Shown here: one piece after another, positions 1-64,000 of the stretch
Position numbering within the stretch: the stretch's first letter is position 1
Layout of the letters: every line of letters begins with the position of its first letter
Virus record (IMG/VR): IMGVR_UViG_3300030503_000315
Span: 62,001-126,000 of that record
Direction: 5' to 3' (one strand)
Length of the DNA: 64,000 bases
Made by a program: the position numbers and the translations under genes
The notes under the pieces: model-generated
Told to the model about the DNA's origin: nothing
The model's database searches: none
Seen by the model: only the letters and a program-made list of their open reading frames with translations

Positions 1-22
1 CTTGTCGGCATTTCAACCTCCA

Positions 23-679
23 TCAACGTCCATATGGATGAAGTAGCTTGAGCTGTTTCTCTCGCTCCTTCACATACTGTTCCGTGGAAATAAATTTGTG
101 ATTCGACCACCCTGTCATGACCTGAACATTGTGTATGGGTACATTCACTATATCCAGGATAACTTCCTGTTGAGAATCTCGGAACTCTAATCCTTCCGAG
201 AAGTATTTTCTTTGATCGTTGAAGTGTTCAATCCAGGCACACCAGGATTTATCTTTCCAAATAGAATCAACATCCAGGATGATGTCGGAATGTTTTGGTT
301 TTATGGTAAGGAGAACTGCACTGGAATCATCTCCTGCGTCACCCATGGAGTTGCTAAAAAAGTAATCACCCATGAATTCGCGAATAACCTTCATGTCCTT
401 TGTCCAGGACGAAGGTTTCTTTGCTCCGACCATCTTGTTCTCAATACACTTCATGAGATTTTTATCAGATAAGGCAATCACTCGATAGAGAGTGCCAGAG
501 TACTGTCTGAATTTTGCTGGCCAGGGTTGCTTTTTGAGTTTCTTGGCTTCACCGGGTAGCGCACTATTTTGCCACTCGCCCAAGGTCTCTACCATATCCT
601 CGGTAGGACCCGCTTCACCTTTCGCCATCATCAGGTGTTGCATCCTGCTTAGACGCGTCGAAGAATTTATTTTAATCAT
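23..679 (-). CDS. Putative ADP-ribosyltransferase (R-S-E class)
   Basis: Motifs in ART order: LYRVI (Arg), SSWT (Ser-x-Thr), QQEVIL (Glu); shares the MIKINS leader with the neighbouring ARTs. Confidence 0.6.
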   Translation of the reverse strand: MIKINSSTRLSRMQHLMMAKGEAGPTEDMVETLGEWQNSALPGEAKKLKKQPWPAKFRQYSGTLYRVIALSDKNLMKCIENKMVGAKKPSSWTKDMKVIREFMGDYFFSNSMGDAGDDSSAVLLTIKPKHSDIILDVDSIWKDKSWCAWIEHFNDQRKYFSEGLEFRDSQQEVILDIVNVPIHNVQVMTGWSNHKFISTEQYVKEREKQLKLLHPYGR

Positions 680-686
680 TTCTACC

Positions 687-1433
687 TCAGCTGCTATACT
701 CGACAGTTATGATACGAGGCTGACCTCGCTTACCTGGTTTAATATCCACTACTTTATACTTAGCATCCTTGTTCAACAGAATCTCATTTTCCGAACGGGT
801 TGCGTGCCCACCTTTCTTGAAAACGGAAAGACTATCGACGGAGATTGCTTTGCTACCCTTCGGCACTTGAATCTTCAGTATCGTTGGATTATCACCACGA
901 GAAAAGTTGTCCGCGGTGTCCTTGTCAGTTGACGTCGATCCATATCCACGATCTTCAAAGGACTCGCCGACTTTCAGATCCTTGAACATATCCATTTCAG
1001 TTGCACCAACACCACGATAGACTTCAAGAGGTTCAGTTGTCTTGGCCTTATCGAATGCTTGTTCAACCAACTTCATTTCCTTTCTATCTGCTGCAGGAAT
1101 ATTCTTCCCCGCACGCAACGCCTTGTTAACCGATTGGTACATCACACCAGTATATTCTTTCAGCGCCTGCACTTCTTTGGGATCAAGTGTAACTGAAGCC
1201 GCTTTGTGTGCTGCTTTACCTTTGGCTACTTTCCCCGCAGGCTGCTCAACTTCAGGACTCGGTACCACTTTGGGTTTTGACTGTGGTTCTGCAACCCCTG
1301 TCTTTCCATACTTACTACGAGGATGTCTCTTTAAGTACTGCTCTTGCTTTTCCTTACTGAGGTTGTCCCACCATCCTGCATCTATCTCGAAGGCAGTAGC
1401 GATCAACCTCCGGACAGAATTGATCTTTATCAT
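687..1433 (-). CDS. VIP2/C3-exoenzyme-like ADP-ribosyltransferase
   Basis: ALKEYTG..Y.SVN..LR helix, EVYRG, GYGSTS and ENEILL motifs; N-terminal WWDNLSKEKQEQYLKRHPRSKY segment and a P/K-rich linker. Confidence 0.9.
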   Translation of the reverse strand: MIKINSVRRLIATAFEIDAGWWDNLSKEKQEQYLKRHPRSKYGKTGVAEPQSKPKVVPSPEVEQPAGKVAKGKAAHKAASVTLDPKEVQALKEYTGVMYQSVNKALRAGKNIPAADRKEMKLVEQAFDKAKTTEPLEVYRGVGATEMDMFKDLKVGESFEDRGYGSTSTDKDTADNFSRGDNPTILKIQVPKGSKAISVDSLSVFKKGGHATRSENEILLNKDAKYKVVDIKPGKRGQPRIITVEYSS

Positions 1434-1435
1434 AG

Positions 1436-2611
1436 CTAGCCCATATGTCGTTCTTGGTGTTCTTCAATCTCACGCTTAGACCAGTCCTCTGAATTGATAT
1501 TCAAAGCCTCACCTTTTGAGTGAACATACTTTGCCTCACCAACCTGGTTGTCTTTGGAGTCGATGAGCTGGACAACCCAACTACGCGCCCCTTTGTCATA
1601 CCAACGTTCGATTTTCCACCCTGCTGGTAGCTTTTTATCTACTGATATAGCAGCTGCCTGTACGGTGTCTTTACATTTCCTCAAAAAGAAACGTAGGGTA
1701 TTCGTTGAAGGCTTATCTTTAAGTAACCAGGTGATCCCTGGATGCAGTGGCTGTGGGAATTCATTTGGTAGAAACCACTTGTATCCTCCCGATTCTTCAT
1801 TGATCTGAGGTTCGAACTCATGAGGAACCAGAGCCACGTAGTTGTAGTAGACGAACGATTTCTTTTGATCGTTGAATGGTGTCAAGGGACGTAGCTTCAT
1901 CGGACCTTGGTAACCTGTCTCTTCTAAAATTTCCCTACGCAACGCCTGGACGATCTCCTCATTGCCATCTATTGATCCACCAAACTGACCATAGGTATTA
2001 GGCATGGCCGATGTCGAGGATCTTAGCTGAAGCAGGATACGTCCGGTGTCTTGAGCGATAATCAGAGCTCCGGTAGCTGCGTGATAACCACGAATACCAG
2101 GCACCCATTTTTCGTCCAGTTTATGTGCTTTGACGGAGTGGCCACCATGTTTTGACTTAAGATATTTTATGGCTGGACCATACTCAGGTGAGTCTAAAAG
2201 ATCATCCTGCTCACCATCCAACACCTCTTTTAGAATAGCTGGGTCATTTTCTATGTACCGCGCGTGCTCGTGCCAAGGCAAGTGTACCGCAATGATGTCC
2301 GAGGGCTTCACTTCGTCCTGAAGAACAAGCGGCTTATCCCAATTCCTCTTGGGTACTTGAAACTCAACAGTAGGGACTTCTCCAGGAGTACCGTAGAATC
2401 CCTTCTCATCCGCATAGATGCCACGAGGACCTTCAATCCCTTTAGCGTGACTCATTTGAACGCCATGCTTAAGAATAGAAGGCACGTTACTTAATTCCGT
2501 TTGATGGTAGAGCCTTACATAACCAGGTTTGATCTTCGAAGTACCTGGAAGTTCCGGAAGAGTATCGTGAGCGGTAGCTTTAAGTCGAAAGACTGAGTTT
2601 ATCTTCATCAC
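1436..2611 (-). CDS. H-Y-class ART-like domain fused to a Nudix hydrolase
   Basis: N-terminal LYHQT..NVPSILKHG...GIY resembles the His-Tyr ART core; intact Nudix box GGSIDGNEEIVQALRREILEETG. Confidence 0.75.
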   Translation of the reverse strand: MMKINSVFRLKATAHDTLPELPGTSKIKPGYVRLYHQTELSNVPSILKHGVQMSHAKGIEGPRGIYADEKGFYGTPGEVPTVEFQVPKRNWDKPLVLQDEVKPSDIIAVHLPWHEHARYIENDPAILKEVLDGEQDDLLDSPEYGPAIKYLKSKHGGHSVKAHKLDEKWVPGIRGYHAATGALIIAQDTGRILLQLRSSTSAMPNTYGQFGGSIDGNEEIVQALRREILEETGYQGPMKLRPLTPFNDQKKSFVYYNYVALVPHEFEPQINEESGGYKWFLPNEFPQPLHPGITWLLKDKPSTNTLRFFLRKCKDTVQAAAISVDKKLPAGWKIERWYDKGARSWVVQLIDSKDNQVGEAKYVHSKGEALNINSEDWSKREIEEHQERHMG

Positions 2612-4294
2612 TCATTCTTCCTTCATCTGATCGAATTTCTCAAGGTAGGCAGGGATTCTAAATCCCAAAGTCTGCCAGTACATGAGCTGTGCAGCGGGAT
2701 CGATGTATGCATTAAGAGCTGTTGTCCCGGTCACCTTGGTTCCTGAAGCTCCATTACGAACGTGGTTCAGAATCTTACCAACAGCTTCAGCCATCTTCTG
2801 GAACACTACCATAGCAGCCTTTTCGTCCTTAGGTGGTTTCTTCTCAAAGACTTCCTGCATAAGCTGTTGGAAGACGTGTGTTCCCTTAGCTGTACGCAGT
2901 TTGTGGACCGTAGTTCCGTTGGGAGCACCCATCGACTTGAACAATGCATTTACCTGTGTTCCAGTAACGCGAATCGGACGACCCGTAGGTTTAACGTAGG
3001 TGAATAGCGGGTCTTTAGCGGTCTTACCTTGTAGCATTTGAATGATTGCTGCAGCCACATACTTCTGGTTTGCATTTGCTTTCAAAATCTTGTGCACGGT
3101 ATTAACACCATCCTTACCTTTGTAGCGAAGGACGATGTTACCACCAGAATCGACCGAGGCATGCTTCACCTGGAGAGTGGATATCCCATATGTCGATTGA
3201 CCACCTGCTGCATTACCCATCGAACCAACACGAGCGGAAAACTCGTAGAGGATTTCCAGTTCAACAGCAGCAACGCAACGGATGTCCTGAGGATTGAATT
3301 TCCGGACCAGGTTGAACCACTTCTTCTGCATCGATTGCAATTTTGGCAACAGATCGGCTACCTTGCTAAACTTCTGCCTTGCCTGCGCCTTCTTGTAATC
3401 CATGGTGTAGAACGGAGCGCTACCTTGACCATCAGATTTGATTGCCAGGAATACGTAATCTGCACCACCGGGCTTGCCATACTTCGGGTTCATCTCAACC
3501 GAGGGGAAAGTGATAACGGAAGGGACGCCGTTAATCAGATGACCATCGTGAGTGTACATCCTAAGCAGATCATCTACCTGCCCAGTGAATCCAAGAGGAA
3601 GCATGTGATCGATACCATTCGCGTGCAGGAATGCCAGGAGCTCTTCGTACGGAACAGTCGAATGACCAGAGTTACGTACATAACTCACTGCTGCGTCTTT
3701 CCAAATCTGATTGTGTTCCCTGCGGTACAACAGATATTGCTTATACGCATCCGGCTTCAGGTCCTTGACCTGTTTTGCTTCATCTAGAGTAAGTGCAGTA
3801 TCGTCACGACCAACCAACTCGTACACAAGTTGTCGTAAGGATTCGCTGGTCTTCCTTTGTGTACCGACCTTTGGTGCCATGCGCTTGGAGATGTACGGGT
3901 TGTTCATCATACCAGCAAATTTCTCAATCTTCTTCAGGGCAATCTCTGAGTCGGTGCGTAGATATGTTATGAGAGCTTTGAGAATTTCCAACTCTCTTGA
4001 GGTATAGCGTTCGTTCGAACGGAATGATTGAAATTCCTGCTTGAGTTCCTCTCCGAGTAGCGCTAGCTGCTCTGCTTTCGAGCGTCCCGTCAACGCGGCA
4101 TTGAATGCATTGCGGAGGGCAGGCAATTCCTTGCCCCATTGGGCAATCACAGGCTTCTGCAGATGCTTGAGTTCTTGCTCGGTTTCTTCGTCCGGCCGGC
4201 GTTCAGCACCGTTGTCCTTGTAGTCTATACTCAAGGTGTAGAGGGCTTCCAGCAAGGAAACAAGCTGTGATGCAGTAACGAGGATGGGGTTCAT
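2612..4294 (-). CDS. DNA topoisomerase IB with long N-terminal extension
   Basis: Catalytic pentad in order: SARVG (R), YKGKDG (K), HKLRT (R), LNH (H), AYIDP (Tyr nucleophile). Confidence 0.88.
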   Translation of the reverse strand: MNPILVTASQLVSLLEALYTLSIDYKDNGAERRPDEETEQELKHLQKPVIAQWGKELPALRNAFNAALTGRSKAEQLALLGEELKQEFQSFRSNERYTSRELEILKALITYLRTDSEIALKKIEKFAGMMNNPYISKRMAPKVGTQRKTSESLRQLVYELVGRDDTALTLDEAKQVKDLKPDAYKQYLLYRREHNQIWKDAAVSYVRNSGHSTVPYEELLAFLHANGIDHMLPLGFTGQVDDLLRMYTHDGHLINGVPSVITFPSVEMNPKYGKPGGADYVFLAIKSDGQGSAPFYTMDYKKAQARQKFSKVADLLPKLQSMQKKWFNLVRKFNPQDIRCVAAVELEILYEFSARVGSMGNAAGGQSTYGISTLQVKHASVDSGGNIVLRYKGKDGVNTVHKILKANANQKYVAAAIIQMLQGKTAKDPLFTYVKPTGRPIRVTGTQVNALFKSMGAPNGTTVHKLRTAKGTHVFQQLMQEVFEKKPPKDEKAAMVVFQKMAEAVGKILNHVRNGASGTKVTGTTALNAYIDPAAQLMYWQTLGFRIPAYLEKFDQMKEE

Positions 4295-4399
4295 ATTGTG
4301 CCTTCTAATTCTGAATGACAGGATTCGATGGCATCAAATTGCATTCGAAACGACGCAGAGATGGAAAAAGACCACCCTTACTGCTGGTGGTCTTTTTGT

Positions 4400-4606
4400 T
4401 TACTCTTCCTCGTCTCCGTCCTCTTCTTCCGATTCCTCGCTTTGAATCTCATCAAGACGAGTATCTACTTCGTTAAGAAGATCGTCAACGTGATCCTTCA
4501 GCTCATCCAGATCGGAATAGAACAGTTCCAGTTCATCGTCCTCTGCGCTATCAAACAGTTTTGTCAACTGTTCCTTGATATCATCAATCGGCTTACTCAT
4601 CACCAA
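4400..4606 (-). CDS. Small highly acidic protein
   Basis: 68 aa, D/E-rich, overlaps the stop of the upstream gene. Confidence 0.6.
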   Translation of the reverse strand: MVMSKPIDDIKEQLTKLFDSAEDDELELFYSDLDELKDHVDDLLNEVDTRLDEIQSEESEEEDGDEEE

Positions 4607-5400
4607 GTCTCCACTTCATCTTCGCTACCATCGGTTAACATATCCATATCATCCCCGGTAAGAATGGAATCCATTGGGTCTTCAAGAACACTCATGACCA
4701 TACCTACTCGCTGCACCTTCTCTTCAAATTCTACAGACTCCTGATCCAGCTGTGGTCCACCAAACATGTTGGCATACATTGCTTCTTCCGGCGGGATGAA
4801 ATTCGGACCCTTCAGGAATTTTCCGTTAGCGTCTTTAATAGGATTACCATCTTCACCCAGCTTGGTGAAATTCGAACCCATAATGATGGCCAGGTTCTGT
4901 TCGTGCGGTAGGCCAAACTTCAGCGCTTCAGAACGAATGTAGACATTCATATCACCAAGCCAGTCGGCAAGCATTACCAGGATCTGACGATCCACCTCAT
5001 CTATGCCACCATCTTCCCACGCGATAGAAAGGATGTCTGATATCTCAATTGCGCGTTTCGGTTCGATACCAGCTGTGATGGCGTCATGTTGAAGATTCAA
5101 TCCGTCCCACACCGTCGCGCTTTCTGTGCTGAGTGCGATCTCACGCTTGTCCAACACGAATTCGATTTCCTTACCTTCCTTCATTTCCTTCTCGAGTGTC
5201 TTGAGAAAGCCTTGCACACGCTTCAGCGGTTGCTCGTTAAGGTGTTCGGCAGAGAGCGTCGGAGCCGAGTTGATTGGCAGTTCGTAAATCTCATTCTGCT
5301 TCTTGATCGCCCACAGAAAGTACGACGACGCGGGTACGCCGGACTCTTCAAACTCATTCGAGAGACGACCAACCAGGCTTGTGAATTTATCCAGATCCAT
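4600..5400 (-). CDS. MazG/PRA-PH-like all-alpha NTP pyrophosphohydrolase
   Basis: EKEMKE and LADWLGD acidic motifs plus the family tail SNFTKLGEDGNPIKDANGKFLKGPNF; long insertion between the two motifs. Confidence 0.78.
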   Translation of the reverse strand: MDLDKFTSLVGRLSNEFEESGVPASSYFLWAIKKQNEIYELPINSAPTLSAEHLNEQPLKRVQGFLKTLEKEMKEGKEIEFVLDKREIALSTESATVWDGLNLQHDAITAGIEPKRAIEISDILSIAWEDGGIDEVDRQILVMLADWLGDMNVYIRSEALKFGLPHEQNLAIIMGSNFTKLGEDGNPIKDANGKFLKGPNFIPPEEAMYANMFGGPQLDQESVEFEEKVQRVGMVMSVLEDPMDSILTGDDMDMLTDGSEDEVETW

Positions 5401-5439
5401 AATTCCTCATACAGTGATGTTAGGTTTGAACTACCCTAA

Positions 5440-5448
5440 TATTTACTG
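5440..5448 (-). promoter_or_regulatory. Class B promoter-like motif, variant (CAGTAAATA)
   Basis: One mismatch to the TAGTAAATA motif, intergenic, followed by a TTAGG/CCTAA hairpin. Confidence 0.4.
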
Positions 5449-5457
5449 TATGAGAAA

Positions 5458-6329
5458 CTACCAATCAATACTCGTATGCACCTGTAAATATCTGCCACGA
5501 TCAACCAAAGGTATTTCAAATAGCCAGACAAGAATATCCGTCTCATCCAAGGATGTACAGACAACTTTTTCCTCAAACTTATCAACCAAGATATATTGAT
5601 CCGGATAATTCCTCTTCCACTCTTCATGCCGATCAAGCATATCCGCGATAGGATGCGCGAACCACTTAGGGCTATTGTTCTCTACATCCAAAGCTGCAGC
5701 TTTAACCTGTACGGCGGTAAGTATGGAGATCACAGTTCTCAAATCTCCAACTGAGACCTGCGTAGAGGCACCAGACCCCATGAAGTGAAGAGCGATGTCT
5801 CCGTCCTCCATGGCATCTTCAGCTAACTCTTGCTGCGCCTCGATCATTGCCCACCAGGTGGCGAAGCTTGAGATAGCTTTATGCTCTTCATCTGTAAGAG
5901 TAAGAAGATTCACTAGTCTATCATTTTTAACTTTGGTCATTGCTACTCCTTGAGGTTGAATGCGTGCATGAGGATGAACCTTGCTTCCTCGATCAACTTC
6001 TCTTTCTCTTCAATGTATCCCTCGTCCCCCCAGAAATGTAGATCGAATTCTTCCTCAGTCCACTTGGGATATTCTTTAAACTTTAACGCTTTTGCCGACT
6101 TCTCCGCCATCTTTTTGATATGGGACAGCATCGTCACATCTTCTTCCAGGAAATAGAGGGGACGGTGTGCACCTAGGTTTTCCCAACCTACGCACGGTTG
6201 GAAGTACCAACCAGAGTGTGAGTTATGGTTTATGTATCCCGCGAACTTATGTACCCACTTTTCTATAGGAGCTCTACGCGGGGGAGGTGGATCTGGTTTC
6301 CACTTTGACTCCGGAGGAATTCTAACCAT
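5458..6329 (-). other. Two hypothetical CDS (5458..5940, 5943..6329)
   Basis: Tiled minus-strand ORFs with SD-like sequences; no motif recognised. Confidence 0.65.
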
Positions 6330-6339
6330 CTAACTCTCC

Positions 6340-6753
6340 TTATGCTCGAGTATTCCACGAGGCATCCGCATCTTCCTGCGACTTGTATCCGAAGATACCC
6401 ATAGGGCAAACGTGTCGGGTGTTGTCCTTTAAGGACCACTCTTCATTCTTCACCCATCCACTGCACATGACAGAATAGCCTTCCATGTCACCATCGGGAT
6501 AACGTTCAGCCTCTGCTGCACAGAACGGACATGCCTTAAGACCAGTCTTCGGATTGACAACATTTGCCAGATCACTTAAAGTTCGTCCTTCGCAGAAGAA
6601 CGCGAACCCTATCTGCAAATCAAGCCTTTCGTAATCGCCGTCCTCGTCTTTTACAAAATCACTATCCGTATTGCCGTGGTTAGCTTTACACACTTCTTCG
6701 AACATCTTGTGGAGCATCTCGTCCTTCAGCTGCTCAATGGTCTTGTCAGTCAT
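6340..6753 (-). CDS. Lar-family (restriction alleviation)-like Zn-finger protein
   Basis: LKACPFC...YSVMC...C...ASWNTRA pattern typical of Lar-like C-terminal domains. Confidence 0.65.
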   Translation of the reverse strand: MTDKTIEQLKDEMLHKMFEEVCKANHGNTDSDFVKDEDGDYERLDLQIGFAFFCEGRTLSDLANVVNPKTGLKACPFCAAEAERYPDGDMEGYSVMCSGWVKNEEWSLKDNTRHVCPMGIFGYKSQEDADASWNTRA

Positions 6754-6791
6754 TCTTCGTCCTCTAGATATTTGTAGTAAAGCTTCTGGCC

Positions 6792-6983
6792 TTAGTATTC
6801 TTCATAGGGATTGAAGCCTCCAGTGAGGCGGCGATCGCGATATCCATTTGCCCAGCCACGTTCCCAATCCCTGTAGTCTTGTTGATGTTGACTTGGGATG
6901 TAAGGGCATGCCCACATAGCTTTCCCATTCTTACCTGCCTCGTACCCAAGCTCATACGGCGACTTTGGTCTTTCAACCAACAT
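6792..6983 (-). CDS. Rmf (ribosome modulation factor)-like small protein
   Basis: Restarted at ATG 6983 (GAGGA SD); YELGYEAGKNG..CPY...WERGW pattern. Confidence 0.55.
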   Translation of the reverse strand: MLVERPKSPYELGYEAGKNGKAMWACPYIPSQHQQDYRDWERGWANGYRDRRLTGGFNPYEEY

Positions 6984-8411
6984 GATCCTCTCCCTCGAAT
7001 TTAGCATACTCACCATCCTCCCACTTACCACGTATGAAGGCGGCGCAGTCAAGAAGATACTCTCGGCGCTTCTCATGATAATGTGCGGCCTTCGGCATAT
7101 CAGAAGCATCCGCACAAGTCTCCTGATATGAGTGATAGTCGGCCAGAGCCTCTAAAGCTCCCGGGAGTTCCGTTAACATCTTGAACTCTGTAGCAGAGAA
7201 TTCAGGTCGTTTCATCACCTACCTCCATATTTCCTTTGAACACGTATCCATACTTTTCCTTGACGCAGTGTTCATCACACCACGCCTGGGCTTCCTCTAG
7301 CTTCCGAATGACTTCGTGTAACCATCCAGTTGATGCACTGCCCTCAGTTTTCACGCTCCAGTTACCATCATCTTCGCAAACGATGGTGAACACAACATGT
7401 GGATCTTCGGCACCTCTCCAACCGAGCGTAACACCGAAACAGGATCCAAAGAATCCGATCTCGTATTTGTGCTCGGAATAATCCTTCCGAAACCAATCCC
7501 ACCCAATGATGTACGGCTTCTTCTGTTCTTCATTCATTTCTATAACTCTCCTCGCGGCTGAACAACACCAAGCCGTTCGAGTATGCCTCGATCCGTGTCG
7601 GTGATATTTACCCCTTCCAGGAAAGACTGTTGCTTGAACTCTTTCATGTCAAGATGACGATTGACACCCTGATTCGCGATATAGTAGGCGAGCTCCATGG
7701 CATGCTCTACCAGCCACTTGGGATTTGCATGACCTAGGGCATAACGTGCAAACCAGTGCAGCAACTCTACTACCCTCTCATGTTGAACATCCTGAGCACC
7801 GTTTATCTCTTCCGGCTTCATGCAACCACTAAGCAGTATTGCCACTTGCTCTTCACTCAAACCAAAATTATCCATTTTAGTCTCCAGGTGGATGAATGTC
7901 GTGAAAGTACGCAGCTTCGAGGACTTTGCGTAATCCTTCCGGCATGTTCCAACCTTCCAGTACGACACCGACGGTGTACTTCATTCTCTGAAGTTTCAGC
8001 AACTCGTCCTTAGGAGCTTCCAGAAGTTCTTTCACTTCGTCCCGGGTAAACGTAAAGCTGTGAGTCATCTTTGACATCAACAACTCGTGTTTCAGTTTCT
8101 CAATCCAACTGAGATTATCTCTCATCTTCTTTGTCCTTCAATAGTTTCTGAAGTTCTTCCTTGTCCCATTCTATGCCCGTGATTTCATCACTGATCCAGT
8201 CAAGTGATTCTTCTAGCCTATGCATATTTCGGATTAGTATCCTTTCCTCGTAAAGCCCACGGCCACGATACGCTTCATCAAGATCCAGGTCGAGATGCTT
8301 CTTGATGGCATCTAAACGTTCCACCTTCACAAGTACCCAACCTTCCGGAATGTCACTCATCTTTCCTCCCAAGATCAAGCGTCTTGTAAACCGTGGATTC
8401 ATCCGAGGCAA
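6973..8411 (-). other. Run of small hypothetical CDS (6973..7218, 7202..7537, 7540..7968, ~7965..8125, 8115..8411)
   Basis: Contiguous tiling with stop/start overlaps. Confidence 0.6.
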
Positions 8412-8604
8412 ACTTTGAGATCATCCGGGCAATTCGTGCAGCTTCATCTGCAGGAATCGTGATACCTTGCTTACCGTGCTGCCACTCTGTTACTTTCTTT
8501 GTCTTATACATCTGACGCAAGGATATAAAGTTAGCGCCATTGATCTCGACAGCTTCAATACGAATTGCTTTTGTGTCGGTTAGTTCAAATGTTTTCTTAG
8601 ACAT
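8353..8604 (-). CDS. PC4/YdbC-like ssDNA-binding protein
   Basis: IRIEAVEINGANFISLRQMY...WQHGKQGITIP matches the PC4 fold pattern; start at ATG 8604. Confidence 0.72.
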   Translation of the reverse strand: MSKKTFELTDTKAIRIEAVEINGANFISLRQMYKTKKVTEWQHGKQGITIPADEAARIARMISKFASDESTVYKTLDLGRKDE

Positions 8605-9113
8605 ACTTTTGACCCCGGATCTTTTTCCATCCACTACCACTTTGGTTTTGAATCAAGGATGGGATTGATTGTCTAAAAGCTTCCTCGACATCATTGCAAA
8701 ACTGCAACCAAACATTATCTCGGAATCGAGCGTACACCGGAGTACCCCATCCCGGGATGTCCCGAGCGTATATTCCACTGGAATTGGGATTTCTACCCAC
8801 CTGCCACTCTTCATACTCTTTGTCGTTCTCAACGGAATGAGAAGTAACCTTTACGTTCCTAGACATAGGTCTCTCCTTTGATCTTTCGCCAAGGCGTGTT
8901 GGCACTATCCTGCCAGGTGCTTTTTACCTTAGTATTTCTAGCTAGTTCAACCTCAAAGTAGGCTATACACCAAAATCTTCCAGTCCACCTACTATAACAT
9001 TTACTTGACTCACCAAGAAGATCGCGTTCATAGACGCCTGTCTCTGTAGGTAGTCCTGTCTGCCATCCATCATCAAGGATACTATGACTAGTCACCCGAA
9101 TATTCTTCATCAT
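8597..9113 (-). other. Tandem paralogous hypothetical pair (8597..8866, 8859..9113)
   Basis: Shared (K/R)N(V/I)(K/R)VTSHS...WQ.G.P...G(I/V)Y.RD...W(K/R)KI(R/K)G..YV. Confidence 0.75.
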
Positions 9114-9591
9114 AATCTTCGTGTCTTTTAAGAATTGATAGTCCCGAGAACTTTGTGAATGATTCAATAGCCTTAGCATCGTTAACATAGGGGTAATTAG
9201 CATAACCATCAAACGCACGCTTCGCGCTACATAGATGGTTGTGATCCATCGTTCCTAGAACGTATGTAAAGCCCGATTCCGTCAAACCATAGATAGGACT
9301 ATCATACTCCTGCATCTCACCTCTAGGTGGAGACCAAGTCCTACGTATGGTTCCTATCACTTGCAACAGGCCCAGACGGACGAGCACGCGACAGCAGCTT
9401 GAAACACCAAGCGTCCAATTTCTACTACTACGTGCTTTGAACGATTGGCGGAAAACTGGGAGACACGTCTTCACTATGTCGCGGGTCTGGCGTCCTCTGG
9501 TTTTTAAACTCAGGGGAACGAATACAAAGGACGCCAGGATGATTCTATGCTGCATCGTCAAATCGTTTATTGTCAGTCGCTTGTGAGACAC
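9088..9591 (-). CDS. Possible winged-helix DNA-binding protein
   Basis: CRVLVRLGLL...YGLTESG resembles a wHTH recognition helix plus wing. Confidence 0.4.
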   Translation of the reverse strand: MSHKRLTINDLTMQHRIILASFVFVPLSLKTRGRQTRDIVKTCLPVFRQSFKARSSRNWTLGVSSCCRVLVRLGLLQVIGTIRRTWSPPRGEMQEYDSPIYGLTESGFTYVLGTMDHNHLCSAKRAFDGYANYPYVNDAKAIESFTKFSGLSILKRHEDYDEEYSGD

Positions 9592-11329
9592 GTCTTTCTA
9601 TCTCCGAAAAATCCATCTCTAGGGAAATGAACCTCACCTCTGGTGTCTTGCTAGATCGCATAATCCGACCCTTACTCTGAAAATCATCAAGCAAAGAGTT
9701 GTGCTTAGTCTGGTTAAGACGACCTGTTGGTGAGCAGGGAACTATGAAGTTCCAGCAATCCTCGTACAACCTATTTGTTCCATATTGTTGTTCCAGCTTA
9801 TGTATCATGCCCACCCAGTCGATAGGAATGTCGACCAGGTGAGACTCAACCTTTACCTTCTTTCTCATCTTTCACCTCCTCAGGTTTTTCATCTATCGGA
9901 TAGGACATGACCATTCCGAATAGCGCTAGGAACATCATCCACCATGGTCGAGCAAAGCACATGTAAGAACATAGAACGATAGTTATTACAATGTGCCACC
10001 GTTGATCGCTATCCCTCGCCTTTATCCACGCTATAAAGGAGGTCAAGCGTATCAGCAGGAGGAACCGAGAAACCATTGTCGGCCTTGTAGCCAAGTTTGA
10101 ATCGGATTGCTTTGTCACCGTAGAGCTCCTTGCTTTTCTTTAGATAACCGAAGATCGGTCGTGCGACGGGCGGGCGAAAAACGTCAGGTGTTTTCAACCA
10201 GCGGATGTAGCTATGTAGATTCAGGCAATCTTTCAGAATCGTCTCAGTCTCTATGATGTACGCACCCATTGCATGTCGAGACACTCTCTCTGCGAAGAAC
10301 CGATAGACTTCATCCGTATGGATTATCGCTACATTGCCTTTCATGTCAACCATTAGAATAGTTCTTTCTTTGCTCGCATTCTTTACCTCGTTGATTCCGT
10401 TCGTGTCATTCATGTCACACCTCTACTTAATAACTCAGAGATCATGTGTTGATTCTTCGGACCGTACTGGCCCTTTTCTAAACAACGGATAGCCAAATCA
10501 ACACATAACGCTTCGTCCTTTACCTTTCTTTCGACTGCCACTAGCTGCTTGCAGTCACGCCCCGCGTAGCTATCCGCTACGTGATATGCTTTCTTATACT
10601 CAGGACTTATGATCCAATAAGTCCGGTCAATCGACGTATGCTGCAAGGTCGACTCAATCATCACAACCACTGTACCACGTTGTAGATCAAACAGTCTATC
10701 TTTCAACACACCTCGATGCCATGTTTTCATTCGTCTCTCCCTAATTTATCTAAGATGTATTTCACGTTCAAGTGTGACTTGCAACGAACAATCTGTTTCA
10801 TGAAAGAAATCGTCACAGCCGCATACAGGGCAGACCGTCCAATTAGCTGCACCATTTTCGTTCAACACCTGTGCCAGCTCCCCGCAATCCTCCGCAAAAT
10901 ACAGAACCTTGTAATCTTCGATACTAAGAATTATATTCATTTCCTGTCCTATCGTGCCATGAAGTCCAATGTTTCCTTGATCTGCTGTGGCTTAGGTTGT
11001 TCTGCATCGTGGGGTCGAGCCATGAAAAGACGATGCCCACCTTCCGCAATCTTCGGCAGAATCTCTTTCAAGATTCCTCGCAGTCCAGGATCATACTCAT
11101 CCACGATGAGTATGTGTGGTTGCGGTTTGGAGTCTAACCACATCTCAAGGTGCTGCAACGTGCGATAGTGGATGTGGGCAATATCAACCATGCCCAAATC
11201 AAGCGCGGCTTCTTCCCATTCGTGGGATTCCAACATCCGGCAAATAAGCAGCCACGGCAACCTCATCTCGTCGTCTTTTATGGATGATTCGATATTTTTC
11301 AGAACGACAATCTTGTTTTCATGATTCAT
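9545..11329 (-). other. Run of small hypothetical CDS (9545..9868, 9846..10118 membrane, 10009..10413, 10410..10730, 10746..10940, 10949..11329)
   Basis: Tiled minus-strand ORFs with GGAG SDs. Confidence 0.6.
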
Positions 11330-11341
11330 ACACTCTACTCC

Positions 11342-11587
11342 TCAAAATTTCCATTTCATATTTGCCACGGTCATTCTTGTCAGGAATGGACCCGACGGAT
11401 CTTCGCTATTAGCGCGGTCGCATTCAGCTTTGATACTTTTTCCTCGAGCCCATCCATACTCAACAGCCGCAAGAGGTTCACCTTCTAAACCCGTTATGTT
11501 GGGTAGGGGCTTTCCATCCACACCTGCGTCGTATGCTTCGCTATACATTCTGTTTGTTTCAGCTTTGGTGTATTCTTTCATATCCAC
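11342..11587 (-). CDS. Rmf-like pattern small protein
   Basis: YSEAYDAGVDG...YGWARGK echoes the Y..G..AG..G...GW..G pattern. Confidence 0.35.
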   Translation of the reverse strand: MDMKEYTKAETNRMYSEAYDAGVDGKPLPNITGLEGEPLAAVEYGWARGKSIKAECDRANSEDPSGPFLTRMTVANMKWKF

Positions 11588-11591
11588 CTCC

Positions 11592-14265
11592 TAGCAGCTT
11601 GCGTTTTCAATTGCGACTCTCATATCCTGCACCACTTCTGCATACTTGAAACTCTTGCCTTGCCACGTGACCACTCGACTACGTTGATCGTACACCCCAG
11701 TATGATTCAGGTAGACAAATGTAATCATGTTAGCCCTCGTACTCTCTTCGAGATTTTATATCAATGCTGCATCGGGAAATCTCTTTACCTTCAAGTAAGA
11801 GGATTACGGAGCGTCCGTTGGGATCTGTGAATCCACCCTCTTCAACCTTGATCTCGAGATCATTCTTCAAAATCTCACGGCATATTGCTTCGATGCGCCA
11901 TATGGGCAACGTCATTTCTTGACCCCAGTATTTGCTCCAGCTTTGTTTCCATATTCGTTGTGGCGCTGGAAGGGTCGGCGCCACACGCCTGTCGTTCGGA
12001 ACGGGAAATTATTCCTCGTCTTTTCCCCCTGCCGTCTTCGGTGCCGCCTCATCTTCATCATATTTCATCAACAAAGTATCGAGTCTATTGCACCGGCTAC
12101 CTCGCATCTGCCTTCGAACACCGTAGTCATCAACACACCTCAGGAGATATAAAGCTTCCTCAAAATCTGCTTCGCCCATCATAGCTCTCTGTATTCTTCA
12201 TTCATGATTTTCACCAGGCTATTGGGTGATCGATTGATACTATCCTGTCGTTAGAGTCCGTGCTATTGATAGCCATCGCGACCCCAATCTTTGATGGAAG
12301 TTTTACAAAATCTTCGAAACTTATTTCTTTGCCCAGATAAGGCGCCAACTTATCCAGTTGGTTTTGAGTGAAAGAGTGGTCTTTCGGAATTTCAAGTCTC
12401 ATGATCTTCTCCTAAAAATCTTCTAGATCCTGTCTTCTTTCGTCCTCTTGAGCCTTCTTGTAAGCCTCCGCAAACTTAGAATCATTCACTTGGCCTTCTT
12501 GTACAAGGAAAACAACAAGCGCTCTTGCAGCAAAAGCTGCTTCTTCTGATCTATCTTGATTCCTATAACGAGCACCCGCGTAGTCACCATACTTAACATT
12601 GAAGTTATCCACTAATTCCTGCAATGTTTTACTCATGACCTCCTCCTTAGTTCGCCGCGCTTCTCGGCAGCTAGTTCACTGTCGGTTAGAAGTTGTAGTG
12701 GTCCTTTGTTGAAGGATGGACCTATACGTGACTGCAATTGTCGAAAATGCTCCTGCGCCCTGGCTTCACGTTCTGCCATCTCAGGACTCAGATATGGACG
12801 TGGTTCCGGATCCGGTGCAACGAATCGCTTCTCAACATGGTGAACTTCACGTCGCACCACAGGATACTGAGGCATCTTAGACCTATTGAACGCCTCAATG
12901 TCAGTCTTGCTTCTCTCCGTCCGAGCGAATCCAGAAGTCAGTGTTTTCAGTCTCTCTGCGTTGCATGAAAGTTGCAGGATCTCCTGTTCCCTCAACTGCT
13001 GGTTCTTCGATCTCTGCCTCGCAGCCTTCGCTTTCGATTTTAGACTCATGACCATACTCCTTAGTACCCGCCATCATCCGAATGATCTCATCCGCATCTG
13101 CATACGCGGCGTCAGTGTCAACTAATTTCTGTCGCTCCTGGATAAGCGCGGCCATAGGCCCTATCAGAATAGATACCTTACAAAGCCTATCCATATCATG
13201 AATACACCGGTCAAGTACTGCCAGGTTGCGGCACGCCCACTTTACATACAGGATGTGTAATCCGGGATTAGACTTCCGAAAATCACTTTCGTACTCTTTA
13301 GTCATGTCCGACTCCTTTATTTACCACTGTTCGAAATAGCGATTGATGGTCTGCGGATGGTCGTAAGTACGCCAGTCATGCTCGTTTTCAAACACGGCGA
13401 TAAGTGTCCGATTATTTCGACAGCACACCTCGTACACCCGCCCGGACACTGCCTGCACGACGAGACCAAAATCATCCCACACCTTGCAGATACGGCAGAG
13501 CTCCTTCTCGTGTCGTGCAGATGCGGCCGCGATCTCCTCCGGCATCTCCTCAGACATCCCAAGATTTATCAATTGAGGTTCAGGCATCGCCGGGTGTTTT
13601 GCTTGCCAGTCAGCCAGGTAGTTACGATATGCTTCAATCATCTTGCTCATTTTGTCCGGTCCTCGATACAAGTTATAGAACTGACTTGAGTTTTGCTAAC
13701 AGGTCCTCTATGCTTTCTACTTTGAGGTAGGTCTTACTAGACCTAGCTCCGTAAACTCCTATATGGACAGTTTTGTCTAGGAAATCTATCGATACTGTTG
13801 CCACCCTACCGTTCTTAGGCAGAATCAACGTGTCAGTGTAGAAGGTCACCCCAGACCCACTGATCTTTATGGAGAAATATTCCTCCAAAAACTCACGGAG
13901 TGTTTGAGACTCCGGTCTCAAGGCTGGTAACATATGCACTCCGTTTCGTTGGGAATGGCGAAGAGGGGCCCCGGTGGCCCCTCGTCTCTACTTTACAGCT
14001 TTGGGAATTCCAAAACATCGGGCAGGATACGTACGACTTGATAGTTCGTTGCCCGAGTCATGATGTACAAAACACCACTTCGGTCCTTCAACAACATCTT
14101 CAGGTCACGTTCGCGTTTTGCAGTCTTGGGAAGTTTTTCGACTTCCAGAATCAGTCCAACCTCGTTGTCCGAATCGTTCCACCACAGTTCCACCCACTGA
14201 CCTGCATGTAGGTCGAGTACGTTTACACCGTGTTTGTTGATACGCCAATCGGTTTTAACGACCAT
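11592..14265 (-). other. Run of small hypothetical CDS, including sub-60-aa ORFs not in the track (e.g. ~11592..11729, ~12007..12180)
   Basis: Tiling and SD sequences; includes 12211..12402, 12412..12636, 12633..13055, 12901..13305, 13321..13671, 13673..13933, 13993..14265. Confidence 0.55.
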
Positions 14266-14270
14266 GCTAA

Positions 14271-14288
14271 CTCCGTTTCGTTAGGAGG
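14271..14288 (-). promoter_or_regulatory. Conserved leader/RBS hairpin CCTCCTAACGAAACGGAG
   Basis: The exact 12-mer AACGAAACGGAG also occurs at 13939, 33307, 50452, 61336 and 63502, always 5-8 nt before a start codon. Confidence 0.8.
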
Positions 14289-14361
14289 AATTCGACGTGC
14301 GCATTTTGCGCACGTCGACTTGCATGGGCCGATGCCCGAGGTGGGCAAGGACCCACACCCT

Positions 14362-14406
14362 ATTGTAACATGGATGTCAATCCGACGTGTTGTATAAAAA
14401 CAACAC
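14362..14406 (-). promoter_or_regulatory. Class A promoter: ATGTTACAAT extended -10 plus GTGTTG-N8-CAACAC palindrome
   Basis: Intergenic; same architecture at 25218-25282, 33391-33452, 50534-50596 and 57773-57821. Confidence 0.72.
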
Positions 14407-14418
14407 CGTGTAAACCAC

Positions 14419-15543
14419 CTACCAGGTGGTTTCAATGGGACCCTCAGACTCATCCGCAGTAGCATCCTGGCGTCGTCGGCTGCGTTCCATGATCTCGCGT
14501 GTTCGGATTTGACCTCTGTCCGTCATAGCCACCTCGTCCAGCTCCTGAGACGACACGATAGGAATCGTTGCTTCTTCCTCGATCTGACCAGCCAAGGTAT
14601 TAGTCGCATTTATAACCGCAGAGAAATCTGCGTTCTTTGCCGTCACCAGTCGAAACATGTCGAAGATGACACGAGAATCGCCAGAGTTGAAAGTCATGTG
14701 ATATGCAGGCGGTTCATCAGCCGATGCTTGACTCAACATGAAACCTTTCACTTTACTCTTCTCCATCACCGAATGCTTCGCCATCCACTCAACTGCCAGA
14801 GCATGAGGGTTGTCATCCATGCTGAGGATCCTCGCAAGCATTTCCTGCTCAGGAATCACTTTGCGATCCGCATAATTCTTACCAAATAAATAAGTATTCT
14901 TTTCCTCGGGTTCTTTATCGAGATCATCCTCTCTATCACTATCCTCGTCACTATCACCAAACCTACTAGGACGAGCTGGTTTTTTGTACCCAAGTCTTTG
15001 CGTTCGAATGGCCGGATATTCCTTGGCTTCCAATACCCGTTCTTCCTCGGAACCAAGAACCCCTTTGAAGTTTGCGACGAGTTCGAGTATGAACGCCGCA
15101 TCCAGATTCAGCGCCGGCTGGTGCACGACCTCATTCCATACCCAGTGATCCAGATTATAAGGTCTGTAGGTATCAAGATACGCCTGGGCCTTCTCCCAAC
15201 CCAAACCAAGTTCCAACATTGCGCCCATCGCTTCCTTGGTTAAGGAATTAACTTTCGGTTCATGATACTGAATACCCCGCGATGTCCCGTAGTTGGTCCA
15301 GTACAGATATCTCAGCATACCGTTCAGGTATGCTTTCTTCAACCCGTCCATCTCTTGCGAGTCAACTATCAAGGCATTGCGGGCTACCCAACCGACATCT
15401 TCTACACCACAGACCAAACTAATCAACCACAGTGGGATCGGTACATCTTTCATCTTAGGTGACAATGAAAAGAATGTAACCATACGTGTGTACCCAGGAA
15501 CACACGCCTTGCATTGTTTCAGGAAATTTAGAGTAGTGTACAT
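14419..15543 (-). CDS. Hypothetical phage protein
   Basis: 374-aa ORF; N-terminal TL..L...AC..GY motif and an acidic internal patch. Confidence 0.75.
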   Translation of the reverse strand: MYTTLNFLKQCKACVPGYTRMVTFFSLSPKMKDVPIPLWLISLVCGVEDVGWVARNALIVDSQEMDGLKKAYLNGMLRYLYWTNYGTSRGIQYHEPKVNSLTKEAMGAMLELGLGWEKAQAYLDTYRPYNLDHWVWNEVVHQPALNLDAAFILELVANFKGVLGSEEERVLEAKEYPAIRTQRLGYKKPARPSRFGDSDEDSDREDDLDKEPEEKNTYLFGKNYADRKVIPEQEMLARILSMDDNPHALAVEWMAKHSVMEKSKVKGFMLSQASADEPPAYHMTFNSGDSRVIFDMFRLVTAKNADFSAVINATNTLAGQIEEEATIPIVSSQELDEVAMTDRGQIRTREIMERSRRRQDATADESEGPIETTW

Positions 15544-15569
15544 CCTGCATCTCCGAATCGATCAAATGG

Positions 15570-15601
15570 AAAAGGGCTTCCTCTAAATTGAAGGAAGCCC
15601 T
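15570..15601 (-). terminator. Rho-independent terminator
   Basis: GGGCTTCCT/AGGAAGCCC stem followed by TTTT on the minus strand, just after 15621..16397. Confidence 0.7.
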
Positions 15602-15620
15602 GTGTTACGTGATTCTGTTA

Positions 15621-16397
15621 TTACTGGTTGTCGCCGTTGAGGAAATTCGGATTTTCCTGGAACGCTTCGACTGCTGACAGGAAACCTTTGAATTTCGTCT
15701 CCGCGCGTTCGCTTGCAAATTTCCCTGTTGGCGTAAACTCCGACAGTGCCATTCCCCAATCCTTGACATTGTTCAGTCTAATGAACGCAGCACGTGCAAG
15801 TTCTTCCAACAAGATCAACTTCTCGGCCTGTGTGTGATCCTCCACCTGGACTATCCCTGCGGAGGCTCGATGCGGAATCACCGCTTCCATCATGTACGGT
15901 GAATCCATCAAAGGATTCAGGGACCAGGAATAGTCCCCGCCGTACTCATATAGATTGCCAAGAGCTACATTGTATTGTCGAAGCTGTTCACTGATAAATG
16001 CAGTCTTACCCCGCTCTGGAATGTCCATAGAGATGTCGCGCACGACCGCAAGGACAGAGGATGCTTGACGATAGCGATCTCCAACAAATACTCGAGCGCC
16101 GGAAGTGTTGTGCCCAAGCAGGAGATCCCCACGACCCATCACCCAGTCGACATCGTCATTTACGTTAGACAAGCCAATTGCAATCACGGGGAACCAATAA
16201 TCAATTTTCCAGTCTGGGTTGAGACGAAGCAGATGCTTCTCTACTGAATCAACACGATCTTGAATCGCTGTAGATTTGCGAAGTTCTCTAATTGTAGTAA
16301 ACATTTTGGATTTCCTTATAGAAGTTGAACAGTATCTTTCTTGCAGAGAGTAACGTATAACATATCTTTCGACTTCATGTAACCCACCACGGACCAC
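15621..16397 (-). CDS. Hypothetical protein
   Basis: Long ORF; true start is probably internal (MFTTIREL). Confidence 0.65.
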   Translation of the reverse strand: MVRGGLHEVERYVIRYSLQERYCSTSIRKSKMFTTIRELRKSTAIQDRVDSVEKHLLRLNPDWKIDYWFPVIAIGLSNVNDDVDWVMGRGDLLLGHNTSGARVFVGDRYRQASSVLAVVRDISMDIPERGKTAFISEQLRQYNVALGNLYEYGGDYSWSLNPLMDSPYMMEAVIPHRASAGIVQVEDHTQAEKLILLEELARAAFIRLNNVKDWGMALSEFTPTGKFASERAETKFKGFLSAVEAFQENPNFLNGDNQ

Positions 16398-16874
16398 TTA
16401 TTTCTGAACCTTAAGGTCGTACGCGTATGCAACGGTCGGCCAATCACATACTTCGTGCTTTCCAATTTTGCTGGGAACAAAACCACAACGGTAGAAGAAC
16501 GGCTCCACCAAACGATCTCCGTACTCGTTATCCGGGATAAGTTCCACCAACCTCTTACGCCCCGGAAGCCAACCTTTGCACAGACTGATAACCTGTTGAA
16601 TCGCTTGTTTGCCTATCCCAAATTTACGAGCCTCAGGCATGATCCCTGTCCAACGAAGGAACACATCTTCATCATTCTCCGGCTCGAAGAAGATTCCCGT
16701 GATGCCAACCACATTGAACCGGTTGATGATAAACAGAATCTGTCCTGTCTGGCAGTCTTCCTTCGAAGCTTCATACGCAAATGCACGATAAGGATCAGGC
16801 CAGATTTCCTCCAGTACCGGATATTCCTCGAAAGGATTTCTAACACCCGGATGCGGTACAATCAAATGTGCCAT
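16398..16874 (-). CDS. GNAT-family acetyltransferase
   Basis: Acetyl-CoA loop TGIMPEARKFGIGKQAI and FFYRCGF motif B; start at ATG 16874. Confidence 0.82.
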   Translation of the reverse strand: MAHLIVPHPGVRNPFEEYPVLEEIWPDPYRAFAYEASKEDCQTGQILFIINRFNVVGITGIFFEPENDEDVFLRWTGIMPEARKFGIGKQAIQQVISLCKGWLPGRKRLVELIPDNEYGDRLVEPFFYRCGFVPSKIGKHEVCDWPTVAYAYDLKVQK

Positions 16875-16884
16875 TACTTCGACC

Positions 16885-17238
16885 TCACTGTTCAATGACG
16901 ATTTTCGACCTCGAGCAACACGACAACAATTGCTCGTACACCTCAGGGTCCACGTTGATGCAACCATCCGTGATCGACTTCCTGTCTTCAACGCTGTCCG
17001 AATGAAGACGTTCCAAACGATGCTGCTTGGGCTTCAACAACCACACTCGATGTACTGCGTACACACCACTCTCATCTCTAGCAAAGGCTAAAACATCTCC
17101 TCCGTAACCCGGTGCCAAAATCCGACTATGCTGCAACACGAATGTTCCCACTGGAGTCCGAGGACCAACCAAAGCCGGGTAGCAATGATTGGCCCAACAG
17201 ATCACAGCAGCTGCAAGATGCACAACCACTGTATCCAT
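16885..17238 (-). CDS. L,D-transpeptidase (YkuD) catalytic-domain protein
   Basis: YAVHRVW...SITDGCINV catalytic His/Cys motif; TPVGTF loop. Confidence 0.82.
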   Translation of the reverse strand: MDTVVVHLAAAVICWANHCYPALVGPRTPVGTFVLQHSRILAPGYGGDVLAFARDESGVYAVHRVWLLKPKQHRLERLHSDSVEDRKSITDGCINVDPEVYEQLLSCCSRSKIVIEQ

Positions 17239-17241
17239 TAT

Positions 17242-18738
17242 TTACTCGTGCGCCGGGGTCTTGATAAGCGGCAGCGGATCGGCCGCTACATTCGGCGTCG
17301 TGATGAATGAGCCCAGATCGCACGGGAGAATCTGAACGGTCGTCACCATCTGTTGGATCGAACCCGATGCACCCATACCACCCTGACCCCAACCCCCGTT
17401 CGAACCACCGGTTCCGATTGCGATGTTACGTGCGCCCGCCAGACCGACAATCGCCGTAAACATCACCACCTGCGAACCGAAACGATGATAGCCTGTACCG
17501 CGGTAATCAACGAACGGAACATCATGATACATCTCGTTGCCATTCGCATCCAACACGGGAGCAACCGTATCTTCATGACCTTGCTCGAACTTAGAGTTGA
17601 TCACCAGACCAAAGTACGTGCCTTCCACCGTCTGCGACGTCTTTTGCATAAGCGGACCGCACGCCATCGTTTCCTTCACAATGTTGCCAACTGCGAGTTC
17701 AGAAGGCGGCGTTGCCGGAACAACTGGCGGGATGTAGATCGCCTTGTAGCTTGAGTTCGTATTCGCATTCACGATCGTGCCACTCGACAACGAACCATTC
17801 CCAACGTTCTGCCCGTTTGCGTTCGACTGCGCGCCACCCGTCAGGGATTGAGCCCCACCCGTGTTCGAGGATGCGATCTTGTTAGTCGAAGACTGGCCTT
17901 GCCCTTGACTCGAGTTACCACCCTTGCTCGTCGTGTTGACACTTCCGCTATTGGTCGTTGCCGACCCTCCCTTTGTGTCACCATTCCCAGCCGACACCAC
18001 ATTGCCTCCCGTGGTGGATGCATTTCCGCTCTTGGTTGATGCGGTGCCTCCATTCGTTGTCGAAGTACCACCGTTCGCAGTTCCGCCCGTGGTGGTAGCG
18101 TTACCGCTTGTTGCATTTCCACCCTTGGTGTTTGCAGTTCCACCGTTCGTCGTCGCCGCGCCAGAAGTGGAGGATGCTGCACCCGCGTTGCTGGATGAGT
18201 TCGAGTTGCCGGCATTTGTCGACGAGTTACCAGCTTGGGTTGATGCAGGACCGGATTGAACGTTGCCCGAGTTGGACGAATTGACATTGCCACCGCTGTT
18301 GTTATTGTTGTTTGCACTTGATGTCGATGCTCCGGTCGACAGATTGTTACCACCACTATTCGAGGTGGAAGCACCCGTGCTGTTATTGTTGTTCGACAGA
18401 TTACCTGTCGCCGAGCCCCCCGCACCACCCTGTGAGCTGTTGTTTGCCGAATTGCTCGAAGTGTTCGCGCCGTTCGACATCGTGTTCTGTGGATTGTTAC
18501 CGTTCGTGTTCGTGAAACTGTTCCCATTCGAATTGGCTGAGTTGCCCAACTGATTCGAACTGGAAGTGTTCGTGCTGTTCGAAGCTTGACTCGTTGTCGA
18601 AGGATTGCCAACGTTCTGTGTCGATTCGGAACACGATACTGCGCCAGTATCACAGGAGCCCGTCGACTGGCTAACTTGTGCGTGTGCGGCTGCATTGAAT
18701 GCCAGGACGACGATTGCTGCGAAAATGGTCTTGTTCAT
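17242..18738 (-). CDS. Exported G/S/T/N-rich repeat protein with a C-terminal globular domain
   Basis: Signal peptide MNKTIFAAIVVLAFNAAAHA-Q; about 300 aa of low complexity with xxTxGG(T/N) repeats. Confidence 0.8.
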   Translation of the reverse strand: MNKTIFAAIVVLAFNAAAHAQVSQSTGSCDTGAVSCSESTQNVGNPSTTSQASNSTNTSSSNQLGNSANSNGNSFTNTNGNNPQNTMSNGANTSSNSANNSSQGGAGGSATGNLSNNNNSTGASTSNSGGNNLSTGASTSSANNNNNSGGNVNSSNSGNVQSGPASTQAGNSSTNAGNSNSSSNAGAASSTSGAATTNGGTANTKGGNATSGNATTTGGTANGGTSTTNGGTASTKSGNASTTGGNVVSAGNGDTKGGSATTNSGSVNTTSKGGNSSQGQGQSSTNKIASSNTGGAQSLTGGAQSNANGQNVGNGSLSSGTIVNANTNSSYKAIYIPPVVPATPPSELAVGNIVKETMACGPLMQKTSQTVEGTYFGLVINSKFEQGHEDTVAPVLDANGNEMYHDVPFVDYRGTGYHRFGSQVVMFTAIVGLAGARNIAIGTGGSNGGWGQGGMGASGSIQQMVTTVQILPCDLGSFITTPNVAADPLPLIKTPAHE

Positions 18739-18843
18739 TTTTCAGGTCCAATAGCTAAAGTGTGATTGAGAAATACGAAAGTACAACGAACCCCGCCCCG
18801 CGCTATACTACATTGCTCATTCCACGTACATCACTCTAATACG

Positions 18844-19155
18844 TTATTCCTTGTCCTTCTCTTTTTTGATCTTTTTCTGCTTCGGCAACTTTAGCCGCAC
18901 GCAGATTACCTGGTTGTTGATCTTACGGAATACGTCCGATTTATCTTTGTCGAGGTAATACTCATGCGAAACTGAGTCGACTACCAACTTCACATTCTCA
19001 TGCGGACCCCCAATACCCTGTAGTGTTGTGAATGTTACTTCCTGACCAACGATGGGTAAAACATCTGGCTCTAACGTCATCAAGATTTGATCTTCCCACA
19101 ACCATGTCACCTGACAGTGAATCATAGTTTGTACCTCTTTTGGAATTGTTCCCAT
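18844..19155 (-). CDS. Hypothetical protein
   Basis: ORF coupled to the ligase stop. Confidence 0.6.
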   Translation of the reverse strand: MGTIPKEVQTMIHCQVTWLWEDQILMTLEPDVLPIVGQEVTFTTLQGIGGPHENVKLVVDSVSHEYYLDKDKSDVFRKINNQVICVRLKLPKQKKIKKEKDKE

Positions 19156-21008
19156 GTCATTGCACGATCCCCAGCCTTCGCTACCTTCGTTGATGCCTTA
19201 CCACCTTCCTTATAGAGAAGGACCGTAGTCTTACTTGAGAACGATGAAGCAACTTCGCCACCATCCATCTCCACTAGTGCTTCTTCCTTTTTATCTCTGT
19301 AACCAGTCCACACAACTGTCACGCCTGCAAGTTTCCCTGCCTTCGCCTTCTTAACCGTAGGTAGTGATCCGTCCACCGACAACGTTTTCCGATAGGGTTC
19401 AAACCACTTCTTGAAGAAGATCAAGCCCTCAATCAAAGCTCGCGTCGTCTTATCTGAGAATCCTTTGATTGCAAGAATTGCTTGCGAGTTCCACTTACCG
19501 AGTAATAAATCACTCATCGAAATCCCTGCATCCTCCAACAACTTCAACTTGCGTTCACCGATGCCGTTCTCGAAACATCCAGATGCAACCATCAACTTCT
19601 TCAGATTGATTTGCCTACTCAGTACTCGATGAAGTTCCTCAAGTATCTTGATCTTCAGATTGTCACCCAACTTGGCATTTTTGATGCCAGACTTTCCCCA
19701 GTCGAGTGTCTTGCAGCTCCCAAGCTCGATATAGTTGTACAGGCCGATGTAACCTACATCATACAATTTTTCGATTGTCTTCTCTGCCAGGAATTCGATT
19801 CCAAGTGTCGTCAGGAAGTGATGAATCTTCTGTACCCGCGTTGCTTTGTCCTCTTCTGCTGCGTAGAAGAACCGACCACGCAACTCGTACTCACCCGGTG
19901 GACCCTTGAACTTTGCTTTCTTCACCACACCAACGATCTTCGGGATAACACCACCCGAACGCAATACCTTGAGTATTGCGCCTCGGCCGACGCCCATATC
20001 CTTCATCCATCCCGGATTGTGCGCAGTCACATAAGTGACTGTAACTCCGTCCATCACCGTCGGCTTGATTCGAATCTTGCATGACCAACGATTCAGTCGT
20101 GTCTTCTCCCAGATTTCCTCTAGCGCTTCTACTTCCGCTGCACTTTCTTCGTCATTCAACTTGAACGCGATCACTTCCTTTGGCTTGTCTGCGCTGGCGT
20201 ACTTCATCACCCAATTGGAAGGACCTCGCACCGTGCCATCGATCTCGTACAGCGATACTTTACGACGAATCTCGAGAAACTCCTTATGATCCTCGGCGTT
20301 GAACTCAAGTTCCGTAACAATGTGATCTACTACTTGATGTCCCCACTCCATTGCATCTTGCAACCCGGAGGACAGTGCCCTTCCATACACACCAAGGACA
20401 ACCATATCGACATGCTTCAACGCTTCGTGCTGTTCCTTCTTGTTGAAGATACCGTTTACCAGATTACGTGCATTATCATACTTAGATGACCAGTATTTCT
20501 GGAACACTCTCTTCTGCATCACACCTTCAACACGAAACACGACACGATTCCGTGCCGAAATACGTTCTGGAATTCGTCCGAGCTTAACCAGCCATGGTAT
20601 GAAGAATGATATATCGCCGCCATTCGTTCCATCACCCCGGGTGATCAATCTCACAGGTTCACCGTGGTGGTAGATCAACTGAAGACTTGTGCCGTCCAGC
20701 TTGTCCATGTCGATCCAGTAGACCACCTTTCTACTGCTGGAACGTTTATAGAACTTCGTCACGTCCTCCGGATACATCTTGTTCAAACTAGGCATGAACT
20801 CTTCGAGAGGAACCTCGGTCTTCTTGTTCGCGACCTTAACACCCGTCTTCTTCAACTCTTTCCACTTCGGATCAATTCTCTTGATCTCATCTTCCAGCGA
20901 ATCGAACATTGCATCGGTCATGACAGGTTGACCGTTGTAGTAAGCTTCCTTAGCCTTCACGTACTTCTTCTTCGCAGTCTCGATATTGGAGATCCCGATA
21001 GCCATCAT
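19122..21008 (-). CDS. ligA: NAD+-dependent DNA ligase
   Basis: Domain Ia AYYNGQPVMTDAMFD, KLDG adenylation motif, IDGTV, OB domain with GGVIPKI, HhH, C-terminal BRCT (VVWTG); no Cys4 zinc finger. Confidence 0.92.
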   Translation of the reverse strand: MMAIGISNIETAKKKYVKAKEAYYNGQPVMTDAMFDSLEDEIKRIDPKWKELKKTGVKVANKKTEVPLEEFMPSLNKMYPEDVTKFYKRSSSRKVVYWIDMDKLDGTSLQLIYHHGEPVRLITRGDGTNGGDISFFIPWLVKLGRIPERISARNRVVFRVEGVMQKRVFQKYWSSKYDNARNLVNGIFNKKEQHEALKHVDMVVLGVYGRALSSGLQDAMEWGHQVVDHIVTELEFNAEDHKEFLEIRRKVSLYEIDGTVRGPSNWVMKYASADKPKEVIAFKLNDEESAAEVEALEEIWEKTRLNRWSCKIRIKPTVMDGVTVTYVTAHNPGWMKDMGVGRGAILKVLRSGGVIPKIVGVVKKAKFKGPPGEYELRGRFFYAAEEDKATRVQKIHHFLTTLGIEFLAEKTIEKLYDVGYIGLYNYIELGSCKTLDWGKSGIKNAKLGDNLKIKILEELHRVLSRQINLKKLMVASGCFENGIGERKLKLLEDAGISMSDLLLGKWNSQAILAIKGFSDKTTRALIEGLIFFKKWFEPYRKTLSVDGSLPTVKKAKAGKLAGVTVVWTGYRDKKEEALVEMDGGEVASSFSSKTTVLLYKEGGKASTKVAKAGDRAMTWEQFQKRYKL

Positions 21009-22034
21009 TCTTCCCCACAGTATAAACAAGTGTACTCGTATCTACGAGGGCTCCCGCATGTCTCGCATGGTACTACCCGGATGGCATAGGTCTCGCGCAA
21101 ATTCTTCTCTCGCTTCCTATATAGTTTACCATCCTGCTTGATCTTACGCGGACTGCGTTTCGCTTCCATCTGCATCCTCCTCTGGTGCGCACAATGTTGC
21201 AAATGCATCTGGTAGATTTTGCTCCTCCAACTGATCCCACTGAACCTCAGTCATTTCCAAACACCGACAATCCTCGGCGCGCATCAACCAGTCAGCCCAG
21301 TAGATAGTGTCGGCTTTCTTGAATTCTGGCAGGAGGAACGCGTTATCTTCCACAATAGCTTTCTCTATTGCTTCGAACTTCGTGGGATCATAAACGTAGA
21401 TATGGTAATGATCTCTCAGACGCTCTTCGGTGCAGTCAACCCACGATACGATCGCCTTCCGCCCATCCGGCAATGTATGAATCCACATGAGTGGACCATC
21501 ATAGTAGTAGTACAGCAAATCTACGTCTGTATCTGAACTTGCATGAATATCACCCGCAATAGCGGGGTCAACGGGAATTCCACGTAAAGGAATCATTTTT
21601 CTTCCTTGTCTTCGATGAGTTCAAGTTCGAACTCAGAGTAGTAACATGATATGGCGCCTCCATCAGCTAGTACCCGATACGGGTACAGGTCATCCTTTTC
21701 ATCGACGGATACGACGGTGCCTTCGCCTTGTGCCTGTGGCGGCAAGAATTTAACCCTGTCCTTCAGAGCGAACTTCATATTAATCCTGCCCGCCGCATGC
21801 GGCTTCAGCAGATACTGCGCGAGCATCGGCATCCTGTTGTGCTGCATCATGCGCTCTACGAACAAGATTGCATGCCTGTTGTCCTTCACCGTTGAAGGTC
21901 AGAAGACGAACGATTTCCACCAGTGCATTCTTCAGCTGTTGAGATCCGTGGTTGGGTCCCCACTCTTCATTCGATTCATACCCAGTGTCAGTCTCGATAC
22001 TGACCTTTACAAAACTTTTCACGATCTTGCTCAT
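21005..22034 (-). other. Hypothetical CDS run (21005..21208 with CxxC..CxxC, 21144..21596, 21593..~21785, 21780..22034)
   Basis: Tiled ORFs. Confidence 0.6.
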
Positions 22035-22213
22035 TCGATTTTCTCCTTTCCCTCATCAAGTAATTTTCGATATGCCAAAACAGCACGACGGACAACTTCG
22101 CTCATGCTATCGGCGTGTATCTCATCCCGTACTTCTTCCAACAGGGTTTTCACTTCAGGATGAAGATCAAGGTTTACCCGAACCTTGCTAACTTCTCTTG
22201 GAGGTCGGGGCAT
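22031..22213 (-). CDS. CopG/ribbon-helix-helix DNA-binding protein
   Basis: KVRVNLDL strand, helix, then SMSEVVRRAV helix. Confidence 0.78.
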   Translation of the reverse strand: MPRPPREVSKVRVNLDLHPEVKTLLEEVRDEIHADSMSEVVRRAVLAYRKLLDEGKEKIE

Positions 22214-22214
22214 G

Positions 22215-23244
22215 TTACTTCCTGTGACGGAACGACTGCTTCTTGTCGAAGCCATGAGCTTCAACCTTCTGGATATTCGTCTGTTCGACGGCAGGCATCA
22301 TGTCAGGATTATCAGAGTACAACTTACCCATAAACATGGCCAATTCCTGATAGAGTTGGTCAGCAGGGACAAATGCTGCCAGCCCGAGATCCCCCAGCGA
22401 AGGTACTCGAACCTCAACCCGCACAGTCCGGTCGTGTTGATCGTACACAAACACTGGCGCCTTAACGTGCTTGCTCAACTCCATCAATGCCGGGATTTCA
22501 TGTCCCGATTGATAGATCGAAGGAGGGCCATAACTATGTTTGATCTCCAGACGGTCGACAACGTGCCAGTCGTGAACTACTTTGCCATAGGCACCATAGA
22601 CACTGTCCACGTCACGTACACCAAGCTTCTCTTGCTGGAGAATGAACATTCGTCCTGCCACGGCTAAACTCTTGTACAGCTTTACGCTTTCACCTTCTTT
22701 AATGAAGCTGACATGCAAATAGGATCCCGTTGAGGACCAATCGTTCGGGATATGATGGAGAGACTCCTGGTCGAACTCTTTCGGGAGGCAGAAGCCACTA
22801 CCTGAAACAACACCCCGAGGATGATACGTGGCTTTCTTACCGTCTGGGTCTTCAATGATTTCCCGGTTGTAGACGAGGTTCGGATCCCCGCCACCATAGA
22901 TATGTTGGATGTAGTCGTAATAATCCTTGAACCTACTGCGGATTCTCATCACTCACTCCTTCTTTGGTTCCGGGTTCATAGTCCTGACCTGCAACGAGTT
23001 CTTCCTGATCGCCAGCAGTCTGCAACGTCATATTCTGTACTAGATCGCTCACTTGCTTGCAGGTGTGCTCAATCTCGTCTGAAAGATCCTCCATCCTTTC
23101 TTCCGCATCAAGGCGCCGGGATCGTGTCAGTCTCTCATATTTGAAAATCAGGTTCGTGTGTTTAACCTGAAGGGCAATTAGATTGGCGATCACCGCGCGT
23201 TGGTGTAACGCTGCCTGAATTCCAAGCAATGTTTGCTTATCCAT
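22215..23244 (-). other. Two hypothetical CDS (22215..22952 starting MRIRSRFKDYYD; 22933..23244)
   Basis: Tiled ORFs. Confidence 0.65.
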
Positions 23245-23247
23245 AAC

Positions 23248-23841
23248 TTACCTCGTAACGCAATGTCCGATCATGAAGGTCGGTGGTTTGGAGTGATAGT
23301 ACCGTGCGAATCGCGACTTGTCTTCTTTATACGCTCTGCGATACGCGCGCACGACCTGCCGTAATCTTTGTTCGGATGAACCCTTCGTTTTCACTTTGAG
23401 ATTTTCAGGTAGGTACTGAGGCGGCTCCGTCATATAGAAACACGGGTTCGCTTTCATCTCGGCCACTGAGATCTTCGGATGTTTGTCGTCACCGCGCTGT
23501 CGGTAGACTTTTCGGATAGCCTTGATGCCACCTACGTTATCGTACGCGCGGACCAACTTTGCCCAACCTTCGTGATCCTTCGGACCGAACCGACGCTGAT
23601 ACTCCGCATGATACTGGACGGTCAACTCAAGAAGGGCAACGAAATTAGAGAAGTCCTCCGACAACCAGATCATCAACTGCTTGCCCGGAGGAATGGGTTT
23701 CATCTCCTGAACTCCATGCCCGTGATACAACAACTGTGACAGGAGGAGCTGTGTATGCTCGGTCACCATCTTAACGCAGTGTTGGTCGCACGCATACTTT
23801 GCGCTCTTACGCGGGTCCAAATCCAGCCAGAAGATGTTCAT
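23248..23841 (-). CDS. Pyrimidine-dimer DNA glycosylase (DenV-like) family protein
   Basis: MNIFWLDLDP...CDQHCVKM..E..QLL N-terminus; PPQ..P and V.AYR..Y..DK motifs. Confidence 0.75.
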   Translation of the reverse strand: MNIFWLDLDPRKSAKYACDQHCVKMVTEHTQLLLSQLLYHGHGVQEMKPIPPGKQLMIWLSEDFSNFVALLELTVQYHAEYQRRFGPKDHEGWAKLVRAYDNVGGIKAIRKVYRQRGDDKHPKISVAEMKANPCFYMTEPPQYLPENLKVKTKGSSEQRLRQVVRAYRRAYKEDKSRFARYYHSKPPTFMIGHCVTR

Positions 23842-23873
23842 TGTTTGAAGGGGACCTCGATCCCCTACCCGTA

Positions 23874-24770
23874 TTATGCTAACTTGAGATTGGTGGCTAC
23901 CTTGATTCCCAACCGCCCTGTTATAAGGGTGCGAATCGATGTCATGCCATCCGCATGTACGTAGTTCGGCACGCCCTTCATAGAAGGCATAGTGCCTTTT
24001 ATCCAATTCGTTCCGATGGTCAGATCCATCATGCCTACCGTGTTCTTAATCCGCGTCCCACCTTCACTGCCTTCCAGGAAGTGAAGATTGAGCTTGCCTT
24101 TATATTCACCTTCGAGCATATGTCGCTGCTTCGACATTAAACCAATGATGCAGACCTTCGGAAGGGTGATGCGCTCCACCACTTCTTCTTTCTCTGGTAC
24201 ATATTCATCCGGGGACAGAACACCCGGTAAACGACGCTCGAGCACCGTATTCACTTCTTCACGTATCAGGTTCTTCAGTGTCGAAGTATCAACAGCTCTG
24301 AGGAGACGTGAGACCAACTCCTGCGCCAACATCTCGGTTGTCAAATCTTCGAGGTTGAGTTTCTTCTGATGCTGTGATTCATGCTGAGGTGGCGCCACAG
24401 GGTTGATGGCTCGCGGCCATTGTTTTGTTGTGCCATAGACCGGCGACGATTCCGGTTCCTTCCCCCGAAGATCGGTGCGAGGTTCGTCAGCCTCAGCAAC
24501 CGTCGCCTGCTCTTTTGTCAGATCGATTGTCGGCACTTTCTCCTGAGGACGGATTGATTCGCCGCGCAAGAGCTTCGGCCATGCCTCCTTCACAAAGTCC
24601 ACCTGTTGCATCTGTATCAGCTTGCGCTGCTTCTCTGCAGGCAACAGAGCTTCCATAGCACGTCGGACGCATTCAATGTCGGAGATTGCTGAGTCTGGAT
24701 TCTGACGAATCTTGAAGCTCAGTTCGGCAACTTCAAACTTGTCTTGCTTCGTCCAGGTAATACGTTCCAT
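23874..24770 (-). CDS. Hypothetical protein with a C-terminal alpha/beta domain
   Basis: 298-aa ORF; KVCIIGL..., possible DUF2325-like tail. Confidence 0.6.
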   Translation of the reverse strand: MERITWTKQDKFEVAELSFKIRQNPDSAISDIECVRRAMEALLPAEKQRKLIQMQQVDFVKEAWPKLLRGESIRPQEKVPTIDLTKEQATVAEADEPRTDLRGKEPESSPVYGTTKQWPRAINPVAPPQHESQHQKKLNLEDLTTEMLAQELVSRLLRAVDTSTLKNLIREEVNTVLERRLPGVLSPDEYVPEKEEVVERITLPKVCIIGLMSKQRHMLEGEYKGKLNLHFLEGSEGGTRIKNTVGMMDLTIGTNWIKGTMPSMKGVPNYVHADGMTSIRTLITGRLGIKVATNLKLA

Positions 24771-24844
24771 GTTTGATCCTCGATCAACTTAAGTTTGAGA
24801 TGAACTACACTGGAGACGACCCATGCCATCCCCATCTTTACCAC

Positions 24845-25170
24845 TTAATGGAAACGATACGGGTTGGCGATGAAATAGTATTGCCAGACGATTCGTGCCG
24901 CATCCTCGTTCCGCACAGGCGTGAACTCCTTCACGTCTTCAAAAACACCTTCTTCCTTCTTCACCTTCGATTCGCGGACGTACTGCAGTTCAAGTTTCGG
25001 TGCGTACTCTGCGATGGTTGCATCGATACGTTGCACCTGCTCATACTCAGGGCAACGTGGGCTGTTGATGTTCTCAGGCAGCTTCACCGCCATACGACCT
25101 GCGCAGAGGCGATGCAGATGTGCGATCGCCTTCGTTTGTTGTTCGTTCAACTCGATGCCGAGGATGTCCA
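24845..25170 (-). CDS. Hypothetical protein (probable start MDILGIEL)
   Basis: Downstream of a class A promoter, with a GGA SD. Confidence 0.55.
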
Positions 25171-25217
25171 TTTTGTAGCGTTCCTTTGAAGTTGGTTTTA
25201 TGCGCGAGGCGCATCTA

Positions 25218-25282
25218 ATTGTAACATAAACCGTGCGAACTGTCGATCCGTGCGAATCCTCGGTTGTTGTAAAAATACAACA
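25218..25282 (-). promoter_or_regulatory. Class A promoter (ATGTTACAAT plus TGTTG-N8-CAACA)
   Basis: Exact ATGTTACAAT at 25218-25227; palindrome 25265-25282; TTCGCACGG occurs twice between them. Confidence 0.72.
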
Positions 25283-25283
25283 C

Positions 25284-25559
25284 TCACATGTTGAAGTGAG
25301 AATCACGGGCACGCTTCCCAATCCTCAGGACTAGGATTACATCCCGCACGACGTCACTTACGGTGATCCAGTTTTCAATCATATTGTGATCGAACGCGAG
25401 GCCGTACTTGGGGAAATCGAATTCGTCCTCCACCAAGGAGGCAAGCTCGAAAATATCTATCGAATCAAACTTCAGGTCTTCGGCAAGCTTCGATGACAGC
25501 TGTGGTTCGACTGCCGGGTTGAACAGCTTGACCAGCTTCAACACTTCATCCGGTTCCAT
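25284..25559 (-). CDS. Acyl carrier protein
   Basis: LAEDLKFDSIDIFELASLVEDEF phosphopantetheine-Ser motif; acidic, 91 aa; ITVSDVV helix. Confidence 0.82.
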   Translation of the reverse strand: MEPDEVLKLVKLFNPAVEPQLSSKLAEDLKFDSIDIFELASLVEDEFDFPKYGLAFDHNMIENWITVSDVVRDVILVLRIGKRARDSHFNM

Positions 25560-25568
25560 GATGGTCCT

Positions 25569-25829
25569 CTACAGTTGAGGAATGTCGCCGATCTTTTCCT
25601 GAAGACTTTTCTGGATACCATCCAAGTCCTGCAGAAATTTCTGACCGTGATCCATTACCTGGAATGGTAGACCGCGACACACGACTATCTGCTTGAGGAA
25701 CAACTCAACTGCTTCTGTCACCGATATGCCTCGTTCCATCAGAACGATCGTTGCTTCCGACTTCAACTTCGAGTCGATCCGAACGTGGATCGATGCATCT
25801 CTCAACTTCAATTTGGTTGTGGCGGCCAT
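25569..25829 (-). CDS. RelB/DinJ-family antitoxin-like RHH protein (orphan)
   Basis: IHVRIDSKLKSEA..VL...GIS.TEAVELFLKQIV..RGLPF. Confidence 0.85.
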   Translation of the reverse strand: MAATTKLKLRDASIHVRIDSKLKSEATIVLMERGISVTEAVELFLKQIVVCRGLPFQVMDHGQKFLQDLDGIQKSLQEKIGDIPQL

Positions 25830-25839
25830 GGTTGAATCC

Positions 25840-26891
25840 TCAAAAGTGTAGACCAAGCATTGTACGTTCGGTGGCGGTCAGCAGTTCCTTCGCCTTGTTC
25901 TTCACAGCTTCCTTTTTCTTTCGCTCTTCTTGTTCGGCCAAGATCACAATCTCCTGAGCTTTGAAGAGATCCACAACGTGCTCCCAGGTATTCTCTGAAC
26001 TTTCGATGTTCAGTATAACTCTATCATGCTCTCCTCTGACGATCCTAGATTTGTCTATGATCTTGGGTAGATCAAACCATACTCCTAATGATTTGCCCCA
26101 AGGCCCGCTCTGGTTATTGTAGAGTGCATCCTCTGCACCTTCTACGAACCCAAAGTCAATCATATGGCCACCTATTTCCTCACACCTTGGATCCTCCAGG
26201 AGGTTCAATCGCCGGGCTTCAACCAGCAGATCGAACAGGCGAATCTTCATCTTGTTTCTTCGGGCCTTCTCTTCGGGTGTCAGCTTACCACCCTTTCGAA
26301 CGATGTTAATTTTCTTAACCACCTTCGTCGTTTTCTTCGCTGTCGTGGGCATCATAACCTCATGAGAATATTTGCTCTAACTCCATTCGGGATTCAACAC
26401 TCTTCTTGACAGGATAACGTTCGTCCATCCATCCCTTCAACTTTCGGATTGCATGCCGGTGCGAGTTTGCAGTGAACCCGGACTCAATGACTACGCGTTT
26501 CAACCCCGCAACTTCCTTCAGAATTGTCGTGCGGTAGTTCTGAGCCTCAACATGAACCATGATGACAGAGAGATCATCCTGACGCAACCAGTACTTCCTT
26601 ATTACCTTAGGCTTCTTGATATCATCCATATTTACTTTCCTTAAATGAGATGATAGCATTGATGTACGACTGGTTGGGTGTCGGTAGATCCTCGGTGTAT
26701 TGGTTATCGACCAACCACTGCTCAATCATCTCGATTGCTTTCTCTTCGTCCCTCTCAAAGTAAAGCTGTACTGGCTCGCAATCTGAGGAACCTCGAAAGA
26801 ACATATTGACGAAACGTTGCCCCAACCTTTGGTGGTCGCTTGCATTCAACCTGTGATAGTTGACAAACTTATCTAACGCTTGGTGCGACAT
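25840..26891 (-). other. Hypothetical CDS (25840..26352 with a K-rich N-terminus, 26360..26629, 26622..26891)
   Basis: Tiled ORFs. Confidence 0.6.
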
Positions 26892-26899
26892 TACAACCT

Positions 26900-27163
26900 C
26901 TACCAGTAACGATTCTGCTTGGGCACCCAGAATGGGTCCGCCTTCTCTTTTGCCTCACCCAGGATTGCCCATGCGAGTACGAGGCACCACCCGATGAAGG
27001 TCCAACCAATTGCAAGATTCAAGACAAACACCTGTCCTACACATTGATGCTTACGTTTCATCGCAATCAAAAACGGGAGGAAGTACGTTGCAGTGCCACC
27101 CAACGCACCACCAGCCAGGATGAATGCTATTACAACTCCAATCTCTACTAGATCTAGTGCCAT
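26900..27163 (-). CDS. Imm-family superinfection immunity membrane protein
   Basis: YFLPFLIA.KRKH....VFVLNL.IGWTFIGW..VLAWA. Confidence 0.88.
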   Translation of the reverse strand: MALDLVEIGVVIAFILAGGALGGTATYFLPFLIAMKRKHQCVGQVFVLNLAIGWTFIGWCLVLAWAILGEAKEKADPFWVPKQNRYW

Positions 27164-27164
27164 T

Positions 27165-27320
27165 TTAATTCCCCGAATTAAGTTTATGTGCTTCTTCCCA
27201 ACCTTGTCGCCACCATGTCCACACCATGCGATGGTCGAGCATTCGGTGTGGATTGTCACTCAACAACTTGCCCTCGCAAAATGCAAGGAAGCCCGCATCA
27301 TAGATTTCTCTCTTAGTCAT
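27165..27320 (-). CDS. Rmf-like small protein
   Basis: YDAGFLAFCEG...DNPH...WWRQGWEEA; start at ATG 27320 with a GGAG SD. Confidence 0.5.
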   Translation of the reverse strand: MTKREIYDAGFLAFCEGKLLSDNPHRMLDHRMVWTWWRQGWEEAHKLNSGN

Positions 27321-30300
27321 TACTTCTCCAATGATCGAATCTACCAATCTCTCCTTCGTGAGGCCGAAACGAATTCCTAACACCACCTCCTGCATTCTCG
27401 AGTGAATCGTACAGTTCATCCGTCACGAAAACACGACATATATCAGATGCGCGGGAATATTCATCATAATCCCCTAGTGATTCCTGTCGTTTTATTTCTC
27501 GATCTAAAGCTTCCTTGGAAATAGCGTAGGTGTAGCCATCGGCTCGATGACCACATCCACGTTCATACTCTGTCCAGGTACAACGATGTAAAAGTAAAAG
27601 CCTCGGAACTTTGCTTCCCTCCGTTTTTATTTCTGTTTTCTCCGTCTCTACCACCGTGCGCTGCACCTTATCTCGTTCAAGACGAGCAAGAACAACAGCA
27701 ACAATATCAGGATGTGCCTGACACGTAACACGAAGGTGTGGCAATTTTTCGACAACGGTCGCAGACCACACCATATCACCGTGCTCACTTACGAGTATCA
27801 GGGGGTCGACCTGACCAACGATTGCATGAGAGTACCACTCTGCTCCGGAACGAAGAGGATGTGATTCTGACATCGAAACAACTACGTCACCTACCTTCAT
27901 TCTACTTCTCCTAATGTTGAATCGCAGGTCATACGGAGGCTTCCCAATCAGAACGCTTGTATGCCTGGTTGAGAATCCTGTCATACCCGACAACCCTGGC
28001 CTTGTTCCGGATTTGTATATCTTCCCACCACTTCTTGTCCTCGCCATGAAACACGAAGGTTGGGATATCTGTTTCCTTCCCGTCCTCAGTCTTGTCCCAT
28101 GAGTATTCAGCTACAAGCTTGTCCCTCAGAGTAATCGTCTTGGTATCCCCATGGAAAATAACAATGTCGTAACCATTGAAGTTATACTCATACAGGAAGT
28201 GAAGCAACCGTCCTATGCACTGGCCACGATAGTTTCCGTACATGTCATTTCTCCTTGAACATATCACCAAAGTTCTCGAATGCTTTGCCCATATGGTCGA
28301 ACGCCTTGCCCATCTCTTTGAATCCTGCGTCGAATGCTTTTTCCTCTTCCTCAGTCATCTCTCGGGTTTCGACAGTTTTCGTGGTTTCCGTTCTGCCACC
28401 AACCGTGCGTTCAATCTTCTTGAAGATTCGAAACATTTTCCACCCAACCATGCTTGGTTAAAAACTCTTGCGTAAAGACAGAGCCGTAGGCATCGGTACC
28501 GCCTTGCATGACAGCAAGGCTCAAACGTGCTGACTTAGCTGCACGGTCTAGATGAATTCCCATACCTATGCTTGTATCCCTTTGAAGCTGAGCTTCACAA
28601 AGCTTTGCTCGCTCTTCCGTTGCGTGTTCCGCGATGCCTCGCAGGCTCATATGTCTACGCAAACTAACAAGACCATTGATGGCGGAAGCCGCTGCATCGT
28701 TGAGCTTTACTACTTTAGTCACTTCCTCAAAATTCGATTGATCCGCAAGGTGCGATACACATTGCTTGAGAATCTCTTCGTCTGACAGATCGCCTTTCTT
28801 CTGTTGATCGATAGCGAACTCATAGACGAACTGCACGTCATCAGACCGCCCACTCGAACCCTGCGGAAACATTTTTTCGAAATTGATCTTCATCATTTCA
28901 CCTTTAGACATTTGCCGGTGACGTTTGCGTTATTTTCCAGCTCGTGTGCCTGTTTGTAAACTTCTGCATAAGCAGATTGGCACGTTTCGACCGAAGGATA
29001 ATCATGTTCAACATGAACCATCGAAGAGACCGGAAAACCACTATACATAATCGTTGCTATCAACACTACCATGGTAGCTCCTCCCATGTTGATCTCCTAT
29101 TGAATGTCAACCCGGTAACAAACCCGATCTTTGATCGAACGATACGCCATCTTCAAGAACGTCTCACGATTCTGTCGTTGAAGCTTGCGGAGCAACTTTG
29201 CTTCCCTCTTCAACCTCTTGCGCTCCTGCTTTGCTTCAAGCAAAGAATAACCACTTCTATAGTTATACGCGCGTCGCCTGAGATACTTTGGTAGCGCGTC
29301 GATTAGGAGATACAAAATATACATAGCCACAATGAAAATGTTTAACACGGTACCCGCGTTTGACCAAGGTGTATCGTGACACTCCTTGAAGAATGTACAG
29401 AGGATGTAGTGTTTGAGTGCATAATACTCCGACAACATGATTACTGCTACGAGCATTATACATGCTAATGTAACCATTACTGAACAGAAGATTCCCAGAA
29501 TGACACGTCGCACGTATGAACAGAAATCATTTTCGATTGACACCTCACCTTCGTAGTGAGGTTTACCATCCTCCCAGATGGAATACTTTTCCTCACGTCG
29601 ATATTTCTTCCAGCCGAAAGCTTCAGCCAACCAATAGTGCCAGGAACCTTGCTCGATGCGTATGCCTTTCATTGCCCTACCCCTTTGAGGAAATTTTGTT
29701 GAACTGCGTGGCCATAGTTCTGCGGTCGTTCCCAATCCCATCCGACCCAACCGAAGGTATATGCTGGCATTTGGTTTGGAAGTCCGTAACCCCGGTTCTT
29801 GCCAACTGCGCGTCCTCTACGCTTCATGTATGAGATTGCGTAGTTGACGTCCTGGGTCTGAAGAAGACCCAGCTCTTCACCCTCATGTGAAAAACAGATA
29901 TACAGCTTGTTGTTGCCTAGTACAGGAAATGCAACACCCTCTACCATTGTACGAATGACTTTCGCCAAGTGCGGTCCAGCACAATCGATTGCCTGCTGCA
30001 ACACAGGATCCTGTTCAAGAATGTTCATTGTCATTCTCCGAATCAGTATCATTCGAATCCAATAATGGATTCGCGGGCTTCTGAGCATCACGACCCGGCT
30101 TACCCAGAAGCCATTTACGAATCTTTGCTGCCTCAACTTCATTGCCCTCGTGCTCATACGCAAGCAGCCAAGCTTCATCGAGCGAGTTCGTATCGAGAAT
30201 ACGTTTGATTGTCATGCTCTCCTTATCCGTTAAGATATCCGCATCATCCGCATCAAGCTCTTCGAGAATTTTCTCGCAGCGCCGATGTATGACACTTAGA

Positions 30301-33300
30301 CTATTGATTTGTGTGAGGATCTCAAAGAATCTCATTGTCATTCTCCGTGTGCACTTCGGGATCCAGGATGTTGATCTGGTAATCGACCTTCTTGATCTCC
30401 GTAAGGAAGTTACGGTAATCTCCGCCGTACTTGCCTTTCACCTTCACGATCTCGAAAGGCAGACGTCCAAAATGCCAATCGGCAAACTGCGTAAATGTGT
30501 GAGCTGCGATGGGTGCAGGACGATGCTCGTCCGGCATGAATGCAAAACAGTGTTCATATGCATCCCACGCAACCTTCTCAAAAATATTCAGCCCATCGGA
30601 TTTCCAGCACGAGTCATGATTACTGGAATTCACCCAATTCGAAATTTCGACGTCTTCCCGTGGATGCGTTACGGCAACAAAAACCTGATGCCTCTGCGTG
30701 ACCAGAATGTGGATCGTACGTTGGTAGCGTTTGTCCCATTCCTTGTGATGCGTGGAACCATTCTTCTCGTATCCGTAGTTCAGCATGTCGAACGAAATGC
30801 GGAAGTATATTGCATAACAACCATCACGCAACGTCAAGAACTGGTGTCCATCTGCGCCGTTAAGCGCAGTCTTGTTGCGATGCCCGCTAACGATGAAGTG
30901 TTCGGCGAGTTCAGCTACCACGTGCTTCGTTTCGATTTGGTTCATTGCTGTTCCCCTTCGTATTTGACCACCGCCTGCCAACAGGCAAACAAGTCATTTT
31001 GTAGAACATGGAATTTATCCATAGCCCCGGAGGGCCCACCAAGTGGTTGCCAACCTTCTTGAAGAGCAACCATCACAAGTTTTGTAAGCTCTGGGAAATT
31101 GCGTTCCGTGAGAACTTTGTAATCAAAGATTTTCATAACCCACTCTCACAGTTGGAGGGGAGGTTTGACATCCGCCATCATTGCTTCAATTTCTTCGACT
31201 GCAAGTGTACCTCCTTCAATATGAAGGCTGTCAAGAATCTGCGCTGTAGTCAGCGCACGCACCAAGGCTTCTCTGTAACAACGAAAGGATGAGGTGTCAC
31301 AGTGCTCAAAATGTTGCACGCCCCAAAATCCAACTGAAGCCATAGCCGACTTCAGTCTACCTTCTAACATTCTTATAGTTGACGTATCCATCTTAGCTCC
31401 CGTTGAATTCAACTTTGGACCAGAGTTCTTTCATCTTCGCTACGGCGTCGAGTTCGTTCTGCATTCCATCATCCGAATCGAAGATGAACACATCTTTATC
31501 CGCAACGATATCGACATCGGGAATAAAGGTCGGACCTTTGCTCAGGACCGGGTCCTGCATCCAACCTGCTTCGTAGTGACGAAGGGTCCACGCCTGCGAA
31601 AGCATGACCACGTAGACCATGGCGAAGCCAAACTGGTTACTCGTGGTGTTACGTTTGGTAACATACATGAAAGGCATATTCATTGTGAACTCCTAGAAAT
31701 AGAACTTGCCATCAACAAACGCTTTCGGGTGCCCTGCCGGCAAATCATTGCCCAAGACTTCCTCAAGAGTTCGACCCATGTCCTTAACGTAGTTCAGCTG
31801 CTCTGCTTCAATCCATGAAGCTTCGAGTTCCTCATCCAGCGCATCGTCTTCCCCGATTTCGACCGGATCGTCGTCATAGACAGGGTCATGATCGTAATAA
31901 CCCGAGGCTTCGAGCTCTTCCTCGGCGGCGTCATTGCGACGTTTGATACATGCGCCGCAGACGCGATACAGAGGACCATACATTCCTTCGTCGTAGTCGC
32001 GGGCATCGCGCAGATCGGTAGCACCGTTGCTACACCAATCACACGTGCCATGCGCCATCTCTTCCTTGTAGGCAGCTAGTTCGACTTTGTGCTGCTCGTA
32101 GCATTCCAGGCACATATCGTTCAGCTCTGCTCCGAACGAATCCGTCTCTCCCTGCACCCTATGAGTTGCAGGACGCCCCGGGTGCGAGTCACACATTGTG
32201 TCCTTGGGAACTGAATGATGCGCACCGGGCAACGTACGGCAGGGTCCAATAACTTCAGCCATGATTATTTTCCTTGATCTCGTAGCCCGCGTCCAGCAGG
32301 GCTTCTTTGATGAAAGCATTCAGTATGTCAGCTTGACGACTTAACCATTCCGCCTTGGCATCATAGCCCATGCCCTTAGGCATGTCGAGTTTGACTCCGA
32401 TATAGGTGATGCCTTCATCACCGTTAGAGTGACCTTCAATCACCCCAACTCCCAACTTCATCTTTGCCATGTCATGCTCCTTGATCCAGTGGACCGCATC
32501 CACCAACAGCTTCGCGATCTGCATAGGTAGCATGGCGAAGCAAGCGCGCTGCCACTACTATATAGGTACTCCCATCTTCAACTTCGGCGATTGCCCGAGC
32601 ACGTGTTAAGGCAATCACTTCAGTCGTGAAGAGATGACCGAGCCCGTTAACAACTTGAAGTTCATAGATGAACTCTCCGGTTCGAGTTGCATCTGTTCGA
32701 TCTTCTACAACGCACTCGCTGCAAACTCGAACAAATGCGTGCTGGTGTTTTTCACAGAACATATCATGCTCCTTGAGCAATGAACAAATCACAAGTTGCC
32801 CACGCCGTTGCGCAACCAATCAACGCCGAGGACAACACGAAGAAGAATGCAGTGAACCCCGGCTCTTGCTTGAACATCGCTTGAAACTCAAGCCGAACCG
32901 CGTACGAGAACACTGCCATGCAGGGCAGATAAACTGCCACCCAAATCAGAAACAGTTTCACTGTGCCTCCTCACTGCTCGAGGGGCAGAGGGAATACATT
33001 TGCCCCATTCTCGATGATACTGAACAAACCAGCGAGGAGGAACGCAGCAGCCTCGCTGATAATCAAAACAGGGCGATGCAATGTAGGATCGAACTCGCTG
33101 CGGTTCATAAGCAGCATAGTAGCAACATCGACATTCGGAGCTTGCTCCGTGCTTTGGACGAGAATGGTTTCTGTGTTGAGACCGACTGCAAACATGATAT
33201 GCTCCTTGAGCAGAGGTAAAACGATTGATGGGTTTTGTGTTCAGATGCCAGTCAGGAAATCAGCGATCTCCTGCAGCTTGTATTCATCGCTCTGTGCCAT
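27313..33300 (-). other. Large accessory array of about 20 small hypothetical CDS, several predicted membrane or Cys-rich
   Basis: Includes 27313.., 27929.., 28245.., 28411.., 28893.., 29097.., 29669.., 30015.., 30322.., 30942.., 31146.., 31393.., 31693.., 32255.., 32472.., 32764.., 32971..; continuous tiling. Confidence 0.6.
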
Positions 33301-33306
33301 GATGAA

Positions 33307-33452
33307 CTCCGTTTCGTTGGGAGGGCATGAAAAACGATAAATGTGCAAATGTCGCACGCGGCATTTTCCTTGCGGTGCGTCCGCAACACTATTCTATCAG
33401 AAACGCGCTCAACTGTGGTCGGGGTGCTGTGGTGTTGCAGAAAAACAACACC
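33307..33452 (-). promoter_or_regulatory. Class A promoter (TGATAGAAT plus GGTGTTG-N8-CAACACC) and AACGAAACGGAG leader
   Basis: -10 at 33391-33399, palindrome 33431-33452, leader motif 33307-33325. Confidence 0.7.
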
Positions 33453-33484
33453 CCGCGAACCACCTATTTACGTGCATTTGCCAG

Positions 33485-33736
33485 CTACAGGAGGGTTATT
33501 CGCTGCGAGTAACGTCTGCCTTTCTCAGGGTTTGGTTTCGACTTCGGAAACAACACCACCGACCGTATCGGAACAGGTATTGGATCACCCGGTGCCACAG
33601 CTTTGCCGTTGATATGAACGGATTTTCCTTCCAGCCATCGCTTCAATTCCGAGCCAGATGCCACACCAATTCCCGACTGCTTCTGAAACTGACAGACGTC
33701 GTGCAACGACCTGAGCCACTGCATGCATGTCATCAT
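33485..33736 (-). CDS. S4-like RNA-binding domain protein
   Basis: SGSELKRWLEGKSVHINGKAV matches the S4 alphaL motif. Confidence 0.6.
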   Translation of the reverse strand: MMTCMQWLRSLHDVCQFQKQSGIGVASGSELKRWLEGKSVHINGKAVAPGDPIPVPIRSVVLFPKSKPNPEKGRRYSQRITLL

Positions 33737-34059
33737 TCCACTTTCTCTCCGAGTATGAACTCCAGGAAGGCCAGCGAGGGTTTCACGTTGTGATCTTCCA
33801 CATAGTGTTGATAACCCTGTGGCCATCTCCAACCATCATTCTGGTATTCTCCAGAACCATTCCTGCACCCACAGATGCGACAGTTCGACCAACCCTTGTA
33901 ATGATGTAGGACAGATCTACGCTGTATGTTTTCCAGAGCTTGAAGGAATCGCCTGCGCCCTACCCAAGGTTTGCCCAACGGCAGCGGTGTGGGCAACATA
34001 GAGCCACGACCTGTTTTCCAAAAACCTTCCCGACTGATAGTCGTATTTTGTTGTAGCAC
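33733..34059 (-). CDS. Hypothetical Cys/His-rich phage protein
   Basis: YKGWSNCRICG..NG..E....W.WP.G..HY...HNV.P. Confidence 0.65.
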   Translation of the reverse strand: MLQQNTTISREGFWKTGRGSMLPTPLPLGKPWVGRRRFLQALENIQRRSVLHHYKGWSNCRICGCRNGSGEYQNDGWRWPQGYQHYVEDHNVKPSLAFLEFILGEKVE

Positions 34060-34127
34060 CTTTACTCTCCCATAGAAATGAAGAAGGGGAACATTCGAAT
34101 GTTCCCCTCATGCATCACTCTACTACA

Positions 34128-34562
34128 TCAATCATCCGTATCGTCTTCAGCAAACTCTGCGAGTTTCTTCTTCAGCTCATCCAACGGCAATGCCGCAACA
34201 GCTTCGTTCTCGCGTTGATTGATGAGTTCCAACAACTTCTGACGTTCATCCTTGCGATGCTGACGCTTCGCCTTCTCATCCCGTTCCGTCACCAGAACGT
34301 CAATGATGTACTTGACGATATCAAGCTTCAACCTTAACAGTTCGTCTCCTGTGGATGCAGCAGGACGAACAAATGACCTAGTACCCTGAGCTTCCTTAAC
34401 CTGACGATCGAGTTCAATTGCTATTGAATCAAGTGATGTTGCTTTCGAACCTTCGGGCACAATCAACTTCATGCCCCACAGATCTTCAACTGACAGTCCG
34501 CCCTTATCCGTATCGAAGCGCAGCTTCAGGCGTGCAGCTTTGATAAACATATTTTCCGACAT
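34128..34562 (-). CDS. Conserved phage protein, partner of the 689-aa protein
   Basis: MF.KAARLKLRF.T.KG.LSVEDLW N-terminus; coiled-coil C-terminus. Confidence 0.7.
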   Translation of the reverse strand: MSENMFIKAARLKLRFDTDKGGLSVEDLWGMKLIVPEGSKATSLDSIAIELDRQVKEAQGTRSFVRPAASTGDELLRLKLDIVKYIIDVLVTERDEKAKRQHRKDERQKLLELINQRENEAVAALPLDELKKKLAEFAEDDTDD

Positions 34563-34573
34563 GTTGATTCTCC

Positions 34574-36643
34574 TTAGAAAACGATTTTGATCAGACGTGA
34601 GAAACTACCTTTCACACGACATACTACATGATTACGCAAGGTTGAGGAGAAGCCCAGACCGCTCAACTGATCCGCGGCGTCGTCGACCTTCATCTTAGAA
34701 CCGACCATCTCAAACACCTTGCGGTGTTGATCCAACTCTTGCTTAAGGAACTCATTGTAAAATGGTCGAGCAGCCTCATCACTCAAACACTTATCCAGAA
34801 TAAAGAAGTAGTGCTTGTTGCCCGTACCTTGGAATGCTAGCTTGTCAGCTAACGTTTCACCGGTGTTCCAGTGATTCGGGCTGAGCATCAACAAGTTGAC
34901 GTTGTGGAAAGTCTGCGTGGGGATGTTCCACTCTGTTCGTACAGCTTCGGAATGTGGTAGCGACTCGATGTACTCAATACCAGCAGCCTTCGAATACTTG
35001 AACTTCGCCACTACTGCATTTGTCTTTGATGACAGTGCGTTGGGGTGTGAGAAGCGACGCACTTCACCCATGAAATCCATCTCAACATCAAAACCAACAT
35101 TGGTAGATTCACGCTTGCTGAACTGATGAACGAACAACTTATAGATGCCTTCCTTCATGTTGTTCTTGCTCCCGTAGAAAATGTTCTCTACGGGTTCGCG
35201 CGTCTGACCGGATCCTGCATTCATATCGACATCGAGACGACCACCGCAACCTGAAGGACCTTTGTTCCAGAAATAAATCTCATTCCCATCCGGCTCGACC
35301 ATATGAAGGTCAAGGTCGTCGTGGTTGTACCACGCAAGACGGCAGCACAGATCACCGGTGACATTACCTCCAGCATTCTTCACTCGTTCCTTGATACCAT
35401 CCGCAACGTCACCGGTGTAGGCCCAGCTGAAACCATTTTCCCACTTGAACAATTTTCCTGCGGTGGGGTCAACAGGAGCAACCAGAGTCATCAACCGTTC
35501 CCTCAGTCGATTCTCAAACAGCAGTTCAACCGTCTTAGCGTGAGGAACGATATCCGAAATGAACTTCTCAATAGTTACTTCTTCGACCTTGTCATAGCTC
35601 TTGATATCCGATTTGACTCCAGCCGCCAGATCATCGAATACATCCCCCAACATGGCAGCCTTCGATTCACGATTGGCAAACAGAATATCGTCGACCGGAA
35701 CATCCGTGATCTTTGCATAGCGCCGTTCGAGGGCGGACACCAAGCCGAGCTCCTGCAACTTAAGCTTTGCGTTCTCGATTTGCTTCTTCGAAACCAATGC
35801 AGTAGGACGTTTGTAGTTCGGACCAGCAGCCTTAAGCTCATATGACTTTACTGCGCCCTCGAGATCATAACCTTCCGACAAGTCACACAACAGTGTTCCG
35901 ATATTATGATTGCGAATACGTGTAACAGCTTCGCTTAGTTTACGCTCTACAACTTTCCAACCAAATAGTTTCTTCTCTTCTGCATCCAACTTCGCGTACT
36001 CAACCTTCAGCTTTCTGAACTCTGTGATAGCCCACTTGTTTTCCTCACCACGGTAGAGCGAGTTTTGGGAGATGAGTTCAAGAACCGTATCTACTGCTTC
36101 ATCTGTGATCGTATCAAGACCACGGATCAACACTTGCTGCGTTGTGCGAGGTTCATTCAGCTTCGAGGCAATGTCCGGACCGTTGCACACATACTTCGGA
36201 TCGATGTTGACGAAGAAGTGATTCCACTCAATGACAGTGGCACCCTGCTTTACTGGTTCAATCAACTGCTCGAAGTTCTTGTCCGTCCCACAACGACGTT
36301 CCGCATGCAAAAACAAATCTGCGATCTCATGTGACTTAACGAACTTCGACAGTGCATCAGCAACGATTTGATACCCGGGTTCGTCTTTCACTACGACGTC
36401 CCACACACTTACGATCTTGTTATCGATAAGTGCTACTGCATTCCCTATACCACGAATGAAACCCTTGCAGCAACCGCAGTCATGTTCGGTGCGTTTGCGG
36501 AACACTTCATTGGTACCTGCAGGAAACGAATTCAGATACAACTCATACATCTTTTCCTTGTCGAGCTGAACACGATACATACCGTGCTTCTGCATCTTCT
36601 CGAATTGCTTCGCTACTGCGAGCTTGAATGCTTTGAAATCCAT
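34574..36643 (-). CDS. Large uncharacterised phage protein with a YfaP/DUF2135-like domain
   Basis: CRLAWYNHDDLDLHMVEPDG...LDVDMN...PVENI motif; N-terminal HDCGCC metal site. Confidence 0.6.
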   Translation of the reverse strand: MDFKAFKLAVAKQFEKMQKHGMYRVQLDKEKMYELYLNSFPAGTNEVFRKRTEHDCGCCKGFIRGIGNAVALIDNKIVSVWDVVVKDEPGYQIVADALSKFVKSHEIADLFLHAERRCGTDKNFEQLIEPVKQGATVIEWNHFFVNIDPKYVCNGPDIASKLNEPRTTQQVLIRGLDTITDEAVDTVLELISQNSLYRGEENKWAITEFRKLKVEYAKLDAEEKKLFGWKVVERKLSEAVTRIRNHNIGTLLCDLSEGYDLEGAVKSYELKAAGPNYKRPTALVSKKQIENAKLKLQELGLVSALERRYAKITDVPVDDILFANRESKAAMLGDVFDDLAAGVKSDIKSYDKVEEVTIEKFISDIVPHAKTVELLFENRLRERLMTLVAPVDPTAGKLFKWENGFSWAYTGDVADGIKERVKNAGGNVTGDLCCRLAWYNHDDLDLHMVEPDGNEIYFWNKGPSGCGGRLDVDMNAGSGQTREPVENIFYGSKNNMKEGIYKLFVHQFSKRESTNVGFDVEMDFMGEVRRFSHPNALSSKTNAVVAKFKYSKAAGIEYIESLPHSEAVRTEWNIPTQTFHNVNLLMLSPNHWNTGETLADKLAFQGTGNKHYFFILDKCLSDEAARPFYNEFLKQELDQHRKVFEMVGSKMKVDDAADQLSGLGFSSTLRNHVVCRVKGSFSRLIKIVF

Positions 36644-36703
36644 ATTGACTCCATCGTTAGGTTGGGTCCGACCTCATGGTCAGGACCCTTGTCTTCTTTC
36701 TTA

Positions 36704-36814
36704 TCAATGACTGTACGATACCGCCGGATCCCCCGGGTGCATAAACACGTCAACTACCGGAGGTTGCACTGCACAACCTGTCAGGAACAAAATCAAAACT
36801 ATTGCATATTTCAT
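36704..36814 (-). CDS. 36-aa lipoprotein (below the ORF-track cutoff)
   Basis: Translated by hand: MKYAIVLILFLTGC-AVQPPVVDVFMHPGDPAVSYSH; lipobox LTGC; ATG 2 nt after the upstream TAA. Confidence 0.7.
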   Translation of the reverse strand: MKYAIVLILFLTGCAVQPPVVDVFMHPGDPAVSYSH

Positions 36815-36816
36815 TT

Positions 36817-37995
36817 TTACGCCCTAGGAATAACCAAATGTTGTCCGACTTGAATTAGATCAGGGTTCGGCAGATTGTTACGCGATTGAATCTTTCGATA
36901 CGCACCAGACGATCCCATCTGTGCTGCTGCAATCTTACCCAACGTATCACCTGGCTTCACGACATACGTTTGCTCACCAGACGTTGCTGCAGTTGTCACA
37001 GCCTTGTCGCTAACGAAGTATTTGATAAGCAGCGCTTTGTAATCGTCCGATGCACGTACGTGAGTAATGGCCGTGTTCAACGCCGTCAGCAAGGATTCAT
37101 CAGTCGAACGCACGCCAATCTTGTACGCGATATCAGAACCATCCAACTTCGTGACTGCGAACTTCAGGTCAGTTCCCTTTACCGACGATACCGCAAAGGG
37201 ATAATCGTAGATGAAGGCATCGACCGTACTGTTATCGATTGACTTATCGATAAAATGCGGATCTGCATCGTCTACAACTTGTGCAGCTGCAAGCGGGAAC
37301 TGGCGGTGCATGAATGCCTTAACGTCCGGGTCACCCTTCAGGATGCCGATGCGAACATCCGGATCATTCAGTTGTGCTGGTGTCTTGATTTTCGACGACG
37401 GACCAACGATCAACGAATAACCGAAATCCGTAACGTATGGTGCGCTATACTCGATTCCCTGCACCGGTTGATCGTCCTGATATGTCAGGCCATCCATCGC
37501 AATATCAACGGTGTAGTTGCCGTTCGCATCCTTCACCAACAACTGTTTTGGCACCTGTGCATATTCCGGCACCTCGTGATTCATGTCAACACGAACCGCA
37601 CCACAGCGCGCCGCGAACACTGGATCCTGGAACAGCAGCTTCGCTAAGTCGACGTTGAACCCTGAAATCTGTCCGCCTTCATCGTTGTAGAATGGCTCGC
37701 TTGGATTCTCCACAGACACACGAACAACACAATTGCTCAGGATCGACTTCAGGGTATCAGACGATGCCACGTAGGGTTGGGCTGGTGCTTGCTGTACTAC
37801 AGGTGAAGACTGCGGTGCGGGTGTTTGATTCGTCGCGGACTGACCGAAATCTGTTTGTTGCTGTGCAACCTGAACTTGTTGTGTTGCTGCCTTGTCGAGC
37901 AAACCGAAATGCTTCACTCCTACATACGCTCCTGTACCGATTACCGCAACACCAAAAAGGATGAGGAGATTCTTACCTAAACGCGTGGCTGCCAT
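36817..37995 (-). CDS. Membrane-anchored amino-acid-type solute-binding protein (SBP family 3) fused to LysM
   Basis: N-terminal TM; PFY...GFNVDLAK, YSAPY, DAFIYDYP motifs; C-terminal YVVKPGDTLGKIA...N...PDLIQVGQ.L.IP LysM. Confidence 0.88.
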   Translation of the reverse strand: MAATRLGKNLLILFGVAVIGTGAYVGVKHFGLLDKAATQQVQVAQQQTDFGQSATNQTPAPQSSPVVQQAPAQPYVASSDTLKSILSNCVVRVSVENPSEPFYNDEGGQISGFNVDLAKLLFQDPVFAARCGAVRVDMNHEVPEYAQVPKQLLVKDANGNYTVDIAMDGLTYQDDQPVQGIEYSAPYVTDFGYSLIVGPSSKIKTPAQLNDPDVRIGILKGDPDVKAFMHRQFPLAAAQVVDDADPHFIDKSIDNSTVDAFIYDYPFAVSSVKGTDLKFAVTKLDGSDIAYKIGVRSTDESLLTALNTAITHVRASDDYKALLIKYFVSDKAVTTAATSGEQTYVVKPGDTLGKIAAAQMGSSGAYRKIQSRNNLPNPDLIQVGQHLVIPRA

Positions 37996-38037
37996 GATTT
38001 GTCCTAGCTTGTTGATAGGTTTAACTTCAATGGGTAT

Positions 38038-38958
38038 TTACTTGCCCTGAATAACTGCTAACGCTGCGGGATGCACTTGCCATTTGATTCTCTCGAGATC
38101 GGTCGGGTCAACATTCTTCCACTTCGGATGTCCCGTCGCTTGCAACTCCGGCATCTTGTTCATAACGCATCGCACTAGACTTGTGATCTCTTTCTGATAC
38201 TGACTCTTGAATGCGTACGTGACCAACACGTTGCCTGTCTTATACGTCGAAACGGATTGTTGCTGGAACGGGTATGAGCCAGATGGGATGATCGACTTGG
38301 TGTACAATCCGAATGCGTCCAACTTTGGATTCGAAATAGACACAAGACGAACACCGGATGCTGTGGTGAACATCCCAACAGGTCTTCCTGCGTTTACAAA
38401 CATTGCATCAACCTGTCCCGACTCTACTGCTTTCAGTCCATCCGATTGCTGCAGATTCACTGCATTCCATTGCAACCCGGTCAACGACTTGATCACCTGC
38501 ACCGAAACCCACGACCCAGATCCTTGCACGTCTTCGTCCACGCGTTTTCCTTGCAGATCATTCAGACTCTGAATCCTCGAGTTGGCAGAAACCAACAGGT
38601 GAATCTCCGACGAGAAGAACGGGAATACAACCTGAATCCGGTCCATCATCTTCGGGTCAACGCCTTGCTGATACATGAGAGCATCAAGCTGAACAATTCC
38701 GTACTGCACGTTCTTATCCCCGTAAACCTTAGCCAGGTTATCTAGCGACCCATCACTCACTATGTTGCTGATCGGCGTCTGCGGCGTAGAACACACTCGA
38801 GCAATGTCACCAGCCATCGGGTAATTTGTTCCAGATGGTTGCCCTGAGGCAATGCCAACCGGTGCCGCGTGGGCGTGTGTCAACAGCAGGACAGACAGGC
38901 CGACGGCAACAGCGGTATTCATCGCCGCTTGAATCCAGATTGCAGTGTTGAGCTTCAT
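38038..38958 (-). CDS. TAXI-family TRAP solute-binding protein
   Basis: Signal peptide; IASGQPSGTNY, DGSLDNL, GIVQLDA, SEIHLLV, DLQGKRV..GSGS, VDAMFV.AG.P. Confidence 0.88.
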   Translation of the reverse strand: MKLNTAIWIQAAMNTAVAVGLSVLLLTHAHAAPVGIASGQPSGTNYPMAGDIARVCSTPQTPISNIVSDGSLDNLAKVYGDKNVQYGIVQLDALMYQQGVDPKMMDRIQVVFPFFSSEIHLLVSANSRIQSLNDLQGKRVDEDVQGSGSWVSVQVIKSLTGLQWNAVNLQQSDGLKAVESGQVDAMFVNAGRPVGMFTTASGVRLVSISNPKLDAFGLYTKSIIPSGSYPFQQQSVSTYKTGNVLVTYAFKSQYQKEITSLVRCVMNKMPELQATGHPKWKNVDPTDLERIKWQVHPAALAVIQGK

Positions 38959-39266
38959 TGCTGTTTCCCTTGATTGAGGAGGAACTGCACACCACGATTT
39001 GCTGATGGGTCAGTCTGCTGCACTACAGGAGCCGGCTGCTCAGCTTGAGCTTCTGCTGGCTGTTGAATAACAACAGGCTGTGCGACCTGAGGACTTGGCG
39101 GAGCCGGAGTGTCATCCTCCTGCGTTTGCGCAGGTTGGATGTCCACCACGGGTTCCTGCTTCTTGTCGAATACACCTTTTTGCTTTGCTGCCCAGTATCC
39201 ACCTCCACCAACCACACCAACAATTACCAGAATGAGGAGATTCTTACCTAACCTTGTAGCTGCCAT
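38955..39266 (-). CDS. Single-TM Q/P-rich periplasmic protein
   Basis: MAATRLGKNLLIL anchor identical to that of 36817..37995. Confidence 0.78.
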   Translation of the reverse strand: MAATRLGKNLLILVIVGVVGGGGYWAAKQKGVFDKKQEPVVDIQPAQTQEDDTPAPPSPQVAQPVVIQQPAEAQAEQPAPVVQQTDPSANRGVQFLLNQGKQQ

Positions 39267-39268
39267 GA

Positions 39269-40261
39269 TTAATCCTTCTTCGTCCAGTAATTACCTTTGG
39301 TATATGCAAGTGGTACCGCAGGTTCGAGTTCGACGTCAACAGGTTGAACCTTCAACTGCAGGGTGCGCGAATTCAAATCTTCCAACACCTTCATGCCATC
39401 GTCCGCGCGGATTGCGTCCGTCAGGTTTCTGCCCTTCATGAAGGAGTCGACATCATCCAGGAATGCATCGATCTGACCGAATTGTCGTTCAGTCTCTTCA
39501 GACATGAAACCCATCGCTAGATCACGCATACCTTCGACATCTTCCGATCCACGGAACGCAGATTTCAGAACGCCCATGATACCACCCAGTGCATTCGACG
39601 CCTTGTACTTGCGGACGATAACGTCGATCTTGTAGTCGATGCTATCATTCGTTGCCTTCAATGCATCAAGCACTTCCTTCAGCTTTGCATCCAAAACTTT
39701 AACCTGATCCGCGCCAGGTTGCAATTCCTTAATTGCACCGATTGCTTCAGCCAATTGCATCGCGCGTCCACGAATCTCCGCAGTCTCACCATTATGAGAT
39801 TGCAGGTAATTCGCTTCCTTCTGCAAGCGTGTCGCGTCTGCCTGGAAACCAGCGATGGTCGATTCGATCAATGCTTGCTGTTCCTTCACCTTACCACGAG
39901 CATCACTTGCAACCTGAAGCTTTTGTCTTGCTGCCTTCTGTCGATCCCGTGCCAACCACGCAGGATCATATTGAATGAACGCGTAGGTCAAAGCCCACAT
40001 AGCCCGCTTGTAGACAAACCACACCAGCTTCGTCAGCCTACCATCAAGAATGATACCAACCAATGCAAGCAATATCAAACCAAGGATGATAGCGTAGATC
40101 GTATTCGCAAACAGAGTTATGATGAATGGAAGAATTTTGAAAAGACCCCATCCACCCAGACCCAAGATACCCAAGCCGAAAAACAATCCGGTTGTACCTT
40201 CCTTCGTGTTCCAAAAGGAAGGTCGCTTGAACCCCGTTGGGGTAGTGAGATCATTTGGCAT
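39269..40261 (-). CDS. Inner-membrane protein with a long helical coiled-coil (PspA-like architecture)
   Basis: SFWNTKEGTTG followed by 2-3 hydrophobic helices and about 220 aa of amphipathic helices. Confidence 0.7.
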   Translation of the reverse strand: MPNDLTTPTGFKRPSFWNTKEGTTGLFFGLGILGLGGWGLFKILPFIITLFANTIYAIILGLILLALVGIILDGRLTKLVWFVYKRAMWALTYAFIQYDPAWLARDRQKAARQKLQVASDARGKVKEQQALIESTIAGFQADATRLQKEANYLQSHNGETAEIRGRAMQLAEAIGAIKELQPGADQVKVLDAKLKEVLDALKATNDSIDYKIDVIVRKYKASNALGGIMGVLKSAFRGSEDVEGMRDLAMGFMSEETERQFGQIDAFLDDVDSFMKGRNLTDAIRADDGMKVLEDLNSRTLQLKVQPVDVELEPAVPLAYTKGNYWTKKD

Positions 40262-40886
40262 TTGTAGCTCCCAGGTACATTTGAACCTTCTTCGAAATAT
40301 CGCTATACTTTGTGCTAAGGTTGGTCACGATACTTTTGAAGTCGATGTCGGCCTTACTCAGGTCGACCGTCTTCTGTTGCACCGAAGTCACCAGAGTCAT
40401 CTTGTCTTGCGTTGCTGTGCTCAACTCTTGTGTCAGTTGTTGAATCTTTTGCTCAGCAACGTCTACCTGAGCTTTCGTCTTCTCGAGATCATCTTTCGAG
40501 GCGGTGACGAACTCAGCTTCGAAACGTTGTGCGGCTTGTGCAAGAACGATGCCATGCGATTCAACTGCGGTAATCAGTTCTTCTGGTGTGGCTTCAATGA
40601 TCGCTTGCACCGTACGGAACTTCGTCGGCTCATCCATGCCGGGGACGTTCTTCAACTTTTCCAACTGCTCTTCGAACTTGTTAAAAACAGCGTACGCAGC
40701 GCTGCCTCTGATGTCGTGCTCGATGTCCGCGGTGATCGTCGGTACATCAAGTACACCCTGTGCTGCCAACGTAGTTCCTGTTCCTGCAGGAATGGATACG
40801 GGAGTAACCGCTTTAGTAACCGGTGCAGGTTTTGCTACCGGTTTCTTGTCGTCTTCAACCAGTCCAAGTTTCTTAAGAAAATCCAT
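40251..40886 (-). CDS. Coiled-coil protein, first gene of the envelope operon
   Basis: MDFLKKLGL amphipathic N-terminus, P/A/K linker, long heptad C-terminus. Confidence 0.72.
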   Translation of the reverse strand: MDFLKKLGLVEDDKKPVAKPAPVTKAVTPVSIPAGTGTTLAAQGVLDVPTITADIEHDIRGSAAYAVFNKFEEQLEKLKNVPGMDEPTKFRTVQAIIEATPEELITAVESHGIVLAQAAQRFEAEFVTASKDDLEKTKAQVDVAEQKIQQLTQELSTATQDKMTLVTSVQQKTVDLSKADIDFKSIVTNLSTKYSDISKKVQMYLGATNAK

Positions 40887-40939
40887 GATGTTTCCCTCTG
40901 TTGGTTAATGCTGTACCGAATGCTTGAAGCAAAAGAAAT

Positions 40940-40980
40940 GGGGCACCGCCGTTTGCCGACCATGCCCCAACTATTTACTA
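40940..40980 (-). promoter_or_regulatory. Class B motif TAGTAAATA (40972-40980) followed by a 5' hairpin
   Basis: Exact motif also at 44832, 47236 and 57266; GGGGCA/TGCCCC stem directly downstream. Confidence 0.62.
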
Positions 40981-40989
40981 CAGTAAAGT

Positions 40990-41630
40990 TTACTTCCTCA
41001 ACTTGTTCTTCACCGACATCAAAGCTTGATGCCAGGCGACGCAGGCATTTATTCCTCGTTCGAATGCTTGCGGTGCCTCTGCAGAATCTTGCTCTGTGAA
41101 CCACGGAAGTTCCATTGTTCCCTGCCGACCATTCTTTGCAACTACATGGTACAGACGTGGGATAACATACTTGGCAGGTAGTACGTACACCGCACGCATG
41201 CCGAACGTGTAAATCTTACCTTCAATGTTCGCTTCGACGCTGAAGTCCATGCCAAAACGCGACACCTCGCCGGTTACGATCGTACCTTCCATCTCACATT
41301 CAAACTTATGCTTGTCATCCCACAGCGTACTCATGTTGGTAACTTCCAATCGATTCGCCACGTGGGCATCAACAACTTGAACTCTTTTTCGGAAAATGGT
41401 TTGCAGGCGATGCCTAGTTCAAACCAGCGATGTAACTTGCTTGCCATTTTACGACGGAACATGGAATGGTGATTTCTACAACGTTGCAACTCAAACACAG
41501 TTATGACTTCATCCATAGTGCAAGACTTTACAACCTGTTTGTATTGCTTGAAGCTCATGTTGAATCTCGATGCGAATTCCTCTTGCTGCTTCTCGAGATC
41601 CGTCACGTCACGTTCTAACACCGTATCCAT
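40990..41630 (-). other. Two hypothetical CDS (40990..~41334, 41331..41630)
   Basis: Tiled ORFs. Confidence 0.6.
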
Positions 41631-41651
41631 GTTCCGCCCTCTCTACATTAA

Positions 41652-42620
41652 CTATGCGTATGCAGAAGGCTCAAGGTAACTTCTAAGCTTGCTAAACACC
41701 TTGGCGACCTGCACGTCAGTGAAGCCGAAGAACTTTGTTGCTCGATCCAAATATCGATCATACGACATCGAATCGATTGCCAGACTGTTGTCACGTTTCA
41801 GATGCTCCGAGAATTCAACATCATGGCGCCCTGCGCAACACAGAATGAATCTTTGTAGTTCAGGCTGCATCCTCTCTCCAACCTTCACCAGAGTTTCCAT
41901 GTGATCCTTGATATGGCTCAAGTATTCACATGGGGCTGTAACCCTGTTGACATGCAGACTGATATCTTCATGCACTGCTTGGTGTTGCCCATGCTCGTCC
42001 ACATACAACCTATTGCGAACACCATTGACATTCTGCGTTATCATGGTCATCGCTGCATGGTGAATCGTCGTCTTCGCTACGTTTGTCATATGAAGCAATG
42101 ACTTGAACCTCGGGTAGTGCATGTATAGTGCACGAACTGCACGTGCCCTCAACTCTGCATCCAAATCTTCCCTGTTCTCCCCGTAGGAACGACACAAGAA
42201 AATCAACTTCCTTGAAATAAGTTTACCGATGTGCTGGTTCATGTGGTTGCAATGAACCGTATCTTCCACCAACTGATCGAAATCTTCCAACGAGTATGCT
42301 TCGTAATCAAGTGACAGGTGATTGAGATTCAGTCTCCGAAGAAACGAAGCGTCAACCGGATCAACCTCATAGTCTACGGCCCTCGGTTTGGCTATCATAC
42401 CGAATCGGTATTTGTGATAAGCCCAGGCATACAACTTGTAGTTCTTGAGGATCTTCCCTTGCGAACGTGACAGACCAATCAGCCTGTCAGAGAGCTCCTT
42501 GTTGTCGAGCAACTTCTTCATGCGGCGTTGATCGATGCGGTGAAACAGATAGGCGTAGTATGCTCCGCCGACACTGCCCATCTCTGAACGTTTGATTCCA
42601 AACTCTTCGTGAAGTAACAT
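41652..42620 (-). CDS. Hypothetical protein with a possible divergent sigma-70 region-2-like segment
   Basis: YGENREDLDAELRARAVRALYMHYPRF...NVAKTTIHHAAMTMI resembles the sigma2 helix pattern; not confirmed. Confidence 0.35.
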   Translation of the reverse strand: MLLHEEFGIKRSEMGSVGGAYYAYLFHRIDQRRMKKLLDNKELSDRLIGLSRSQGKILKNYKLYAWAYHKYRFGMIAKPRAVDYEVDPVDASFLRRLNLNHLSLDYEAYSLEDFDQLVEDTVHCNHMNQHIGKLISRKLIFLCRSYGENREDLDAELRARAVRALYMHYPRFKSLLHMTNVAKTTIHHAAMTMITQNVNGVRNRLYVDEHGQHQAVHEDISLHVNRVTAPCEYLSHIKDHMETLVKVGERMQPELQRFILCCAGRHDVEFSEHLKRDNSLAIDSMSYDRYLDRATKFFGFTDVQVAKVFSKLRSYLEPSAYA

Positions 42621-42637
42621 TATTCCCCCGACAAGCT

Positions 42638-43351
42638 TCAACCACCGCTGACCATATATTCCATCGTATCAAGACGAGTGCGTCGTTTCTTACGCTGCTC
42701 TTTCTCGATCTTGTCGTGCCATTCGCGTGGCGCCGAGTCGATGGTGGGTGGTTCCCACTTGTCCTTCACTGAAGTCTTCTTGATGATCTGATTCGAGGGA
42801 TCGTGAATCTTGTTCTGATCCTTCAACTCATTCCTCTTTTCAATCCACTGCTTGTGTGTCAAAAGGTCCTGTGCATCTGCAGCAAGATAAGAGATGAACG
42901 ACTGGCCTCGCGACCGATTTGGATTTCCCATCAACATCAATTCACCGCTGCTTGTGTAACCTGAAACGAAACCACAAAGGTAATTCGAGATGAAGTCTTT
43001 GCCGATCTTGAAATACAACTTCGTGCCAATCGGCCACTGCGTCTTCTTTGTTTTTGTTCGTAGAAGTCCCAAAAGGACTCGTCGCTCCGAGAACGAAAAT
43101 GATTGGAAAAGGGTTACAACATGAACGAACTCGTCCGAGTTCTTGGCGATCCTCGTGATGTCAGGTGTAAAACACGATGGTGCGATCCCCACAGCTTTGA
43201 TGCCCAGTTTTGAGCAGACCTCTTGTTTGGAAGAATGTGGATGTTTCTTATGGTGTAGGCATTCCCCACACCTGAAAGCTTCGCCAAGGGATTTGGCTGA
43301 CGCTTTCCCCAAAACGTTTTTCTTGAGCATTGGTCGATACTCATAGTACAA
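42638..43351 (-). CDS. Hypothetical protein with an N-terminal Cys/His cluster
   Basis: CGECLHH...C...C pattern. Confidence 0.65.
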   Translation of the reverse strand: MYYEYRPMLKKNVLGKASAKSLGEAFRCGECLHHKKHPHSSKQEVCSKLGIKAVGIAPSCFTPDITRIAKNSDEFVHVVTLFQSFSFSERRVLLGLLRTKTKKTQWPIGTKLYFKIGKDFISNYLCGFVSGYTSSGELMLMGNPNRSRGQSFISYLAADAQDLLTHKQWIEKRNELKDQNKIHDPSNQIIKKTSVKDKWEPPTIDSAPREWHDKIEKEQRKKRRTRLDTMEYMVSGG

Positions 43352-43495
43352 TTTTTTTGTTGACTGACATGCCCCATCAGTCGGCCGTACAACCCCACTA
43401 AATCAACCACCTCCAAAGTTTTGACACGATCGCATAGTGTATCAAACATCCCGGCCTCTTGTCAATCCCCGGGAAACCCAATAGTGAAGCAGGTC

Positions 43496-43825
43496 TCAGG
43501 GTTTTACCAGAACCAGGCCCTGAGGTGGGGTTACGATCATTCCGGTGTCTTCCTGATACTTCTGTTCTAACGGTGCTGGTGCAGGACGCGGCATAACCAC
43601 ATCTTCATACGCGAGGATCATTTGCTCTATAGGTGGGAATGCACCAGAGCAGGTAAGGTACGGAATCAAAGCAAACTGCGGACCATGTTGTGTCATACCC
43701 GAAAGGAATTCCATCGGCTTTTCAATATGGAAGCCATAGTCATCTGACTTGGTAACTTTTGCTAAAACCGTCTGCCCACTGGCCAGGTGGAAAGCAATAA
43801 TTGATCCATCAGCAATTTCGTCCAT
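43496..43825 (-). CDS. Sm/Hfq-like small beta-barrel phage protein
   Basis: FHLASGQTVLAKV...IEKP...Y...TG.IVTP pattern seen in T4-like phage Sm-like proteins. Confidence 0.5.
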   Translation of the reverse strand: MDEIADGSIIAFHLASGQTVLAKVTKSDDYGFHIEKPMEFLSGMTQHGPQFALIPYLTCSGAFPPIEQMILAYEDVVMPRPAPAPLEQKYQEDTGMIVTPPQGLVLVKP

Positions 43826-44082
43826 CAGACACCTCTCGAGATCAAATACAGATTAAGATTGTGTGCGGCGTGGTTGAGGCGATCCATTGCCTCACGGGAT
43901 TCCTTGAGCTTCTTCAAGACCAAGGATTCTTGCAGTGCACGCTGCGCCAGATTGACTTCGGTGATTGACTCACTCCAGTCAAGGATTCCACGACGTTCTT
44001 CCACATCTGTGGTCGGACTGTTGTCGAACCATCGGCTTTCCTTCACTTCTTCTTTTTGTACTTCCTTCACTTCTTCGCTCAT
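43825..44082 (-). CDS. Hypothetical protein
   Basis: Coupled ORF. Confidence 0.6.
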   Translation of the reverse strand: MSEEVKEVQKEEVKESRWFDNSPTTDVEERRGILDWSESITEVNLAQRALQESLVLKKLKESREAMDRLNHAAHNLNLYLISRGV

Positions 44083-44097
44083 CGTTACCTCACGTGG

Positions 44098-44559
44098 TTA
44101 AGGATCTGGTGTAAAGTGACGCTGATACAGCTGCGCCAATGCGAGGTCATAAATTGCTTCACGAGATTTTGCCTGGGGATAGACACGCTTCAACATCTCG
44201 AGCATATACTGCTTCTTCTGGTCCAGTTCTAGGACAACCATCTTCTTCTTGTTTGGGTCTCCAGACGTTGCCTGGAATGCCATGTAGGCACGTGACGCCA
44301 GCCACAACAACTTCTTCTGCCTTTCGCCAAAGTCTCCGTACAGTAAATCAAAATATGGCTTCTTTGAACTCAAACGGTTTGCAATCTTGTGGAGCTTAGA
44401 GTGATGCATATCACAAAGCGAAACCTGCGGACCATCCACACCACCTGCCTGACGCGGGATGATATGGTGCTCTTCTCTATTTGCTGGGCCAGGCGGGTTC
44501 ACGTCGGAAAAACGCGCGCCACACACCCAACACTCTGGCAGGTTTGCTAGGGGTTGCAT
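44098..44559 (-). CDS. HNH endonuclease with an RHH-like C-terminus
   Basis: CWVC...EEHHIIPRQAGG..GPQVSLCDMHHSKLH; C-terminal MVVLEL strand followed by two helices. Confidence 0.8.
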   Translation of the reverse strand: MQPLANLPECWVCGARFSDVNPPGPANREEHHIIPRQAGGVDGPQVSLCDMHHSKLHKIANRLSSKKPYFDLLYGDFGERQKKLLWLASRAYMAFQATSGDPNKKKMVVLELDQKKQYMLEMLKRVYPQAKSREAIYDLALAQLYQRHFTPDP

Positions 44560-44840
44560 GATGATACCTTTTCGATTCGGCTATGAAACATGAAACTATT
44601 TGCGGTCTTTCCCGCCGTCAGACATATCACGCACTTCCGTACTAGCGACAAGGCACAGTATCAACCGACCCTACGGCGAACCACGCCAAGCATTTTGGGA
44701 AGTCCCAAGGAATATCTATGGAGGTGAAGGTAGCGTATATGCCATCCGGTGTTATTTCTGACAGCAGACACCTCCGGCTGGTCTGCTCCGCGGCAGTCGA
44801 CGTTCCACAGCGGCGTTGACTTGTACATGCGTATTTACTA
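44560..44840 (-). ncRNA. Candidate structured non-coding RNA or long leader downstream of a TAGTAAATA motif
   Basis: About 270 nt with no strong ORF; at least five stem-loops. Confidence 0.3.
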
Positions 44841-44843
44841 TTC

Positions 44844-45347
44844 TCAGTTCGCGGCGTCGACCACGCGCGTTGTGTAGTAATCCATGTCCGGAGCATTGTC
44901 GTATTCTTTGTGGAGAATGATTTCCGCATCGAACATGAGAGGGTAATGGTTCGCGTACAGGGTGTCTGCCCACGAGTTGATGAGAGCACGCCTATGCGGT
45001 TTCATCGTCGGCATGTTGCGCTTGATACAAAGGTATGGGAAATAATGCTCACCGTAAAACGCAGACGGTGCGTGCTCACGAAGTTCCCTGCAGCGGGTAA
45101 GCAGCTGTTCGCTCTGCAGCGGCAGCAGCAAGGAGGTTTCACCCGTCGCCGAATCGTAAAATCTATCCATAGATCCTGCGTCTGCTTTGTAAACCTTCGA
45201 CTCATCTGCTTCCATGATCTCTGTCGAGCTGTTGATCTCTACCGAGAATGATTGCAGGTCCAGATCAATCGGCGATCCGGAGAAAACATTTGATAGGTAT
45301 TCAAGGGTGTCCGGTGTGGGCAACACCACCAACTGATAGATCAACAT
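44844..45347 (-). CDS. gp57B/Acb1-like 2H-phosphoesterase fold with degenerate catalytic motifs
   Basis: TSLLLPLQSEQLLTRCRELR...HYFPYLCI parallels T4 57B as recalled; both HxT motifs are substituted. Confidence 0.55.
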   Translation of the reverse strand: MLIYQLVVLPTPDTLEYLSNVFSGSPIDLDLQSFSVEINSSTEIMEADESKVYKADAGSMDRFYDSATGETSLLLPLQSEQLLTRCRELREHAPSAFYGEHYFPYLCIKRNMPTMKPHRRALINSWADTLYANHYPLMFDAEIILHKEYDNAPDMDYYTTRVVDAAN

Positions 45348-45349
45348 TT

Positions 45350-45649
45350 TTAACCTCGCTGTACCACAGTGTACATATCCTTCAGCTGCGGAAAATGTTC
45401 AAGCAAGTAATTCACACCTTGCCCTCTTGCTACCCGCATCTCTACGTTCGTACTTTTCGGATCGAATGGATAGCAACCGTCAGGCATAGCCACCTCCATG
45501 TAAATCTGATCCGTTCCTGCTCCGGTCACAATCGTAACCTTGATTACCGTCATGTAAACGAGTGGCATTTCATCCTCAGAATGCGAAACCGAATCGATCA
45601 ATCTTGACGTGGCCACCTGCGAATGCCCGGGCAAATGCCGAAAGATCAC
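45350..45649 (-). CDS. Hypothetical protein
   Basis: ORF; probable internal start. Confidence 0.55.
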   Translation of the reverse strand: MIFRHLPGHSQVATSRLIDSVSHSEDEMPLVYMTVIKVTIVTGAGTDQIYMEVAMPDGCYPFDPKSTNVEMRVARGQGVNYLLEHFPQLKDMYTVVQRG

Positions 45650-46577
45650 GCTCGGTCATTAACCAAAACCATGAACCCCCAGTTGCACCATAAGGTCTAT
45701 CCAGTACGAAGAAGTACTTTTGTCCTGTTTGCTTTTCGATCATCTTCTTGATCTCTGTAGCCTTGGCTATGATTTTCTTTGGATCAACCTGACGTTCAAT
45801 CGCACCCTTTCGCAACTCGAGGAACGATTTGTTGATACCCAGAACCAACTGGTTGTGGATCACGTTGTAGTCACCGACCTTGACGATGTCGAATCCAGCC
45901 TTCTTCAGACTCGGCGTATTCAAAGGACCCTTGATGAGGGGTACGACCGGAACCCGGGTTAACACAAACGGTTTCTTCTGGAGAGCAGAAATGTTTTCAG
46001 ACTCCTTCTGCGTTTGCTTCAGGACCTTTCCGAATTCATCCAGGATCTTTTCCTCTGATTCCTCGACACGCACTTCATTCTCTTTGCCAACCGAGGCAAT
46101 CGCCTTGTTGGTCGACTCAATCAACGCCTCAACATGCTTCACCGCTTTACGGCATGCAAGGATGGACAACGTCTTCTTGTCCACGGCAGCACCAATGAAT
46201 ACTCCTTCGCGCAGGGAAGTAAGCTCGTTGGAGCATGATCTTAGAGCCTTGCTGACACCGAGTGGTGGTTTGTTTTCCATGATGGTTGTCACCGACTTCA
46301 GTGCTGCGGTGAGTCGCTTCAACTGCTCAGGTTTTTCTACCACGTACAACTTCGACACCTTCAGTACTGCTTTGTCCAACTTGGCCTTGAGTTTGATTAG
46401 AGCATTTTTCTTAGCTTCCAACTTCGCCTTGATCTGTGAATCTTCGGGTGCTTTTTTAGCACGAAGTTCCAGTTGAGGCAACAACTTATTCAACTGTGAT
46501 TGATTCTTCGAGATCAGGTTGTTGCCCGCCTGAAATCTGTCAAAGTTTGAATCAGCTACTCGCTGTAGATTCTTCAT
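45576..46577 (-). CDS. Basic coiled-coil hypothetical protein
   Basis: 333 aa, K-rich helical N-terminal half. Confidence 0.72.
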   Translation of the reverse strand: MKNLQRVADSNFDRFQAGNNLISKNQSQLNKLLPQLELRAKKAPEDSQIKAKLEAKKNALIKLKAKLDKAVLKVSKLYVVEKPEQLKRLTAALKSVTTIMENKPPLGVSKALRSCSNELTSLREGVFIGAAVDKKTLSILACRKAVKHVEALIESTNKAIASVGKENEVRVEESEEKILDEFGKVLKQTQKESENISALQKKPFVLTRVPVVPLIKGPLNTPSLKKAGFDIVKVGDYNVIHNQLVLGINKSFLELRKGAIERQVDPKKIIAKATEIKKMIEKQTGQKYFFVLDRPYGATGGSWFWLMTERDLSAFARAFAGGHVKIDRFGFAF

Positions 46578-46662
46578 GTCTCACCTTCGTTGTTTACGAA
46601 TTGGTATTGGAAGTGCATCTCTTAGCATGAAATTCACTTCCAATTCCTGGAGCACAAACGGT

Positions 46663-46704
46663 AAAAAGCAGAAAGGTTTCCCAACTGTAACTGGGAAACC
46701 TTTC
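46663..46704 (-). terminator. Rho-independent terminator
   Basis: Perfect 13-bp stem GAAAGGTTTCCCA/TGGGAAACCTTTC followed by TGCTTTTT on the minus strand. Confidence 0.75.
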
Positions 46705-46722
46705 CACTAGTGGACACCAGAC

Positions 46723-47181
46723 TTACGCGAGATCGAGCATGAAGCTCTTGTCCTTCTTCGCGCCAGCCTTCTTGACTACTTTTTTCGCCGCAACCTTCTT
46801 GACCACCTTCTTCATGGTCGGCTTGGTGCCCGTCTTCTTCGCTACCTTCTTGGCTGCGACCTTGACCTTGACCTTGACCTTCTTCGCAGTCTTCGCCGGT
46901 GCTTCTTCATCGTCTTCCACTTCTTCAACCTTCGAAGCGCGGGTCGACTTGCGTGCTACCTTCTTCGCGGCACCACGCGTCGTCTTCTTTGCAGCCGGAC
47001 CACGACCCCCGACCTTCTTCTTGGCCTTCGCTGCCTTGATTGCCTCGCGCAGTTTGGCGATGGTCAGTTCTTTCTTTTCCAATGTCTTCTCGAGACGCAC
47101 GTTGGTGCGCAGGATCTTGCCGAATTGACCGGCGGCTTGACGAAGGACAGCGGAAGGGTTAGATGCTTTTTGCGTTGCCAT
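46723..47181 (-). CDS. Histone H1-like K/A-rich DNA-binding protein
   Basis: Repeated KKVA(A/V)KK units with a central EEVEDDEE acidic island. Confidence 0.82.
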   Translation of the reverse strand: MATQKASNPSAVLRQAAGQFGKILRTNVRLEKTLEKKELTIAKLREAIKAAKAKKKVGGRGPAAKKTTRGAAKKVARKSTRASKVEEVEDDEEAPAKTAKKVKVKVKVAAKKVAKKTGTKPTMKKVVKKVAAKKVVKKAGAKKDKSFMLDLA

Positions 47182-47235
47182 TTTAGTTTCCTGTTTGAAT
47201 CTGAAAAGTTAAGATGGGGAATATCCCCTACTGGT

Positions 47236-47244
47236 TATTTACTA
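47236..47244 (-). promoter_or_regulatory. Class B motif TAGTAAATA
   Basis: Intergenic, followed by a GGGGA/TCCCC hairpin, upstream of the H1-like gene. Confidence 0.62.
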
Positions 47245-47310
47245 CATCTTGCTGCAAGGTGCAACCTATACTACCCATCAAATCGTTGCTTGTTTAAATT
47301 GGCGGATGCG

Positions 47311-48715
47311 TTACAGCTCACCCTGCGGTTGACGCGCAAGTTTGCTCGCATTCATGGCCGCCTGGAACATATTGGCGGTTGCCTGGGTTGCGGTACCCAC
47401 CGCTTCATTCACCAACTCGTTCGAACACGTCTGCAGATCATTCGCCATGAGCATCAACCGCTTCGCCTGATTCCTGAGCTTGTGCGAGAGCTCCGAAAAG
47501 CCGACGTACAGAAGTCCGTCTGCGAGATCCAGAAGACGATTCGCTTCCGCATTGAGTTCGCTGCCCAGCGATCCAACACGAATTGCCGGAGGATCCATTT
47601 CCATATCGTTGTTCATCGCTTTCCCCTTTGTGGTTGAAGGAAGGAAGCCGAGGCTTCCTTTTCCAGGTTTAGGCCCCGAGAGCACGCGAGGCAATGGGCT
47701 TAACCTTTGAGTCTTTTTTCAGACGTACCTTGATCGCTGGTTGCGCCAATCCGAATTCGGATAGCCAAATCACCGGATGCTTACCATCGCCAAACGACTC
47801 ATGCACAATCACAGCAGTCTGAATGGCACTTGTGTTACCGACTTTTACATGCTGTACACCATCGTACAGGAAACCACACAAAAGCGGTAGATTCTCAAAC
47901 CTAGTGAGGTCAACTCCCTTCGTTTTATCACTTGCAGGTTTTACTCCACCTGCAACCTTGGTGACGTGGCCGACAAACTTCAACTCTTCGCCGACAACTT
48001 CACGGACTGACTGCCCGGAATGTTCCGGCACGGAACCCTCACCGGGAATACTGAAGATGACATCGTAGCATTCATTGCCTTTAACCTTGACGACACGACC
48101 CTGACCGTGAGCAGGGTGCTCCACAATATCGTTCTTCACAAATCCCGCTGCCAACTGTTCAGGTTTCAATCTGTTCGTCCAGAGCACAAGTTCAGCGACG
48201 TTATACGTCTTCGTAGAATTCGCGTCAAGAACAAACCGTTCGTGGCAGATAACAACGTTCATGCCGACGTTGATACCTTGAGGATTCAACCCGGACACAA
48301 TCCAACCCACCGGTTGTTTGGGCTTCTCCGACAAAGCAACGAATGTTCGTTCGCCCGTCTTTGCGTTGGAAACGTAAGCTGAGATGATCTCCTGCACGGG
48401 ATTCGGTTTGATCTTCAGTTTCTTACTAAGATTTTTCTTAAGCTTACCGACATCGGATTCTTTCGAGGGTTCAACATGTACGGCCGACGCTAGCGCCGCC
48501 GATTTGATTAAATCCTGATCCGTCACGTCGCCAGACCACGTTTGCTTGTCTTCGATCTCTGCTGCGGTGGGGAACGCAAATGCCTTCGCATTGTTTTGTT
48601 CTACTTCAGAACGAAGAGCGCTCTTCACAGTCTTCTTCGTAACCTTCGGGTACGTCGGCTTCTTCGCCATTTCGACCTTGGACTTGACTGCGATCTTCTT
48701 TGCTGACTTTGCCAT
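47311..48715 (-). other. Hypothetical CDS 47311..~47616 and 47669..48715 (K-rich N-terminus, SH3/KOW-like repeats)
   Basis: ORFs; DIVEHPAHGQGRVVKV is SH3-like. Confidence 0.6.
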
Positions 48716-48785
48716 GATGTTGCGTTCCTTGATGGAATGATGTTGCTGGCCATTGATAAGAGGAGGCCAGCTAGCCTCAAATCAA

Positions 48786-49235
48786 CTAATGCTTCAGTAT
48801 TTGAAATCCCTGGCTAACTTTGCCTATGTTTTCTTCAATCACAGCCATTGAGAACTCTTTATAGAAAAAATCCATCCGAACTTCGGCCTGGTCTTCAGAT
48901 ATAGATCTTGGTTTCAGCTCATCATTCACCTGAATAACGAACTCCATAGTTTTCTGAGTAGACCCACTACGATGCAACTCTTCCAGAAGAAATTTGTAAA
49001 TATCCTCCCACACCAATTTCTTGCCTTTAATCTTTGAGGAGAAGACTCTCATTCTATTGAACCAGGTTAAAATCTCTTTCTCCCACCCTCTGGTGTAAGT
49101 TGAGGTAGGGAACAACATTATCTTGAACGCATGAGTGTGCACCTGATCACCCAACTCCTGAATCTTGTTCTTGGCAAACTTTCGGTCGTATGCCATCGCG
49201 GTCAGCTTCAACCGCTTTACTGAATTCGTTTTCAT
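48786..49235 (-). CDS. Hypothetical protein (DUF29-like pattern) carrying the KxNSVxRLxxTA leader
   Basis: MKTNSVKRLKLTA N-terminus; HAFKI...RGWEKEI. Confidence 0.55.
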   Translation of the reverse strand: MKTNSVKRLKLTAMAYDRKFAKNKIQELGDQVHTHAFKIMLFPTSTYTRGWEKEILTWFNRMRVFSSKIKGKKLVWEDIYKFLLEELHRSGSTQKTMEFVIQVNDELKPRSISEDQAEVRMDFFYKEFSMAVIEENIGKVSQGFQILKH

Positions 49236-49528
49236 GTTGATGGTAGTTCCATCGCTGTGAAATCTACCACGGGTGGTGGCTGATAGATTTCAATCGTAAC
49301 AAACTCTACGCAGTTGTCATGCATGAAGGAGTAGGCGAACAGTCGCCCAAGCTGGGCTTCGGTCAGCAGAACGGCCCGTCGTGAGAACGAGAAGGTACCA
49401 TCACCGGACGTATCAACAAAATCCTTGCAGTCTTTCAAACCGGCGTTGGTACCTTCTCGGAGAGCCTTGATAGCTTCAATTTTGCTGCTGGTTATGATCC
49501 GTATTGACACAAGATATTTCTTCATCAT
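49232..49528 (-). CDS. Ribosomal bL12 (L7/L12) C-terminal-domain-like protein
   Basis: KIEAIKALREGTNAGLKDCKDFVD matches the KIxVIKxVRExTGLGLKEAKxxVE helix-turn-helix. Confidence 0.72.
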   Translation of the reverse strand: MMKKYLVSIRIITSSKIEAIKALREGTNAGLKDCKDFVDTSGDGTFSFSRRAVLLTEAQLGRLFAYSFMHDNCVEFVTIEIYQPPPVVDFTAMELPST

Positions 49529-49578
49529 TTTCCCAATTTCGTTTGAAACGGCAAAGTGGAGCCTCAGCCCCACAAAGA

Positions 49579-50444
49579 TTAGCTCGCAGATTTGTCAATC
49601 AACCAAACATCGTACGCGTTGGTGAGTGGATCGAATCTGATTCTAAGAAGACCAAAAGTTTTCACAGGCCATTCCCAGACTGCGTAGTGACCCTTCCACT
49701 TCACCTTTGTTGGAACTTTTTCCCGCAAGTTGATGATTGTGGGCCTGCAATGTTTTGCAGTGAACTGAACTTTGCCACCGGCATTTGTCCAATGCCCTCC
49801 GACTTTGAGTCCGAGCTCATCTAACAGTTTTCGCGCCTTTTCAATGTCTGCTTTCATGCTCTCTCCGTTCCGTTGGAAGTTGTCCTAAATCAGAATGCGT
49901 CGTTCACGCCGTTGTAACGCGGAGTGCGAGTCTTGCGCGCCACAGTCTTCTTTGCTACCGGCTTCAGTGTCTTCTTAACCGCTACAGTTTTCGTCACAGC
50001 TTTCTTTGCGGGTGCAGGCTTGCCCCCGATTTTGCCACCAGCCTTCAGTGCGGTAACAACGAGGTCCATCGTGAACTTCATACGACGGCCGCTTTCGTCT
50101 GTAGCAACGAACGGGAATTTCGGGCGGCTGGGGTATAGACCGATCAGTGTGAATGTTTCCCCACGATACTCAAACGTGTCGTTCAAGCACGAAGCAGGAA
50201 CGCCAAACGAGTCAGAGTATCTTTTGAAATCCGCAGCCTCGGCAGATTCGACCGATCCGTCAGGGTTCACAACTGAAACGTTGATTTTCAGATCAACGCT
50301 CGTTGCTGTTTTCATTGTTCCACCGGCTGGTCGAAAAGCCACGCCATATTTGCGCCCGAGCGCTTCGAGCTCAGCGATCATTGCGTCGGAAAGGACGCGG
50401 CAGGCTGTACGGTCGAGGGTCTTGATTGCTGTTGTCTTTGCCAT
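49579..50444 (-). other. Two hypothetical CDS (49579..49857; 49890..50444 with a K/A-rich tail)
   Basis: ORFs preceded by AACG(A/G)AACGGAG leaders. Confidence 0.68.
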
Positions 50445-50451
50445 GATGAAA

Positions 50452-50596
50452 CTCCGTTTCGTTGGGAGGGTGTGAAAACGCGAACAACGCGCGAAAACCG
50501 AAGTGCGTTTTCGCTACGTGCCCATGCCATACTATTGTAACATTTCTGTCAGGTTTCGTGGAACATTCGAAAACAGTTGTAGGATAAAAACAACAC
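50452..50596 (-). promoter_or_regulatory. Class A promoter plus AACGAAACGGAG leader
   Basis: ATGTTACAAT at 50534-50543; palindrome variant with an 11-nt spacer at 50575-50596; leader 50452-50470. Confidence 0.68.
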
Positions 50597-50620
50597 CCGA
50601 AAACCACTGTGTGGGCAGTA

Positions 50621-50923
50621 CTATCTCTGCTCCAGGCGCTTACTCAATCGAATGTATACCGTCGCGTACAAACCAGTAGGATCGCAGCCGGACGCGCGGT
50701 TCGCAAGCGCAACATTGTCGATGCCGTTCGCAACGAACACCCCATAGTAGTACGCGACCTTCAACACCTTTCGATATCCATCCACGAGAACGTACTCACC
50801 AACGCGTGGGATTGCCAGAGCGTCCTGGATTGTGATCGTTGCTATACCACCGAGCTTATCGCTCATCGGAATTTCGTAGTCTATCTGCATGTCACACCAC
50901 GGTGAGTTCCTGATTATCTTCAC
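50621..50923 (-). CDS. Hypothetical protein
   Basis: Coupled to the topoisomerase A-subunit stop. Confidence 0.5.
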   Translation of the reverse strand: MKIIRNSPWCDMQIDYEIPMSDKLGGIATITIQDALAIPRVGEYVLVDGYRKVLKVAYYYGVFVANGIDNVALANRASGCDPTGLYATVYIRLSKRLEQR

Positions 50924-52412
50924 GATCCTGATACGTCTGATCCTTCAGGACGAGATCGCGAACGCGCAGCACGTCGAGTAGCACCTTCTCTCTTGGTTTC
51001 TTCACCCACGCCTGCAGCTGCTTCAGCAACGTTTGCTGCTCCTTCAGTTTCGCCTTGTACTCGTTCTGGTTCAGCTTCGAGATTTTGCGCAGCTGCAGGT
51101 CACAGACCAACTTCGCCTGTTCTATAGTGATCTTCAGCGCTTTCACCAATGCTGCCTCAGGGTCCTCAGACTTCCGAATCGTCTTGATGATAAGATCAAT
51201 GTGATCCGCGGCGTAGATCATGAGCTCAGAGTACGCTATGTCACGTTCGGTATACGAGATGCGATACGCCAAGCTGCGCAACTCAAGCTTCATCCTCTCC
51301 CGAAGCCACGCAATAATCAACTGCGGAACTGACAGAGCTTCGATCTTCGTATCGAAACTGACAACGCCATCCTCGATGCTGGAAGTCCGTCTCGTCACAT
51401 TAATCTTGAACGGGCGACGTTTGACTGTTGCCTTCTGCACCTTTGCCACAAACTTATCAAACTGATCGAAGTTATACGCGGGCTTGCACACTACAGTGAA
51501 GGTAGTCGAACCTTCGGAGTTCAAGCATGTCAAACACTCGGGCATTTTCCGCACAGCTTCGGTGAACTTCTCAAGATCAGTTCCTGGTGGCCAATCGTTG
51601 ATGACGATACGTTTGCTGTCCCGATCGACCTGAAGATCAGACTCGAACTGTACACTTGCATAAGGTGAGGTGAACAACTGATTCCACTGTGCCTTGTTCT
51701 CTTTCGATTGAACAAGTTGCCCGCCCCAACGATGGCTGAACTTCAGCGTCTTGGCAAAATCCAGCGGCTGCAGTTTCTCACCCTTCAGCAATCTTTCAAT
51801 TACACTCACGACCGACACTGCAGTGAATGTTGGGATCATCGTGTTGATACCCACGCCGATGCCTTCGCCACCATTTAGAATGATGTTGGGTAGCTGTGCT
51901 GGCAGGGTGACTGGCTCGACCCACTTGTCATTGTAGTTGGGAACGAACGACGTTACTTCTTTCGCAATGTAATCCGGCTCCAGAAATGACAAGCCGTAAT
52001 CCGTCAGCTTGCACTCTGTGTATCGATACGCAGCGGCGCCGTCAACCATCGATCCCCAATTGCCACGACCGAAGATAGATGGAGTCGGCATGTTGACCAT
52101 CGTTACCATTGCGCCGTAGATAGAACCATCGCCGTGTGGGTGAAGTTTACCGAGAACGAATCCGACATGCTCACCAGCTTTCTGAATCGACTTCCCACCA
52201 TTCGCCGACATGCCCCAAAGAATGCGCCGATGCACCGGCTTCAAACCATCGAACAGATCCGGAACCGACCGATCCAGATTGGTCGTCACTGCGTATGTTG
52301 TCATGTTGCGTTCGCCAAATGAACGCAACGTTTCATTCTTCAAATGCTTATCTTCTTCCGGCACTAGACTACGTTGCTTGGTCGAGGCACGCTTCTTAGT
52401 TACCATGGTCAC
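50892..52412 (-). CDS. Type IIA topoisomerase subunit A (GyrA/ParC/T4 gp52-like, no beta-pinwheel CTD)
   Basis: DGLKPVHRRILW, HPHGD.SIY, AAAYRYTE (catalytic Tyr), P..LPN...NG..GI.VG. Confidence 0.93.
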   Translation of the reverse strand: MTMVTKKRASTKQRSLVPEEDKHLKNETLRSFGERNMTTYAVTTNLDRSVPDLFDGLKPVHRRILWGMSANGGKSIQKAGEHVGFVLGKLHPHGDGSIYGAMVTMVNMPTPSIFGRGNWGSMVDGAAAYRYTECKLTDYGLSFLEPDYIAKEVTSFVPNYNDKWVEPVTLPAQLPNIILNGGEGIGVGINTMIPTFTAVSVVSVIERLLKGEKLQPLDFAKTLKFSHRWGGQLVQSKENKAQWNQLFTSPYASVQFESDLQVDRDSKRIVINDWPPGTDLEKFTEAVRKMPECLTCLNSEGSTTFTVVCKPAYNFDQFDKFVAKVQKATVKRRPFKINVTRRTSSIEDGVVSFDTKIEALSVPQLIIAWLRERMKLELRSLAYRISYTERDIAYSELMIYAADHIDLIIKTIRKSEDPEAALVKALKITIEQAKLVCDLQLRKISKLNQNEYKAKLKEQQTLLKQLQAWVKKPREKVLLDVLRVRDLVLKDQTYQDREDNQELTVV

Positions 52413-55072
52413 GCCGCCTTCTTAAGTTTGGGTTTGACTCCACGCTTCTCTGCTGCCAGGTCCCGAATTGCGTCAGATATAGGACCGAGTCGCGCAACGC
52501 CTTTCCGTGGTACAGATTTCTTTACTGTTTTCTTCGCTGCGACTTTACGTGGTGGCTTTTCCTGTTCCTCATCGTCCTCTGAAACATCCGAGGCTGAAGG
52601 CAACCCAAAGATCTTCCGGCGATACGCAACGTCTTCGTCCATAAGTTTGACGAACTCGACTTTGTCTTCCTTCTCGATTGCTGAGATTCGAATTAGGCGA
52701 CGCGTCTGCGGGTCGCACGCAAGAATGCGCAGCAGATTCTTCGGAGCTTCCCCCCACCCCTTCAGGTGATTGATCTGAACCGAGGCCGGCGCCTTCAGCT
52801 TCGCCAACTTCTTCTTCATGATCGATACAGTGTCCGCTGTCACCAGTTGCGCTTTGTAGATCGAGTAGAACTCGGGGATCGCCGACACATACACCATCCC
52901 TCTAGCAAACAATTCAGGCAAGTACTTGTAGAACAACGTCAGGAGCAGTGAATTGATGTGGCAGTTGCTTGACACAATACCAGAGGGTAACATGAAGTTA
53001 TGATACCTAGGTACTGTCAAACAGTACACCGGTACGGGTTCGTTCAGATGTTGAACACGCAACTTGCTAACTGCGAAGAATCCTTTGCCCGTCATTCGAT
53101 CAATCAGATCCTTTGCTTTCCCAGTTGCTTCATTTTGAGGCGCATACACCCGATCACCAATTCGCATATCTTCTGCACGAATGTATGCCAGATTTTGGCT
53201 GTACACCTGATAGATACGATCACGCACTGCCGGGGTTCGCACGACCAGGAATTTGTGATTCAAATCGACTTTGTACTTGTGTCCACCAATCTCCATCGAT
53301 ACGAGCGTATCGACATTCTTCTGCAATGAAGCACTTGCAGGTTTCCACTGTAACTCTCCACCAGCCCACACAGGCACGGCGAAGGTTACGCCGGCCTCCG
53401 CAAGGTGCTGAATTGATCGCTGCTGTGATTTGGTGCCATCCAATCCTCCCATCGCAGGAGGTCTGAAGGAAATCAATGTTTCTCCAACGAACGGTCCATC
53501 CGGATCTGGGTCAGCCAGACAAATGATCTTTCCCATAGTCAGCTTCGAGTACGGGTCGGCCGCCTTCGGATCATACCCGATTGCTGCCAGGATGTTAATC
53601 ACTTCCTCAGAATCAAGAGGTGTCTTTTTCTTCGTCGGCTTCAGAGCATTCATGATCTTGCCACGCAACGGCAAGATAGCCTGATACGCGAACCGCGCTT
53701 CCTTTAGCTTGCCCGTCGCAGAATCACCTTCTGTGAGGAAGAGTTCGCGATCATGCACCTTCGTCTTCGGATCGAACCCTGCATATTTTGCAGGCAGACC
53801 CATGCGCTTGACCTTGTTCAGATCAGCAGCGTTCTTCTTCGACATGTTGAACTGATTGCGCGCCTCATTGACTTTCGTCGCCTTGTCGCACAACCTTTGT
53901 GCCATTGCCTTGTTCTCTTTGAAGAACTTTGTTGCTTCGACAATGAGCTTGTCTTCCAGACCTTTGCCCATACGTTCATCCGACAGGAACACCTTGTCCT
54001 GAGAATTGAACTTTGCCTTGTGCAACTTGGCATTGACGACGCCAACCAGACCTTCTTTCAAATCGACTTCGCGGAATACAGGGACGAGTTTGCCGTCGAC
54101 CTTACGTGTCTTGATGTACGGCTTCAATGCCTGATACAGAGCGCCCGTTACTGAGTCAACGTGCTTACCACCCTTGCTATTGAAAGAACCATTAGTGAAC
54201 CCACGAAGGTCGCAGTCGCCATAGTCAGAAAAAGCAACCACGACATCAGCCGCGTGAGGATCCCCATGAACAGACTTGTACTCGAAGATCGTCTTCTCCG
54301 CCTGTGCCTTGAGCTTTGCAAGACGCGCATCAATGTACTCCTTAACTCCAGCCTTGGATAGATACTTCTTTTCGCTTTTAGCTGACTTGATGCGTATCGT
54401 CACACCCGGGTTGAAGTACGCCATCATCTCTGCCCATTCCAGCGCCATTTGCGTCGGAAACTTCGAGCTAGAGAAAATCGACATGTCGGGTTTGCAATGA
54501 ATCAGCGTCCCGGACTTCACCACGCCTTCAGGTCCGCGCGGCGCCTTGCACTTCGACACCGGGGTAACAAGCACACCCTTCTTGAACCCTATGGTGTACC
54601 ACTGACCTTCGAAAAAGGTGTAGACCGTGAAGTACTCACTTGTCGCGTTGGTGCCCTTGCTGCCGATGCCATGCGTCCCGATCGACACTTCATATGCTGC
54701 GGTGTCGTACTTGCCAGACGTATTCAGTGCTCCGAATACAGCTTGCATGGTCGACATCTTATTAATGATATCTTTGCCGTTTACGTGAATCTTTGTCTTC
54801 GTAACCCCCTGTGGTACACCATGCCCCGCATCGCTTACCCAGAACGATCCGTCCTTGTCCAGGTATAGACCGACCATATCATTCCGGCCGGCCAGCGCTT
54901 CATCCAAACCGTTGTCGAGAAGTTCTTTGATAATCATCCACAGGCCGTAGCTATCGGTGCCGCCAATGTACTGGCTAGCATTGCGACGCACCGACTCAGG
55001 GAAGACCAGACTCTTGATATTAGCTGAAGTGTACTTCGCGACTTTCTTAGCTGCTACTTTTTTGATTACCAT
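52409..55072 (-). CDS. Type IIA topoisomerase subunit B (GyrB/ParE-like) containing an intein
   Basis: GHKL motifs ELLDNGLDE, DAGHGVP, GTHGIG; Toprim TEGDSA, PLRGKIMN, DPDPDG; KGWGE. Confidence 0.93.
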   Translation of the reverse strand: MVIKKVAAKKVAKYTSANIKSLVFPESVRRNASQYIGGTDSYGLWMIIKELLDNGLDEALAGRNDMVGLYLDKDGSFWVSDAGHGVPQGVTKTKIHVNGKDIINKMSTMQAVFGALNTSGKYDTAAYEVSIGTHGIGSKGTNATSEYFTVYTFFEGQWYTIGFKKGVLVTPVSKCKAPRGPEGVVKSGTLIHCKPDMSIFSSSKFPTQMALEWAEMMAYFNPGVTIRIKSAKSEKKYLSKAGVKEYIDARLAKLKAQAEKTIFEYKSVHGDPHAADVVVAFSDYGDCDLRGFTNGSFNSKGGKHVDSVTGALYQALKPYIKTRKVDGKLVPVFREVDLKEGLVGVVNAKLHKAKFNSQDKVFLSDERMGKGLEDKLIVEATKFFKENKAMAQRLCDKATKVNEARNQFNMSKKNAADLNKVKRMGLPAKYAGFDPKTKVHDRELFLTEGDSATGKLKEARFAYQAILPLRGKIMNALKPTKKKTPLDSEEVINILAAIGYDPKAADPYSKLTMGKIICLADPDPDGPFVGETLISFRPPAMGGLDGTKSQQRSIQHLAEAGVTFAVPVWAGGELQWKPASASLQKNVDTLVSMEIGGHKYKVDLNHKFLVVRTPAVRDRIYQVYSQNLAYIRAEDMRIGDRVYAPQNEATGKAKDLIDRMTGKGFFAVSKLRVQHLNEPVPVYCLTVPRYHNFMLPSGIVSSNCHINSLLLTLFYKYLPELFARGMVYVSAIPEFYSIYKAQLVTADTVSIMKKKLAKLKAPASVQINHLKGWGEAPKNLLRILACDPQTRRLIRISAIEKEDKVEFVKLMDEDVAYRRKIFGLPSASDVSEDDEEQEKPPRKVAAKKTVKKSVPRKGVARLGPISDAIRDLAAEKRGVKPKLKKAA
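52964..53494 (-). mobile_element. 177-aa mini-intein (Hint domain, no homing endonuclease), class-3-like
   Basis: Begins PFVGETL, block B DLNHKF, block F VYCLTV, ends GIVSSN followed by +1 Cys; removal restores DPDPDG-CHINSLL. Confidence 0.88.
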
Positions 55073-55075
55073 GGC

Positions 55076-56337
55076 TCACTCGGCAGAGTTTTCCTCATTA
55101 TACGGATCGAGATTGGGTACATTCATCAATGCATGTACAAACGGAAGGACATTCGAAAGCTCGGTGATATTGCACTTGGCAGAATGATACGGAGACCACG
55201 AACCTCCTTTGGACAACTCAAGGAGGAAGTGTACGTATCCAGGTTCTATGTACTTGGGTGGGCGCTCCATGCCGGGAGCTGACTTGCCATACACTACTTT
55301 ACCTTTCGGATTATCGAATGTCAACGAGATCCGAATACGCCCCAGCTTCCACTGCACCTTAGGCAACACCTGTTCGTCAGCTTCGAGATTTATGATAGGC
55401 ATCTTGTTGCTATCGAACTTGAAGTCGACGTGAAACTTAATCCGCTTACCCGACGCAGATTCCGAGTACTGTGGAGTGTACGCGAATCCCCAACGAGAGA
55501 AGAAGTTGTGCAGGAGCTGCTCCAGCTTCGGCATAGCTTCCTTCGCGGCCTTGATCTTTTCGGGATCTGTAGCTAGGAATGTCATCTCAGAATTAGAGAT
55601 CAGACACTTGCCATACTTCTTCTTCCACGTCGCGGCTAACATCTCCACAAACGGGTCCATCAATTCTTCCTCGAAAGGAACTTCCTTCCCTACAATACCA
55701 TGAGACTTTGTGATTAGTCTCAAGGTAGGGATAAACGTGTGATGGATTCGTAGAAGTGGAACTCCCAGCTTCTTCAACGTCTTGTACGTCTCGAAGTCAA
55801 CCGGGAAGTACCACTGCTTGATACGCGTCAAACGAATCTCATTGGGATCGAGATTCGACTTGACTTCCTCAGGCTCTGGTGGTGGGGCCGGGATCACTTC
55901 TACCACTTCCTTGCCATCTTCAACTTTCAACTCTGCTTGATTTACTACAGGCAACTTCAACCTCTTCTTGATTGAAGTCTTTGATGCGGGTTTCGTTTCC
56001 GCTTTTGCCTTCATTGGTCGACACCTCTGTCTTTGGATTCAAGGTAGTAGTAAAAGCGCTCGATGAACGCCGGGCTTTGCTTATTAACAAGTTGTAGCAC
56101 ATTCGCTTCAGCTACAGGGTTTCTGGAATTTCTGGCTGCCATCACCTGCTTGGCATATTTCCTTGCGCGGCCGACAACAATGATCTGAACTTCGCCCGCC
56201 GGGCAATCCTCGTTCCCTTTCGAGAAATGACATTTCGCATACTTCTTGGGTTCATCGGGGTCCAGGTGGCCGCACTTTTTGCACAGCGGGCTGTAAACCT
56301 CGAGATAGTCCTTGTTATCCACTTTACCACCTCTCAC
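55076..56337 (-). other. Two hypothetical CDS (55076..56014; 56011..~56320 with Cys/His motifs)
   Basis: Tiled ORFs upstream of the topoisomerase genes. Confidence 0.65.
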
Positions 56338-56355
56338 ATCTCGAAAATGACAGGA

Positions 56356-56387
56356 AGGCTGACGCCCTCATTAGAGAACGTCAGCCT
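56356..56387 (-). terminator. Probable terminator
   Basis: AGGCTGACG/CGTCAGCCT stem extended by G-U pairs, TAAT loop, 30 nt after the poly-Glu gene. Confidence 0.55.
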
Positions 56388-56417
56388 GGCTGATTACTAC
56401 TTTTTCACTTCAGGTGA

Positions 56418-57185
56418 TCAGAAGTTGTCGAGGTCTTCCTCTTCTTCTTCCTCTTCTTCCTCTTCTTCCTCTTCTTCCTCTTCTTCCTCTTCTTCCTCTT
56501 CTTCCTCTTCTTCCTCTTCTTCCTCTTCTTCCTCTTCTTCCTCTTCTTCCTCTTCTTCTTCCTCTTCTTCTTCCTCTTCTTCCTCTTCTTCCTCTTCTTC
56601 CTCTTCTTCCTCTTCTTCTTCCTCTTCTTCCTCTTCCTCTTCTTCCTCTTCTTCGTCAGCCACCGGTGCTGCTGCGACGCCGCCCGAGGTCACGAAGATG
56701 TACGAAGGATCCGAGGCGATGACATTACCCGACTCTTCGGTCACGTACACCGTCTGGTTGTTGCGCTCTTCGATGCCGGTGATGGTACCCAGAAGTTCAA
56801 GAGTTTCATAAACAATGACGTTACCGACCACAGCCTTGACACGAGTCCGTGGGATAATCACGTCGCCCACGCCATAGTACGTTGTAGCTGTCGGCTTCTT
56901 AGCCGCCTCAACACGGGATTGAACCTTGAGGAAAACCTGCTGACCAACAGTCGAGGCAACAGCTGCAGCAACCTTCGTCTTCTTCACGACCTTTTCCGGT
57001 GCAGCCTTCTTTGCTACAGTCTTCTTAGCAGCAACCTTTTTAGCTACGACCTTCTTCGCAGCAACCTTCTTGGCAGGAACTTTCTTTGCTACAGTCTTCT
57101 TAGCAGCAACCTTCTTCACTGCAGCCTTCGCTTTCGTGCCGGCCACCGTCTTTGCTGCTTTCTTTGCTTTCGTACCAATTGCCAT
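56418..57185 (-). CDS. H1-like basic N-terminus, small globular core and a 73-residue poly-Glu tail
   Basis: KKVAAKK repeats in about aa 1-75; aa 178-250 are all Glu. Confidence 0.82.
   Translation of the reverse strand: MAIGTKAKKAAKTVAGTKAKAAVKKVAAKKTVAKKVPAKKVAAKKVVAKKVAAKKTVAKKAAPEKVVKKTKVAAAVASTVGQQVFLKVQSRVEAAKKPTATTYYGVGDVIIPRTRVKAVVGNVIVYETLELLGTITGIEERNNQTVYVTEESGNVIASDPSYIFVTSGGVAAAPVADEEEEEEEEEEEEEEEEEEEEEEEEEEEEEEEEEEEEEEEEEEEEEEEEEEEEEEEEEEEEEEEEEEEEEEEEEDLDNF
56436..56654. repeat. GAA/GAG trinucleotide tract (mostly 9-bp GAAGAGGAA units on the minus strand), 219 nt
   Basis: Read directly from the sequence. Confidence 0.97.
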
Positions 57186-57265
57186 GGTGATATACTCTCT
57201 AGAGATTTGATAAGAACCGATCCGCGTTGCCCGGTGCGGTCGAACCCGGTTTGCTTCTTCCTACA

Positions 57266-57274
57266 TATTTACTA
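57266..57274 (-). promoter_or_regulatory. Class B motif TAGTAAATA
   Basis: About 80 nt upstream of the poly-Glu gene, followed by hairpins. Confidence 0.6.
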
Positions 57275-57777
57275 TCTGAGACGATTCGAAACTTCGTTTA
57301 CCCTCACCGAAATTCCTGCTTTGAACAATCTGTATTCGATACCATCGCATTCTATCCAGGTATGAGCAAGATTCAATGCCATTTTCCGTTGAGCACTTTG
57401 GATCTCAGCAGATTCTCCTGGGAGAGCGAACGCTTCGATACAAGCTTCAACAAATTGCTCTCGTATAGATGCCATCATGCGAATCCATCGCGTGGATTGT
57501 TGTTGTACAATCTGAGCGCCTCCTCGTATCCAGCCTTCCGAGCTAGCTTGTAAATCAGAAACTCGAAGCCGTTGTTCTTGATTATGTACTCAGCCAACGC
57601 TTCAGGTGTCAGGTTGATTGATACCGCGACCGAAACCATTTCAGGGTCCTGCTCGAATGCATCCTTGACTGCTCTGGTGAACTCTTCCTCAATCGTCATG
57701 CTCGTACCTCCTTCGTGAAAGGCTGAACGGGACGGTCGGTTTTCAGCCGCAGTCCCGCGAGGATCGGACGTTATCAT
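57272..57777 (-). other. Two small hypothetical CDS (57272..57478, 57475..~57700)
   Basis: ORFs downstream of a class A element. Confidence 0.55.
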
Positions 57778-57821
57778 ACTTTTGCGCTGGCGTCAAAACT
57801 CGGTGTTGTTTTTACGCAACA
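57773..57821 (-). promoter_or_regulatory. Class A-like element: TATGAT -10 plus inverted TGTTG-N8-CAACA palindrome
   Basis: Palindrome at 57804-57821 with the A/T tract flipped relative to the other copies. Confidence 0.55.
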
Positions 57822-57822
57822 G

Positions 57823-58608
57823 TCACTCGTCCGAGTCTTCAGCCTTCTTGTTTGCACCACGCGTGCGCTTCGGCGGAAGCAGAACATCCTTGAACGCTGC
57901 CGACATGAATCTCCGTGCTTTGACGAATGCCTTGTAGACCGGATCCACTTTGTCGAGCGCCTTCAACTTCTTGACCGAGTTGACGACAACAACCTGAGAC
58001 ACCGCCTTGGTCCCTACTGTGATCGAATTGTCTGCAGCCTTCTTACCGATGCGGAACAGGATGCGAAACGTCGTGTTCGGGGTGAGACGAAACGCTGCGC
58101 CGAATGCTGCCTTCTCTTTTGCTTCACCTTCCTTGTTCTTGAACTTGACCTTGGCACAACGCTCCTTGATCGATGCCGGGTAGAACTTGAGGGCGTTCGT
58201 CTTGAACGTCACCTGAGCCAGACGAGCCTGCAGACCAACCAGCGTCTTTGTGTCATAAGCCGAGATGTCGAACTTCTTCTTATCCTCTGCCTGTGGGTCA
58301 TAGCGACCGACGTAGCGAATGGCTCGAATCTGATTCCCCAGCAGGCCATCCTTTTCGGTACGTACCGTAACTTCGAGGAAGAAGGGCTTGAAGTCTGAAG
58401 GTGCATCGAACAGGAATGTTCCCGGCTTAGCCTTCGCTTTCGTCTTCTTCGCGGCTCCGCCCTTGGCACGTGCCAGTCGCGCTTTCTCCAGCGGAGTCAA
58501 CACTTTGCCTTTCGGTGCGACCTTCTTGCTGCTCGAAGTCACCGACTTCCCACTGGCTGTTTTCTTCGCCACTGTTTTCTTTGTTGCTACTTTCTTGGCT
58601 GTTGCCAT
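57823..58608 (-). CDS. Highly basic protein with an H1-like N-terminus
   Basis: MATAKKVATKKTVAKK...; K/R-rich globular remainder. Confidence 0.75.
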   Translation of the reverse strand: MATAKKVATKKTVAKKTASGKSVTSSSKKVAPKGKVLTPLEKARLARAKGGAAKKTKAKAKPGTFLFDAPSDFKPFFLEVTVRTEKDGLLGNQIRAIRYVGRYDPQAEDKKKFDISAYDTKTLVGLQARLAQVTFKTNALKFYPASIKERCAKVKFKNKEGEAKEKAAFGAAFRLTPNTTFRILFRIGKKAADNSITVGTKAVSQVVVVNSVKKLKALDKVDPVYKAFVKARRFMSAAFKDVLLPPKRTRGANKKAEDSDE

Positions 58609-59311
58609 GATGTTGCTCCGTTAGGTGTGATATGGTTAAATGATTCAATTCCGACTGCAAGATGAAAATTAGGGTTTGCGCGTGCTTCTCAGCATACGCA
58701 CGAATGACTTCAGCCGGTTTTCCTTGCTGATGCAGCATTGCGATCTGAAACGTTGGATCATTCCTCAGGCGCTGAAGCGAAACTTGCGGTCGCTGCAACT
58801 CTTGCTTCAAGTACTCGCGACCTTGGTGACATCGCCAAGCCCACTTGCCTGCACCTGTGTTTTTTACTAACATCAGATATGTTTCCTGAAGGAAAGTCAA
58901 ATCCCCCAGACGATACGCTGCTACGACCAACTGGAACAACTCTGAATCACCTCCACGATCCGGGTGAACGAGTGGGGCAACCATCCGATATGCATTTTTT
59001 ACTAGATGCGCCTGAGCATTGTACAGTTGCTCTGTTCCTGCAGTTATATAACCTGCGGAAGTGATCGCGTCCTGTGCAATCGTTGCAGGCGTACCCCGTG
59101 TAGCCAATCGGATTTCTCTACGCAACCGAATGATTGTTTTAGCCTCAGGCATCTCGTCCAGGTACGACGACACAAGCTTCATCGAAGAATTGTAGAGCTT
59201 GTAGTATTGCTGCCTTGCAGCATCGACCTTGCGCGCCAACAAATCGTACTCGTACAGGTGCGCGAGATTGACTGTCAAATTAATCGGTATAAGGTTAGGC
59301 ACTGTACACAC
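58427..59311 (-). CDS. J-domain (DnaJ-like) co-chaperone
   Basis: VKNAYRMVAPLVHPDRGGDSELFQLVVAAY contains the HPD motif. Confidence 0.78.
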   Translation of the reverse strand: MCTVPNLIPINLTVNLAHLYEYDLLARKVDAARQQYYKLYNSSMKLVSSYLDEMPEAKTIIRLRREIRLATRGTPATIAQDAITSAGYITAGTEQLYNAQAHLVKNAYRMVAPLVHPDRGGDSELFQLVVAAYRLGDLTFLQETYLMLVKNTGAGKWAWRCHQGREYLKQELQRPQVSLQRLRNDPTFQIAMLHQQGKPAEVIRAYAEKHAQTLIFILQSELNHLTISHLTEQHHGNSQESSNKENSGEENSQWEVGDFEQQEGRTERQSVDSAGESATGTCQGRSREEDESEG

Positions 59312-59335
59312 ACTCCAGTTCAGAAGATTTGATCT

Positions 59336-59650
59336 TCATGCAGCCTCCGAAGAAACAGGATCTCCCCAAACGGCACGACCCGTAGGCTTGACTGCGGAGA
59401 TGCGAACATAAACATCTTTCGGGTCAGGAGCATCATTGAGGAACACCATCAACCCGATTCGGCGGGTGTTGGTGATGGGCATCCATCGTCCTGTCTTGAC
59501 ATTCAGATGTGAAGCAATCACCCAACGCTCTTCCTGTTCGAGATACGTCACGCGGCACATGTAGGTACGCTCATCTGCAGACCTGGCAGCATCTGCTTGT
59601 ACAAATGGGATGAGCGTACCCACTGTTGGTAACAACAATGTATTTCCCAT
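59336..59650 (-). CDS. Hypothetical protein
   Basis: ORF with a GGAG SD. Confidence 0.6.
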   Translation of the reverse strand: MGNTLLLPTVGTLIPFVQADAARSADERTYMCRVTYLEQEERWVIASHLNVKTGRWMPITNTRRIGLMVFLNDAPDPKDVYVRISAVKPTGRAVWGDPVSSEAA

Positions 59651-59658
59651 AGTAGCTC

Positions 59659-60575
59659 CTAACGAGCTTTGTAATCTTTCGGATCAAACTCTAATCCGTG
59701 GTCCTCTGCCACAAAAGCGAACTCCTTCAGAAGAACTTGACGAACTTGCCGTTTGGTGGAGCCGATGTATTCGTAGTCGTATAGATCATCATGAACAGTT
59801 TGTAGCTCACACAATAAACTGATATGCTTCTCAAGCAATTTTTTGTACGATTTGTGTTTCGGAGCGGTGATGAATTTACCTAGCTCGTCAACTGCTTTAG
59901 CTTCCATAAGAGGAACATAAATCTCATCTGGAATAATACACCCAACGGCACACATGAGTCCTTTGGAACCCCTATAAGCACAGGTTTCAGTGCCATCTTC
60001 CGCCACTCCCATAGACGCCTTACCTTGCTTGTACAGGAAATGAGTGATGTAGTCGAATAGCTGCTGAGCAGTGATGCTCGGATCAATCATCTTCGGAAGA
60101 TCGCGTTTCATACTTGACCTCTCTTTACTGTATAGTCTTGCGAATCGAACTCCAGACCTTCCTGTGTGGCGAGAATCTGAAATCTCACCAACAATCCTCG
60201 ACGGACTTCATCCCTAGTCAGACTTTCATCGTCGAATGAATCATGGATGCCCTGCAATTCATTCAGAAGATACTCGTGTTCATCTACTAGACGCCAGTAT
60301 TTCTTTTCGCCTTTCCTATTGCGATACGTGCTGAGGATACCTTCCACGTCTCTGCCTTCCATATCCTTGCGATAGAAACGGTCGGGCAGGAAACATCCCA
60401 TGGCACACATTAGGCCACCATCACCTCGATACAGACAGGTCTTGTCGTCCTGATCATCTCCAGGCATAACTCCTATAGACGCCATACCTTGCTGGTACAG
60501 AAAGTGGGTGATGTAATCGAAAATTTGTTGGTCGGTCATTGATGCCGTAATCATTGTCGGCAATTCGCGTTTCAT
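59659..60575 (-). other. Tandem paralogous pair (59659..60111, 60108..60575)
   Basis: MKR(D/E)LP.MI..S.T.QQ.FDYITHFLY.QG...C.YRG..GLMCA.GC. Confidence 0.85.
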
Positions 60576-60594
60576 GTTCTTCTCCTGAACTTAA

Positions 60595-63500
60595 TTAAGC
60601 GTGGGCTTCAACCGAACCAACCGGATTCTTTGCCTTCATCAGAAACTTCTCGATCTCTGAATCCTTCCGCATGATGGGTGTGGCACCAAGATGTTCTGTA
60701 ACCCAGGCAAGAGCCTCGGCCTTCGAGACGAAGGGTTGAATCGCTGGTGTGGTTTTGATAACCTCGCCAAACTCGTTCTGAATGTTGATCTTACGCGTCG
60801 TGCTACGCAATGCATTCCAACCCTTTTGTCCGGGGTTGCGAATGAGCACGACCCAATGTGGTGCCACATACTCCACGCAGCATTGGATCTCAGCAGCTTT
60901 TTTATTCTTGAAATTAAACATGATTGTTATTTCCTTTTCGTTTGGAATGGTTGTTTAACGTGCGGATGAATTTGTTAGGCGTGGTCTTGGTACAAAACAG
61001 GGAACAAATGGTGAACGACGATTCGGGTAGGCCTTACGTAAGACCTCTTTGCGCTCACGAACTTGTGTTCGAATCTGCCAAGACTTGCGTCTAGCGATTA
61101 GGCTTCTTGGCCACATGTTACTTCACCTTTTCGTTCGGTAATTAGAAGAGATAGTTTGAAGACCAAATAGCAATGGTCAAACAAACGAAGGCTGCAACAC
61201 AAGCGGCATTGTATGCGTGACCTTTGAACTTCGGATTTCTCAACGCATCAAGCAGGCTGAAGAACATAAACATTGCTGCTACCTGGACTGTCATTACATA
61301 AATCCAAGGTACTTCTGTTGGACTATCCACTTCAACTCCGTTTCGTTAGGAATGTTCCTCAGCCATTTGCTTTCGTCTTCTTTGCCTTGACAATAACTTT
61401 GGACTTTGACGTCTTCACCTGAGGTAAGGAAAGTAGGCCACGCTCTTCAAGAACTTTTCGTTCAGCAGGGTTCAACTTTGCCAGAGCACCTTGAATCATG
61501 TTCTGAGCTTTATTCTCTGCCTCTACTTTCCGCCGTTGGGCTTCGTCATCCTTCTTGTGTTGATTCCACCAGGTTAAAAGTTCGGTGATATGTTTCTCTT
61601 CAACCTCCGCATCCTTGAGAGCGAGCTGAACACCAAGTTTCCCTGGCCTCGCGAACTCAAGCGCCGTCAGAGCGTTACACGCGATACGTGCAAGCTTGTC
61701 CCTTTGCTCCTTGTTCGCTTCCCAACCGCGCTCGTAGTTGTGGTCATCTTCGTAATCTCTGCACGGCATGATTCACTCCTTGAAGGTCATCTTGATATTA
61801 GGAACAGCAACAGAGCCTTGGTCGATGCTAAGGACCAGAGTGTCCCATGTTACATCGACCGAAAGTAACTTATCACACTTCTGTTGTGAAAGCGCATTAA
61901 GCGTGGTGGAAACAATTTCCTTTACTGCGAACAGCTTGTCTGTTGACTTGGATCCTGAATTCATACAACTCACCTCAGTATGCGCGACGTTGATATTTCT
62001 GAACCTGTTTATCGACCTGAACCATACGAATTTTGAATTCGTTATGGAGGGGGTAATGGATCGCCTGACGTTTCGTTTTCCGAACCGGGAAGTTACCGCC
62101 CCACTGAGCCTCACGTCGCAGCTGATACTTGCAAGCACAGTAGAACCCGATAGCCACCGATAGGAGGATCATCAGCGCGCAGATTACCAATGCAGCGATT
62201 TGCTGCTCGACTGAGTTCGCGGTGACGAACAGGTAGGACGGAAATGCAATCGCCAGGAGAAGACCCAAGCCGGTGATCTTGCACATAAGTTTGAACGGTG
62301 ACATCTTATTCTCCTTAATCGTCTTCGCCAGCATCATCACCTACTGTGTAGGTAACGACACCTTGTCGTTGCTTCATCTCAGCCAGCAGGATCTCCAGGC
62401 TGGAGATCATGACCGGGCGCTGTTCGTCGTGCGGTTTGGACTTTTCCAAATCCAGCAAACTTTGGATCCAACCCACCTGGGCTGTGGCTAAACCATTGCT
62501 GGAAGCACCCACAATGTCTTCCCATAACCCCTGAATCGTGCCACGACAATTGATTAAGGCAGAGAGCGCCCACAGTTCAATAGAACTGTCAGAGTTCGGC
62601 TGCGCATGCATATAGTGCTTCTCCAAAAACGCGCGGAGCTCCTTATAGTCTGAGACTTCGCGGGAGTTGCGATGCAGGATCATCGGGTTAACCTTCTTGT
62701 CTGCGTCTCTCATGATTTACTCCGTAACGTATTTGACTCTGACATTGGTCCACGCCGATTGCTTCATCGGTACCTTCTTGCCCATCTTTGCGTAGAAGCG
62801 CCGGACAGCCTCACCATTGATATCCATCCTGGAGCCCGGGACAAAGTCCAACTCCATGAGGAAATCATGCGGATCTGCAAACTGGAAATTCTCTCCAGCT
62901 ACTTTTGCTTCGAGGAATTCTTCGAGCGACTGCGCTTCGGTTTTGATTTCCCTCAGACGTGCGGTCAACTTCGCTTGTTCTTCCTGCAGCTTGTGCAGCT
63001 CAAACGCGTAGTCTGAAATCTTCTTGCTCGAGACAAACTTCATGATTCATCTCCCTCAAAATCAGTCCAGCCATCGTCTGTTTTCACATCTACGTGATCC
63101 AGCTTTTTCTTCCAAGCTTCGAACTCTTGCAGACGCTGGTCGTACACATTGCACGCAACCATAGCGGCCTTGTTGAGGCTCTCCATAACCTTCTTGAGAG
63201 AAATCGAACAACCACCAAGTAGCCGGTGGTAGTCTTTGACAGTCAAAGTCACACCGCTGTGCATCAATGCGGACTCATATCCACACAAACAGGATCCCGT
63301 GTCAAACGTCATAGCCACTCCATCCGCATCGACCTGAAGAAGTTCAAAGTCGTAGAAGCAGTCGCCTGTGTGTTCGGTCTTGACCAGGAACTCGCCAACA
63401 TGTTTTCTATCCCGACCTTCAGATTGACTGGTGCGGGACATCCCCGAAGGGTTCGCGATAACCCAAACTACATGATCGATTTTACCACGAATCATTTTAT

Positions 63501-63930
63501 TCTCCGTTTCGTTAGGAGGTTGTGATTACTTACTCAGGCAGATAGCCTTGGCACGACTTACCAATGTTTCTTCGCTGAGCTCAGGATGAGCATACGCGTA
63601 CGTGATTACGCGCATCGTTGCTGCCTTCCCTGCTGCATCTCCCGGTGCCTCGTCCATCTTCTGCTGCACCTGTGCAAGTGTAGGTGCAAGAGGAGGTCCC
63701 GTGCTAACCATTGCATACGCAGCATGCGCCGTGTCGTCCGCATGCTCGTTGCAGAACGAGGGGTCGAGACCACTAGGTGTCGTCCCGATTAAGTAGACAA
63801 TCCACAAAATTGTGGCGACTGTCCCGGCGCAGGCTAGACCCATGAGGGTGTATCCGAGACCCCGACCGAAGGATCTAATGTTCATCCTGAACTCCTGTGG
63901 TAACAGGTCGAGCGTAGGTGAGTGTGACAT
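60595..63930 (-). other. Run of small hypothetical CDS (60595..60921, ~60957..61117, 61142..61330, 61359..61769, 61773..62138, ~62091..62307, 62315..62713, 62717..63043, 63040..63495, 63526..~63880)
   Basis: Tiled ORFs; several preceded by the AACGAAACGGAG leader or variants. Confidence 0.6.
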
Positions 63931-64000
63931 CCCTGTGGTGAGATGTAGCGAGAAACAATTCTACCACAGCTCGCAGGAAAGATTTCCCTTCCCACCAGAT

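What the first reader, a model, noticed from the sequence alone, without database searches (positions are those of the whole stretch)
36704..40980. Phage envelope operon with two different periplasmic ligand-binding proteins but no transporter: a candidate sensing or membrane-protection system
Seen, behind one TAGTAAATA motif and 5' hairpin, in coupled order: a coiled-coil protein (40251), a multi-TM long coiled-coil protein with PspA-like architecture (39269), a TM-anchored Q/P stalk (38955), a secreted TAXI SBP (38038), a TM-anchored amino-acid SBP fused to peptidoglycan-binding LysM (36817), and a 36-aa lipoprotein (36704). No permease, TRAP membrane subunit or ABC ATPase is present. Known: SBPs normally serve transporters or receptors, PspA/ESCRT-III-like coils repair membranes, and LysM tethers to peptidoglycan. 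Inference: a trans-envelope complex that senses or sequesters small molecules or stabilises the infected cell's inner membrane (superinfection exclusion, lysis timing, or blocking a metabolite-triggered defence), rather than simple nutrient uptake.
Basis: partly seen in the sequence, partly recalled or inferred. Interest (0 to 1): 0.8.

Follow-up and report, generated by a model that had tools for sequence, protein, structure and literature searches.

The report
Phage PspA-like envelope module, transporter lost
A giant peat-soil phage carries a membrane-anchored relative of the bacterial membrane-repair protein PspA. Next to it are two solute-binding proteins tethered in the periplasm; this is a stripped-down version, without its own transporter, of an untested gene module common in phages and bacteria.

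Summary
Six tightly coupled minus-strand ORFs (36704-40886) encode:
- a soluble coiled-coil protein;
- a protein with a two-helix membrane hairpin and a long coil;
- a membrane-anchored P/Q-rich stalk;
- a secreted TAXI binding protein;
- a membrane-anchored SBP_bac_3-LysM protein;
- a 36-aa lipobox ORF, which is not conserved in relatives.

No permease or ABC ATPase lies in the 64-kb window.

The 330-aa protein belongs to a large unnamed family (1,288 clusters at 50% identity). The family is distantly PspA/IM30-like:
- 24 of 93 members hit Pfam PspA_IM30 below its threshold.
- The best Foldseek matches are all Vipp1/PspA.

The absence of a transporter is lineage-specific. In 46 of 48 phage loci found through the permease alone, the same coil pair precedes an OmpA-fused binding protein, an ABC permease and an ABC ATPase, often followed by stalk and TAXI genes. 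The coil pair also stands alone in core Emticicia chromosomes. The three-gene SBP3-LysM form sits among ordinary cellular genes in a betaproteobacterial genome.

All periplasmic parts share one glycine-rich membrane anchor, and in two phages that anchor is fused to TAXI.

Operons of this class were described by Ravi et al. 2024 and by Yuan and Chen 2026, so this is a new variant of a known, untested kind. The mechanism remains inferred.

The parts
40972..40980 (-). TAGTAAATA promoter-like motif, 86 nt upstream of the first start codon
   Evidence: Four copies, all on the minus strand in intergenic DNA 60-110 nt upstream of start codons; 0.14 copies expected by chance. Promoter function is inferred.
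40929..40969 (-). Stable GC-rich hairpin followed by a U-tract; either a terminator for the upstream gene 40990-41361 or a 5'-UTR hairpin
   Evidence: Minimum free energy -25.8 kcal/mol, z -3.5 against shuffles. The other three motif sites have no significant hairpin.
40251..40886 (-). coilA: soluble 211-aa coiled-coil partner. It has a short amphipathic N-terminal motif (FLxKL type), a P/A-rich linker and a C-terminal coil.
   Evidence: Sits directly upstream of the PspA-like gene in nearly every locus inspected. Homologous to the RsoM2USA, L003 and L005 partners. No Pfam or PDB family beyond generic coils.
39269..40261 (-). PspAL: 330-aa protein with a membrane hairpin (26-44, 54-72), an amphipathic helix (75-95), a near-invariant D99-P100, and then a PspA/IM30-like helical hairpin
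   Evidence: Family of 1,288 clusters at 50% identity. 24 of 93 members hit PF04012, in a consistent register. AlphaFold2 model pLDDT 77.5. Top Foldseek PDB hits are all Vipp1/PspA.
38955..39266 (-). Stalk: 103-aa protein made of a membrane anchor, a P/Q-rich linker and a conserved C-terminal peptide (G-V-Q-F-L-L-N-Q-G-K type)
   Evidence: Always precedes TAXI. The anchor matches that of the SBP3-LysM protein. The C-terminal motif is conserved in 10 phages. In L021 and L031 the anchor and linker are fused to TAXI.
38038..38958 (-). Secreted TAXI-family solute-binding protein with a signal peptide ending AHA|AP
   Evidence: Pfam NMT1_3 2.7e-23. TIGR02122 above its cut-off. Structure TM 0.84-0.89 to TAXI clusters. 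56-99% identical across the 120 listed relatives. No large polytopic permease in 28 TAXI loci.
36817..37995 (-). 392-aa protein: membrane anchor, Q/P linker, SBP_bac_3 domain and a C-terminal LysM domain that binds peptidoglycan
   Evidence: Pfam. Closest PDB relatives are AncCDT-1 and LAO-type binding proteins. Occupies the position held by the NMT1-OmpA binding protein in relatives. Subfamily members are 44-71% identical.
36704..36814 (-). 36-aa ORF with an L-T-G-C lipobox; a doubtful and unconserved accessory
   Evidence: LPAM_1 E 0.034. Rz-like spanin PHROG E 0.0047. No counterpart downstream in the eight relatives' loci inspected: L001, L003, L004, L011, L012, L072, L077, L078.

Best explanation
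The cassette is a phage-borne, transporter-less derivative of a widespread envelope module found in both bacteria and phages.

The core of the module is a soluble coiled-coil protein (coilA) plus a PspA/IM30-like (ESCRT-III superfamily) protein. A membrane hairpin holds the latter on the cytoplasmic face of the inner membrane.

In most relatives this pair is co-transcribed with a NitT/TauT-type ABC importer. The importer's binding protein is membrane-anchored at its N-terminus and tied to peptidoglycan by a C-terminal OmpA-like domain. A second tethered binding protein, TAXI, often follows; it is held either by a separate stalk protein or by a fused anchor.

In this phage's lineage the OmpA-fused binding protein, permease and ATPase have been replaced by a single SBP_bac_3-LysM protein that carries the same anchor.

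Proposed mechanism (inferred, not shown):
1. The PspA-like pair assembles on the inner membrane and preserves membrane integrity and proton-motive force through the long infection cycle of a jumbo phage.
2. The shared glycine-rich anchors place leash-tethered binding proteins at the same membrane site, between the membrane and the peptidoglycan.
3. There they capture a small molecule. That molecule is either passed to a host importer, or its binding is used locally as a signal or tether.

Shown: gene content, homology, synteny, anchor sharing, and repeated swapping of the binding-protein part.
Inferred: physical complex formation, topology, ligand class, and benefit to the phage.
For: PspA-likeness of the 330-aa protein:
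- PF04012 is by far the most frequent Pfam hit among family members (24 of 93, best 7.3e-8; the next family hits 7).
- The hits map family residues ~95-265 to profile positions 22-184.
- hhalign places the near-invariant D99-P100 on E. coli PspA D24-P25.
- The top seven Foldseek PDB hits are all Vipp1 (E 3e-3 to 4e-2, probability 1.0); the PspA 1-144 hairpin matches at TM 0.78-0.79.
- The RsoM2USA homologue was annotated PspA-like from a Lewinella hit (PMC8504454).

Module conservation:
- coilA-PspAL-(stalk-TAXI) occurs in Ralstonia phage RsoM2USA.
- The identical five-gene order occurs on a 254-kb contig.
- 46 of 48 permease-seeded IMG/VR loci carry coilA-PspAL-SBP/OmpA-permease-ATPase on one strand.
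- The module is also present in bacterial genome assemblies.

The pair works as an autonomous unit: it stands alone between CoaBC and YidC/CTP synthase in the Emticicia aquatica type strain.

The transporter-less three-gene form lies in a cellular context in a betaproteobacterial MAG.

Tree: the window's protein falls in a 100/100 clade that mixes ABC+TAXI, SBP3-LysM and TAXI-only loci.

Anchors:
- They are shared between the stalk and the peptidoglycan-bound binding proteins.
- Two phages have a Rosetta-stone fusion of anchor, linker and TAXI.
- The stalk's C-terminal peptide is conserved.

Prior descriptions of the operon class: PMC11237479 and bioRxiv 10.64898/2026.10.24.761521.
Against: - The window protein itself has no Pfam hit. 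All PF04012 hits whose bit scores were seen are below the gathering score.
- Profile searches against PDB sequences return only generic coils.
- hhalign probability against E. coli PspA is 1.6%.
- Foldseek E-values all exceed 1e-3, and long helical hairpins match easily.
- No evidence of any kind exists for a physical complex, for a ligand, or for expression. No RNA run was listed.
- Anchor similarity within a genome is only moderately higher than between genomes (0.51 against 0.37; the genome's own anchor is the best match in 4 of 9 cases).
- Only 64 kb of a 215-kb genome was read. The search for a permease elsewhere in it used two peptide patterns only.
- The adjacency could reflect co-regulation of independent envelope genes rather than a shared function.
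Confidence: 0.55

Rival explanations
1. Plain auxiliary metabolic genes. The two binding proteins are nutrient scavengers that dock on host ABC and TRAP permeases, as cyanophage PstS does. The coil pair is an unrelated membrane-stress gene pair that merely shares a promoter with them.
For: Relatives carry a full ABC importer in the operon, so the ancestral role of the binding protein is transport. The SBP_bac_3 and TAXI domains pass their curated family thresholds. The coil pair can exist alone. That PstS serves as a precedent is from my own knowledge.
Against: The coil pair and a tethered binding protein stay adjacent and in the same order across very divergent loci. The arginine that clamps the ligand carboxylate in related binding proteints aligns to glutamine, and that position varies across the subfamily. 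The 120 listed TAXI relatives are 56-99% identical, and every such locus inspected looks phage-like and lacks a large polytopic permease. The three-gene form in a bacterial chromosome has no adjacent ABC system.
Confidence: 0.2
2. A ligand-gated sensor. Occupancy of the peptidoglycan-tethered binding proteins, for example by a muropeptide or a metabolite, is transmitted through the shared anchor to the membrane hairpin and controls polymerisation of the PspA-like protein.
For: All periplasmic parts share one conserved anchor type, and the membrane hairpin is the only constant membrane partner. Transporter-less forms persist in phage and bacterium. The canonical amino-acid clamp is missing. TAXI domains fused to Cache sensor domains exist in bacteria.
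Against: There is no direct evidence. The periplasmic loop of the hairpin is only about nine residues. Most relatives have a working-looking importer. The pair functions without any binding protein in Emticicia.
Confidence: 0.15
3. A structural tether between inner membrane and cell wall, used for superinfection exclusion or control of lysis timing. The LysM and OmpA domains pin the membrane to peptidoglycan, and the binding-protein folds act only as spacers.
For: Each such protein has both an N-terminal membrane anchor and a C-terminal peptidoglycan-binding domain. OmpA-like and LysM domains are interchangeable at that position. The relative RsoM2USA has a 270-min latent period (PMC8504454).
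Against: The binding-protein domains are strongly conserved, with many invariant residues, which argues for a specific binding function. No lysis genes lie in the cassette. The lipobox ORF is not conserved. The flanking genes are replication and nucleotide-metabolism genes.
Confidence: 0.07
4. The coiled-coil proteins are not PspA relatives. They are generic helical proteins, such as a scaffold or a YoxC/DUF948-like protein, and the Foldseek and Pfam signals are artefacts of coiled-coil composition.
For: All PspA signals seen are sub-threshold. Many other coiled-coil families also give weak hits.
Against: PF04012 hits 24 of 93 members while the next family hits 7, and the hits share one register. 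Vipp1/PspA fill the top of the Foldseek list for two independent models. The family D-P motif aligns with the D-P at the start of PspA helix 1.
Confidence: 0.1

Closest known systems
Bacterial operons with a membrane-anchored PspA/Snf7 homologue, an ABC ATPase, a permease and a PBPB-OmpA binding protein (Ravi et al. 2024, mSystems, PMC11237479)
   Same: A PspA-superfamily protein with a membrane segment sits next to a protein that binds both a solute and peptidoglycan. Relatives of this locus have exactly the ABC ATPase and permease those authors describe.
   Different: Here the permease and ATPase are absent. The binding protein is SBP_bac_3-LysM rather than PBPB-OmpA. A TAXI protein with its stalk is added. 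No AAA+ ATPase was seen. The constant coiled-coil partner and the shared anchor are not mentioned in the passages of that paper that I read.
Phage-encoded PspA in huge phages (Yuan and Chen 2026, bioRxiv 10.64898/2026.10.24.761521)
   Same: A huge-phage PspA next to transport genes. [quoted passage not shown]
   Different: Their survey found 189 genes. This family is much larger (1,288 clusters at 50% identity), and most members tested (69 of 93) have no PF04012 hit at E up to 0.05. TAXI, LysM, the anchor and the presence in bacterial chromosomes are not described there.
E. coli PspA-PspBC, B. subtilis LiaH-LiaI and cyanobacterial Vipp1
   Same: Helical-hairpin ESCRT-III-like fold, action on the cytoplasmic face of the membrane, and use of a small membrane partner for recruitment (my own knowledge; fold match).
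   Different: Here the membrane anchor is part of the same polypeptide. No PspF-like or Lia-like regulators are present. The partners are periplasmic binding proteins. Sequence similarity is sub-threshold.
TAXI-TRAP transporters, including those with membrane-anchored binding proteins
   Same: The TAXI binding protein passes the curated threshold and has the TAXI fold. Tethering it to the membrane by a stalk or a fused anchor recalls anchored TAXI binding proteins (my own knowledge).
   Different: No large polytopic membrane subunit was found in any of the 28 TAXI loci inspected.
Cyanophage PstS, a phage binding protein that uses the host transporter
   Same: A phage-encoded binding protein with no cognate phage permease in the window.
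   Different: Based on my own knowledge, PstS closely resembles the host protein and is a soluble periplasmic protein. Here the binding proteins are anchored, one of them is also wall-tethered, they are linked to a PspA-like pair, and they are only distantly similar to characterised cellular binding proteins.

Membership tests
PspA/IM30 (Pfam PF04012; ESCRT-III superfamily) | Sequence match to PF04012 at or above the gathering score (33.9 bits) | tested here: not met
   The window protein has no hit. 24 of 93 family members hit at E up to 0.05, best 7.3e-8. The two hits inspected score 17.5 and 19 bits.
PspA/IM30 (Pfam PF04012; ESCRT-III superfamily) | Long alpha1-alpha2/3 helical hairpin fold | tested here: met
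   AlphaFold2 model (pLDDT 77.5) has helices 100-155 and 160-233. Top Foldseek PDB hits are Vipp1/PspA; the PspA 1-144 hairpin matches at TM 0.78-0.79 with rmsd 1.8-3.0. Caveat: all E-values are above 1e-3.
PspA/IM30 (Pfam PF04012; ESCRT-III superfamily) | Amphipathic helix alpha0 followed by a D-P motif at the start of alpha1 | tested here: inconclusive
   Helix 75-95, then near-invariant D99-P100. hhalign aligns these with E. coli PspA D24-P25, but with probability 1.6%.
PspA/IM30 (Pfam PF04012; ESCRT-III superfamily) | Polymerises into rings or rods and binds or remodels membranes | not testable with these tools
   Needs purified protein, liposomes and electron microscopy.
TAXI family binding protein of TRAP transporters (TIGR02122 / PF16868) | Curated family score and fold | tested here: met
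   TIGR02122 123.5 bits against 84.35; PF16868 83.4 bits against 27. TM 0.84-0.89 to TAXI clusters.
TAXI family binding protein of TRAP transporters (TIGR02122 / PF16868) | Cognate fused TRAP membrane subunit encoded nearby | tested here: not met
   No ORF in the window has four or more hydrophobic segments. None of the 28 TAXI loci has a large polytopic ORF other than the ABC permease.
Polar amino-acid binding proteins (SBP_bac_3, PF00497) | Curated domain score | tested here: met
   40.7 bits against 26.4. Best PDB relatives are AncCDT-1 and LAO/His-type binding proteins.
Polar amino-acid binding proteins (SBP_bac_3, PF00497) | Conserved arginine that clamps the ligand's alpha-carboxylate (the 'T-x-E-R' position; role recalled from my own knowledge) | tested here: not met
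   It aligns to glutamine in the window protein. The position varies (Q/A/E/P/T) among seven subfamily members.
Polar amino-acid binding proteins (SBP_bac_3, PF00497) | Cognate ABC permease and ATPase | tested here: not met
   None in the window. The source contig is not among the hits to the phage-type permease (a pattern-limited search).
LysM peptidoglycan-binding domain (PF01476) | Curated domain score | tested here: met
   47.6 bits against 20.9, residues 344-390.
PspA/Snf7 + ABC + PBPB-OmpA operon class (Ravi et al. 2024) | PspA-superfamily protein with a membrane segment, adjacent to a protein that binds both solute and peptidoglycan | tested here: met
   The 330-aa and 392-aa genes lie in one co-directional string. 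LysM stands in place of OmpA.
PspA/Snf7 + ABC + PBPB-OmpA operon class (Ravi et al. 2024) | ABC ATPase and permease in the operon | tested here: not met
   Absent from the window. Present in 46 of 48 related phage loci.
Rz1-type outer-membrane spanin (for the 36-aa ORF) | Lipobox, a partner inner-membrane spanin, and conservation | tested here: inconclusive
   A lipobox (L-T-G-C) is present. The PHROG spanin hit is only E 0.0047. No partner gene was recognised, and the ORF is absent from relatives.

The most novel reading that the evidence does not exclude
The module is a trans-envelope, ligand-gated membrane-remodelling machine. Binding of a small molecule or a wall fragment by the leash-tethered, peptidoglycan-bound binding proteins would be relayed through a dedicated glycine-rich anchor to the membrane hairpin of an ESCRT-III-like protein. 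That relay would switch the protein's polymerisation on the cytoplasmic face. Jumbo phages would use this to hold the host envelope together, or to time its failure, without needing any transporter.
Probability: 0.15. Interest if true: 0.85.

Novelty: new variant of a known kind. Interest (0 to 1): 0.6.

Why it matters
The 330-aa family is large: 1,288 clusters at 50% identity, in both phages and bacteria. Most members tested (69 of 93) give no PF04012 hit at E up to 0.05. It is almost always partnered by a coiled-coil protein, and usually by a binding protein tied to the cell wall.

No member has been studied experimentally. Why a membrane-repair type protein should be wired to solute capture is an open question.

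This phage, and the cultivable Ralstonia phage RsoM2USA, offer minimal forms without a transporter. These forms separate the role of the binding proteins from transport itself.

The shared anchor, the conserved stalk peptide and the natural anchor-TAXI fusions give concrete, testable contact points.

For phage biology, the module adds to recent evidence that huge phages invest in maintaining the host envelope.

Tried and rejected
- Megablast of the locus against GenBank phages found nothing.
- PHROG and Pfam gave nothing specific for the 211-, 330- and 103-aa proteins.
- Profile searches of the 330-aa family (9-10 and 93 sequences) and of the 211-aa family against PDB sequences gave only generic coiled coils.
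- hhalign of the 211-aa family against the 330-aa family showed no relationship, so I rejected the idea that they are paralogues.
- hhalign of the family against the single E. coli PspA sequence gave probability 1.6%.
- The first structure model, built from 9 sequences, was poor (pLDDT 58.8). I repeated it with 93 sequences.
- Two scans failed for lack of a sufficiently conserved stretch: the 93-sequence alignment against viral contigs and the permease alignment against genome contigs.
- No RNA run was listed, so I could not test expression or operon structure.
- I rejected the lipoprotein as part of the module, because it is not conserved.
- I rejected the idea that a hairpin is a general feature of TAGTAAATA sites.
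- I did not read the whole 215-kb source contig, because too few scans remained.

Full report
**What is there**

All genes in the 64-kb window run on the minus strand. The finding's six ORFs exist exactly as described:

| Gene | Coordinates | Length |
|---|---|---|
| coilA | 40251-40886 | 211 aa |
| PspAL | 39269-40261 | 330 aa |
| stalk | 38955-39266 | 103 aa |
| TAXI | 38038-38958 | 306 aa |
| SBP3-LysM | 36817-37995 | 392 aa |
| lipobox ORF | 36704-36814 | 36 aa |

The junctions are an 11-nt overlap, a 2-nt gap, an ATGA overlap, a 42-nt gap and a 2-nt gap.

Pfam and NCBIfam confirm the domains:
- TAXI: PF16868 at 2.7e-23; TIGR02122 at 123.5 bits against a cut-off of 84.35.
- SBP_bac_3: 40.7 bits against 26.4.
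- LysM: 47.6 bits against 20.9.

Neither library recognises the first three proteins.

The window also encodes split topoisomerase II, an NAD-dependent DNA ligase and a NUDIX protein. The cassette therefore lies in a replication and metabolism region.

The source is a 215,315-bp IMG/VR contig (100% identity) from peat metagenomes. Contigs from independent samples span the gene junctions with no differences.

**Promoter and hairpin**

TAGTAAATA occurs four times. Every copy is on the minus strand, in intergenic DNA 60-110 nt upstream of a start codon; 0.14 copies are expected by chance.

The hairpin after the cassette's copy is strong (-25.8 kcal/mol, z -3.5). A U-tract follows it, which gives it the form of an intrinsic terminator for the upstream gene. 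The other three copies have no significant hairpin.

The next terminator-like site downstream is at 34084-34109. The transcript may therefore also include the 689-aa and 144-aa genes. Those two genes are not linked to the module in relatives.

**The 330-aa protein**

A profile search of 1.84 billion cluster representatives found 1,288 clusters with E up to 0.001 (940 at E up to 1e-10). Nearly all of the 150 listed are full-length, 300-390 aa.

Evidence that the family is PspA-like:
- Of 93 members scanned, 24 hit Pfam PspA_IM30 (best 7.3e-8). The next most frequent family hit 7.
- The hits inspected map family residues ~95-265 onto profile positions 22-184, but they score below the gathering threshold.
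- With a 93-sequence alignment, AlphaFold2 gives pLDDT 77.5. The model has helix 20-73 (two hydrophobic segments), helix 75-95, and then a hairpin of helices 100-155 and 160-233.
- Foldseek against the PDB puts Vipp1 in the top seven places, with further Vipp1/PspA entries below (E 3e-3 to 4e-2, probability 1.0). The E. coli PspA hairpin matches at TM 0.78-0.79.
- hhalign against E. coli PspA is insignificant (1.6%). It does, however, place the family's near-invariant D99-P100 on PspA D24-P25.

The flanks of the membrane hairpin are both positively charged. This predicts that the N-terminus and the coil are both cytoplasmic (read from the sequence; inference).

I conclude that this is a distant, membrane-anchored member of the PspA/ESCRT-III fold class. 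It does not pass Pfam's formal threshold.

**The 211-aa protein**

It has no signal peptide and no membrane segment. It has a short amphipathic N-terminus of the FLxKL type, which recalls the MinD membrane-targeting helix. That resemblance is from memory and is only a lead.

It shows no detectable relation to the 330-aa family or to any named family. Even so, it sits immediately upstream of the PspA-like gene in nearly every locus examined.

**Neighbourhoods**

- Ralstonia phage RsoM2USA has coilA-PspAL-stalk-TAXI.
- A 254-kb contig has the same five genes as the window.
- A 249-kb contig has coilA-PspAL-SBP3-LysM.
- More distant relatives have coilA-PspAL followed by an NMT1-type binding protein fused to an OmpA-like domain, a BPD_transp_1 permease and an ABC ATPase.

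I seeded a search with the permease alone and recovered 48 IMG/VR loci. Of these, 46 carry the whole five-gene string on one strand, and 13 also carry TAXI downstream. Seeding with the PspA-like protein instead gave 13 ABC-type and 3 SBP3-LysM-type loci out of 16. The permease and ATPase are of the SsuC/TauC (NitT/TauT) type.

The window phage's contig was not among the permease hits. The window has no polytopic ORF and no tblastn match to relatives' transporter parts.

**Bacterial genomes**

A scan of GTDB species representatives found 50 loci.
- The full ABC-type module occurs in assemblies of Geobacter, Fibrobacteria, Chitinophagales and Massilia.
- In Emticicia isolates the coil pair usually stands alone. 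In the E. aquatica type strain it lies between CoaBC, DUF4835 and a cytochrome gene on one side and YidC and CTP synthase on the other. This is core chromosome, not prophage.
- In a 1.08-Mb contig of a betaproteobacterial MAG, the three-gene SBP3-LysM form is flanked by ordinary cellular genes.

**Tree**

I built a maximum-likelihood tree of 102 distinct PspA-like proteins.
- The window falls in a 100/100-supported clade that mixes TAXI-only (RsoM2USA), SBP3-LysM and ABC+TAXI loci.
- One further SBP3-LysM locus is nested in a different ABC+TAXI clade. Its contig ends soon after the gene, so ABC genes downstream of it cannot be excluded.
- ABC-linked forms are the most widespread. This suggests that the binding-protein part has been swapped more than once; the tree is rooted only at its midpoint.

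**Anchors**

The stalk protein and every wall-tethered binding protein start with the same kind of anchor: basic residues, a hydrophobic stretch, a G-G-G-x-Y/F motif, then basic residues. Anchors within one genome are 0.51 identical on average, against 0.37 between genomes.

Stalk proteins end in a conserved short peptide, and the stalk gene always lies just before TAXI. In two phages there is no stalk gene; instead the anchor and linker are fused to TAXI in one protein. The stalk is therefore best read as a separate tether for TAXI (inference).

**The binding proteins**

TAXI is much more conserved than its neighbours. Against the 254-kb contig it is 81% identical, compared with 50% for PspAL and 32% for coilA. 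The 120 listed relatives are 56-99% identical. None of the 28 TAXI loci has a large polytopic permease.

SBP3-LysM is closest to LAO/AncCDT-type binding proteins. The arginine that clamps the ligand carboxylate in those proteins aligns to glutamine here, and that position varies across the subfamily. The role of that residue is from my own knowledge.

**Literature**

- Ravi et al. [quoted passage not shown] They suggested a link between membrane remodelling and solute transport.
- Yuan and Chen 2026 (bioRxiv) reported 189 pspA genes in huge phages. Fifteen lay beside complete ABC systems and ten beside a two-helix binding protein.
- The RsoM2USA paper listed ORF54 as PspA-like.
- I found no experimental work on the module.

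**Verdict**

However, the lack of a transporter is a lineage-specific loss or replacement, not the essence of the system. Sensing, exclusion and lysis roles remain untested.

The cassette is a new variant of a known but uncharacterised module.

Noticed in passing
window 40972-40980, 44832-44840, 47236-47244, 57266-57274: TAGTAAATA occurs four times, only on the coding strand and only in intergenic DNA upstream of genes (0.14 expected). It looks like a phage promoter element resembling the T4 late box TATAAATA. The class of genes it drives is unknown.
   Followed up: partly
window 34574-36643: The 689-aa protein directly downstream (phrog_1735, no Pfam hit) is 50-56% identical to proteins of Caulobacter phiCbK-like phages and Ralstonia phage RSL1, and has matches in 536 phage records. 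It is a very widespread phage protein of unknown function, and it is not linked to the module in relatives.
   Followed up: partly
L002 (Achromobacter phage Motura) 4947-8757: A distant TAXI-like binding protein lies next to homospermidine synthase and glutathionylspermidine synthase. This hints at a polyamine-related ligand for some phage TAXI proteins.
   Followed up: no
L005 and L006, flanks of the module: In ABC-type relatives, NAD-salvage and nucleotide genes flank the module: NAMPT/NAPRTase, an NMNAT-like CTP_transf plus NUDIX protein, NADAR, CoaE and adenylosuccinate synthase. This may bear on the imported solute.
   Followed up: no
L003 11122-14347; L004 10852-13050: An FtsH-like Peptidase_M41 gene and RtcB ligase genes lie just downstream of the module in the two large relatives. 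L004 also has two small PP-binding (carrier protein) genes.
   Followed up: no
window 50892-55072 and 42638-43351: Topoisomerase II is encoded in separate pieces: 887-aa and 506-aa subunits, plus a 237-aa topoisomerase-related ORF about 7.5 kb away.
   Followed up: no
window 37595-37679: One low-depth 151-nt contig in peat run X4 replaces 83 nt of the SBP3-LysM gene with 89 other letters. This suggests a co-occurring strain variant in that part of the binding domain.
   Followed up: no
L116 (Emticicia aquatica type strain) 7096-8966: The coil pair stands alone in a housekeeping region of a cultured bacterium. This offers a tractable organism for finding the base function of the pair.
   Followed up: partly

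What the first reader, a model, noticed from the sequence alone, without database searches (positions are those of the whole stretch)
44844..45347. Acb1/gp57B-like anti-CBASS fold with both catalytic HxT motifs apparently lost: a possible cyclic-nucleotide sponge
The sequence parallels T4 gp57B/Acb1 as I recall it: TLEYLSNV vs TLDALEEL; SFSVEINSS vs KIHSTICYS; TSLLLPLQSEQLLTRCRELR..HYFPYLCI vs STLVLVLDSEYLRCRH..R..DYTPHITL. The two catalytic His align to Ser and Tyr. Known: Acb1 is a 2H phosphodiesterase that destroys CBASS signals, and other anti-defence proteins (Acb2, Tad1) act as sponges. Inference: a pseudo-enzyme that binds rather than cleaves immune second messengers, or a repurposed RNA-binding protein (it sits next to the candidate ncRNA).
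Basis: partly seen in the sequence, partly recalled or inferred. Interest (0 to 1): 0.7.

Follow-up and report, generated by a model that had tools for sequence, protein, structure and literature searches.

The report
Catalytically dead Acb1-like phage protein
A jumbo phage from peat carries a well-conserved relative of the anti-CBASS enzyme Acb1 that has lost all four catalytic residues yet is kept under strong selection in a core gene cassette, so it probably binds something rather than cleaving it; what it binds is unknown.

Summary
Window 44844-45347 (-) is a real 167-aa gene. Its AlphaFold model (pLDDT 88) matches Acb1 crystal structures best (Z 15.8 and 13.3; other 2H enzymes 10.4 or less). 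Profile-profile comparison with canonical Acb1 gives 98.7%, E 4e-16.

What is new: it belongs to a large family (95 of 117 aligned cluster representatives lack both HxT motifs). The gene sits in a five-gene cassette conserved across RSL1-like jumbo phages. Relatives with intact histidines occupy the same slot, so catalysis was lost, more than once (AU p 0.019). dN/dS is 0.04-0.08. Three related phages keep this protein together with an intact Acb1 elsewhere. In the target's subfamily the old cleft is still more conserved than the rest, with new residues (Y35, E37, N39, S41, Y98, Y157).

The pseudo-enzyme reading is supported. The sponge function is untested and the evidence is mixed: a Glu sits at the phosphate site, net charge is -12, and the gene has core-gene context. 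The RNA-binding alternative fails, because the adjacent RNA-like element lies in a ~220-nt insertion absent from the closest relatives. I found no published description.

The parts
44844..45347 (-). The finding: a 167-aa catalytically dead Acb1-type 2H-fold protein (P0001).
   Evidence: ORF. AF2 model pLDDT 87.8, pTM 0.84. Acb1 structures are the best matches. hhalign 98.7% to canonical Acb1. dN/dS 0.04-0.08.
45237..45245 (-). Former first HxT motif, now S35-V36-E37 (equivalent to T4 H44-S-T46).
   Evidence: Alignment columns. In the RSL1-like subfamily position 35 is Tyr in 70% and position 37 is Glu in 83%.
45027..45035 (-). Former second HxT motif, now Y105-L106-C107 (equivalent to T4 H113-I-T115). 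The preceding Y102-x-P104 frame is kept.
44847..44903 (-). C-terminal extension (residues about 149-167; predicted helix 155-166) with conserved P153 and Y157/Y158. It sits where the T4/FBB1 Acb1 lid is.
   Evidence: Secondary structure. VIA alignments end at model residue 148-154. Position 157 is aromatic in 84% of His-less members.
45576..46577 (-). Cassette partner w333 (333 aa, unknown function), always directly upstream of the 2H-like gene.
   Evidence: BLASTP to the upstream genes of L012, L014, L015, L017, L018 and L019. No family or Atlas lead.
45350..45568 (-). Small 72-aa ORF between w333 and the target. It is present only in the closest relatives.
   Evidence: Genes of 72 and 71 aa lie at the same place in L024 and L025. 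In the window it is listed as a 99-aa GTG ORF.
44098..44559 (-). Cassette partner w153, an HNH-like zinc-finger protein, always directly downstream.
   Evidence: 41-51% identity to the downstream genes of L011, L014, L015 and L018. Weak HNH hit. Annotated as HNH or homing endonuclease in relatives.
42638..43351 (-). Cassette partner w237 (unknown function; PHROG labelled 'DNA topoisomerase').
   Evidence: phrog_17701 at 5e-49. Conserved in L011, L014, L015 and L018.
41652..42641 (-). Cassette partner w329, a sigma-70-like factor.
   Evidence: Atlas feature score 0.96 with Sigma70_r2/r4 clusters and sigma-factor structural hits. Conserved in L014, L015 and L018.
44605..44824 (-). Insertion of about 220 nt, specific to this phage, between the target's stop codon and w153. 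It holds the Proteo-phage-1-like element at 44741-44819. It is not part of the protein's conserved context.
   Evidence: Alignment with L024 and L025. RF03044 at 27.2 bits against a gathering score of 42. Single copy in the genome.

Best explanation
The gene encodes a catalytically inactive descendant of an Acb1-type 2H phosphodiesterase. It keeps the compact 2H fold and the U-shaped cleft. All four residues of the acid-base tetrad are replaced (H->S, T->E, H->Y, T->C), so the 2H cleavage chemistry cannot run. This much is shown. The gene is a core gene of RSL1-like jumbo phages. It sits between w333 and an HNH-like protein in a five-gene cassette next to topoisomerase and a sigma-like factor, and it is under strong purifying selection. 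This is also shown. Positional orthologues in related phages still carry both HxT motifs, so the slot once held an active enzyme, and catalysis was lost more than once. This is inferred from synteny, the tree and an AU test. How it most likely works is inference: it binds rather than cleaves, through the re-specified cleft. That cleft has a polar strand face (Y/S35, E37, N39, S41), K109, and aromatic residues at or near the old base-stacking positions (F63/Y64, Y98, Y157). The ligand is not identified. A nucleotide-type molecule is my first guess because of the ancestry and the retained aromatics. A partner protein from the cassette is the main alternative.
For: Fold and homology. Loss of the tetrad. 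Defining Acb1 residues from PMC9117128. Family size and motif census (15 with both motifs, 7 with only the second, 95 with neither). 32 of 117 members hit Pfam Acb1 directly. Conserved cassette. His-intact members P0070, P0083 and P0063 occupy the same slot. Recurrent loss: the tree and an AU test rejecting a single clade of intact proteins, p 0.019. Purifying selection: dN/dS 0.04-0.08, like the neighbouring genes. Not redundant with the enzyme: BCSR5, BcepSaruman and Motura carry an intact Acb1 elsewhere as well as this protein. Cleft still constrained: in the RSL1-like subfamily the cleft positions have a mean top-residue frequency of 0.76 against 0.62 for the rest, reached by 99 of 5000 random position sets. 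Subclade B shows the same with a different residue set (19 of 5000).
Against: No binding was measured or modelled (one search gave no result). Across the whole His-less clade the active-site neighbourhood is relaxed: positions 5, 35, 141 and 147, with no residue above 29% at position 35. One subclade shows no cleft constraint at all. My cleft set comes from the alignment to T4 contact residues and from strand periodicity, not from coordinates, and it includes scaffold residues (Y64, D65, Y102) that are conserved everywhere. Glu at the phosphate-binding position and a net charge of -12 sit poorly with binding a polyanionic ligand in the ancestral pose. The AU-test group was named after the tree had been seen, and long branches are present.
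Confidence: 0.5

Rival explanations
1. Immune-signal sponge: the protein sequesters CBASS, Pycsar, Thoeris or type III CRISPR nucleotide messengers stoichiometrically instead of cleaving them.
For: It descends from Acb1-type cyclic-oligonucleotide phosphodiesterases. Aromatics are kept at the W74 and W147 equivalents, and Y98 lies near the F107 equivalent. The cleft is constrained within subfamilies but differs between them, as expected for arms-race specificity. It coexists with an active Acb1 in three phages, which could mean complementary targets. Known decoy-signal systems punish degradation of signals (10.1101/2025.08.21.671373).
Against: T4 Acb1 H44A/H113A does not protect against CBASS effectors (PMC9117128). 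Glu replaces the phosphate-binding Thr, and the protein has pI 4.7. The gene is a syntenic, often translationally coupled core gene in a replication/transcription region, unlike typical accessory anti-defence genes. It has no similarity to known sponge folds. No binding data exist (one search gave no result).
Confidence: 0.2
2. Protein-binding subunit or adaptor of the conserved cassette: the 2H scaffold is reused to bind w333 and/or the HNH-like w153 (or host RNA polymerase together with the sigma-like w329), with no small-molecule ligand.
For: The order w333 - 2H-like - w153 holds even at 27-36% identity, often with overlapping stop and start codons. The pocket is relaxed clade-wide. Some features are conserved only in the His-less clade: P76, P153, and aromatics at 98 and 157. 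A non-catalytic structural 2H protein has a precedent in the trypanosome mitoribosome (6hiw_DQ, Z 8.3).
Against: Synteny among related phages may only reflect common descent. The closest relatives have an extra 72-aa gene between w333 and the target, and this phage has a 220-nt insertion before w153, so tight coupling is not obligatory.
Confidence: 0.22
3. Still an enzyme, using non-canonical residues (for example Tyr/Glu/Lys in the cleft) for a different reaction.
For: E37, N39, S41, Y98 and K109 are well conserved in the RSL1-like subfamily.
Against: These residues are not conserved across the His-less clade. Positions 35 and 105 vary even among close relatives (S/Y/F/H and Y/F/H/N). No known 2H enzyme works without the histidines (established knowledge of the 2H superfamily; PMC9117128 for Acb1).
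Confidence: 0.06
4. RNA-binding protein serving the adjacent candidate ncRNA.
For: A Proteo-phage-1-like element lies 25 nt after the stop codon.
Against: The element lies in an insertion absent from the closest relatives and from RSL1, BCSR5, Saruman and Motura. It scores below the gathering threshold (27 against 42 bits). The gap has no excess folding stability (z -0.24). The protein has a net charge of -12.
Confidence: 0.02

Closest known systems
Anti-CBASS protein Acb1 (T4 gp57B; Erwinia phage FBB1 Acb1, PDB 7T26/7T27; Burkholderia phage BCSR5 Acb1 = 2H PDE-9, PDB 9Q2G/9Q2Y; Pfam PF23474)
   Same: Same compact 2H fold (Z 13-16, TM 0.6-0.73). Homologous by profile-profile comparison (98.7%). 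Same strand register, the same Y-x-P frame before the second motif, and aromatics at the W74 and W147 equivalents. Same size, and encoded by phages.
   Different: All four tetrad residues are replaced. There is no hit to the Pfam model. Stacking residue Y12 is lost. There is no N-terminal lid, and the C-terminal extension is predicted to be a helix. It is a fixed core-cassette gene rather than a sporadic accessory gene. It coexists with a true Acb1 in three phages.
His-intact cassette orthologues (for example P0070 on L018, P0083 on L017), uncharacterised metagenomic Acb1-family proteins
   Same: Same slot between the w333 and w153 homologues, same length, 27-31% identity.
   Different: They keep both HxT motifs plus a conserved His at position 5, Gly141 and Ser147, and they hit PF23474. 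They are presumably active enzymes.
AKAP18 (AKAP7) central domain, a 2H-fold domain that binds 5'-AMP (PDB 2VFK)
   Same: A 2H fold used for nucleotide binding with no demonstrated catalysis. It is a structural match at Z 8.0.
   Different: AKAP18 keeps its HxT motifs, is eukaryotic, and is only distantly related.
Phage nucleotide sponges Acb2, Acb4, Tad1 and Tad2
   Same: They would share a mode of action only if the sponge idea is right.
   Different: No fold or sequence relationship. None appears among the structural matches. Those proteins are oligomers with dedicated pockets (knowledge of the field, not tested here).

Membership tests
2H phosphoesterase superfamily | Two-lobed alpha+beta fold with a central cleft between two beta-sheets | tested here: met
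   All top PDB matches are 2H proteins. 43 chains score Z>=8, and Acb1 structures score Z 13-16.
2H phosphoesterase superfamily | Two H-x-T/S motifs on the central strands | tested here: not met
   The motifs read S35-V-E37 and Y105-L-C107. There is no HxT/S anywhere in P0001-P0016.
Acb1 (Pfam PF23474) | Score at or above Pfam's gathering cut-off (27 bits) | tested here: not met
   No hit at E<=10, and none in the whole genome. The BCSR5 orthologue gets 11.8 bits. T4 gp57B scores 202.7 bits.
Acb1 (Pfam PF23474) | Homology to canonical Acb1 detectable by profile methods | tested here: met
   hhalign 98.7%, E 3.9e-16. The target-family profile retrieves His-intact PF23474 members at E 1e-15 to 1e-5.
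Acb1 (Pfam PF23474) | Catalytic tetrad H44/T46/H113/T115 (T4 numbering; PMC9117128) | tested here: not met
   The four positions are S, E, Y and C.
Acb1 (Pfam PF23474) | Base-stacking aromatics Y12, W74, F107, W147 and the adenine contact E141 | tested here: inconclusive
   W74->F63 and W147->Y157 stay aromatic. Y12->Q5 and E141->N151 are lost. F107 aligns to G99, with F97/Y98 beside it. The alignment of the loops and the C-terminus is uncertain.
Acb1 (Pfam PF23474) | Flexible terminal lid that closes over the ligand | tested here: inconclusive
   There is a C-terminal extension of about 19 residues, predicted to be a helix at pLDDT about 86. Whether it acts as a lid or plugs the cleft needs coordinates.
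Acb1 (Pfam PF23474) | Cleaves 3'3'-cGAMP and related cyclic oligonucleotides and protects phage from CBASS | not testable with these tools
   Needs biochemistry and plaque assays.
Phage nucleotide sponges (Acb2, Acb4, Tad1, Tad2) | Homology or shared fold with a known sponge family | tested here: not met
   None appears among the Foldseek or VIA matches. There is no Pfam or PHROG hit.
Phage nucleotide sponges (Acb2, Acb4, Tad1, Tad2) | High-affinity, non-hydrolytic binding of an immune nucleotide signal | not testable with these tools
   The co-folding job with 3'3'-cGAMP was not folded and gives no evidence.

The most novel reading that the evidence does not exclude
A large, undescribed family of Acb1-derived decoys: jumbo phages repeatedly converted a core-cassette cyclic-oligonucleotide phosphodiesterase into a non-hydrolytic binder. 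Each subfamily's cleft was re-specified for a different host signal. The result sequesters immune messengers without producing the signal depletion or cleavage products that decoy-sensing defences such as Panoptes detect, and it works alongside a conventional Acb1.
Probability: 0.15. Interest if true: 0.85.

Novelty: new variant of a known kind. Interest (0 to 1): 0.6.

Why it matters
Acb1 is the founding enzyme of phage anti-CBASS evasion, and recent surveys of viral 2H phosphodiesterases kept only hits with intact histidines (10.1101/2025.08.21.671373: 75 of 84 hits). This work shows that the discarded class is not noise. At least 95 clusters at 50% identity are His-less relatives. They are under strong purifying selection, fixed in a core cassette of RSL1-like jumbo phages of Burkholderiales, and derived more than once from active positional orthologues. 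That gives a natural, repeated enzyme-to-pseudo-enzyme series with matched active and inactive orthologues, which can be tested directly: does binding alone suffice, and for what ligand? If the ligand is an immune signal, this adds a new route to sponge evolution. If it is a cassette partner, it is a case of an anti-defence fold being recruited into core phage replication or transcription machinery.

Tried and rejected
1. Pfam, PHROGs, NCBIfam and PDB-sequence searches of the target found nothing. 2. Pairwise BLASTP against T4 Acb1 was not significant. I rebuilt it as A2 from permitted proteins only. Complexes with w333 or w153 and homo-oligomers could therefore not be tried. 5. The search for related loci with the 117-row alignment failed for lack of a conserved stretch. 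With A1 it gave only four loci. 6. The search for RNA runs found one soil metatranscriptome that laid nothing on the stretch, so expression is unknown. 7. Pfam, PHROG and Atlas searches of w333 and w237 gave no usable lead. 8. My first literature query was too loose and returned irrelevant papers. 9. The supplements of Doherty et al. do not mention RSL1, Motura, Saruman or BCSR5 by name. 10. The phiMatilda omics preprint could not be mapped to the orthologue without its sequence. 11. I rejected the decaying-pseudogene reading because of dN/dS 0.04-0.08 and conservation across genera. 12. I rejected the reading of w153 as a homing endonuclease (as annotated in relatives), because it is syntenic and 41-51% identical across very distant loci.

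Full report
**Observation.** The window has an ATG-started ORF at 44844..45347 on the minus strand. It is 167 aa long, with GAGG 8-11 nt upstream of the start. Pfam, PHROGs, NCBIfam and a sequence search of the PDB return nothing for it. Pairwise BLASTP between the two proteins is not significant (E 4.2). Pfam's Acb1 model PF23474 scores T4 gp57B at 202.7 bits but does not hit the target.

**Source of the window.** The window is part of a 215-kb virus record, 91% complete, recovered from peat metagenomes. An independent contig from a DNA run reproduces the region without differences. The protein has orthologues in the jumbo phages Ralstonia phiRSL1 (ORF007, 56% identity), Burkholderia BcepSaruman and BcepSauron (41%), Burkholderia BCSR5 (40%) and Achromobacter Motura (36%). 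All are annotated as hypothetical proteins.

**Fold and homology.** An AlphaFold2 model built from 14 homologues is confident (pLDDT 87.8, pTM 0.84).
- Foldseek against the PDB ranks the BCSR5 phosphodiesterase 9Q2Y/9Q2G first (E 1.4e-7), then FBB1 Acb1 7T26/7T27 (E 1.4e-5), then plant CPDase, Usb1, the poxvirus cGAMP PDE and LigT.
- VIA-align gives Z 15.8 and 13.3 for the two Acb1 proteins, against 10.4 or less for other 2H enzymes.
- BFVD returns the RSL1 and Motura orthologues, then a long list of proteins named Anti-CBASS protein Acb1.
- A profile-profile comparison of the target family with six canonical Acb1 proteins gives 98.7% probability, E 3.9e-16, over 131 columns.

In that alignment, and in a 117-sequence MAFFT alignment, T4 H44, T46, H113 and T115 fall on S35, E37, Y105 and C107.

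**The crystallised BCSR5 protein is a paralogue, not the orthologue.** 9Q2G is encoded about 143 kb away from the target's BCSR5 orthologue. It has HVT50 and HLT123 and is deposited as Acb1. It is 2H PDE-9 of Doherty et al. (10.1101/2025.08.21.671373). BcepSaruman and Motura likewise carry an intact Acb1 at another locus (HVT55/HLT126 and HCT54/HIT126) as well as the His-less protein. phiRSL1 and the window's own genome carry only the His-less one, in a single copy.

**A large family.** An exhaustive profile search of 1.84 billion cluster representatives found 105 proteins at E<=1e-3. I aligned them with the phage orthologues and with T4 and BCSR5 Acb1, giving 117 rows. Of these, 15 have both HxT/S motifs, 7 have only the second, and 95 have neither. 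Thirty-two rows hit Pfam Acb1 directly. On a tree built without the motif columns, the target lies deep in a 94-row clade (SH-aLRT 88) made of 87 rows with no motif, 6 with only the second and 1 with both. The remaining 23 rows hold 14 of the 15 intact proteins. The sample is biased by the His-less query profile, so these proportions say nothing about Acb1 as a whole.

**A core cassette with active orthologues in the same slot.** Four genera of cultured phages share the gene order topoisomerase, two hypotheticals, a ~330-aa protein, the 2H-like gene, an HNH-like ~150-aa protein.
- Metagenomic contigs carrying distant His-less members (27-36% identity) still have the homologous neighbours w333 upstream and w153, w237 and w329 downstream, often with overlapping stop and start codons.
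- w329 looks like a sigma-70-type factor.
- P0070, P0083 and P0063 have both HxT motifs; P0070 and P0083 also have Pfam Acb1 hits on record. All three sit in the same slot, flanked by w333 and w153 homologues.

The slot therefore once held an active Acb1-type enzyme, and the catalytic residues were lost later. An AU test rejects a tree in which all intact proteins form one group (p 0.019), which points to more than one loss. Two caveats apply: the group was defined after the tree had been seen, and long branches are present.

**Selection.** Against the two closest relatives (88% and 85% identity), dN/dS is 0.04-0.08. dS is 1.5-2.2, so the values are approximate. The neighbouring core genes show the same range. 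The protein is functional.

**Where the constraint lies.**
- Scaffold residues are conserved equally in His-less and intact proteins: P10, T14, Y53, Y64, D65, S79, R85, Y102, P104, R/K120, S125, F139 and E142.
- Across the whole His-less clade the active-site neighbourhood is relaxed. Position 35 has no residue above 29%. The intact group's conserved His5, Gly141 and Ser147 are lost.
- Within the target's RSL1-like subfamily the cleft positions are more conserved than the rest (0.76 against 0.62; 99 of 5000 random sets reach that mean). The new residue set is Y35 70%, E37 83%, N39 96%, S41 91%, Y98 96%, K109 65% and Y157 74%.
- A second subclade shows the same effect with GVELGS, W63, W98 and F157 (19 of 5000). 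A third subclade shows none.
- Of the Acb1 ligand contacts described by Hobbs et al. (PMC9117128), the W74 and W147 equivalents stay aromatic, while Y12 and E141 are lost.
- The protein is acidic (pI 4.66, net charge -12), has no N-terminal lid, and has a C-terminal extension of about 19 residues predicted to be a helix.

**Interpretation.** Three things are shown: the protein is a catalytically dead Acb1-type 2H protein, it is maintained by selection, and it sits in a core cassette. It is inferred that it works by binding through a re-specified cleft.

The co-folding job with 3'3'-cGAMP was not folded. Several points argue against a simple sponge:
- Engineered H44A/H113A Acb1 does not protect (PMC9117128).
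- A Glu sits where phosphate was bound.
- The protein carries a strong negative charge.
- The gene has core-gene context.

The main rival is a role as a protein-binding subunit of the cassette.

The RNA-binding alternative fails. The Proteo-phage-1-like match at 44741-44819 scores 27 bits against a gathering score of 42. It lies in a ~220-nt insertion that is absent from the two closest relatives and from the cultured phages. It is single-copy in the genome. The intergenic gap folds no better than shuffled sequence (z -0.24).

**Novelty.** I found no paper describing His-less Acb1-like proteins. Doherty et al. found 84 structural hits among phage proteins and kept the 75 with intact histidines. 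I rate this as a new variant of a known kind: a recurrent, selected pseudo-enzyme branch of the Acb1 family.

Noticed in passing
window 44741-44819 (-), inside an insertion at about 44605-44824: A full-length but sub-threshold match to Rfam RF03044 Proteo-phage-1 RNA (27.2 bits against a gathering score of 42). It keeps the conserved AGCCGG and GAAAUAACACCGG stretches. It lies in a ~220-nt insertion absent from the closest relatives L024 and L025, which looks like a small mobile element carrying the motif.
   Followed up: partly
window 41652-42641 (-): w329, the last gene of the cassette, resembles sigma-70-family factors (Atlas feature score 0.96 with Sigma70_r2/r4 clusters, plus sigma-factor structural hits), although Pfam finds nothing. 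It is probably a phage-encoded sigma factor.
   Followed up: partly
window 44098-44559 (-): The HNH-like protein is annotated as a homing endonuclease in related phages. It is in fact a fixed, syntenic core gene, 41-51% identical even in very distant loci and more conserved than its neighbours. It is probably not a homing endonuclease.
   Followed up: partly
window 46723-47181 (-): A 152-aa protein rich in lysine and alanine, with a weak match to the Burkholderia histone H1-like DNA-binding family (E 0.18). It is conserved at this position in relatives.
   Followed up: no
L026 2338-2747 (relative with P0007): In this relative, two extra genes sit between the 2H-like gene and the HNH-like gene, one of them an acyl-carrier-protein-like gene (PP-binding). 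The junction after the 2H-like gene seems to be a hot spot for insertions.
   Followed up: no
L015 3614-5904 and 7443-7509 (distant relative with P0026): Just downstream of the cassette lie a PTPS-family gene (suggestive of 7-deazaguanine-type base modification, untested), an NAD-dependent DNA ligase, and a gene with a Pfam 'Sequestin' hit.
   Followed up: no
L006 (BCSR5 197.7-198.1 kb), L008 (BcepSaruman 168.1-168.5 kb), L009 (Motura 125.0-125.4 kb): Canonical Acb1 genes with intact motifs in three jumbo phages. In the Saruman and Motura loci I checked only that the ORFs are intact, not how the records annotate them.
   Followed up: partly

What the first reader, a model, noticed from the sequence alone, without database searches (positions are those of the whole stretch)
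52964..53494. Atypical class-3-like mini-intein splitting the Toprim DxD motif of the topoisomerase B subunit
Seen: a 177-aa Hint domain inserted at DPDPDG|CHI. Residue 1 is Pro rather than Cys/Ser, block F has Cys at F4 (VYCLTV), and the end is VSSN-C. Known: class 3 inteins lack the N-terminal nucleophile (the mycobacteriophage Bethlehem DnaB intein starts with Pro) and use a Trp(B12)-Cys(F4)-Thr(G5) triad. Here B12 is Phe (NHKF), G5 is Ser, the block B Thr is replaced (DLNH), and the penultimate His is Ser, so two of the three signature residues deviate. There is no homing endonuclease. Inference: a variant splicing chemistry or a conditional, for example redox-sensitive, switch gating phage topoisomerase activity.
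Basis: partly seen in the sequence, partly recalled or inferred. Interest (0 to 1): 0.75.

Follow-up and report, generated by a model that had tools for sequence, protein, structure and literature searches.

The report
Pro-start class-3-type intein, phage topoisomerase
A jumbo phage's essential DNA topoisomerase gene carries a 177-residue self-excising protein insert (an intein) that lacks the usual first cysteine and almost certainly starts splicing from an internal cysteine; it belongs to a large, previously undescribed family of such inserts at this one site.

Summary
Window 52964-53494 (- strand) encodes a 177-aa HINT domain. It sits between Gly526 of the Toprim DPDPDG motif and Cys704-His-Ile of an 887-aa phage topoisomerase II large subunit. 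An intein-free relative reads DPDPDG-CHIN without a break.

It is not a one-off. About 110 non-redundant metagenomic and phage proteins (phiRSL1, BcepSauron, BcepSaruman) carry a homologous insert at the same site. Among 107 mini-inteins:
- Pro1 in 103
- His B:10 in 107
- Cys F:4 in 106
- Ser G:5 in 102
- Asn G:7 in 107
- Cys+1 in 105
- G:6 is His in only 4
- B:12 is Phe (54) or Trp (49)

Intein-free relatives have H, G, W, S or C at the +1 position. The insert is under purifying selection, and four relatives still hold an HNH homing endonuclease.

The best reading is an active, constitutive mini-intein that uses the known class 3 route (Cys F:4 first, then Cys+1). Nothing supports a new chemistry or a redox switch.

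What is new is the family: a new host protein and site, its own signature, and sequence closest to class 1 inteins. Position 1 has switched between Pro and Cys within the family.

The parts
52409..55072 (-). Gene for the topoisomerase II large (GyrB-like) subunit precursor, 887 aa and 98.1 kDa, including the stop codon
   Evidence: ORF list. Pfam DNA_gyraseB, Toprim, DNA_gyraseB_C and HATPase_c. 54-62% identity to the topo II large subunits of phiRSL1 and BcepSauron/Saruman.
53495..55072 (-). N-extein, aa 1-526: ATPase and transducer domains plus the first part of Toprim (Glu448; DPDPDG 521-526; Gly526 is residue -1)
   Evidence: Pfam ranges; alignment A1; codon map.
52964..53494 (-). Mini-intein, 177 aa, 19.7 kDa, HINT fold, no homing endonuclease
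53492..53494 (-). Pro1 codon (block A:1). The scissile bond is Gly526-Pro527.
   Evidence: Pro in 103 of 107 family members. Aligns with residue 1 of solved inteins.
53249..53257 (-). Block B: His80 (B:10), Lys81 (B:11), Phe82 (B:12)
   Evidence: His in 107/107; Lys or Arg in 87/107; Phe 54, Trp 49, Leu 4. His aligns with the block B His of Pho RadA.
53021..53023 (-). Cys158 (F:4), the proposed first nucleophile and the only Cys in the intein
   Evidence: Cys in 106/107. Aligns with the F:4 Asp of the Pho RadA intein. Cys count.
52964..52972 (-). Block G: Ser175 (G:5), Ser176 (G:6, in place of the usual His), Asn177 (G:7, cyclises)
   Evidence: G:5 Ser in 102/107; G:6 is S, A, K or G, with His in only 4; Asn in 107/107.
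52961..52963 (-). [quoted passage not shown]
   Evidence: Cys in 105/107 intein-bearing proteins. Intein-free relatives have H, G, H, W, S or C here.
52412..52963 (-). C-extein, aa 704-887: the rest of Toprim (starting C-H-I-N-S-L-L-L) and the GyrB C-terminal domain
50892..52412 (-). Topoisomerase II GyrA-like subunit gene (506 aa). Its start overlaps the stop of the large-subunit gene.
   Evidence: ORF list. PHROG 551, DNA topoisomerase II, E = 4.8e-84.

Best explanation
This is an active, probably constitutive, cis-splicing mini-intein that works by the class 3 route. It has long been resident in the topoisomerase II large-subunit gene of a phiRSL1-like jumbo phage.

Proposed steps (all inferred from the residues, none shown directly):
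1. The 98-kDa precursor is made with its Toprim domain interrupted just after DPDPDG, and is presumably inactive.
2. The thiol of Cys158 (F:4) attacks the Gly526-Pro527 bond. His80 (B:10) helps; Ser175 (G:5) holds His80 in place and Phe82 (B:12) packs behind it. The N-extein now hangs on Cys158 as a branched thioester.
3. The N-extein is passed to Cys704 (+1).
4. Asn177 cyclises and releases the 19.7-kDa intein. The usual penultimate His is absent, so Lys81 (B:11) and His165 in block F are the likely helpers.
5. An S-to-N shift gives the native Gly-Cys bond. The 78.4-kDa product reads DPDPDG-CHIN, as in intein-free relatives.

The intein has lost the HNH homing endonuclease that basal relatives still carry, and it is now inherited mostly with its host gene.
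For: Shown here:
- The insert is a HINT fold with exact intein boundaries.
- Pro1 rules out a class 1 start.
- The residues class 3 chemistry needs are invariant or nearly so across 107 homologues that are as little as 24% identical: His B:10 107/107, Cys F:4 106/107, Asn G:7 107/107, Cys+1 105/107, Ser G:5 102/107.
- Cys at +1 goes with the intein. Five of the six intein-free relatives have H, G, H, W or S there; only BCSR5 has Cys.
- The insert is under purifying selection: pN 0.19-0.25 against pS 0.71-0.79, and omega 0.13 in the intein against 0.14 in the extein for the P0001/P0049 pair.
- The intein has diverged about as much as its host protein among the window phage, phiRSL1 and BcepSauron: 54-56% identity against 55-64%.
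- Its GC3 follows each host genome.
- Relatives with an HNH endonuclease pass Pfam's intein cut-off.
- Position 1 has switched between Pro and Cys within the family while Cys F:4 stayed fixed.

From the literature:
- A Pro1 intein (MP-Be DnaB) splices efficiently through Cys F:4 (PMC2807308).
- In the class 3 Bvi IcmO intein, Cys+1 cannot replace Cys F:4 (PMC5222942).
- AceL NrdHF splices fast without Trp B:12, the G:6 His or the F:13 His (PMC7891396).
Against: - There is no biochemical evidence of splicing for any member of this family.
- I could not inspect model coordinates, so the distance from Cys158 to the scissile bond was not measured.
- Trp B:12 and Thr G:5 of the canonical triplet are both replaced in the window.
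- The family profile finds no natural class 3 structure in the PDB even at E <= 10, whereas class 1 inteins score down to 8e-13. Structural Z-scores are also higher for class 1 (about 17) than for class 3 (14.4-14.8). Membership of the canonical class 3 lineage is therefore not shown.
- Close class 1-type relatives (Cys1, ending H-N) also have Cys at F:4, so Cys F:4 alone does not prove the route.
Confidence: 0.72

Rival explanations
1. Class 2-like route: Cys+1 attacks the Gly-Pro bond directly, as in the Ala1 KlbA inteins. Cys158 would only assist, in the role Asp F:4 plays elsewhere.
For: Cys+1 is present in 105/107 members, whereas canonical class 3 inteins mostly have Ser or Thr at +1 (PMC5222942). 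The family is closer in sequence to class 1/2 inteins, and Mja KlbA (2jmz) appears among the profile hits at E = 0.075.
Against: Cys F:4 is as invariant as the terminal Asn (106/107), while KlbA uses Asp at that position (PMC2807308). [quoted passage not shown] The near-invariant Ser at G:5 matches the class 3 Thr that holds His B:10.
Confidence: 0.1
2. One reading: the intein is a conditional switch. Splicing would be held back by oxidation (a Cys158-Cys704 disulfide) or by metal binding (Cys158, His80, Cys704, His705), gating topoisomerase activity during infection.
For: Both catalytic thiols must come close together in the active site. The class 3 Msm DnaBi1 intein is reversibly blocked when its catalytic Cys forms a disulfide (PMC6195587). 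The intein sits in the active-site domain of an essential replication enzyme.
Against: No family-specific feature points to regulation. The intein has only one Cys, and no conserved partner Cys like Cys48 of DnaBi1. Any Cys-dependent intein is to some degree sensitive to oxidants. A lytic jumbo phage needs its topoisomerase quickly. The conservation pattern is fully explained by the need to splice.
Confidence: 0.1
3. The insert does not ligate. Either it stays in the mature enzyme as a tolerated domain, or it only cleaves and leaves a two-piece large subunit that reassembles, as T4 gp39 and gp60 do.
For: Splicing has not been tested. The window's Pfam intein score is below the curated cut-off. 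T4-like phages tolerate a large subunit split within Toprim (bioRxiv 10.1101/2022.08.31.505936).
Against: Catalytic residues are invariant over deep divergence, and omega is about 0.13. Cys+1 is needed for ligation but not for cleavage, yet it is kept in 105/107 intein-bearing proteins and is variable in intein-free ones. A 177-aa domain placed next to the metal-binding DxDxDG would probably disrupt Toprim; this point is an inference.
Confidence: 0.06

Closest known systems
Mycobacteriophage Bethlehem DnaB intein (MP-Be DnaB), the class 3 prototype
   Same: Starts with Pro1, has Cys at F:4, His at B:10 and a terminal Asn, and comes from a phage. It was shown to splice through a block F branched thioester (PMC2807308).
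   Different: MP-Be has the canonical W-C-T triplet, a penultimate His, Thr+1 and an endonuclease domain (reported in PMC2807308). It sits in a helicase, and most such inteins lie in an ATPase P-loop. The window intein has F-C-S, Ser at G:6, Cys+1, no endonuclease, and sits in Toprim. No sequence relationship to solved class 3 DnaB inteins was detectable.
AceL NrdHF split intein (PDB 6ZGQ), an atypical class 3 intein from a phage-like contig
   Same: No Trp at B:12, no penultimate His, and a basic residue at B:11 (Arg69 there, Lys81 here). Block F has C-L-S-V-P where the window has C-L-T-V-P, and the end is V-T-G-N where the window has V-S-S-N. It was shown to use the class 3 route and to splice within minutes.
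   Different: It is naturally split, starts with Ala1, has Ser+1, Met at B:12 and Thr at G:5, and its host is a ribonucleotide reductase. Structural match is only Z = 14.6, and the family profile does not find it.
Burkholderia vietnamiensis IcmO intein (Bvi IcmO)
   Same: A class 3 mini-intein with Cys at +1. It shows that the order Cys F:4 then Cys+1 is obligatory (PMC5222942).
   Different: It has the canonical W-C-T triplet and a plasmid-borne IcmO host. [quoted passage not shown]
Mycobacterium smegmatis DnaBi1 intein (PDB 6BS8)
   Same: A class 3 mini-intein with D-x-x-H in block B. It is the precedent for redox control through the catalytic Cys (PMC6195587).
   Different: Its disulfide partner, Cys48, lies inside the intein, and the window intein has no second Cys. 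It has the W-C-T triplet. Z = 14.4.
Pyrococcus horikoshii RadA mini-intein and Ssp DnaB mini-intein (class 1)
   Same: These are the closest solved relatives by sequence (E = 8e-13) and by structure (Z about 17, rmsd 2.0-2.3 A), and they align end to end.
   Different: They have Cys1, Asp at F:4 and H-N at the end, and they use the class 1 mechanism.
Class 1-type inteins in related phage topoisomerases (P0023, P0026)
   Same: Two of them (the P0023 intein starting at residue 809 and the P0026 intein at 910-1050) occupy the same junction after DxDxDG. Inteins at other sites in the same two proteins share the block F/G wording P-V-Y-C-x-x-V ... H-N-F and have Cys at F:4. Some carry the same HNH_3 type of endonuclease.
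   Different: All start with Cys1 and end in H-N. The two at the Toprim junction have Asp at F:4. They fall outside the Pro1/Cys F:4 clade (support 99/95).
T4 gene 39/60 split by the MobA element
   Same: Another mobile element that interrupts the Toprim metal-binding region of a phage topo II large subunit.
   Different: The solution is different: two polypeptides plus translational bypassing, with no protein splicing. I did not map its exact site against this one.

Membership tests
Intein (HINT superfamily, protein-splicing) | HINT fold inserted in frame in a conserved site of a host protein, and precisely absent from some homologues | tested here: met
   pLDDT 91.9. Z = 17 to mini-inteins, aligned end to end. 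Exact gap in BCSR5 and in five IMG/VR relatives.
Intein (HINT superfamily, protein-splicing) | Block B His, C-terminal Asn, and Cys/Ser/Thr at +1 | tested here: met
   His80, Asn177 and Cys704 are present. Across the family they are in 107/107, 107/107 and 105/107 members.
Intein (HINT superfamily, protein-splicing) | Pfam Intein_splicing (PF14890) gathering score | tested here: not met
   30.9 bits against a cut-off of 35.8 for the window intein. HNH-bearing family members do pass, at 37-50 bits.
Intein (HINT superfamily, protein-splicing) | Excision with ligation of the exteins actually occurs | not testable with these tools
   Needs a splicing assay or proteomics.
Class 3 inteins | No Cys/Ser/Thr nucleophile at position 1 | tested here: met
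   Pro1; Pro in 103/107 of the family.
Class 3 inteins | Cys at block F position 4 | tested here: met
   Cys158 aligns with the F:4 Asp of Pho RadA. Cys in 106/107.
Class 3 inteins | Trp at B:12 | tested here: not met
   Phe82 in the window. Family: Phe 54, Trp 49, Leu 4. In the census of 1702 class 3 inteins, 8 have Phe at this position (7 FCV, 1 FCS).
Class 3 inteins | Thr at G:5 | tested here: not met
   Ser175 in the window. Family: Ser 102, Thr 1, so the hydroxyl is retained. WCS and FCS triplets are on record.
Class 3 inteins | Block F branched thioester forms before the block G branch | not testable with these tools
   Needs trapping of intermediates in C+1A and N177A mutants.
Class 3 inteins | Belongs to the single (monophyletic) class 3 lineage described in the literature | tested here: inconclusive
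   The profile finds no natural class 3 structure at E <= 10 but many class 1 inteins. Z is 14.4-14.8 for class 3 against about 17 for class 1. No broad intein phylogeny was built.
Class 2 inteins (KlbA type) | No N-terminal nucleophile, Cys+1 attacks directly, Asp at F:4 | tested here: not met
   F:4 is Cys, not Asp. The route itself cannot be tested here.
Bacterial intein-like (BIL) domains | HINT domain in variable, non-essential proteins without a conserved +1 nucleophile | tested here: not met
   The host is an essential enzyme, the site is conserved, and Cys+1 is kept in 105/107. BIL structures match only at the level of the fold.

The most novel reading that the evidence does not exclude
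The Toprim-site family may be a second, independent origin of class 3-type splicing. It would have arisen from class 1-type phage inteins that already had Cys at F:4, with living intermediates still around.

Evidence in favour:
- The nearest outgroups have Cys1, Cys F:4 and a final H-N.
- Within the family, Pro1 and Cys1 forms are interleaved while Cys F:4 stays fixed. An AU test rejects a single Pro1 clade at p = 0.021, with the caveat that I named the group after seeing the tree.
- No specific similarity to canonical class 3 inteins is detectable.

If true, this contradicts the published argument that class 3 inteins cannot evolve directly from class 1 (PMC7664689). It would also supply natural sequences for retracing that path at the bench.
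Probability: 0.35. Interest if true: 0.72.

Novelty: new variant of a known kind. Interest (0 to 1): 0.5.

Why it matters
- **New host and site.** When class 3 was defined, all known members sat in helicase-like ATPases, mostly in the P-loop (PMC2807308). This family puts the same catalytic layout into the Toprim domain of a phage type II topoisomerase.
- **Its own signature.** Pro1, Phe or Trp at B:12, Cys at F:4, Ser at G:5, no His at G:6, and Cys+1.
- **Missed by the census.** The largest class 3 survey (1701 inteins from NCBI nr, June 2020) does not list the phiRSL1, BcepSauron or BcepSaruman proteins. Public records call them plain topoisomerases.
- **Annotation.** These "GyrB-like" proteins are about 20 kDa shorter when mature than annotated.
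- **Mechanism and evolution.** The family offers about 100 natural variants of the class 3 active site, including Pro1/Cys1 pairs. These can test what makes an internal cysteine a competent first nucleophile, and whether class 1 and class 3 inteins can convert into one another.
- **Protein engineering.** A compact class 3 intein with Gly at -1 and Cys at +1 may be a useful ligation tool.

Tried and rejected
1. A single-sequence PDB search with the intein gave only a weak Pho RadA hit (E = 0.002). The family profile was needed.
I rebuilt the alignment without that row.
4. I looked for the phiRSL1, Sauron and Saruman accessions in Table S4 of Hoffmann et al. None was found. One other BcepSauron protein (QBQ74860.1) is listed, but PF14890 did not find it in that genome, so it could not be used as a canonical class 3 comparator.
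5. Literature searches for an intein in phiRSL1, in BcepSauron or in a phage topoisomerase Toprim domain found no description of this element. Tori & Perler 2011 is not held in the library.
6. dS is saturated for window-versus-relative pairs, so omega is defined for only one pair in the intein. I report pN against pS instead.
7. A homing endonuclease in the window intein was rejected.
8. A second intein elsewhere in this phage genome was rejected at the sensitivity of PF14890.
9. The gene upstream of the topoisomerase gene (55076..56014) has no PHROG match.
10. I did not run a read-level check for intein-free alleles.
Full report
**Context**

The window is bases 62001-126000 of a 215,315-bp virus record that is about 91% complete. 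The same gene, 100% identical, is on a second IMG/VR contig (L009).

The ORF at 52409..55072 on the minus strand encodes 887 aa with DNA_gyraseB, Toprim, GyrB C-terminal and GHKL ATPase matches. Its stop overlaps the start of a 506-aa GyrA-like subunit gene at 50892..52412 (PHROG 551, E = 4.8e-84). The nearest cultured relatives are the jumbo phages Ralstonia phiRSL1 (62% identity) and Burkholderia BcepSauron and BcepSaruman (54%). This is therefore the large subunit of a phage type II topoisomerase.

Translating 52964-53494 (minus strand) gives 177 residues, from P-F-V-G-E-T to V-S-S-N, followed by Cys.

In a five-way alignment, phiRSL1, BcepSauron and BcepSaruman carry a homologous insert at the same place. 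Burkholderia phage BCSR5 lacks it exactly and reads DPDPDG-CHINSLL. Five more IMG/VR relatives also lack it.

- Pfam scores the insert as Intein_splicing at E = 2.8e-7, under the curated cut-off, and finds no endonuclease family.
- A profile of 21-22 family members finds solved inteins down to E = 8e-13.
- An AlphaFold2 model built on that alignment has mean pLDDT 91.9 and pTM 0.87.
- The model superposes on class 1 mini-inteins at Z about 17 and rmsd 2.0-2.3 A. Pro1 falls on their residue 1 and Asn177 on their last residue.

The block assignments follow from the Pho RadA alignment, where V-Y-D-L pairs with V-Y-C-L and L-H-N pairs with S-S-N. So Cys158 is F:4, Ser175 is G:5, Ser176 is G:6 and Asn177 is G:7. 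His80, Lys81 and Phe82 are B:10 to B:12.

It does not fall between the aspartates.

**It belongs to a large family**

An exhaustive phmmer search of 1.84 billion representative proteins found only 48 hits at E <= 0.001. Most were topoisomerase subunits with an insert at the same DxDxDG junction. A word-indexed search of 5.8 billion proteins added about 90 clusters.

I extracted 111 inserts at this junction. Of these, 107 are mini-inteins of 141-221 aa and four are 442-455 aa. Three of the four long ones were scanned and all hit the HNH_3 endonuclease family and pass Pfam's intein cut-off; the fourth (P0130) shows an HNH-like motif.

Counts among the 107 mini-inteins:

| Position | Residues |
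|---|---|
| A:1 | Pro 103, Cys 4 |
| B:7 | Ser 48, Asp 32, Thr 18, Ala 9 |
| B:10 | His 107 |
| B:11 | Lys 75, Arg 12 |
| B:12 | Phe 54, Trp 49, Leu 4 |
| F:4 | Cys 106, Asp 1 |
| Block F His | His 84, Gly 23 |
| G:5 | Ser 102, Cys 3, Thr 1, Val 1 |
| G:6 | Ser 59, Ala 16, Lys 14, Gly 14, His 4 |
| G:7 | Asn 107 (my junction search also accepted Gln or Asp) |
| +1 | Cys 105, Ser 2 |

The window's combination (Pro, Phe, Cys, Ser, Ser, Cys) is the second most common, with 27 of 107.

**Evidence that it is functional**

1. The catalytic set is invariant across members that share as little as 24% identity.
2. Cys at +1 is tied to the insert. The six intein-free relatives have His, Gly, His, Trp, Ser and Cys at that position. 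The Cys in BCSR5 may be a relic of precise intein loss; that is my inference.
3. Selection is purifying. Against the two closest relatives whose DNA I fetched, the intein shows pN 0.19-0.25 against pS 0.71-0.79. For the P0001/P0049 pair, omega is 0.13 in the intein and 0.14 in the extein.
4. Among the window phage, phiRSL1 and BcepSauron, intein identity (54-56%) is close to extein identity (55-64%). Across 94 proteins, pairwise intein and extein identities correlate (Spearman 0.68, though the pairs are not independent).
5. The intein's GC3 follows each host genome, from 0.49 to 0.81.

Together these indicate long residence and a requirement to keep working. In an essential enzyme whose Toprim domain is interrupted, that means splicing.

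**Most likely mechanism**

Pro1 cannot make the class 1 acyl shift. Two known routes remain. In class 3, an internal Cys at F:4 attacks the N-terminal junction, and the N-extein is then passed to the +1 residue. In class 2, the +1 Cys attacks directly (PMC5222942; PMC2807308).

The invariance of Cys F:4 favours class 3. Three precedents agree:
- The Pro1 MP-Be DnaB intein splices through Cys F:4.
- In Bvi IcmO, Cys+1 cannot substitute for Cys F:4.
- In AceL NrdHF, Thr at G:5 hydrogen-bonds to His B:10. A Ser could do the same.

For Asn cyclisation without a G:6 His, the best candidate helper is Lys81. In AceL NrdHF the B:11 Arg contacts the C-terminal scissile carbonyl, and mutating it slows splicing. 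B:11 is Lys or Arg in 87 of 107 members here.

All of these steps are inferred. None was observed.

- Phe and Trp alternate at B:12 within one family.
- Ser at G:5 is conservative.
- FCS (1) and WCS (3) triplets already appear among 1702 class 3 inteins.
- D-x-x-H is the usual block B motif of class 3 DnaB inteins, and B:7 is not conserved in the class.
- Phage inteins often replace the penultimate His with Gly, Lys or Ser.

There is therefore no need to invoke a new chemistry. A redox or metal switch cannot be excluded, because Cys158 and Cys704 must approach each other. But the intein has no second Cys, and no family-specific feature points to regulation.

**Relationship to known classes**

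By the working definition (no Cys at position 1, Cys at F:4) this is a class 3 intein. By descent it is not demonstrably part of the canonical class 3 group.
- The family profile finds 41 PDB sequences at E <= 10. All are class 1, class 2 or BIL domains (one is an engineered gp41-1 variant). None is Msm DnaBi1, Mch DnaBi1 or AceL NrdHF.
- Structural Z-scores are also lower for those three, at 14.4-14.8.

In a careful tree of 31 inteins:
- The Toprim-site Cys F:4 family is one clade (support 99/95).
- Its basal part holds all the HNH-bearing members and four members with Cys1 plus Cys F:4 (P0020, P0125, P0129, P0133). These are nested among Pro1 members in well-supported clades.
- An AU test rejects a single Pro1 clade (p = 0.021), with the caveat that I named the group after seeing the tree.
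- The outgroup consists of class 1-type inteins from related phage topoisomerases. Three of them, at other sites in those proteins, also read P-V-Y-C at block F but keep Cys1 and a final H-N.

This pattern fits a path from a class 1-type intein with Cys at F:4 to an obligate internal-cysteine intein. That is notable because Beyer et al. argued such a conversion is improbable. I give this reading a probability of 0.35. The alignment is short (158 columns), and no canonical class 3 sequences were in the tree.

**Novelty**

- Public records name these proteins only as topoisomerases.
- The three proteins that were in NCBI nr in 2020 are absent from the census list.
- Text searches found no description of an intein in phiRSL1, in BcepSauron, or in a phage topoisomerase Toprim domain.
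- When class 3 was defined, all members were in helicase-like proteins.

I therefore rate it as a new variant of a known kind. The chemistry is known. The host and site, the signature and probably the lineage are new.

**Verdict**

| Reading | Confidence |
|---|---|
| Active mini-intein using the class 3 route | 0.72 |
| Class 2-like route | 0.10 |
| Adaptive conditional switch | 0.10 |
| Non-ligating insert | 0.06 |

Interest: 0.5.

Noticed in passing
window 56418..57185 (-), poly-Glu run at 56436..56654: A 255-aa ORF with a Lys/Ala-rich repeat N-terminus (A-K-K-V-type repeats) and an unbroken run of 73 glutamates near the C-terminus. It has no PHROG match.
   Followed up: no
window 52964..53494 compared with the rest of the gene; L024 and L025: The window's extein is closest to P0049 (dN 0.085), but its intein is closer to P0001 (dN 0.21 against 0.30). 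In the window, intein GC3 is 0.49 against 0.62-0.65 in the extein. This suggests the intein or part of the gene has been exchanged by recombination, even though it has no endonuclease of its own.
   Followed up: partly
L019:2998-6134: In this IMG/VR relative the large-subunit gene is in two ORFs. ORF1 ends at 4668 just after an intein block B (T-P-D-H-Q-F). ORF2 starts at 4845 with blocks F and G (V-Y-D-L-T-V ... V-V-H-N then Ser). It looks like a naturally split class 1 intein, lying upstream of the Pro1 intein in the same gene.
   Followed up: no
P0039 and P0028 (ATPase-domain site); P0023 and P0026: Related phage topoisomerase subunits carry more inteins. One is a class 1 intein in the ATPase domain, between S-I-G and T-H-G-V-G. 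P0023 and P0026 hold three inteins each, some with HNH domains.
   Followed up: partly
L001:2423-2965 and 5622-5975 (phiRSL1): phiRSL1 has a free-standing HNH-AP2 endonuclease gene (ORF332) directly upstream of the intein-bearing gene. It also has a small ORF334 between the two topoisomerase subunit genes. L024 has a similar 122-aa ORF; the window has neither.
   Followed up: no
L004:2962-5091 (Burkholderia phage BCSR5): This intein-free relative still has Cys at the empty site (DPDPDG-CHIN), whereas other intein-free relatives have H, G, W or S. It may be a scar of precise intein loss.
   Followed up: partly
P0131, P0132, P0134: A divergent subgroup of Pro1 / Cys F:4 inteins ends in L-C-H-N, with Cys at G:5 and a regained His at G:6, and has a longer stretch between blocks F and G.
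   Followed up: no

What the first reader, a model, noticed from the sequence alone, without database searches (positions are those of the whole stretch)
56418..57185. Extreme diblock polyampholyte: H1-like basic arm plus 73 uninterrupted glutamates
Seen: about 75 aa of K/A/V repeats, a beta-rich core of about 90 aa, then Glu178-Glu250 encoded only by GAA/GAG with an irregular 9/12-bp phase, which argues against a simple collapsed repeat. It has its own class B promoter and terminator. Known: poly-acidic tracts act as histone chaperones or DNA mimics (nucleoplasmin, prothymosin-alpha with H1, Ocr). Inference: a self-regulating nucleoid protein or chaperone for the phage's many H1-like proteins, or a DNA mimic against host DNA-binding defences.
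Basis: partly seen in the sequence, partly recalled or inferred. Interest (0 to 1): 0.7.

Follow-up and report, generated by a model that had tools for sequence, protein, structure and literature searches.

The report
Jumbo-phage protein with 73-glutamate tail
A real gene of a 215-kb peat jumbo phage encodes a lysine-rich arm, a small beta-barrel and 73 glutamates in a row; it is the extreme member of an unnamed protein family that always sits beside the phage topoisomerase genes, and it probably uses its DNA-like acidic tail to manage lysine-rich DNA-binding proteins.

Summary
ORF 56418-57185 (minus strand, 255 aa) has a +25 Lys/Ala/Val arm, a neutral all-beta core and Glu178-Glu250 uninterrupted.

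It is not an orphan. An exhaustive search found 14 relatives, and tblastn found it in phiRSL1, BcepSauron/Saruman, BCSR5 and Motura. All share the plan: a variable basic segment, a conserved roughly 95-aa small beta-barrel, and a roughly 30-150-aa D/E tail usually ending in a hydrophobic or aromatic tip.

The gene always lies in one conserved block 2-3 genes upstream of the phage type IIA topoisomerase. A GTAGTAAATA promoter-like motif precedes it. In this genome that motif precedes SSB, helicases and a sigma factor, but not the structural genes.

No Pfam, PHROG or PDB family covers the core.

A 68%-identical relative has a 102-aa, 78-Glu tail built from a different repeat unit. The long poly-E tail is therefore a selected trait, although its exact length could not be checked with reads.

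The function is inferred, not shown. The most likely role is a DNA-tethered electrostatic chaperone or competitor for the Lys/Ala tags on the phage's SSB, UvsX, topoisomerase and H1-like protein, or for host nucleoid proteins. This would resemble the acidic tails of HMGB1 and gp32.

The parts
57266..57274 (-). Promoter-like motif TAGTAAATA (GATAGTAAATA), 89 nt upstream of the ATG. It belongs to the non-structural gene class.
   Evidence: The window has 4 copies against 0.14 expected, all on the minus strand. The genome has 17 copies, all co-oriented with transcription. They lie upstream of SSB, an SNF2 helicase, a sigma factor, an exonuclease, PrkA and the H1-like gene. The motif is absent from the structural block. 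It is conserved upstream of the family gene in L009, L003, L005, Sauron and BCSR5, with variants in phiRSL1 and Motura.
57218..57242 (-). 5'UTR hairpin: a 7-bp stem with an invariant 10-nt loop ACCG(G/T)GCAAC.
   Evidence: It is conserved in the window, L009 and phiRSL1. Three stem pairs are compensated on both sides. With only three sequences this is suggestive, not proven.
57195..57205 (-). Palindrome TCTCTAGAGAG just upstream of the start codon; probably the ribosome-binding region.
   Evidence: It is conserved in the window, L009 and phiRSL1.
56418..57185 (-). Coding sequence, 255 aa, of the arm / beta-barrel / acidic-tail family.
56976..57185 (-). N-terminal Lys/Ala/Val arm, aa 1-70, net charge about +25, with KKVAAKK-type repeats.
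   Evidence: The Pfam HC2 match is below the curated cut-off (28.2 bits against 40).
56679..56975 (-). Conserved neutral core, aa 71-169: a short helix followed by a small all-beta barrel. Invariant residues include P112, G121 and G133.
   Evidence: The AF2 model with a 13-sequence alignment has pLDDT 83.9. Fold matches are only weak: Sm/Hfq, RimM PRC, Tudor and FlgD, Z <= 4.9.
56436..56654 (-). Poly-glutamate tract, Glu178-Glu250 (73 E), made of (GAAGAAGAG)n with 6- and 12-nt variants.
56421..56435 (-). C-terminal tip DLDNF. Family consensus is acidic residues followed by [L/M/F]-F.
56354..56369 (-). Weak terminator-like hairpin downstream of the stop codon.
   Evidence: 6 pairs; not clearly above chance.
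57823..58608 (-). Conserved upstream neighbour, 261 aa, with its own basic N-terminal arm. Function unknown.
   Evidence: Orthologues occupy the same position in all five relatives compared.
58427..59311 (-). Conserved J-domain-like protein (HPD motif) in the same block.
   Evidence: The Pfam DnaJ match is weak. Orthologues are present in all relatives.
56011..56337 (-). Conserved downstream neighbour, 108 aa, Cys/His-rich (C19, C22, C36/H37, C45).
55076..56014 (-). Conserved downstream neighbour, 312 aa, function unknown.
52409..55072 (-). Type IIA topoisomerase large subunit (GyrB-like plus Toprim) with an intein and KKVAAKK tags at both ends.
50892..52412 (-). Type IIA topoisomerase A-type subunit.
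46723..47181 (-). H1-like Lys/Ala-rich protein (152 aa) behind the same promoter-like motif. It is a candidate client or partner.

Best explanation
SHOWN. The ORF is a genuine gene of a roughly 215-kb phiRSL1/Sarumanvirus/Moturavirus-type jumbo phage from peat. It is the most extreme member of a conserved, so far unannotated protein family.

The family plan has four parts:
- a basic Lys/Ala segment, usually an N-terminal arm and in some members interspersed in the tail;
- a neutral small beta-barrel of about 95 aa;
- a long disordered D/E tail of roughly 30-150 aa;
- usually a hydrophobic or aromatic C-terminal tip.

The gene always lies in the same block: J-domain protein, 261-aa basic protein, this gene, a Cys-rich 108-aa protein, a 312-aa protein, then the topoisomerase II subunits. 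It is preceded by the GTAGTAAATA-type motif that marks non-structural (replication, recombination, transcription) genes.

INFERRED MECHANISM. The Lys/Ala arm is the same kind of tag this phage attaches to its SSB, UvsX recombinase, topoisomerase II and H1-like protein. It tethers the protein to DNA. The 76-charge poly-Glu tail acts as a flexible DNA-like polyanion. It binds lysine-rich tags or tails of phage DNA enzymes, the phage H1-like protein, or host H1-like nucleoid proteins, and so controls their loading on and release from DNA. It can also fold back on its own arm, which would auto-inhibit the protein. The terminal DLDNF tip docks on a specific partner.

Functionally this would resemble the acidic tails of HMGB1, T4 gp32 and T7 gp2.5, and the prothymosin-alpha/H1 pair. 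What is selected is the charge and length of the tail, not its sequence.
For: Gene and tract. A second assembly is identical. The arm and core are identical in four peat runs.

Family:
- 14 relatives in an exhaustive phmmer search of 1.84 billion representatives, with shared architecture.
- Cultured-phage members: phiRSL1 ORF328/329, BcepSauron gp172 and Saruman, BCSR5 QRE00115 and Motura QDH83471.

Tail under selection for charge:
- L009 (68% identical) has 78 E in 102 aa, built from (GAAGAG)n instead of (GAAGAAGAG)n, with the same EDLDNF end.
- Other members use D/E, D/S or alternating acidic and PAPKKGKK blocks.

Context:
- Conserved gene block.
- Promoter class.
- KKVAAKK tags restricted to six ORFs. 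Four are SSB, UvsX, topoisomerase II and the H1-like protein. The topoisomerases of phiRSL1, Sauron and L003 also carry Lys/Ala tails.

Core: a confident all-beta model with net charge about 0. Any DNA affinity must therefore come from the arm.
Against: - No experiment or expression data exist. No RNA run was listed.
- The fold search gives no functional analogue (Z <= 4.9).
- Synteny within one phage lineage may reflect common descent rather than a functional link.
- Some members (P0009, possibly truncated) show no basic segment.
- Motura has the family, but its topoisomerase lacks a Lys/Ala tail.
- Net charge is strongly negative (-52), so stable DNA binding by the arm is not guaranteed.
- The homodimer prediction gave no answer.
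Confidence: 0.4

Rival explanations
1. Anti-defence or host-takeover DNA mimic. [quoted passage not shown]
For: The tail is an extreme DNA-like charge array. The gene belongs to the non-structural promoter class. Phage DNA mimics that target nucleoid proteins are documented (PMC8892312 and PMC7617805, found).
Against: From general knowledge, known DNA mimics are compact folded proteins with fixed charge geometry and no DNA-binding arm. Here the tail is disordered and is paired with a Lys/Ala arm. The gene is embedded in a deeply conserved replication/topology block rather than a variable early or accessory region. PADLOC and anti-defence libraries were not searched.
Confidence: 0.2
2. Accessory or regulatory subunit of the phage type IIA topoisomerase. 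The tail or its tip would dock on the enzyme, whose C-terminus carries a Lys/Ala tail, and modulate DNA capture. The GyrA acidic tail and DNA-mimic gyrase regulators work in this way.
For: The position 2-3 genes upstream of topoisomerase II is invariant across relatives with only 37-50% core identity. Topoisomerase C-termini in the window, phiRSL1, Sauron and L003 carry Lys/Ala tails next to an acidic patch. The C-terminal tip is conserved. The role of the GyrA acidic tail is documented (PMC6463007).
Against: Gene order may simply be inherited. Pseudomonas putida phages (Aura group) keep the Cys-rich protein and topoisomerase but have an unrelated 143-aa protein at this position. Motura keeps the family, but its topoisomerase has no Lys/Ala tail.
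Confidence: 0.15
3. A second SSB-like or mediator protein built on the gp32/gp2.5 plan: a basic N-terminus for cooperativity, a beta-barrel that binds single-stranded DNA, and an acidic tail with an aromatic tip that recruits replisome partners.
For: The order of parts is the same as in T4 gp32, and the acidic tail with a terminal Phe matches T7 gp2.5 and E. coli SSB (general knowledge). The gene has the same promoter class as the phage SSB.
Against: The core is electrically neutral, and fold searches find Sm/Tudor/PRC-like barrels, not OB folds, and only weakly. There is no match to Pfam SSB in the genome. The gp32 search was uninformative because its controls did not ring. The phage already encodes a recognised SSB (phrog_15004, E 2.5e-58).
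Confidence: 0.1
4. Virion-internal or scaffold protein that is packaged with, or expelled by, the DNA.
For: From general knowledge, highly charged internal proteins and acidic scaffold fragments exist in T4-like heads.
Against: The gene lies far from the structural block (major head protein, sheath and fibres at genome 30-44 kb). It carries the motif that the structural block lacks. No virion proteomics were available.
Confidence: 0.05
5. Assembly artefact or non-coding repeat: the tract is a mis-assembled microsatellite and the ORF is spurious.
For: The longest perfectly periodic run is 116 bp, near read and k-mer length. The tract could not be checked with reads. The exact protein is not in the protein collection.
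Against: Two assemblies agree. Every homologue has an acidic tail in the same frame and position. The tail length (86 aa) is within the family range.
Confidence: 0.02

Closest known systems
phiRSL1 ORF328/ORF329, BcepSauron gp172 (QBQ74552) and the Saruman orthologue, BCSR5 QRE00115, Motura QDH83471. All are annotated 'hypothetical protein'.
   Same: They are true homologues, with 37-51% core identity. They share the arm, barrel and acidic-tail plan, the position upstream of the Cys-rich protein and topoisomerase II, and a GTAAATA-type upstream motif.
   Different: Their tails are mixed D/E, D/S or alternating acidic and basic blocks, 28-147 aa long. None has a homopolymeric run close to 73 E. 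Only the metagenomic relative L009 comes near, with about 31 E in a row.
T4 gp32, T7 gp2.5 and bacterial SSB (acidic C-terminal tails)
   Same: The order is a basic N-terminus, a beta core and an acidic tail. The terminal hydrophobic or aromatic residue could act as a docking tip. The gene sits in a replication-gene context with the same promoter class as the phage's SSB.
   Different: The core is not recognisably an OB fold and is neutral. The tail is 3-10 times longer. The phage has a separate SSB.
HMGB1 (HMG boxes plus a 30-residue D/E tail), and prothymosin-alpha or nucleoplasmin with histone H1
   Same: A basic DNA-binding part is joined to an uninterrupted acidic tail that can auto-inhibit and can compete for lysine-rich linker-histone-like tails. 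This is a resemblance in how it works only.
   Different: There is no HMG box and no nucleoplasmin fold. The protein is of bacteriophage origin. The resemblance rests on charge architecture, not homology.
Phage DNA-mimic proteins (T7 Ocr, T4 Arn, SPO1 Gp46, T7 gp5.9)
   Same: It is a polyanionic surface made by a phage outside the structural gene class, and could compete with DNA for DNA-binding proteins.
   Different: The known mimics are folded, with fixed charge spacing and no DNA-binding arm. Here the polyanion is a disordered homopolymer joined to a Lys/Ala arm.
Chlamydial Hc2 and bacterial H1-like Lys/Ala-repeat proteins (Pfam PF07382)
   Same: The arm has the same K/A/V repeat composition.
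   Different: The match is below the curated cut-off (28.2 bits against 40) and covers only the low-complexity arm.

Membership tests
New family: jumbo-phage arm / beta-barrel / acidic-tail proteins (phiRSL1 ORF328-329 / BcepSauron gp172 type) | Conserved core of about 95 aa with the I-I-P-R ... A-V-V-G ... G ... Y-x-T signature | tested here: met
   phmmer E-values from 7e-19 to 8.5e-4 against 14 representatives. Invariant residues P112, G121 and G133. tblastn E-values from 5e-12 to 4e-11 against phiRSL1, Sauron and Saruman.
New family: jumbo-phage arm / beta-barrel / acidic-tail proteins (phiRSL1 ORF328-329 / BcepSauron gp172 type) | Long C-terminal D/E tail, usually ending in a hydrophobic or aromatic tip | tested here: met
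   The tail is 86 aa with charge -76 and ends in DLDNF. The family range is 49-147 aa (about 28 aa in BCSR5), with ends ELF, DLF, EMF, DFF, LEF and FEF.
New family: jumbo-phage arm / beta-barrel / acidic-tail proteins (phiRSL1 ORF328-329 / BcepSauron gp172 type) | Position in the conserved block upstream of the Cys-rich protein and type IIA topoisomerase, behind a GTAAATA-type motif | tested here: met
Histone H1-like nucleoprotein HC2 (PF07382) | Score above the Pfam gathering threshold (40 bits) | tested here: not met
   28.2 bits, E 2.5e-6, covering residues 16-99 only. The match is driven by composition.
Single-stranded DNA-binding proteins (bacterial SSB PF00436; T4 gp32 PF08804) | OB-fold core recognisable by profile or by fold | tested here: not met
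   There is no PF00436 match in the genome, while controls rang in 11 of 14 genomes. The PF08804 search was uninformative because no control rang. Fold searches return Sm/Tudor/PRC-type barrels at Z <= 4.9 and no SSB. The phage's SSB is a different gene.
HMGB-type chromatin proteins | Helical HMG-box DNA-binding domain | tested here: not met
   The core is all-beta and there is no Pfam HMG match.
Nucleoplasmin/nucleophosmin histone chaperones | Pentameric eight-stranded beta-sandwich core carrying acidic tracts | tested here: inconclusive
   No nucleoplasmin chain appears among the PDB fold matches. The oligomer prediction gave no answer. Weak fold searches cannot exclude a relationship.
Ocr/ArdA-type DNA mimics | Folded protein whose surface carboxylates reproduce the phosphate spacing of B-DNA | not testable with these tools
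   The tail is predicted to be disordered, or an artefactual single helix. There is no sequence or fold match to known mimics.
Sm/Hfq, Tudor, PRC-barrel and other small beta-barrel folds | Structural match clearly above background | tested here: inconclusive
   The best VIA Z is 4.9 (the tool's typical background best is 7-8). Foldseek against PDB gives E >= 0.15. AFDB and Atlas give TM < 0.5.

The most novel reading that the evidence does not exclude
The phage may use a 'charge code'. Lys/Ala tags on SSB, UvsX, topoisomerase II, the H1-like protein and the 261-aa neighbour, together with long polyanionic tails (this protein, and the 210-aa alternating acidic/basic tail of the SSB), would drive complex coacervation of a membrane-less replication factory on phage DNA. 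The poly-Glu protein would be its multivalent scaffold or fluidiser. That would be a condensate-based alternative to the protein-shell 'nucleus' of phiKZ-like jumbo phages.
Probability: 0.12. Interest if true: 0.85.

Novelty: new variant of a known kind. Interest (0 to 1): 0.6.

Why it matters
If the tail really acts as a tethered DNA-like polyanion, this family would be a viral counterpart of acidic-tailed chromatin regulators. Examples of those are HMGB1, prothymosin-alpha with histone H1, and the gp32 tail. It would operate in bacteria whose nucleoids use H1-like Lys/Ala proteins.

It would give a first function to a conserved 'hypothetical' gene beside the topoisomerase in cultivable jumbo phages of Ralstonia, Burkholderia and Achromobacter. 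These phages are being considered for biocontrol and therapy.

It would also offer a natural series of tails, from about 30 to 150 residues and from mixed D/E to pure poly-E, for studying how charge and length, rather than sequence, are selected in disordered proteins. The co-occurrence of Lys/Ala tags on several replisome proteins makes a charge-driven organisation of phage replication directly testable.

Tried and rejected
The flank-only run shows identical sequence in four runs but says nothing about tract length.
- No RNA run was listed, so expression is untested.
- The word-indexed protein search found nothing.
- The exact protein is not in the 15-billion-protein collection, so length variants could not be listed.
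- The Pfam hits to HC2 and CDC45 are sub-threshold and driven by composition. They were rejected.
- No PHROG or Pfam family fits any core of the 13 members scanned.
- A PDB sequence profile search gave only a chance hit.
- Fold searches in PDB, AFDB clusters and the ESM Atlas gave only weak generic small-barrel matches.
- Atlas feature searches for the core and for the 312-aa and 261-aa neighbours were below the noise level.
- The single-sequence AF2 model of the whole protein was poor, and its poly-E 'helix' should not be trusted.
- The search for related loci with the core alignment failed because no stretch was conserved enough.
- The homodimer job returned 'no answer' (0.70 against a control of 0.51). 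It is not used as evidence either way.
- The gp32 and gp23 Pfam searches were uninformative because their controls were silent.
- The Aura-group 143-aa protein at the syntenic position is not detectably homologous.
- A seven-sequence alignment of the 5'UTRs gave no consensus structure; the phiRSL1 row was taken from the wrong coordinates (corrected). Only the three closest relatives share the hairpin.
- Literature searches found no paper on this family.
Full report
**1. The observation**

The ORF at window 56418-57185 (minus strand) exists and translates to 255 aa. Its parts are:
- Residues 1-70: K/A/V repeats of the KKVAAKK type, net charge about +25.
- Residues 71-169: a beta-rich core with net charge about -1.
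- Residues 170-177: a short Gly/Ala/Pro linker.
- Glu178-Glu250: 73 uninterrupted glutamates (50 GAA, 23 GAG).
- The C-terminal end: DLDNF.

Tandem Repeats Finder reports a 9-nt unit in 24.9 copies (score 365) at 56434-56654. The poly-Ser and Leu-Leu-Pro ORFs on the plus strand are mirror images of the repeat.

**2. Is the tract real?**

Direct read evidence could not be obtained:
- Read laying refuses the repeat.
- All 24 listed runs are kept only as k=31 contigs.
- Those contigs stop about 36 nt inside the tract.
- The longest perfectly 9-periodic stretch is 116 bp. That is close to read and k-mer length, so the assembled length may be a lower bound.

Three lines of evidence argue against an artefact:
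- A separate 56.6-kb assembly from another metagenome is identical over 12.3 kb, including the whole tract.
- The arm and core are letter-identical in contigs from four peat runs.
- Every homologue has an acidic tail in the same frame. The window's 86-aa tail lies within the family range of 49-147 aa.

The closest relative is L009, at 68% core identity. It has a 102-aa tail with 78 Glu, 11 Asp and 3 Ser, a run of about 31 Glu, and the same EDLDNF end. Its tract is built from (GAAGAG)n rather than (GAAGAAGAG)n. Two sister lineages have therefore expanded Glu codons independently with different repeat units. This points to slippage-driven evolution under selection for charge and length.

**3. 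What the genome is**

The window is bases 62001-126000 of a 215,315-bp IMG/VR virus record, estimated 91% complete. It occurs in at least 22 peat metagenome runs.

It encodes:
- Structural proteins: a major head protein, tail sheath and tail fibres.
- A T4-style replication and recombination set: DnaB, clamp loader, SbcC, UvsX, SSB, an SNF2 helicase and a two-subunit type IIA topoisomerase.

Its relatives are the jumbo phages phiRSL1 (Ralstonia), BcepSauron/Saruman and BCSR5 (Burkholderia) and Motura (Achromobacter). These are Iyer et al.'s subgroup 2.2 (PMC7824862). A betaproteobacterial host is a reasonable inference but is not shown.

**4. A family, not an orphan**

An exhaustive phmmer search with the core (aa 70-177) against 1.84 billion representatives found 14 proteins, with E-values from 7e-19 to 8.5e-4. 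tblastn and BFVD fold searches added phiRSL1 ORF328/329, BcepSauron gp172 and its Saruman orthologue, BCSR5 QRE00115 and Motura QDH83471.

All members share these features:
- A start at MAI or MA.
- A basic segment.
- The conserved core, with IIPR...AVVG...G...Y.T and invariant P112, G121 and G133.
- A D/E-rich tail.

The tail is universal, with charge from -27 to -89. The basic segment varies: an N-terminal arm of 0-82 aa, or PAPKKGKK-type blocks interspersed in the tail, as in Sauron, P0005 and P0008. Most members end in [L/M/F]-F or a similar tip (ELF, DLF, EMF, DFF, LEF, FEF, DNF).

No Pfam or PHROG model covers the core. No PDB sequence matches it.

**5. Fold**

With the 13-sequence alignment, AlphaFold2 gives a confident model (pLDDT 83.9): a short helix followed by an all-beta small barrel.

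Structure searches return only weak, generic small-barrel matches:
- Sm/Hfq, RimM PRC barrel, Tudor, FlgD and PAZ, with VIA Z <= 4.9 and Foldseek PDB E >= 0.15.
- AFDB and Atlas hits with TM < 0.5.

The only strong hits are the phage homologues in BFVD. The fold class is therefore 'small beta-barrel', and no functional assignment follows from it. The core is electrically neutral, so any DNA affinity must reside in the arm. A homodimer prediction gave 'no answer' and is not used.

**6. Context and regulation**

In the window and all five relatives compared, the gene sits in one collinear block. Motura and BCSR5 show the same core of the block. The order is:
1. A 104-aa protein.
2. A J-domain-like protein.
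3. A 261-aa protein with its own basic arm.
4. This gene.
5. A Cys/His-rich 108-aa protein.
6. A 312-aa protein.
7. The topoisomerase II large subunit.
8. The topoisomerase II A subunit.

The motif TAGTAAATA lies 89 nt upstream of the ATG. The statistics and distribution are:
- The window has 4 copies, all on the coding strand, against 0.14 expected.
- The genome has 17 copies, all co-oriented with local transcription.
- The genes downstream of these copies include the SSB, the SNF2 helicase, a sigma factor, an exonuclease, PrkA, DUF444 and the 46723 H1-like protein.
- The shorter core GTAAATA is absent from the structural block at 30-44 kb.
- The motif is conserved upstream of the family gene in L009, L003, L005 (tandem copies), Sauron and BCSR5, with variants in phiRSL1 and Motura.

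It places the gene in the non-structural class. That is an inference, because no RNA data were available.

Between the motif and the ATG, the window, L009 and phiRSL1 share a hairpin with three compensated stem pairs and an invariant loop ACCG(G/T)GCAAC. The downstream 'terminator' is weak.

**7. A shared charge grammar**

KKVAAKK-type tags occur in only six ORFs of the genome:
- the H1-like protein;
- the topoisomerase II large subunit, at both ends;
- this protein;
- its 261-aa neighbour;
- the SSB;
- the UvsX recombinase.

The SSB (phrog_15004, E 2.5e-58) also carries a tail of about 210 aa that alternates DEDEDE blocks with PPKRSKKKPAKKVAAKK blocks. The topoisomerases of phiRSL1, Sauron and L003 have Lys/Ala tails as well.

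**8. Mechanism**

The best-supported reading has four elements:
- The arm is a DNA-affinity tag.
- The tail is a tethered, flexible, DNA-like polyanion. It binds lysine-rich tags or tails of phage DNA enzymes, the H1-like protein, or host H1-like nucleoid proteins, and regulates their exchange on DNA.
- The tail can also fold back on its own arm, which would auto-inhibit the protein.
- The terminal tip docks on a specific partner.

This works like the tails of HMGB1, gp32 and gp2.5, and like prothymosin-alpha with H1. That comparison rests on general knowledge of those proteins, not on a test made here.

What is shown is the architecture, its conservation, the context, the motif and the tag distribution. 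All binding and regulatory steps are inferred. Confidence is about 0.4.

The rivals are:
- an anti-defence DNA mimic (0.2);
- a topoisomerase accessory factor (0.15);
- a second SSB-like or mediator protein (0.1);
- a virion-internal protein (0.05);
- an artefact (0.02).

**9. Novelty and verdict**

The family is unannotated ('hypothetical protein' in every record), and no paper on it was found. Acidic-tailed nucleic-acid-associated proteins are a known design, so I rate this a new variant of a known kind: a new fold family with an exceptional homopolymeric extreme.

Interest is 0.6. The 73-Glu run, the conserved position beside the topoisomerase, and the Lys/Ala tagging of several replisome proteins would surprise a specialist. 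They are directly testable in cultured relatives.

Noticed in passing
G000:C1:195764-197251 (outside the window; locus L020): The phage SSB (phrog_15004, E 2.5e-58) carries a C-terminal tail of about 210 aa that alternates DEDEDE-type blocks with PPKRSKKKPAKKVAAKK blocks. This is a second long polyampholyte on a replication protein, behind the same TAGTAAATA motif.
   Followed up: partly
window 46723-47181, 52409-55072, 57823-58608; G000:C1:197724-199223 (L021): KKVAAKK-type Lys/Ala tags occur on only six ORFs of the genome. Four are the H1-like protein, topoisomerase II large subunit (both termini), SSB and UvsX recombinase. The topoisomerases of phiRSL1, Sauron and L003 also have Lys/Ala C-tails.
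   Followed up: partly
window 57266-57274 and 16 other genome sites: (A/G)TAGTAAATA is a strongly over-represented, strand-consistent intergenic motif upstream of non-structural genes. The structural block at genome 30-44 kb lacks even the shorter GTAAATA core of the motif. It resembles the T4 late promoter TATAAATA in sequence but not in the genes it precedes.
   Followed up: partly
window 57218-57242 (minus strand); L009:3727-3751 approx; L006:6680-6705 approx: The 5'UTR hairpin has a covarying 7-bp stem and an invariant 10-nt loop ACCG(G/T)GCAAC, followed by the palindrome TCTCTAGAGA at the ribosome-binding region. It could be a translational operator. Loop-like sequences also occur at genome 94222 and 139031.
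   Followed up: partly
window 52409-55072: The topoisomerase II large subunit contains an intein (Pfam Intein_splicing, residues 585-702). In relative L005 the orthologue is split into two genes, and the second carries the HINT/intein part.
   Followed up: no
L006:6652-7540 (phiRSL1 AB366653.2, ORF328/ORF329): The phiRSL1 homologue is annotated as two ORFs. The likely true start (ATGGCAATC = MAI) at L006:6732, the Lys/Ala arm and the core lie in three different frames. This implies two frameshifts in the record, from sequencing errors or a pseudogene.
   Followed up: partly
window 58427-59311: A J-domain-like protein (HPDRGG motif; the Pfam DnaJ match is weak) is conserved in the same block in all relatives. 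This suggests recruitment of host DnaK to something encoded nearby.
   Followed up: no
window 56011-56337: The 108-aa protein has invariant C19, C22, C36/H37 and C45, which looks like a zinc ribbon. It is the most conserved small gene of the block, and is also present in Pseudomonas putida phages of the Aura group that lack the acidic-tail family.
   Followed up: partly
L024:3483-3914 (Pseudomonas phage vB_PpuM-Aura gp196): At the syntenic position, Aura-group phages have a 143-aa beta-rich protein with a basic C-terminal tail (KPEKKVKPKASTKKK) and no acidic tail. It is not detectably homologous (hhalign probability 0.1).
   Followed up: yes
window 59659-60111 and 60108-60575: Two adjacent paralogous genes (about 150 aa each) both match a single gene in L009 (phrog_17693, unknown function). 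This is a tandem duplication in this phage.
   Followed up: no
G000:C1:150851-154817 (L014, L015): PrkA-like AAA protein kinase and DUF444 (YeaH-like) genes lie behind the same motif. They are stress-response-type auxiliary genes carried by the phage.
   Followed up: no
window 49890-50444: A HicB-like antitoxin-fold protein carries a Lys-rich C-terminal segment. HicB-like genes also flank the topoisomerase genes in L005.
   Followed up: no
window 56227-56811 and 56414-56722 (plus strand): The poly-Ser (194 aa) and Leu-Leu-Pro (102 aa) ORFs are reverse-strand shadows of the Glu repeat, not genes.
   Followed up: yes
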